Shown in pieces: positions 1 to 16,327 of a DNA stretch of 16,327 nucleotides. The notes under the pieces were generated by a model that had not been told where the DNA came from, did not search any database, and was given only the letters and a program-made list of their open reading frames with translations. Made by a program: the position numbers and the translations under genes. Where the stretch lies: assembly GCA_048938445.1 (NCBI GenBank), contig JBHLME010000101.1:1-16327 (forward strand). The letters run 5' to 3'. Source of the DNA: Promethearchaeota archaeon (GTDB lineage Archaea; Asgardarchaeota; Lokiarchaeia; Sigyniarchaeales; SOKP01). Every line of letters starts with the position of its first letter. The first letter of the stretch is position 1.

Positions 1-131
1 TTTTCTTTTACCCACGTTCCAAATTTTTGAACATAAGTGCTTTTTCGTCCTGAAATGGAATCTTGATAGTTCCTGTAAGCCCTTCGAGCCGTAGCACTTG
101 ACTTTATATCTTTATTTGCAAATTCTTGCAT
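1..131 (-). CDS. Hypothetical protein, 5' part only (runs off window start); not in the ORF track
   Basis: Manual translation from ATG at 131: MQEFANKDIKSSATARRAYRNYQDSISGRKSTYVQKFGTWVKE..., open to the window edge. SD-like GAGG at 141-144, 9 nt upstream. Confidence 0.65.
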   Translation of the reverse strand, partial: MQEFANKDIKSSATARRAYRNYQDSISGRKSTYVQKFGTWVKE

Positions 132-325
132 GTGGTAAAACCTCTTTTTTAATTTTAATCAAACTTGTTTGTAGTAGATGATTCTTTATAAAATCATGAA
201 ATAATTTATGGTAAATCGTAAAAAATGAAGAGGTTGCTAATAATAGCACCCATGATAATAATTCATTATCTAAAATTATCTTTAAAGAAATGGACTTCTC
301 ATGATGAGAAGGAGAAATAAAAAAA

Positions 326-348
326 TCATTCATAGAAAAAAATAAAAA
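326..348 (-). terminator. Oligo-T tract terminator candidate after the surface-protein gene
   Basis: Minus strand reads ACTTTTTATTTTTTTCT just after the TGA stop (354-356), typical of archaeal T-tract termination. Confidence 0.4.
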
Positions 349-353
349 GTTAT

Positions 354-473
354 TCATTTGGTCTTTCCTCTTTCTATGTTTTGCTTCCGGTGTTTATACT
401 GCAATCGAAATACGACAGCAATTGCTCCGAGTATTGAGAAGATGATTAGGGCAACGATTTCAAATCCAGGAGA
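354..473 (-). other. PGF-CTERM/Loki-CTERM-like C-terminal protein-sorting signal
   Basis: SPGF + EIVALIIFSILGAIAVVF (TM) + RLQYKHRKQNIERGKTK (basic tail): the tripartite architecture of archaeosortase substrates. Confidence 0.8.
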
Positions 474-3400
474 GGCTGCCACAACAACATCCTTAGTTAC
501 TTGATGAGAATCACCATTTGCATCGGTTATTTTCAAGGTTACTTGATAAGTACCTTCAGTATTAAAAGTAACAGCTATTGTTGACAAGCCATAACCAGAC
601 TCATCCCAAACTTGATCGTTGTTCATGTCCCATTGAAAGAGATGTTGACTAATATCTCCATCTCCTAATGCACCGCTTACATCATCAAATATCAAATGAA
701 ATTCCACTTGAGGTTCTGGAGTTCCATCGATATAAAAATCAGCGACGGGAACTTTGTTGTTTACAGTGATATAACTTGTCTTTACTTCAATATCACTCTC
801 CAAATCGTTATCGGTAATGGTAAGGGTGATAGTATAGCTTCCAGGAGTATCATATTGATGAATGGGATTAATATCATTAGAAATCGGACTTCCATCACCA
901 AAATTCCATTCATATGTCGTTGGGGCATCCCCTGGTGTTCCCGTGAAGGTAAAGGTGACGTCTTCACTCATTCCGACGTTAGTAGAGCTTGCGACAAAAT
1001 CAGCAACAGGAATGATATTTGACACGGTAATATAATCCATTTTTATCTCAACGTCTTGATATAAATAGGAATCATAAACTGTCAAGGAAACCGTGTAAAT
1101 GCCTTCGCTTGAATACGACCAAATTGGATCCTGAAGCGTGCTATCAATCGTACCATCATTGTTGAAATCCCATTCAAACGTCGCTGGTCCGTAAACATAA
1201 AATCCCGCGTACATGAACTGTATCACGTCATTGATGTGAACCGAAGTCTGATCTGCTGAAAATTCTGCAATAACTATGGGAGGCATAACTTCAATGTAAT
1301 CAATCTTGGTTTCGGTATCTGTCTCCGAATCGCTATCGGTTATCGTTAATGACACGCTATAATATCCAAACATAGAATACGAATGTATCGGATTTACATC
1401 ATTAGATATGGGGGAGCCATCACCGAAATCCCATTGATACGTGACTGGGTTATCTCCTTGTGTGCCAGTAAACGTGAAAGTGATATCTTCATCCATTAAA
1501 ACAAATGTGGAGCTAGCAACAAAATCAGCATCGGGAACGATATTTGAGACAGAGATCAAGTCAATCTTGGTTTCAATTTCTTGGTTTAAATAACTATCAT
1601 ATATTGTCAATGAGACTGTATAAGTGCCCGCACTTGAATATGACCAAGTTGGATCTTGAAGATTACTATCAATTGTTCCGTCATTGTTGAAATCCCATTC
1701 AAACATCGGTGGTCCGTAGTCTACCATACCTATATACGTGAATTGAATCATATCATTAATATGAACTGATGTGAGATCCGCAGTGAAGTCTGCTATGACC
1801 ACGGGTGGCGAGACAGTAATGTAATCAGTTTTGGTTTCTGTATCAGTCTCTAAATCACCATCCGTAATCATTAATGACACGCTATACGTGCCGGCTGAGG
1901 AATATGAATATGTTGGATTAATATCATTAGAAATCGGACTTTCATCACCAAAATTCCATTCATATATCATTGGGGCATCCCCTGATGTTCCAGTGAAAGT
2001 GAAAATAATACCTTCATATTCGATAACATTTGTGGAACTAGCAACAAAATCAGCAACGGGAACAATATTAGATTCTACCGTTATATAATCTACTTTAATT
2101 TCTTGAGCGGAATCCAAGTCTGCATCAGTCACGGTGAGCGAAACCGTATAAATCCCATCTGATGAATAAGACCATATAGGATTTTGTTCTGTGCTGTCAA
2201 CAATGTCATCATCATCAAAATCCCATTCAAAAGTGGCAGGAGGTTGACCTATTATTCCCGTAAACGTAAATTGTATGGGTTCATCAACCTCAACATAAGT
2301 AAAGTCAGCTTCAAAATCTACTATTGGCACTGGTATCGCTAAAACCTCAATATCAGCCGAATTTGAATGACTATCTCCATCAAGATCTATAATTGTTAAA
2401 GAGACCGTGAAAGTTCCAACTGAAGAAAAAATATGAGTGGGATTGATTTCATTAGAGACGGGGGTTCCATCACCGAAATCCCATTCAAATGAATGTTCAG
2501 TTTCGAGACCATCACCTAGATATAAAGATTCGGGAAGTCTAAATTGAGCTGGAATACCCGTGTAAAATATTTGGGGATTTTTATAGACAACATTAGCAAT
2601 AAATGGTGCTGTTACCTCACACCATATAAAATGGATATCTCCCATATTTGCACCAACTACTTGGGGATTATAACAAGAATCACCAGCATCATCAGAGATG
2701 ATTTCGGAAGGACTCCATTCTCCTGATTGGGAATTCTTGAATGCATAGGTAACAACGAGACTAATCCCAGTGAATTCCGTCCATACTACATGTGCAAATT
2801 CTTCATCATCTATGTAAATAAATGCTTGATGAGCATAGGTTGAAGAAGTAATAGTCTCGATTGAATTCCATCCTGCTTGAGCATCTTTATACCTGTAAAA
2901 AACTTCTCGGATATTAGCTGGTGCTCCAGAATATCCGTCATTATCCCATGTTAAGTGAACATTTTCACTTCCATCCACATCAATTGACGGGTATACATAT
3001 TTTCCGTCATCTGGATTAGATACTACCTCTGAAGGAATCCATCCTGTCTGATGATCTCTGTATTTATAATATATCTTTGAAGAAAGAGACCCAGTATTAA
3101 AATTATCATATGCTAGATGTATGTCTCCATGATCACTTACAACAAACGAAAAAACTCCGAAATAAGGATCATTTTCGGGTAAAATTGTCTCTAAAGAACT
3201 CCATTCTCCTGATTGAGCATTTTTACACTTATAGAACAATTCACTAAAGTAAGTATATAAAACACTTTTTTTAGCCCATATCACGTGAACATTTCCATTA
3301 TAATCTATATCAATTCGAGGTAAATATAATGGTCCAAAAATTTCGGTTGATATAACCTCTAAAGTACTCCATTCTCCTGATTGAGCACTCTTACAAGTAT

Positions 3401-5456
3401 AATAAATATTGGTAGCATTCTTTGAAGCAAATAAATCCATATTTGACCATATTAAGTGAATATTACCATTATTATCAATTTCCATCTTATTATCGACACA
3501 ATCATCATTAAAATCAGTTGTTACCAGTTCTGTTACGCTCCATTCGTCAGATAGAGCATTTTTATATTTATAATATATATTAGAAGTTCCTAAAGAAGAA
3601 TCATATTCAATCCATGTAACATGTATTTTACCAGAAAGATCACATTTTATTGAAGTTGGATTTGAATAAAACAAATTTTCGGAAGATAAAACCTCCCAAG
3701 TCTCTTCTTCAAATAAGGAATTTATAATAGGTGTCTTATCTAAAGGAAAATTATCAATGTTATTTGAAGTTCCAGAAATAATGTATGGTGTGTCTCCAAT
3801 ATCATCCCGAGGAATATCTTGGTCACTACCGGTGTAGTCATCCCATCGATTTCCTTGAGTGCCATCATCCCATTGATTATTAGATCCACCATCATCTCGA
3901 GCATTGATACCATTATTAGTAAATGTATTTGAATATACTATAGAGGTACCGCATTGATCCAATAATACTCCGAAATCAGTATTATCATGAATATTGTTTC
4001 CAGAGATTTCATTATTGATTCCATTATCGATGGTAATTCCTATATCGTTTGATGAGAGTTCATTTCCAGAAATAATATTTCCATCACAATTATCATTTAA
4101 TATAATACCAGCTTCAAAACAATTAGAAATGGTATTACCCGAAGTAATCAAGTTATTATTGCTATTTTCAATGAAAATGCCATTTCCATTTCCGTTTCCA
4201 TCATTTATATCGTGAATGGTTGATCCCATAATCTTGATGTTTGAACAATCTAAAAGGAGGATACTATGCTCGAAATTGCCAGAAATATCACATTCTTCAA
4301 TGACAGCATTTTGAACGTTTTCTAATTTAATCGCTGCATCAATAACCGAAGATGTAGCCAAGTCACAATTCACTATCTTAAAATAAAAATCATTTCCAAT
4401 ATTGCTTATATGGATACTATATGCTTCACCACTAGAATCAATTATCAAATCTTGTATAAGTTTTGGTGTACTACTAGTAAAACCATCACCAGGAAAAGCG
4501 TCCCATCCGGGATCATCTTTCCCGTTTAGTTGAATTACTCCATATGTTGGCATCACATACCTTATTTCCTGACTTTTCACGGGTTCAGTGTTCCCATTAT
4601 TATCAACGCTATAATAGGAAATAGTTTTAGGACCGGGATTATTAGTATTAATAGTAAATGGAGCATTATCATAATTGATCCAAGCACCATCATCTATTTT
4701 ATAATTAGTATTTGCAATTCCTGAACCTTCACCATCAATAGCAGATAAAGTGAAGGAAGTGGATGAAGAAACGAAATTTGGCGCCACTTCTGGAATAAAT
4801 ATCAATTCGGTTGTAGGAGGTTCAAAGAAAAATACCTCACAATAGAAACAGTCAATGTCAACCCGACTTAATCCCCACATATCAGAATAAAATTCAATTC
4901 TCATATCATCTAAATCTTCTTGTCCATAATCCAAACCTTGGAATGGCATCATTGTCCATTCATCGTTTTTATAATTATGCTGAAAAGTATCACCGCCAAT
5001 GTGTAAAGAAACCAAAAAGTACATGGGTGAACCATATGTCATTGAATAAAAATGGAGATTAATTCGTGTAACTCTTTTTGAACCAAGAGAAATACTTCCC
5101 ATTGAAAATACATCCGTTCTTGGAACATTAACAGTGGAAATAAACTGTCCATCCGGAGATTGTTCATCAAGTAGGGACCAATGCTCTACTCCAATAGGTT
5201 CCCATGTATTTGGACCAAAATCTCCATCAGGGTAAATAATCTCTGAAGCTGATGTACGAGGGATAATTATTTCAGAATTATTTAATTTTAATAGGAAATC
5301 TAAATTTAATGTAGGATAAATCAAGAAGAATAAGAAAGAGATTCCGAATAAAACCAAAAAGAAGTAATTAACACGCTTTCTTTTTTTATTCTGGATCATC
5401 CTATAGGTGTTAGATGACTTCTTTCCCTCATTAACTAGGTACCAAATTTTTTTCAT
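354..5456 (-). CDS. Large cell-surface protein: N-terminal TM/signal, OmpL47-like Ig domain, NosD/right-handed beta-helix, 7-repeat beta-propeller-like region, 8 PKD domains, C-terminal PGF-type sorting signal
   Basis: Basic patch plus hydrophobic helix at aa ~25-50. SGIANTNYKID...YYSVDNNGNTE (OmpL47-type). Beta-helix repeats ending GNRWDDYTGSD...DIGDTPY...DNFPL (NosD type). Seven GxxHxxW...IYY...W repeats. Eight W[DN][FM]xD-type...GxYTVSLT PKD motifs. Terminal SPGF-TM-RLQYKHRK. An alternative start at 5399 (MIQNKKRKR) is possible. Confidence 0.93.
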   Translation of the reverse strand: MKKIWYLVNEGKKSSNTYRMIQNKKRKRVNYFFLVLFGISFLFFLIYPTLNLDFLLKLNNSEIIIPRTSASEIIYPDGDFGPNTWEPIGVEHWSLLDEQSPDGQFISTVNVPRTDVFSMGSISLGSKRVTRINLHFYSMTYGSPMYFLVSLHIGGDTFQHNYKNDEWTMMPFQGLDYGQEDLDDMRIEFYSDMWGLSRVDIDCFYCEVFFFEPPTTELIFIPEVAPNFVSSSTSFTLSAIDGEGSGIANTNYKIDDGAWINYDNAPFTINTNNPGPKTISYYSVDNNGNTEPVKSQEIRYVMPTYGVIQLNGKDDPGWDAFPGDGFTSSTPKLIQDLIIDSSGEAYSIHISNIGNDFYFKIVNCDLATSSVIDAAIKLENVQNAVIEECDISGNFEHSILLLDCSNIKIMGSTIHDINDGNGNGNGIFIENSNNNLITSGNTISNCFEAGIILNDNCDGNIISGNELSSNDIGITIDNGINNEISGNNIHDNTDFGVLLDQCGTSIVYSNTFTNNGINARDDGGSNNQWDDGTQGNRWDDYTGSDQDIPRDDIGDTPYIISGTSNNIDNFPLDKTPIINSLFEEETWEVLSSENLFYSNPTSIKCDLSGKIHVTWIEYDSSLGTSNIYYKYKNALSDEWSVTELVTTDFNDDCVDNKMEIDNNGNIHLIWSNMDLFASKNATNIYYTCKSAQSGEWSTLEVISTEIFGPLYLPRIDIDYNGNVHVIWAKKSVLYTYFSELFYKCKNAQSGEWSSLETILPENDPYFGVFSFVVSDHGDIHLAYDNFNTGSLSSKIYYKYRDHQTGWIPSEVVSNPDDGKYVYPSIDVDGSENVHLTWDNDGYSGAPANIREVFYRYKDAQAGWNSIETITSSTYAHQAFIYIDDEEFAHVVWTEFTGISLVVTYAFKNSQSGEWSPSEIISDDAGDSCYNPQVVGANMGDIHFIWCEVTAPFIANVVYKNPQIFYTGIPAQFRLPESLYLGDGLETEHSFEWDFGDGTPVSNEINPTHIFSSVGTFTVSLTIIDLDGDSHSNSADIEVLAIPVPIVDFEADFTYVEVDEPIQFTFTGIIGQPPATFEWDFDDDDIVDSTEQNPIWSYSSDGIYTVSLTVTDADLDSAQEIKVDYITVESNIVPVADFVASSTNVIEYEGIIFTFTGTSGDAPMIYEWNFGDESPISNDINPTYSYSSAGTYSVSLMITDGDLETDTETKTDYITVSPPVVIADFTADLTSVHINDMIQFTYIGMVDYGPPMFEWDFNNDGTIDSNLQDPTWSYSSAGTYTVSLTIYDSYLNQEIETKIDLISVSNIVPDADFVASSTFVLMDEDITFTFTGTQGDNPVTYQWDFGDGSPISNDVNPIHSYSMFGYYSVSLTITDSDSETDTETKIDYIEVMPPIVIAEFSADQTSVHINDVIQFMYAGFYVYGPATFEWDFNNDGTIDSTLQDPIWSYSSEGIYTVSLTVYDSYLYQDVEIKMDYITVSNIIPVADFVASSTNVGMSEDVTFTFTGTPGDAPTTYEWNFGDGSPISNDINPIHQYDTPGSYTITLTITDNDLESDIEVKTSYITVNNKVPVADFYIDGTPEPQVEFHLIFDDVSGALGDGDISQHLFQWDMNNDQVWDESGYGLSTIAVTFNTEGTYQVTLKITDANGDSHQVTKDVVVAASPGFEIVALIIFSILGAIAVVFRLQYKHRKQNIERGKTK
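480..2550 (-). repeat. Tandem array of 8 PKD domains arranged as (A-B)x4 with a 525-nt period
   Basis: The type-A motif (c/t)catcacc recurs at 892, 1417, 1942 and 2467, exactly 525 nt apart. The type-B tcccatt motif lies at 628, 1168, 1693 and 2221. Confidence 0.9.
2575..3700 (-). repeat. Seven ~55-aa repeats, probable 7-bladed beta-propeller
   Basis: Repeats GKIHVTW, GNIHLIW, GNVHVIW, GDIHLAY, ENVHLTW, EFAHVVW, GDIHFIW. DNA actccattctcctgattg recurs at 2712, 3198 and 3366. Confidence 0.75.
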
Positions 5457-5570
5457 ATAATATCACTTTTTTTTTTATATATTATAATATAGTTATATAA
5501 CGACAAAACTCAAAAAACTGGAAATTTTGAACTGAATATATTGAAGTATTTTAATATTTATCCCTTATCA

Positions 5571-5603
5571 TATTTAAATCTATTTTTCCGGAAATTCCAG
5601 AAT
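5571..5603 (-). promoter_or_regulatory. Putative BRE/TATA promoter of the surface-protein gene with adjacent TTCCGGAA box pair
   Basis: Minus strand cggaaaaataga-TTTAAATA (TATA at 5571-5578). Perfect palindrome TTTCCGGAAA at 5585-5594, followed by TTCCAGAA at 5595-5602. Confidence 0.5.
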
Positions 5604-5689
5604 TTGTACGGACTAATGTCATACATATTATGAATAATTGGATTATATAAGGGAACACTCAAGTTTGGATTTATACAAAAAAGTTATTA

Positions 5690-5716
5690 TTCCGGAAAAA
5701 CCGGAATGTTTAAGTA
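5690..5716 (+). promoter_or_regulatory. Putative BRE/TATA promoter of the archaeosortase gene with adjacent TTCCGGAA box pair
   Basis: TTCCGGAA (5690-5697), AACCGGAA (5699-5706), then TTTAAGTA (5709-5716). Confidence 0.45.
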
Positions 5717-5859
5717 CAGCATGTAATTTAATCACTATTTATAATGAGTTTAATGGGAAGAAAGCAGGTTTAATAGATATTCTAAATAAAATATCAAGAA
5801 AACGTTTAATAATCTTTCTACACCTCATATATGTAAGGTTAATATAGGAACTCAAATAA

Positions 5860-6885
5860 ATGAAGCAAATAAAATTATGGTATAGAACACCAAAAGAAGA
5901 GAATTCAAAAAAAAGGTTTTCGCTGTATATTAATGAACAAGTCTCTCTTTTACTTGCCTTTACCTTCAGCATCATTTTTATTTTTTTAATAGGGATTACC
6001 ATTCCTTTAATGGAATCACGATATGCATATTTTATGGCAATAGATCTCATTCCTGTCGTGATCATGATAAATTATATCTTCATTAAAATAACTTTAAAGA
6101 GCCAAAAAGCACGGAATCAGAGAGATGGCTTGGAAAAATTTGAAAAAAGATTGAACATCACGATAGACAATAAAAGGTACGTGTTCTTAAAAAGAAGGAT
6201 ATTATTATATTATATCTCGCTCCCGACCTTCTTACTACTCTTTATTTTTTATTTGGACCTTGAGATTAATGATTGGTTAGGAGAAATCGTTGCAAAGCAA
6301 GCTCTATTTATATTAAATGACATGTTTAACGTGGGTGCATCAGCTATATACATTCCCGGAAATCCAAGTCCATGGTATCTTTTAAAAGATACTAATATAT
6401 ATCGAATAGATCCCGGGTGCGTGGGAGCCCAAGTGTGGGGATTAATTGCGGGTCTTACCGTGTTTGCGCCAAGTTCCGAATTTGAAAAGAAAGAAGATTA
6501 TATCGTGTGGAGGAAAACGAAATATATTATAACAGCTGTGATCCTGGGACATGCCGCAAATATCATTAGGCTTTTCCTACAAGTATATATTACCTATTTG
6601 GGATTTGATGCATTTGTTGTCCATAGGCAAATTGCGGATATCACGGCAGTACTGGCAGCAATCCTCATTTTAGTATATTTATTATACAAATGGGTTCCCG
6701 AGGTATTCATCTCCGTATTTTACACCCTTAAATTAGGTTACACAATGATATTAAAAATATTTCAATTCCCAGAGGTCATGGATGATAAAGCAAAAGAGTC
6801 AAAAAAATATACTTGGCAGTTTTCATGTTGTATTCTTATCTTTTTAGTATTGGTAATAATAGCTATTTTTTATGTATTTGTATGA
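5860..6885 (+). CDS. Exosortase/archaeosortase family membrane cysteine protease/transpeptidase
   Basis: Multi-pass membrane protein with IDPGCVG (Cys187), ANIIRL (Arg237) and FVVH (His255), in the order and spacing of the exosortase/archaeosortase triad. Divergent from a PGF-TM-basic substrate. Confidence 0.85.
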   Translation: MKQIKLWYRTPKEENSKKRFSLYINEQVSLLLAFTFSIIFIFLIGITIPLMESRYAYFMAIDLIPVVIMINYIFIKITLKSQKARNQRDGLEKFEKRLNITIDNKRYVFLKRRILLYYISLPTFLLLFIFYLDLEINDWLGEIVAKQALFILNDMFNVGASAIYIPGNPSPWYLLKDTNIYRIDPGCVGAQVWGLIAGLTVFAPSSEFEKKEDYIVWRKTKYIITAVILGHAANIIRLFLQVYITYLGFDAFVVHRQIADITAVLAAILILVYLLYKWVPEVFISVFYTLKLGYTMILKIFQFPEVMDDKAKESKKYTWQFSCCILIFLVLVIIAIFYVFV

Positions 6886-6991
6886 TTAATTTCTTAAAAG
6901 ATGATTATGAGTAAAACATTTTAGCTTTAATCTAAATTTAATTAATCAAATGAAGCTATATAATATATAAATTAAAAATGATATAATCAAT

Positions 6992-7045
6992 AGAATAAAG
7001 AACGATAACGATAATGATAAAGATTTTGTTCGTTCTTTTTATTCT
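6992..7045. terminator. Inverted repeat between convergent genes (possible terminator)
   Basis: aaagaacga (6997-7005) pairs with tcgttcttt (7030-7038) and extends with a bulge. The loop holds short (a)cgata-like 6-mer repeats. It abuts the wHTH stop codon. Confidence 0.3.
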
Positions 7046-7473
7046 TGTTGAGGTACTGTTTTTATCATTTTTGAAGGAATTGAAATTTCCATAATCCTTG
7101 CTTTAAAATTACTTTTTCCTCTATTACATTCAAGTTTGTCTAAATAAGAGATACAATCATTTTGTTTATTGAAGAACACTCGATTCAACTCCCCGATACC
7201 TAAATTAGTAATGAAATTTTGTTTAAATCTAGATCCTTTTGATTCCTTCCGCTTGATTAAACCATCAGCTTCAAGCAATCTCAAGATATCCAATACTGAT
7301 TTTGTTTTTAACTTTTTATCACTATTATTTTTATTAAGATATTCAGTGATTTCATTTGTATTCAAACCTATAGAAAGATTATAAGACCTTTTTTGAATAT
7401 ATAATAAAAGTAATATATCTGTTGCATTACGTAGGCTTATAGAAATTTTTTCCTTTTCATTATTTTCGCTCAT
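7039..7473 (-). CDS. Winged helix-turn-helix (PadR/MarR-like) transcriptional regulator
   Basis: DILLLL...LNTNEITEYL...KSVLDILRLLEADGLIKRKE...RFKQNFITNLG matches the wHTH pattern (LxxLExxGLI, wing, IT.xG). AAGGA lies upstream of the ATG. Confidence 0.75.
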   Translation of the reverse strand: MSENNEKEKISISLRNATDILLLLYIQKRSYNLSIGLNTNEITEYLNKNNSDKKLKTKSVLDILRLLEADGLIKRKESKGSRFKQNFITNLGIGELNRVFFNKQNDCISYLDKLECNRGKSNFKARIMEISIPSKMIKTVPQQE

Positions 7474-8230
7474 TATTAATCCTTTTAATTCTCATTTCTT
7501 AGGGTTTATTTCTTTAATAGTGTTGCTTTCTGTGAAAATTAATTTTTTATTTGAATTTTAATCATTTTTTTTTAATTATATACAATATTTTTTAAGTGCG
7601 ATATATAAAGATAAATGGAGAAAAATTGAAATATCTTTTTTTATAAAATTTATTTTTATCAATTTAACTAACCAAAAGCGAGAATTGCTAATTATTGAAT
7701 ATATTTTAAGTCTAAAAAATTGTAATTTTTGAATTTTTAAACTTTTGAAAGCGTTAAAACTATTCTTCTTAAATTTTAAATCATTCATTTTAATTATTTC
7801 TCCAAATTCCATTTAATTGTTCAATTTTTTTATTTTTTTTTAAATGAATACCTTTAGAATATTTTTGGTAATTTGTAGTTTTATTTTATATATTAGAGTG
7901 TTATCAATTTGTAGAATTATTGATGGTTCATAATATCAATTTTTTATATAAAAATCACCAACTTTACTTGTTTTCTTTTAAAATTAAATGTTTATATGAG
8001 ATTTCAGTGCATATTTTTAAAAAAAAATGAATACATGGTTTTTTTTTATTCTTTGGACTAAATGATATTTATAATAAAGAATATATAAATCCTCTTTTTT
8101 TGTTGGATTTTTTTAGAAAAATTATTTGACAAATTTAAAAAACTATGATATTTAAGGTAAATTCTAGAAAAAAAAATCTAAGAATAATAATCAAATACTG
8201 TTTATAATTAAATAAATACGTGATAATTAC

Positions 8231-9565
8231 TTAACTGATAAAATCATCAATAGTTCTTTGATTTTTAATAAAATTAACCAATTTGCTGCTCTTTTTCCAT
8301 TGTTTTAGATTAACCATTAAACCTTCACCCATTTTATTGATTGAATCATCGAAATTATCCAATATAAGTGGTGTTGATGCATCAAGCGCATTTTTGACTG
8401 TTTCTCGTATGACCCATACGCCTAAAGGAACCAAATATCCCCCGGATACTTCCCGAAATATGATAACTCTTGCTTGCCTACCAATTTTAAAAAGATATTC
8501 GCAGACGGATTTACGGGCGGCATAATATGCTCCCGTTATGTTACTCGCGTAATTTTTTCGACCAGAATAAAACTCAAAATCGTTCATAATTTGAGGTGTT
8601 AAAGCACTATTATCTCCCGTGAGAGAAATGTTCCATAACGTATTAGGTGCCCAGACTTCGTTCATGTCAAATGCAAACTTGCCGGGAAATAGGAGTATTT
8701 TGAAATGATTGTCAAGATATGTGCTCTCAAATATCCTATAGTCATTGATTTCGGGTAATTTTTTAATTTCTTTTATTAAACGCTTAGATATCATATCATC
8801 AATAGCAGTGATAGTCCATCGTGTGGGAACGATCTTGCGCCTTTTTTCTTCTCCTAAAAGTCCGGCGGAAAATACACGTTCGATAGTTGATTGTGGAACA
8901 TGTCCCCGAAAATATAAGTATTCAGAAATTGCTTCACTCGCTTTTAAATCAGTATCTCCCACGCAATATTCAACTTTGGGGTGTACTTTAACATTTTCTG
9001 TAATTCGTATCTTTTCAGTTCTTCCACTAGGTCCTACTGGTAATGCATGATTGTCCATCATCATCCCTAAGTTCATTTTATCGAGTTTTGTTTCAGTATC
9101 AACAGGACGAGCAGCCATCGATAATTCTTGAGAAGTACTTAACAATCTTGAAACTTTTATTGGAAGCGTACTTTTAGCTTGTTGTTGTCCAATTTTCACG
9201 TTTACACTGAAATTATTTCGAACTAAACAACTTCTATAACGAATCACATCGATTAATTGCTTGCCAAACCATAGTTCAGGGGCATCAAGCACGTGATAAT
9301 CATCAACATGTAGACTTAATTCAAACTCTTGAAAAGGAACGAGTGGACCGATACTCACGTTAGGATAATTGTATCGTCCTACAAAAAAGCCAGGGGGGCT
9401 CGCACCAAAGATCTCCACGTCACGTTTAGATTTTCCAAACTCGTAAGGAAGCATCGATTTTAAAACTGATTGTTTCAATAAGATCGGACAAGATTTTTTT
9501 CCACATAATAATCTTGCTCCTTTACAACGCAGACAGATATTTTTTTCTGTTGGAGGTCGAACCAA
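8231..9565 (-). CDS. nreA: Archaeal Nre family DNA repair protein (PCNA-interacting)
   Basis: N-terminal CLRCKGARLLCGKKSCP Cys cluster, GASPPGFFVGRYNYP, VPTRWTITAID, GAYYAAR, PLGVWVIRE, and a C-terminal PIP box QRTIDDF. TTG start. Confidence 0.93.
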   Translation of the reverse strand: MVRPPTEKNICLRCKGARLLCGKKSCPILLKQSVLKSMLPYEFGKSKRDVEIFGASPPGFFVGRYNYPNVSIGPLVPFQEFELSLHVDDYHVLDAPELWFGKQLIDVIRYRSCLVRNNFSVNVKIGQQQAKSTLPIKVSRLLSTSQELSMAARPVDTETKLDKMNLGMMMDNHALPVGPSGRTEKIRITENVKVHPKVEYCVGDTDLKASEAISEYLYFRGHVPQSTIERVFSAGLLGEEKRRKIVPTRWTITAIDDMISKRLIKEIKKLPEINDYRIFESTYLDNHFKILLFPGKFAFDMNEVWAPNTLWNISLTGDNSALTPQIMNDFEFYSGRKNYASNITGAYYAARKSVCEYLFKIGRQARVIIFREVSGGYLVPLGVWVIRETVKNALDASTPLILDNFDDSINKMGEGLMVNLKQWKKSSKLVNFIKNQRTIDDFIS

Positions 9566-9704
9566 TTTATTCTCTCTCTAAATTAATATTAAAATCAAAT
9601 TAATTTTTATCAAATTTCTATTTTAAGAATAATGGAGTCAAGATTTTTAATATATTTGTTAAGAAAAAAATGGAGAAAAAATATAAATTAATTAGGTAAT
9701 GCAT

Positions 9705-10700
9705 TTAATTTTGAGATAATAAATTAATTAAAGCACGGGGAATTTCTTTATAGTCTTTTACTGAATAAAATTTACCTTTACCAACCCTGGCTATTTCCCT
9801 ACAGGTTTCAATACCCCTATCAGCATCATTTTCCGCGGGAATTCCAATGACGTGTAATCTTGGATAGTTTTTTGCTAATTCCAAGGGATTTTCACCCCGA
9901 TTATAATTACCATCAGAAATTAATATACCAAATTGATTTTGGATATTTTGTCTAACTTTATTTAGTTCTTTTAAGCCCTTTTCCAAACCAATATGTATGT
10001 TTGTAAACCCAACTGCTTCAGAATCTAGGATTTCGTCAATGATTTCTTTTACAGTTTTTCTCTCGTCAATTTTTTTCAAGACCATCGCGGTTGAATTGAA
10101 CAAGATTATGCTGTAATCTTCTTTATCCATGTTATATGCCAATACAGATGTGGTGAGTGCGGCATTTAATAAGAGACGTCCATACATGCTTCCACTCGTG
10201 TCGAGAATCATTACAACTTTTCTTTTTTTCCTTTGTCTTTTGATTCCGAAAATATCTTGATAACTCAAAGTTTTATTGTTTATCTTTAAGGGATTATGTT
10301 GAATGGTCTCATCCAAGTCAAACTCGGGCATTCCAATCTCATATCTAGGAACAGTTTTTTTAAAGTGTCCTTTTATACCTTTACTCGTAATTTTCAAGGA
10401 CATCTTAATTATGCTTTGTCGGGCTAATCTCCTAAAGATATACTTGTATTTTTCCGAGATAGGCCTTCTTACAAAGAAATATACTTCAGGAACAAATGCA
10501 CTTGATTCTTCTGCTTTTTCTGAAAAGAATTTTACACCTTCTTCGCAATCAAGCGCGTCTGTAGCAGCATACACGTTTGACTTTAACATACCCATTATGG
10601 CTTCAAGATTTTTATACTGAATTGCCAGATAGGTCAATTCCTTGATTTCTTTATAATCCAGAGTATTTGCTAAATGCCTATAATAGTCTGGTTTTTTCAT
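9705..10700 (-). CDS. VWA (von Willebrand A) domain protein, MoxR partner; frame stays open upstream to ~10832
   Basis: Intact MIDAS: ILDTSGSM, GFTNI, LISDG. EFDLDETI is a CoxE/ChlD-like pre-VWA motif. Directly downstream of a MoxR gene. Confidence 0.9.
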   Translation of the reverse strand: MKKPDYYRHLANTLDYKEIKELTYLAIQYKNLEAIMGMLKSNVYAATDALDCEEGVKFFSEKAEESSAFVPEVYFFVRRPISEKYKYIFRRLARQSIIKMSLKITSKGIKGHFKKTVPRYEIGMPEFDLDETIQHNPLKINNKTLSYQDIFGIKRQRKKRKVVMILDTSGSMYGRLLLNAALTTSVLAYNMDKEDYSIILFNSTAMVLKKIDERKTVKEIIDEILDSEAVGFTNIHIGLEKGLKELNKVRQNIQNQFGILISDGNYNRGENPLELAKNYPRLHVIGIPAENDADRGIETCREIARVGKGKFYSVKDYKEIPRALINLLSQN

Positions 10701-10781
10701 TTTTTTACGCTTGATTTCAAAGCGTAAGATTTCTTTATCTGGAGGTCTGTCGGTGAGTCTTACGTGAAGCCGCTTATTCTC

Positions 10782-10828
10782 AATCTCTTCGGAATTCTCC
10801 TCCGAGAAATCATCGATTACTGAAAATC
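10782..10828 (-). promoter_or_regulatory. Candidate -1 programmed ribosomal frameshift signal (GAT TTT slip site plus downstream hairpin)
   Basis: Minus strand ...TCA GAT TTT CAG TAA. The -1 frame is open from here into the VWA ORF. Stem gatttc-tcgga/tccga-a-gagatt (10811-10782) starts 11 nt downstream. Confidence 0.6.
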
Positions 10829-11689
10829 TGATTTATTAAGGATAGCCAGAACAATGTCAGAAATTATTTCTGATTTCGTCTTATTGATGCCATCTTCAAG
10901 CTCAATTTTGTTATAGAGCGCCATTATTGCATTATTAATCCAACTTTTGGAACTTTCCATACTTCCTTCTTGATTCATAAGAGCAGCTAAATCAATTGCC
11001 CCCCTAATTGAACTTCCTCTTCGGAGTGTGATGTTATCTCGTGTAGATTGAATTATTTTTTGAGAAATTTGCGCAATTTTATCTCCAGATTCATCATTTA
11101 AACCTACTTCTTGCTTGATGATTTGGATTTCCTCTCCAGCTATTTGATAATCGAGCTTAGTCCACACAAATCTATCCTTTAAAGCCTCTCCCATTACAGT
11201 TACTCCAATGTGGGCTGTAGGATTTTGAGTTGCAATTACAAAAAAGCCATTATTTGCTGAAATTGTTTTAAGTTTTGGTATTTCAAGGATTTTTTCATCA
11301 AGTGCAGTAAGAAGAGCATTTTGTGTGCTTTCGGGCATTCTATTGATTTCATTAATAAACAAACATCCTCCTTTCTGCATGGCTGATGGGAGGGGGCCAT
11401 AGACATATGAATCTTCAACATATCCATTCGCAATAACTAAAGGTGGATCAAAATATCCTACTAATGTATGTTGCAGGATCTCTTCAGAGCAATCAACTCG
11501 ATAAAATTCTGAATCAAAATAAGATGAGACCGCTTTTGCGAGTGTGGTCTTACCAACACCTACTTCTCCTTCAATCAAGATGTTTTTCCCGACTGAATGA
11601 GCCAATACGATTTTTTGTAATTCTTCCGTTCTTCCAATGATTTTAAATTTTTGTTGTATTTCTTTTACTATTTCGGAGGGATTAACCAT
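10817..11689 (-). CDS. MoxR-family AAA+ ATPase
   Basis: Walker A GEVGVGKT, Walker B variant LFINEINR, QNALL, sensor-1 IATQNP, EALKDRF (Arg finger), SIRG (sensor 2). Confidence 0.92.
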   Translation of the reverse strand: MVNPSEIVKEIQQKFKIIGRTEELQKIVLAHSVGKNILIEGEVGVGKTTLAKAVSSYFDSEFYRVDCSEEILQHTLVGYFDPPLVIANGYVEDSYVYGPLPSAMQKGGCLFINEINRMPESTQNALLTALDEKILEIPKLKTISANNGFFVIATQNPTAHIGVTVMGEALKDRFVWTKLDYQIAGEEIQIIKQEVGLNDESGDKIAQISQKIIQSTRDNITLRRGSSIRGAIDLAALMNQEGSMESSKSWINNAIMALYNKIELEDGINKTKSEIISDIVLAILNKSDFQ

Positions 11690-11859
11690 AATTAGAATAA
11701 TATTTCATGTGTAAAAAATTCACTCTTTTTAAAATATACAAAATCTCTTAAATTGTCTAAGAAGTTCAAATCCTATAATTTAGGATAAAATATTTTATCA
11801 TTTTCACAAAAGAAAATAATTCTATTTTGGCATGTGATGAATTTTTCAATGACTAAAAA

Positions 11860-13141
11860 TAATGCCTCTCTCTCTTTAAATACTTGAAAGACTAGATTAC
11901 AAGTACATGCAACTCGTTCAACAAGTTCAATTCAAGCATTCAGAGGTTTTAGACAAAGTGACGTTTCTCTCAAAAAATTTGTATAATATGGCGACTTACA
12001 TGGTTAGACAACGTTTTTTCAAGGATCGGTATTGGATTCGATATCACGAGTTATGGAACTTGCTAAAATCTCACGACTCGTATAAAAAACTACAAGATGC
12101 ATGCGGAGCTCATCCACCACAGCAAGTATTAAAACAAGTAGACCAAAACTTCAAGAGTTTCTTTAAAGCAATTAAAATATGGAAAATTGAACCATCTAAA
12201 TTCACGGGAAGACCTAAGCTTCCACGTTATAAGTGGAAGAATGGCCATAATATGGTCTATTTCACGGTATTACAATGTAGAATAAAAAATGGATTCGTCC
12301 TCCTCACGCAAAAGATGGAAAGGTTAGGATTTCCAAAAATAAAAACAACTTTGAAAACCTTGAAAGGAGTTCGTATCATCCCTTTTGGAGATCGATACAA
12401 TATTGAATTAATCTACGATTTCGAACCAAATAATTTGCACTTGAACGAGAATAACATCATTGGGATTGATTTAGGACTTAAGAACATCGTAACTATTTCA
12501 GATAACAGTGGAAACAAGCCATTGATTATCAAGGGCGGTGTAGTCAAGTCAATCAATCAATTCTATAATAAGAAATTGGCAAAATATAGATCCGAAAGTA
12601 AGATTTGCAATAATACTGAAGTAACAAGACATATCTTGAAGTTGCATCGAAAAAGAAATAATAAAATGAGAGATTTTTTTCATAAAACATCACGAAAAAT
12701 AGTCAATCACTGCATTTCTCACGATATTGGAACGATTATTATAGGATATAATGATGGGTGGAAGCACAAAACTAGTATTGGAAGGATGAACAACCAAAAC
12801 TTCGTTTCCATTCCCTTTTTAAAGCTTATCCGACAAATTGAGTATAAGTCCGATATGGTTGGAATCAGAGTAATTAGAACCTCTGAAGAATTTACTTCGC
12901 AAACTTGTTCTTCGTGTGGTGTAATTTACAAGTCAAATCGAAAATATCGAGGGCTTTATGTATGTAAAAAATGTGGATTGGTTTTAAATGCTGACGTGAA
13001 CGCATCGAGAAATATATTACGAAAAGGAGTCCCTGAATCCAGCTGGATAGGGGATAGAGGATGCTTGAACCATCCAGTAGTGTTGAAAGTTTGACGTCTT
13101 TTAACCTACGAATCTACGTCCTTTAGGGCATAGTAGTTCAA
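11860..13141 (+). mobile_element. IS200/IS605-family element, tnpB only (IS1341-like); left boundary uncertain
   Basis: tnpB with no tnpA. Right end gaatCTACGTCC-ttta-GGGCATAGtagTTCAA (hairpin 13114-13133, ending TCAA at 13141). The left end was not resolved. Confidence 0.7.
11907..13094 (+). CDS. tnpB: RNA-guided endonuclease TnpB (IS200/IS605 OrfB) with rearranged RuvC-II
   Basis: KNLYN, RPKLPRYK, RuvC-I GIDLG (D188), IIIGYNDGWK (G280), EEFTSQTCSSCG (E327), CKKCG zinc finger, NADVNASRNI (D363). Confidence 0.95.
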   Translation: MQLVQQVQFKHSEVLDKVTFLSKNLYNMATYMVRQRFFKDRYWIRYHELWNLLKSHDSYKKLQDACGAHPPQQVLKQVDQNFKSFFKAIKIWKIEPSKFTGRPKLPRYKWKNGHNMVYFTVLQCRIKNGFVLLTQKMERLGFPKIKTTLKTLKGVRIIPFGDRYNIELIYDFEPNNLHLNENNIIGIDLGLKNIVTISDNSGNKPLIIKGGVVKSINQFYNKKLAKYRSESKICNNTEVTRHILKLHRKRNNKMRDFFHKTSRKIVNHCISHDIGTIIIGYNDGWKHKTSIGRMNNQNFVSIPFLKLIRQIEYKSDMVGIRVIRTSEEFTSQTCSSCGVIYKSNRKYRGLYVCKKCGLVLNADVNASRNILRKGVPESSWIGDRGCLNHPVVLKV

Positions 13142-13160
13142 ACTTCAAAGGCATAATTAT
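13025..13160 (+). ncRNA. Putative TnpB omegaRNA/reRNA (scaffold overlapping the tnpB 3' end and right end; guide from ~13142)
   Basis: Consecutive stems: tccct..atccagctggat..aggga (13030-13054), ggatg/catcc (13059-13075), gttgaaag/cttttaac (13082-13105), and the right-end hairpin (13114-13133). This position is established for TnpB guide RNAs. The 5' end is a guess. Confidence 0.6.
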
Positions 13161-13188
13161 TAAATATTCAGATATAATTATTATATTC

Positions 13189-13404
13189 ATGCCCGCTATA
13201 AGTGCTCGTAATGTCCTAAAAGGGACGGTAAAGAAGGTTGAACATGGTGCAGTTAATTCAGAAATTACAGTAGAATTACCGGGAGGAAATGAGATAATTT
13301 CAATAATTACAAAATCCTCAGCAGAAAGATTAGGTTTAACTAAAGGTAAACAAGTATCTGCAGTAATCAAGGCTTCAAACGTGATGATTGCTACAGACTT
13401 ATAA
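13189..13404 (+). CDS. mop: Molbindin (Mop, single TOBE domain) molybdate/tungstate-binding protein
   Basis: ISARNVLKG...SIITKSSAERLGL..G..V.AVIKASNV is the canonical Mop signature. TATA-like TATTAAATA at ~13158-13166. Confidence 0.93.
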   Translation: MPAISARNVLKGTVKKVEHGAVNSEITVELPGGNEIISIITKSSAERLGLTKGKQVSAVIKASNVMIATDL

Positions 13405-13413
13405 TTTTTTTTT
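13405..13413 (+). terminator. T9 tract terminator after mop
   Basis: Nine T residues directly follow the mop TAA and overlap the convergent moeA stop. Confidence 0.5.
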
Positions 13414-14674
13414 ATTTTGGATGAAGTTTAGCAAATACTTGTTCCCCCTTTTTGAGACCTTCTTGGTTTGGTTGGATTTCAATTGTTCCATGAGATCCTG
13501 TAAGAGAACTGATGATTCCAGAACCTTTTAATTTAATAGGTATGGCAATAAATTCATCTCTAGACTTTTCAATTTTAACTCGAAGATGATGAACATAGCC
13601 CATTCTTCCAACAGGAACATCTTTAGCTATTGATACATTTATTTCTATTCTCGGATCTATTTTTAAACAGCCCATCATTTTTCTTAAGGCTAATCCTGCA
13701 ATGGTTATAAAACAAATATAAGCTGCGACAGGAGTTCCAGGTAGACAAAAAACTAGAGTTCCTTTATTTAATATTCCAATTAGAATTGGTGATCCGGGTC
13801 TCATTGCTACTCCGTGGGTTAATATTGTTCCACATTCTTCTACAACTTCTGGTAAGAAGTCTTTAGTTCCAACAGAAGTACCTCCAGTAAAAATAATAAT
13901 GTCAGAATCAATGGAGGCTTCTAATAATTTATCTTTGAGGTGTTTTTTATCGTCCTTTATCGTAACTTCTCTTAGGATATTTCCACCATATAATTTAACC
14001 AGGGATGAAATCATTGGAGAATTTGAATTATAGATTTTGTTCGGTTCAAGTGGTTTGCCAACTTCTATTAATTCATCTCCGGTTGCAAAGACACTTAAAT
14101 TCGGCTTCATTCGTACTTTAATTTTTTTAAAACCTAAAGAGCTTAAAAGTGCCACATGTTCAGCTTTTATTTCAATTCCTTTTTCTAAAACCTTGGTGCC
14201 TATTGGAATATCTTCCCCTTTTTTAGAGACATTTTTTCCAGGAACTAAAGGTGTATAGAGAGTAATTATATCCTTTTTAATTTCTGTATCTTCTATCTTA
14301 ATGACTGCATTTGCACCTTTAGGAATAGCCGCTCCCGTAGAGATTCTAATTGCTTCACCTTCTTCAATCTTTAATTCATCTTTTTTCTCACCAATTTCAA
14401 TTCTCCCAACTTGTTTTACTGTTCGGGGATTTTTAGGGGAGGTACCAAAGGTATCTTCTGCTTTTAAAGCATAACCATCCATTGCTGACCGGTCAAATGG
14501 TGGAATATCAATATTACTTTGGATATCTTCTGCTAATATCCTATTTAAGGCTTCTGATGTCTCGATTTCCTCAATTGAAGTTAATTTAATATGAGAAAAT
14601 AATTCTTTTAGAGCTTCTTCTAGAAGAGTTAATTTAGCAAATCCAATTTTCCTTAACTTCTCCAAGATTATCAC
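13412..14674 (-). CDS. moeA: Molybdopterin molybdotransferase MoeA (gephyrin E-domain-like)
   Basis: PPFDRSAMDGYAL, ISTGAAIPKGANAV, ATGDEL, IYNSN, TGGTSVGTKD, MRPGSP, LPGTP. The true start may be TTG at 14665, since GGAGTGA lies 5 nt upstream. Confidence 0.96.
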   Translation of the reverse strand: MIILEKLRKIGFAKLTLLEEALKELFSHIKLTSIEEIETSEALNRILAEDIQSNIDIPPFDRSAMDGYALKAEDTFGTSPKNPRTVKQVGRIEIGEKKDELKIEEGEAIRISTGAAIPKGANAVIKIEDTEIKKDIITLYTPLVPGKNVSKKGEDIPIGTKVLEKGIEIKAEHVALLSSLGFKKIKVRMKPNLSVFATGDELIEVGKPLEPNKIYNSNSPMISSLVKLYGGNILREVTIKDDKKHLKDKLLEASIDSDIIIFTGGTSVGTKDFLPEVVEECGTILTHGVAMRPGSPILIGILNKGTLVFCLPGTPVAAYICFITIAGLALRKMMGCLKIDPRIEINVSIAKDVPVGRMGYVHHLRVKIEKSRDEFIAIPIKLKGSGIISSLTGSHGTIEIQPNQEGLKKGEQVFAKLHPK

Positions 14675-15207
14675 TCCTTTTTATTAATAGAATAAATTAT
14701 GTGACCTAGTTCTGGCAAGATTAACTCTTTTAATGCTAATTTAACGGCATTTGGTGATCCTGGAAGTAAAAAAACAGCTTTATCTTTTATTTTACCTGCT
14801 GTTGCTCTTGATAACATTGATGCTGGTCCAATTTCTTTGAAAGAAAGATATCTAAAGAGTTCACCAAATCCATCCATTTTTTTTTCTAACATTGGTTCTA
14901 TGGTCTCATATGTGATATCTTTCGGTGTTAAACCCGTACCCCCACTAAATATTATTGCATGATTAGTTGAAGCTTCAATTAATTTATTAAAAATATTCTT
15001 TATTTGAACTTCAGAATCTGCAACTACATCGGTCATTACTAAGGAATATTTCGGATATTCTTCCAAGATTTGATTTATTAATGGAATAGTTTTGTCTGTC
15101 TTAATTTCTCCACTTTTTTTTTCATTGTAGCGTGAAGTACTTACAATCACCAATGCAATATTCACAATTTCAGGACCATTATTTTTATGCTGCTCGTGAA
15201 CTTTCAT
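14671..15207 (-). CDS. moaB: Molybdopterin adenylyltransferase MoaB/MogA family
   Basis: VSTSR, VVAD, SGGTGLTPKDITYE, GFGELFR, AS.LSRATAG, LPGSPNAV. SD AGGTG lies upstream. Confidence 0.93.
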   Translation of the reverse strand: MKVHEQHKNNGPEIVNIALVIVSTSRYNEKKSGEIKTDKTIPLINQILEEYPKYSLVMTDVVADSEVQIKNIFNKLIEASTNHAIIFSGGTGLTPKDITYETIEPMLEKKMDGFGELFRYLSFKEIGPASMLSRATAGKIKDKAVFLLPGSPNAVKLALKELILPELGHIIYSINKKE

Positions 15208-15233
15208 TTTAACACCTTAAATCATTTTTTACC

Positions 15234-16327
15234 TTAAAATAAAAAAACTCTCCTTTGATCTCCCTTTTCCACGATTCCTTCCAATTCTTCTACTTCAATA
15301 TACCCATTGGCATGAAAAAGGGTACTTATAGCTTCAGAACCTGTTTTAATTGGAAATAATAATTTTTTTCCATTAATTATTTCAATTTTTACTGGTTTAA
15401 ACTCATGTCTCCCAAACGTGCTGTATATCCTTTCTCCAACTTCTAAAATCATTGAATTTCTCTCTTTTAATGGAACACCAGCACATTTCCTGATATAATT
15501 TTCTATAAACACGTAATAACAACTAAGCGCGGATGTGGGATATCCTGGTAATATAAAAACTACTTTATCATTAATTTTTGCAAAAATAAAAGGCTTTCCA
15601 GGTTTTATTCTTACCCCATGAACCATTATTTCAATATTTTTATAAGTTGCTAATACCTGAGGTCCAAAATCACCTTCACCTTTGGAAGTACCTCCTGAAA
15701 GTATTACTATATCACTCTTTTTTAATCCAGTATCAATTGCATTCTTTAATTCTTCAAAATTATCTTGAACGATGCCTAAATATTGTACTTCAGCTCCTGC
15801 AATTTGAATTGCTTTTTTTAAAATATTTGAATTAACGTCATATATTTTGCCTGTTTGTAATTCTGTTATATCAGGAGTTACAAGTTCATTACCCGTGCTG
15901 ATTAGACTAACTAATGGCTTCTTAATAACTGAAACATTACTGATTCCACAAGCAGATATTAATCCTAAAGTTGGCAGGTCGATTAGAGTTCCTTTTTTAC
16001 ATATAATCTCGTCTTTTTTTATGTCATGACCAATACTAATTACATGTGTTCCAGGTGTAACCGCAGTAGATATATATACATTATTTCCATCAATTTCAGA
16101 AAATTCTACCATAACTACAGCATCAGCACCATCGGGTATTGCTGCTCCAGTTGCGACATATGAAGTTTGTCCTTTTTTTATTACCTTTTTTGGAACATCT
16201 CCAGCTTGAATTTGTTCAATTAATTCGAGTCTAATGGAATTATTTTCATCGGCAGTAAAGATATCTTCTGCAATGACAGCATATCCGTCCATACGAGATT
16301 TACGAAAATGTGGTACATTAATAGGAC
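15234..16327 (-). CDS. moeA: Second MoeA paralog, 5'-truncated by the window edge
   Basis: The frame is open beyond the track's Met at 16292 (…PINVPHFRKSR-MDGYAV), so the real start lies outside the window. Motifs ATGAAIPDGADAVVMVE, STGNEL, SGGTSKGEGD, IKPGKP, LPGYPTS. Confidence 0.95.
   Translation of the reverse strand, partial: PINVPHFRKSRMDGYAVIAEDIFTADENNSIRLELIEQIQAGDVPKKVIKKGQTSYVATGAAIPDGADAVVMVEFSEIDGNNVYISTAVTPGTHVISIGHDIKKDEIICKKGTLIDLPTLGLISACGISNVSVIKKPLVSLISTGNELVTPDITELQTGKIYDVNSNILKKAIQIAGAEVQYLGIVQDNFEELKNAIDTGLKKSDIVILSGGTSKGEGDFGPQVLATYKNIEIMVHGVRIKPGKPFIFAKINDKVVFILPGYPTSALSCYYVFIENYIRKCAGVPLKERNSMILEVGERIYSTFGRHEFKPVKIEIINGKKLLFPIKTGSEAISTLFHANGYIEVEELEGIVEKGDQRRVFLF

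Follow-up and report, generated by a model that had tools for sequence, protein, structure and literature searches.

A probable -1 programmed ribosomal frameshift between a MoxR-class AAA+ ATPase and its VWA adaptor in Promethearchaeota

The frameshifted chlD genes (fs-chlD) of magnesium and cobalt chelatases appear, by analogy, to be the closest known case to the gene pair described here. As set out in the parts of two reports used here (PMC3711429, PMC9227772), termination on such a gene gives an AAA+-only protein and a -1 frameshift at the domain boundary gives an AAA+-linker-VWA protein; the gene is annotated as a pair of neighbouring genes, other organisms carry in-frame fusions, and archaeal examples include Methanocaldococcus and Methanococcus. 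At the locus studied here an AAA+ domain, an acidic linker and a VWA domain would likewise be joined by a -1 shift. As far as those excerpts go, however, fs-chlD slips on a poly-A run and encodes a chelatase ATPase, whereas here the slip run is of U (N_NNU_UUU), the ATPase is MoxR-class in a genome without a CobN/ChlH match, the stimulator is kink-turn-like by sequence, and the host belongs to the Asgard archaea.

Related partnerships are found in NorQ-NorD, CbbQ-CbbO and RavA-ViaA, which we take to be MoxR AAA+/VWA-adaptor pairs and in which, as here, a MoxR-type AAA+ ring ATPase is encoded beside a MIDAS-bearing VWA protein. The partners in those pairs are initiated separately, whereas the adaptor frame of the present locus lacks a conserved start and would be joined to the ATPase by recoding, or is joined by fusion in relatives. 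In dnaX of E. coli, a -1 frameshift gives two versions of an AAA+ subunit, tau and gamma, both of which enter one ring in a fixed ratio; the frameshift product is the shorter one there and the longer one here, and slip site and stimulators differ. Protein-dependent frameshift stimulators are known from RNA viruses (cardiovirus 2A, arterivirus nsp1beta). If L7Ae binds the kink-turn-like element described below, a downstream protein-RNA complex would similarly set the frameshift rate, but the element here is cellular and archaeal, and the putative binding protein is a ribosomal and snoRNP component. To our knowledge only a handful of programmed frameshifts have been described in archaea, and a full-text literature search found none described in Asgard archaea.

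The window analysed is a stretch of 16,327 nt from the metagenome-assembled genome of a Promethearchaeota archaeon (GCA_048938445.1; 256 contigs, 96.5% complete, 8% contamination), in which the locus occupies 9705-11689 on the minus strand of contig JBHLME010000101.1. Locus and relatives were studied by sequence comparison, RNA folding and a structure model, using a close set of 89 distinct orthologous Promethearchaeota loci of the same order, from separate assemblies, and a phylum sample of 148 scorable loci with 19 family labels. These loci are related to one another, so all locus counts below refer to samples that are not independent. Junction RNAs were compared in an alignment of 85 sequences (A2), and residues of the VWA domain in alignment A1.

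The ATPase is encoded in the zero frame by an ORF of 290 aa (10817..11689), which ends, as a sequence-only reading of the window had reported, with TCA GAT TTT CAG TAA; the final TAA (10817..10819) stands one codon past the proposed slip codon. A second ORF of 375 codons from stop to stop (9705..10832), with a helical domain and a VWA domain, runs in the -1 frame. It is closed upstream by two TAA stops (10833..10838) just before the slip site, so that the frames overlap by 16 nt, at this locus and in 57/89 orthologous loci. From 10832 onwards this frame is open and has no ATG, GTG or TTG before an ATG at 10698..10700, and its translation agrees with the peptide predicted earlier for the start-less stretch. 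An ORF finder would take that ATG as the start of the VWA gene (9705..10700, 331 aa). As a conserved start it fails: an ATG at this position (+119) is present in 1/89 loci, this one alone, and the residue aligned with it (codon 43) is lysine in 64% of the 85 sequences. In 55/89 loci there is no ATG, GTG or TTG from the -1-frame stop to +125 nt, the first in-frame start lying beyond codon 45, and where in-frame starts are present their positions are scattered. The phase is anything but random, being -1 in all 89 close orthologues and in 143/148 loci across the phylum sample. Judged from these sequences, the two-ORF arrangement is more than chance, since the same phase recurs throughout both sets.

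The 116 nt between the ATPase stop and the ATG (10701..10816) had been noted as richer in GC than true intergenic DNA of the window, and the contrast holds (48/116, 41.4% GC, versus 16.8% in 7501-8220). Within this stretch pN/pS is 0.21-0.25 in the VWA frame but 1.22 and 1.48 when the two alternative frames are read, and entropy by codon position (0.51/0.37/1.04) follows the profile of the VWA body (0.48/0.25/1.24). These values point to coding sequence under purifying selection in the VWA frame only, the outcome that the frameshift reading called for. The product of this stretch would be an acidic disordered linker leading into the helix that opens the helical domain of the adaptor: in the AlphaFold model residues 1-27 have a pLDDT below 50 and the block containing helix 32-42 reaches 87, which suggests that the last third of the gap belongs to that helix. 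Purifying selection is seen on the ATPase and the adaptor as well as on the linker, among sequences that diverge to about 45% identity. The downstream ORF thus combines an invariant phase (89/89), selection on its frame and, in 55/89 loci, the lack of a start of its own.

The proposed slippery heptamer is A_GAU_UUU (10823..10829), with GAU in the P site and UUU in the A site. Its homologues in the 89 loci read GGATTTT (72), AGATTTT (13), TGATTTT (2), CCATTTT (1) and AAATTTT (1), so that N_NNU_UUU, with U_UUU in the A site, is invariant and the A-site half of a slippery heptamer is present in every locus. The form found here is the minority one, with poor P-site re-pairing and a non-canonical P site; the sequence-only reading had itself conceded that it is not a perfect X_XXY_YYZ. 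The usual heptamer of the relatives, G_GAU_UUU, is a recognised slippery site, termed a typical -1 slippery motif in the part of PMC11050907 drawn on here; A_GAU_UUU is less ideal. Phylum-wide, a canonical X_XXY_YYZ heptamer occurs in 52/143 loci, with A_AAU_UUU, A_AAU_UUC, U_UUU_UUC, U_UUU_UUA, U_UUU_UUU, G_GGU_UUU and C_CCU_UUU at the same position in other families. The slip region is bounded on both sides, upstream by a -1-frame TGA directly before TTT in two loci (L018 and L020) and downstream by a zero-frame stop directly after TTT in 11/89. One sense codon separates the zero-frame stop from UUU in 78/89 loci and none in the other 11.

Downstream of the U run lies a conserved hairpin (10778..10816). 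The bulged hairpin noted earlier is present, with a single bulge and beginning at the 11th nucleotide after the run; its helix has 13 bp (minimum-energy fold of 10776-10818, -12.6 kcal/mol). Taken alone, the energy of this fold is unremarkable (z -1.62; 13/200 shuffles fold as well). Across alignment A2, 93% of the cells of the hairpin are paired, versus 37-71% when the partners are slid; 5/10 pairs have compensatory changes, and the covariation score is reached by 0/500 shuffles. In codons 1-7 and 14-16 past the slip even the synonymous sites are frozen. In position, pairing and covariation the element is thus what is expected downstream of a programmed -1 site. The hairpin was brought out by per-sequence folds and a hand-specified structure; applied to all 180 nt of the junction, RNAalifold recovered no more than a conserved stem of 5 bp (-4.8 kcal/mol), and nothing in Rfam came close to a gathering score (lowest E-value 2.7).

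The same sequences suggest an amendment to the plain-hairpin reading, namely that it belongs to a kink-turn-like element starting 6 nt after the U run. Its proposed parts are a C helix (U10816-A10778, C10815-G10779), a GAU bulge (10814-10812), tandem G.A pairs (G10811.A10780, A10810.G10781) and a stem-loop (10809-10782), and the invariant letters of the 85 sequences are exactly the proposed kink-turn positions. The signature is qualified by a C helix of only 2 bp in this locus's family and by acidic codons, which inflate the frequency of GA. Among other families, the pattern GA-stem-loop-stem-RAU-GA occurs 6-12 nt after the U run in 27/64 loci, with stems that differ between families and covary; it occurs in 95/17,900 background windows, a rate that overstates the enrichment because the background is general sequence and 'GAUGA' and 'GA' also encode Asp-Glu and Asp of the acidic linker. 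Counted by eye, 17 of the 27 close with a G-C pair (an earlier, stricter scan requiring it gave 19/64 loci), and 37/64 loci do not fit the strict pattern. This genome has two L7Ae-family genes.

The ATPase matches the Pfam models AAA_5 (1.7e-20, 73.9 bits) and AAA_3 (6.1e-19), and its best single-domain solved relative is MoxR 2r44 (7.7e-14), followed by NorQ and CbbQ. It is a MoxR-class ATPase and not a ChlI/ChlD chelatase: Mg_chelatase (PF01078) stays at 23.3 bits without a stretch that passes, TIGR02031 reaches 18.8 bits against a cut-off of 499.55, and a search of this 96.5%-complete genome for the CobN/ChlH large subunit (PF02514) gave no match, whereas the positive controls matched. Midasin (Rea1/Mdn1), which also combines AAA_5 modules with an acidic linker and a C-terminal MIDAS domain in a single chain, is the top match in the search of solved structures. 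We discount a special kinship because six AAA_5 repeats add up to its low E-value, and the best single repeat scores 34 bits versus 54.9 bits for MoxR 2r44.

The -1-frame ORF matches the Pfam models VWA (3.8e-09), VWA_2 and VWA_CoxE, and its orthologues align to residues 1-375 of the query at 70-89% identity. The MIDAS metal-site motif D-x-S-x-S (DTSGS) lies at 10188..10202, and alignment A1 shows no variation at D211, S213, G214 and S215. A fold search with the VWA model returned generic VWA/MIDAS domains and nothing more specific, including the MIDAS domain of Rea1 and the NorD VWA domain of solved NorQD complexes. The locus thus has the composition of a MoxR AAA+/VWA-adaptor system, an AAA_5/AAA_3 core with an adjoining MIDAS-bearing VWA protein. 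As a clue to the substrate, the flanks of the 89 loci were searched for conserved neighbours; Nre (16/89), MoeA (21/89) and TnpB (1/89) are each in a minority, so there is no conserved partner gene among them.

Nature also provides the two domains on one chain. In-frame AAA_5-VWA fusions of 563-711 aa exist, and 9/9 long matches tested carry both domains. In one of them (P0027) the ATPase aligns over residues 3-289 at 52% identity, the match stopping precisely on the Phe of the slip site, and the VWA ORF aligns over 49-372. A word-indexed search had found no longer, fused homologues, a limit of its sensitivity, since an exhaustive HMM search found them. The fusions come from one sampled family (f25, five genomes of which encode ATPase and VWA in one frame) and from metagenome proteins of unknown origin. 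In-frame fusion among orthologues had been named as evidence against recoding; fusions do exist, but as there is none among the 89 close orthologues they support a fused product and do not refute recoding. By eye, no hairpin was seen adjoining the fusion junctions of the five loci L126-L130, a small sample. Across families the junction varies at the U/T run among -1, in-frame and +1 states.

Taken together, the comparisons support the -1 frameshift reading, none of the refutation tests run having gone against it. We propose, with a probability of roughly 0.8, that the two ORFs are one recoded gene giving a short ATPase and a long ATPase-adaptor through a -1 programmed ribosomal frameshift. Mechanistically, most ribosomes would translate the MoxR-like ATPase and terminate at UAA 10819-10817, releasing the 290-aa protein. 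A fraction would slip back one base with tRNA-Asp and tRNA-Phe on A_GAU_UUU (10829-10823), the Phe tRNA re-pairing perfectly on U_UU, and would then read the acidic linker, the helical domain and the MIDAS-bearing VWA domain in the -1 frame. A slip at Phe289 gives 289 + 372 = 661 residues, the length estimated earlier, the C-terminal 372 being those of the -1-frame ORF (9705..10832). The slip would most likely be promoted by the conserved hairpin beginning 6 nt past the U run, which, given its kink-turn signature, may do so in complex with L7Ae, the K-turn protein of archaea. The short form would build the AAA+ ring and the long form would enter it as the subunit carrying a substrate-binding VWA arm; with these two roles, the efficiency of recoding would set the ratio of ring to adaptor.

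The same anatomy could arise if ribosomes terminated, stepped back by one base and restarted on the ATC within UAAUC, or started at another non-AUG codon, giving a separate VWA protein with its linker. A 1-nt overlap of stop and start, the geometry of the common UAAUG, yields precisely the -1 phase; the ATC of the TAATC junction is nearly invariant in this locus's family, as a near-cognate restart codon might be, and its third base is invariant in 85/85 members although isoleucine has three codons. That frozen C is accounted for by its pairing with an equally frozen G of the hairpin. Moreover, the stop is UAG in 4/89 loci (tail CAA TAG), where the overlapping codon starts with G, and families of the same order have ACG, AAG, GAG, AGC, ACT, GGT, AAT or GAC there, with no common near-cognate. 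UUG or AUG overlaps the stop in a few other families (L133, L139, L162, L163, L166, L168, L122), where ordinary translational coupling could operate. No Shine-Dalgarno-like motif precedes the site, and restarting leaves unexplained the invariant U run, the canonical heptamers of sister families and the fusions that join at the slip-site Phe, for which reasons we regard it as unlikely.

A second route to the same fused protein would be for RNA polymerase to add one U in the T run, fusing the frames in the mRNA. Every recoding site has between 4 and 8 T in a row, and it is at this run that the junction switches between -1, in-frame and +1 across families; in the fs-chlD account (PMC3711429, in part) frameshifting uses long A runs and its efficiency scales with run length. 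Among the sequencing runs listed as containing the stretch, none is of RNA. In this locus's family the run has only 4-5 T in 85/85 members. Homopolymer slippage sites are usually longer than that; in addition, heptamers with X≠Y (A_AAU_UUU, C_CCU_UUU, G_GGU_UUU, G_GAU_UUU) fit tandem tRNA re-pairing instead, and a structured element 6-12 nt downstream is a hallmark of ribosomal frameshifting, so that we hold polymerase slippage to be very unlikely. An assembly error or a recently broken fusion gene is scarcely credible. Homopolymer runs are error-prone and the genome is a metagenome assembly in 256 contigs with 8% contamination, and one family does have in-frame fusions; yet a contig from a different study (X3 record 10) covers 10647-11000 with 0 differences and 0 gaps, which argues against the missing base that might have undone the frameshift reading, the split is common to 89 distinct assemblies, and purifying selection holds on ATPase, linker and adaptor alike at identities as low as about 45%.

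The proposed frameshift appears, from these comparisons, to be Asgard-wide, with conservation over much of the phylum, and is not peculiar to this genome. For a widespread gene pair this would change the annotation to one gene with two products, whose second ORF has no independent start, and it would extend to the MoxR class the principle, known for chlD from the excerpts above, that an AAA+ machine can have the proportions of its subunits fixed by recoding, in the phylum closest to eukaryotes. The in-frame, -1 and +1 series of a single junction offers material for studying the birth and loss of recoding sites. More tentatively, and with considerable doubt, an L7Ae-bound kink-turn might throughout the Asgard archaea serve as a protein-dependent roadblock and so determine how often ribosomes shift to -1, at a junction that has repeatedly switched between -1, +1 and in-frame on one U tract. 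If the kink-turn reading is true, the locus would offer a natural frameshift switch that responds to a protein. The element would be the first cellular frameshift stimulator of archaea to depend on a trans factor, the frameshift would be the first recoding event shared by an entire archaeal phylum, and the ratio of plain ATPase to ATPase-adaptor would be tied to the free L7Ae pool, that is, to the state of ribosome production.

The window carries, on the reverse strand, a MoxR-class AAA+ ATPase ORF of 290 aa (10817-11689; Pfam AAA_5, 1.7e-20; AAA_3, 6.1e-19) followed by a VWA ORF of 331 aa (9705-10700; Pfam VWA domain), whose MIDAS motif DTSGS (10188-10202, reverse strand) is intact in translation and alignment. 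A structure-sequence search placed MoxR (2r44), NorQ and CbbQ as the nearest solved single-domain relatives of the ATPase; midasin as top relative proved to be an artefact of six summed repeats. The ATPase gene ends TCA GAT TTT CAG TAA, and the VWA frame lies at -1 to it; two TAA stops (TAA TAA, 10838-10833) close this frame, which is open from 10832 and lacks ATG, GTG or TTG until ATG 10700. The sequence-only reading, which had described this 3' end, frame and start-less opening, was thus borne out in every element, and its GC values (41% against about 17%) agree with our recount of 41.4% for the 116-nt gap, resembling coding sequence here, against 16.8% for true intergenic DNA (7501-8220). 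The latter separates Nre from a small winged-helix ORF and, at 720 bp, has a length unusual for intergenic sequence here; a 1700-aa ORF (354-5456, reverse strand) occupies a third of the window. Genes neighbouring the locus include Nre, MoeA and TnpB by Pfam and family matches, a set that fits an archaeal source. The TnpB-family RNA-guided endonuclease gene (11907-13094, forward strand; NF040570, 1.5e-62), which adjoins the ATPase start, is a recent insertion, since it lies beside the locus in only one of 89 relatives.

To address the concern that a missing base had split one continuous ORF, contigs assembled from two studies (four DNA runs) were aligned to window positions 10600-11000, and no insertion or deletion appeared; no RNA run was found to contain the stretch. 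Record 10 of run X3, from a study other than the likely source, matches 10647-11000 without a single difference or gap, excluding an assembly artefact, and record 17 of run X5 shows 0 differences over 10612-10836. In run X1, summed contig depth rises from 9.7 to about 1400 over 10796-10837, which covers the slip site together with the hairpin's 5' arm, through many short contigs with 3-5 differences that probably derive from other community members; the jump suggests a recoding element conserved at the nucleotide level.

Orthologous loci were gathered from 61 related genomes and a species-representative genome collection (the best 80 of 154 stretches encoding a relative), leaving 89 distinct loci, 85 of the window's family (f1) and 4 of a sister family, once 20 duplicates and one locus without ATPase (L026) had been dropped. 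Nearly every genome also encodes a paralogue of about 830-860 aa (e.g. G000:C198:7092-8084) with a C-terminal VWA region about 24% identical and no AAA+ domain (compare P0133). The VWA frame is -1 in all 89 loci, so its phase is not random, and its overlap with the frame of the ATPase ranges from 10 to 85 nt, being 16 nt in 57 loci. No canonical start occurs between the -1-frame stop and 125 nt beyond the ATPase stop in 55 of the 89; where starts are found, they spread over 26 different position and codon combinations, and the window's ATG at +119 is present in just one. Relative to the slip-site Phe, the median position of the first canonical start is codon 55, and in 55 loci it lies beyond codon 45. 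The homologous heptamer reads GGATTTT in 72 loci, AGATTTT in 13, TGATTTT in 2, and CCATTTT and AAATTTT in one each; N_NNU_UUU is invariant, and the window's own AGATTTT is a minority form. A -1-frame TGA immediately 5' of TTT (L018 and L020) and a zero-frame stop immediately 3' of it (11/89) bracket the site, so that GAU|UUU is the only common shift window.

The substitution pattern of the gap shows that it encodes protein in the -1 frame. Mean entropies by codon position over 85 sequences are 0.51/0.37/1.04 for gap codons 2-42 and 0.48/0.25/1.24 for the rest of the VWA ORF. From 600 random sequence pairs, pN/pS in the -1 frame is 0.25 for gap codons 8-43, 0.21 for codons 17-43 and 0.18 for the VWA body, against 1.22 and 1.48 for the gap in the other two frames; pN/pS alone is reported because synonymous sites are saturated. 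In the AlphaFold prediction for the -1 ORF (375 residues, 12-sequence alignment, mean pLDDT 71.5), residues 1-27 are a disordered acidic linker, and a confident helix at residues 32-42 opens a helical domain, so that initiation at Met45 (ATG 10700) would remove part of the conserved fold.

A word-indexed search returned no longer homologues. When 1.84 billion representative proteins were searched exhaustively with a profile, 1990 matched at E-value <= 0.001, and the best 150 of these include many proteins of 563-711 aa with the matching part C-terminal. Nine of 12 Pfam-tested matches carry AAA_5 and VWA on one chain (P0027, P0030, P0034, P0037, P0038, P0051, P0054, P0057, P0062), and three carry VWA without the ATPase (P0026, P0120, P0133). 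P0027 (711 aa) shares 52% identity with residues 3-289 of the window ATPase, an alignment that stops at the slip-site Phe, and its positions 392-706 align with residues 49-372 of the -1 ORF at 32%; P0030 aligns similarly to both ORFs. The AAA-linker-VWA chain is thus natural to this protein family, and its joint falls on the residue at which the two frames of the window meet.

A search with P0027 matched 211 of the 251 phylum genomes sampled at E-value <= 1e-30, mostly through the ATPase part. A pool of 149 loci, less one whose VWA match is not adjacent to the ATPase (L170), shows a -1 junction in 143 of 148 and +1 in 5 (four f32, one f23). Seven further loci of family f25 comprise 5 in-frame fusions and 2 in +1 phase. 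In the fusions (L126-L130, genus g52) both parts share one frame, 717-732 codons long; six or seven T residues mark the joint, and by eye no hairpin lies beside it in these five loci. A -1 slip there would instead yield the short form. UUU UUU CGN lies shortly 5' of the stop in six of the seven +1 loci (L164, L165, L167 and L177 of f32, L135 of f23 and L131 of f25, the exception being L132, also of f25), which could reflect +1 frameshifting on UUU_C promoted by a slow Arg codon, or else sequencing errors or pseudogenes.

At the conserved position, the heptamer varies with family: A_AAU_UUU or A_AAU_UUC in f2-like, f9, f11, f14, f15, f17 and f20; U_UUU_UUC or U_UUU_UUU in f10, f19 and f2-like; U_UUU_UUA in f27 and f19; G_GGU_UUU in f13 and f30; C_CCU_UUU in f2-like; and G_GAU_UUU or A_GAU_UUU in f1, f13, f19, f21, f26 and f29. 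If tandem tRNA slippage is under selection, one slippery heptamer would be expected to replace another in this way while the position stays constant. G_GAU_UUU is a recognised -1 site of eukaryotic RNA viruses; the string occurs in 50 papers of the literature searched, and the abstract of PMC11050907 calls it typical. A full canonical X_XXY_YYZ occurs somewhere in the overlap zone of 52 of the 143 -1 loci, the other 91 having the A-site triplet only. Among the 52 are 8 f1 loci whose canonical heptamer is a second, upstream U_UUA_AAC or U_UUA_AAU where both frames are open; these have longer frame overlaps (e.g. L014, L019, L024, L025), and the heptamer may be chance in AT-rich sequence.

Downstream of the slip, synonymous positions of f1 are frozen in the first seven codons and again in codons 14-16 of the 85-sequence alignment, the two blocks being both arms of one hairpin. 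A ten-pair structure specified by hand has standard pairs in 93.0% of cells, against 36.6-71.0% with the 3' partners slid 1-3 columns; five of its ten pairs show both-sided changes, and its covariation score was reached by 0 of 500 shuffles. The window hairpin by itself has a fold energy z of -1.62. The letters invariant in all 85 sequences are exactly those that a kink-turn requires (U-C paired with G-A at the bulge, a GAU bulge, and G-A facing G-A on opposite strands), which would also explain the fixed rare Ile codon ATC and Glu codon GAG. The C helix in f1 has only 2 bp, and no Rfam family matches. Outside f1 the elements run in the opposite order (GA, stem, loop, stem, then GAU or AAU, then GA). 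Scored with stems of 4 bp or more, this pattern is found in 27 of 64 loci and 11 of 18 family labels, beginning 6-12 nt past the U run (mode 7-8), against 95 of 17,900 60-nt windows of the same loci (0.53%, the true background being higher because the acidic linker brings GA-rich codons). Stems differ wholly among families between constant flanks (GGAGG/CCUCC, GGGAAUUC/GAAUUCCC, AGGGAGCUG/CAGCUCUCU). The strict pattern is unmatched in 37 of the 64, and f27 (L138, L140, L172, L176) has U_UUU_UUA and, 5-8 nt further on, a simple hairpin of 8-9 bp whose pairing is perfectly conserved (core CCCGAG/CUCGGG, loop variable between genomes), with no GAUGA signature. The f1 hairpin is a probable stimulator at the recoding site, with a kink-turn-like signature. 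The window's genome has two L7Ae-family genes; a kink-turn/L7Ae mechanism is possible, though we consider it doubtful.

The strongest rival is termination-reinitiation on the ATC of UAAUC, which suits a -1 junction and an ATC that does not vary. Yet four loci have a UAG stop, so that the overlapping codon is not ATC, the sister families share no common near-cognate codon, and this rival accounts for neither the U run nor the canonical heptamers nor the place of the fusion joint. In a few families UUG or AUG overlaps the stop, and translational coupling may coexist there. Transcriptional slippage, which would give the same protein outcome, is less likely, given a run of only 4-5 T and the occurrence of heptamers whose X and Y are different bases. 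On comparative grounds, we regard the window junction as a real, conserved recoding site, and -1 ribosomal frameshifting as its probable mechanism (probability about 0.8).

The nearest precedent is the frameshifted chlD gene, in which, according to two papers, a -1 shift gives the small and medium chelatase subunits, with reporter efficiencies of up to 63%, poly-A runs and six genera, two of them archaeal (PMC3711429; PMC9227772). Like chlD, the window gene would operate as one gene for an ATPase plus an ATPase-adaptor; unlike it, the ATPase is not ChlI-type, a CobN/ChlH subunit was not found in the window's genome, and the slip site and stimulator are not those of chlD. The window gene belongs instead to the MoxR-VWA class. 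A full-text literature search covering few subscription journals found no description of this Asgard MoxR-VWA event. By analogy, we infer that recoding may have a role in stoichiometry. The window's version of the chlD-type design of ATPase plus ATPase-adaptor differs from chlD itself both in ATPase class and in phylum, and its probable stimulator has a kink-turn-like signature.
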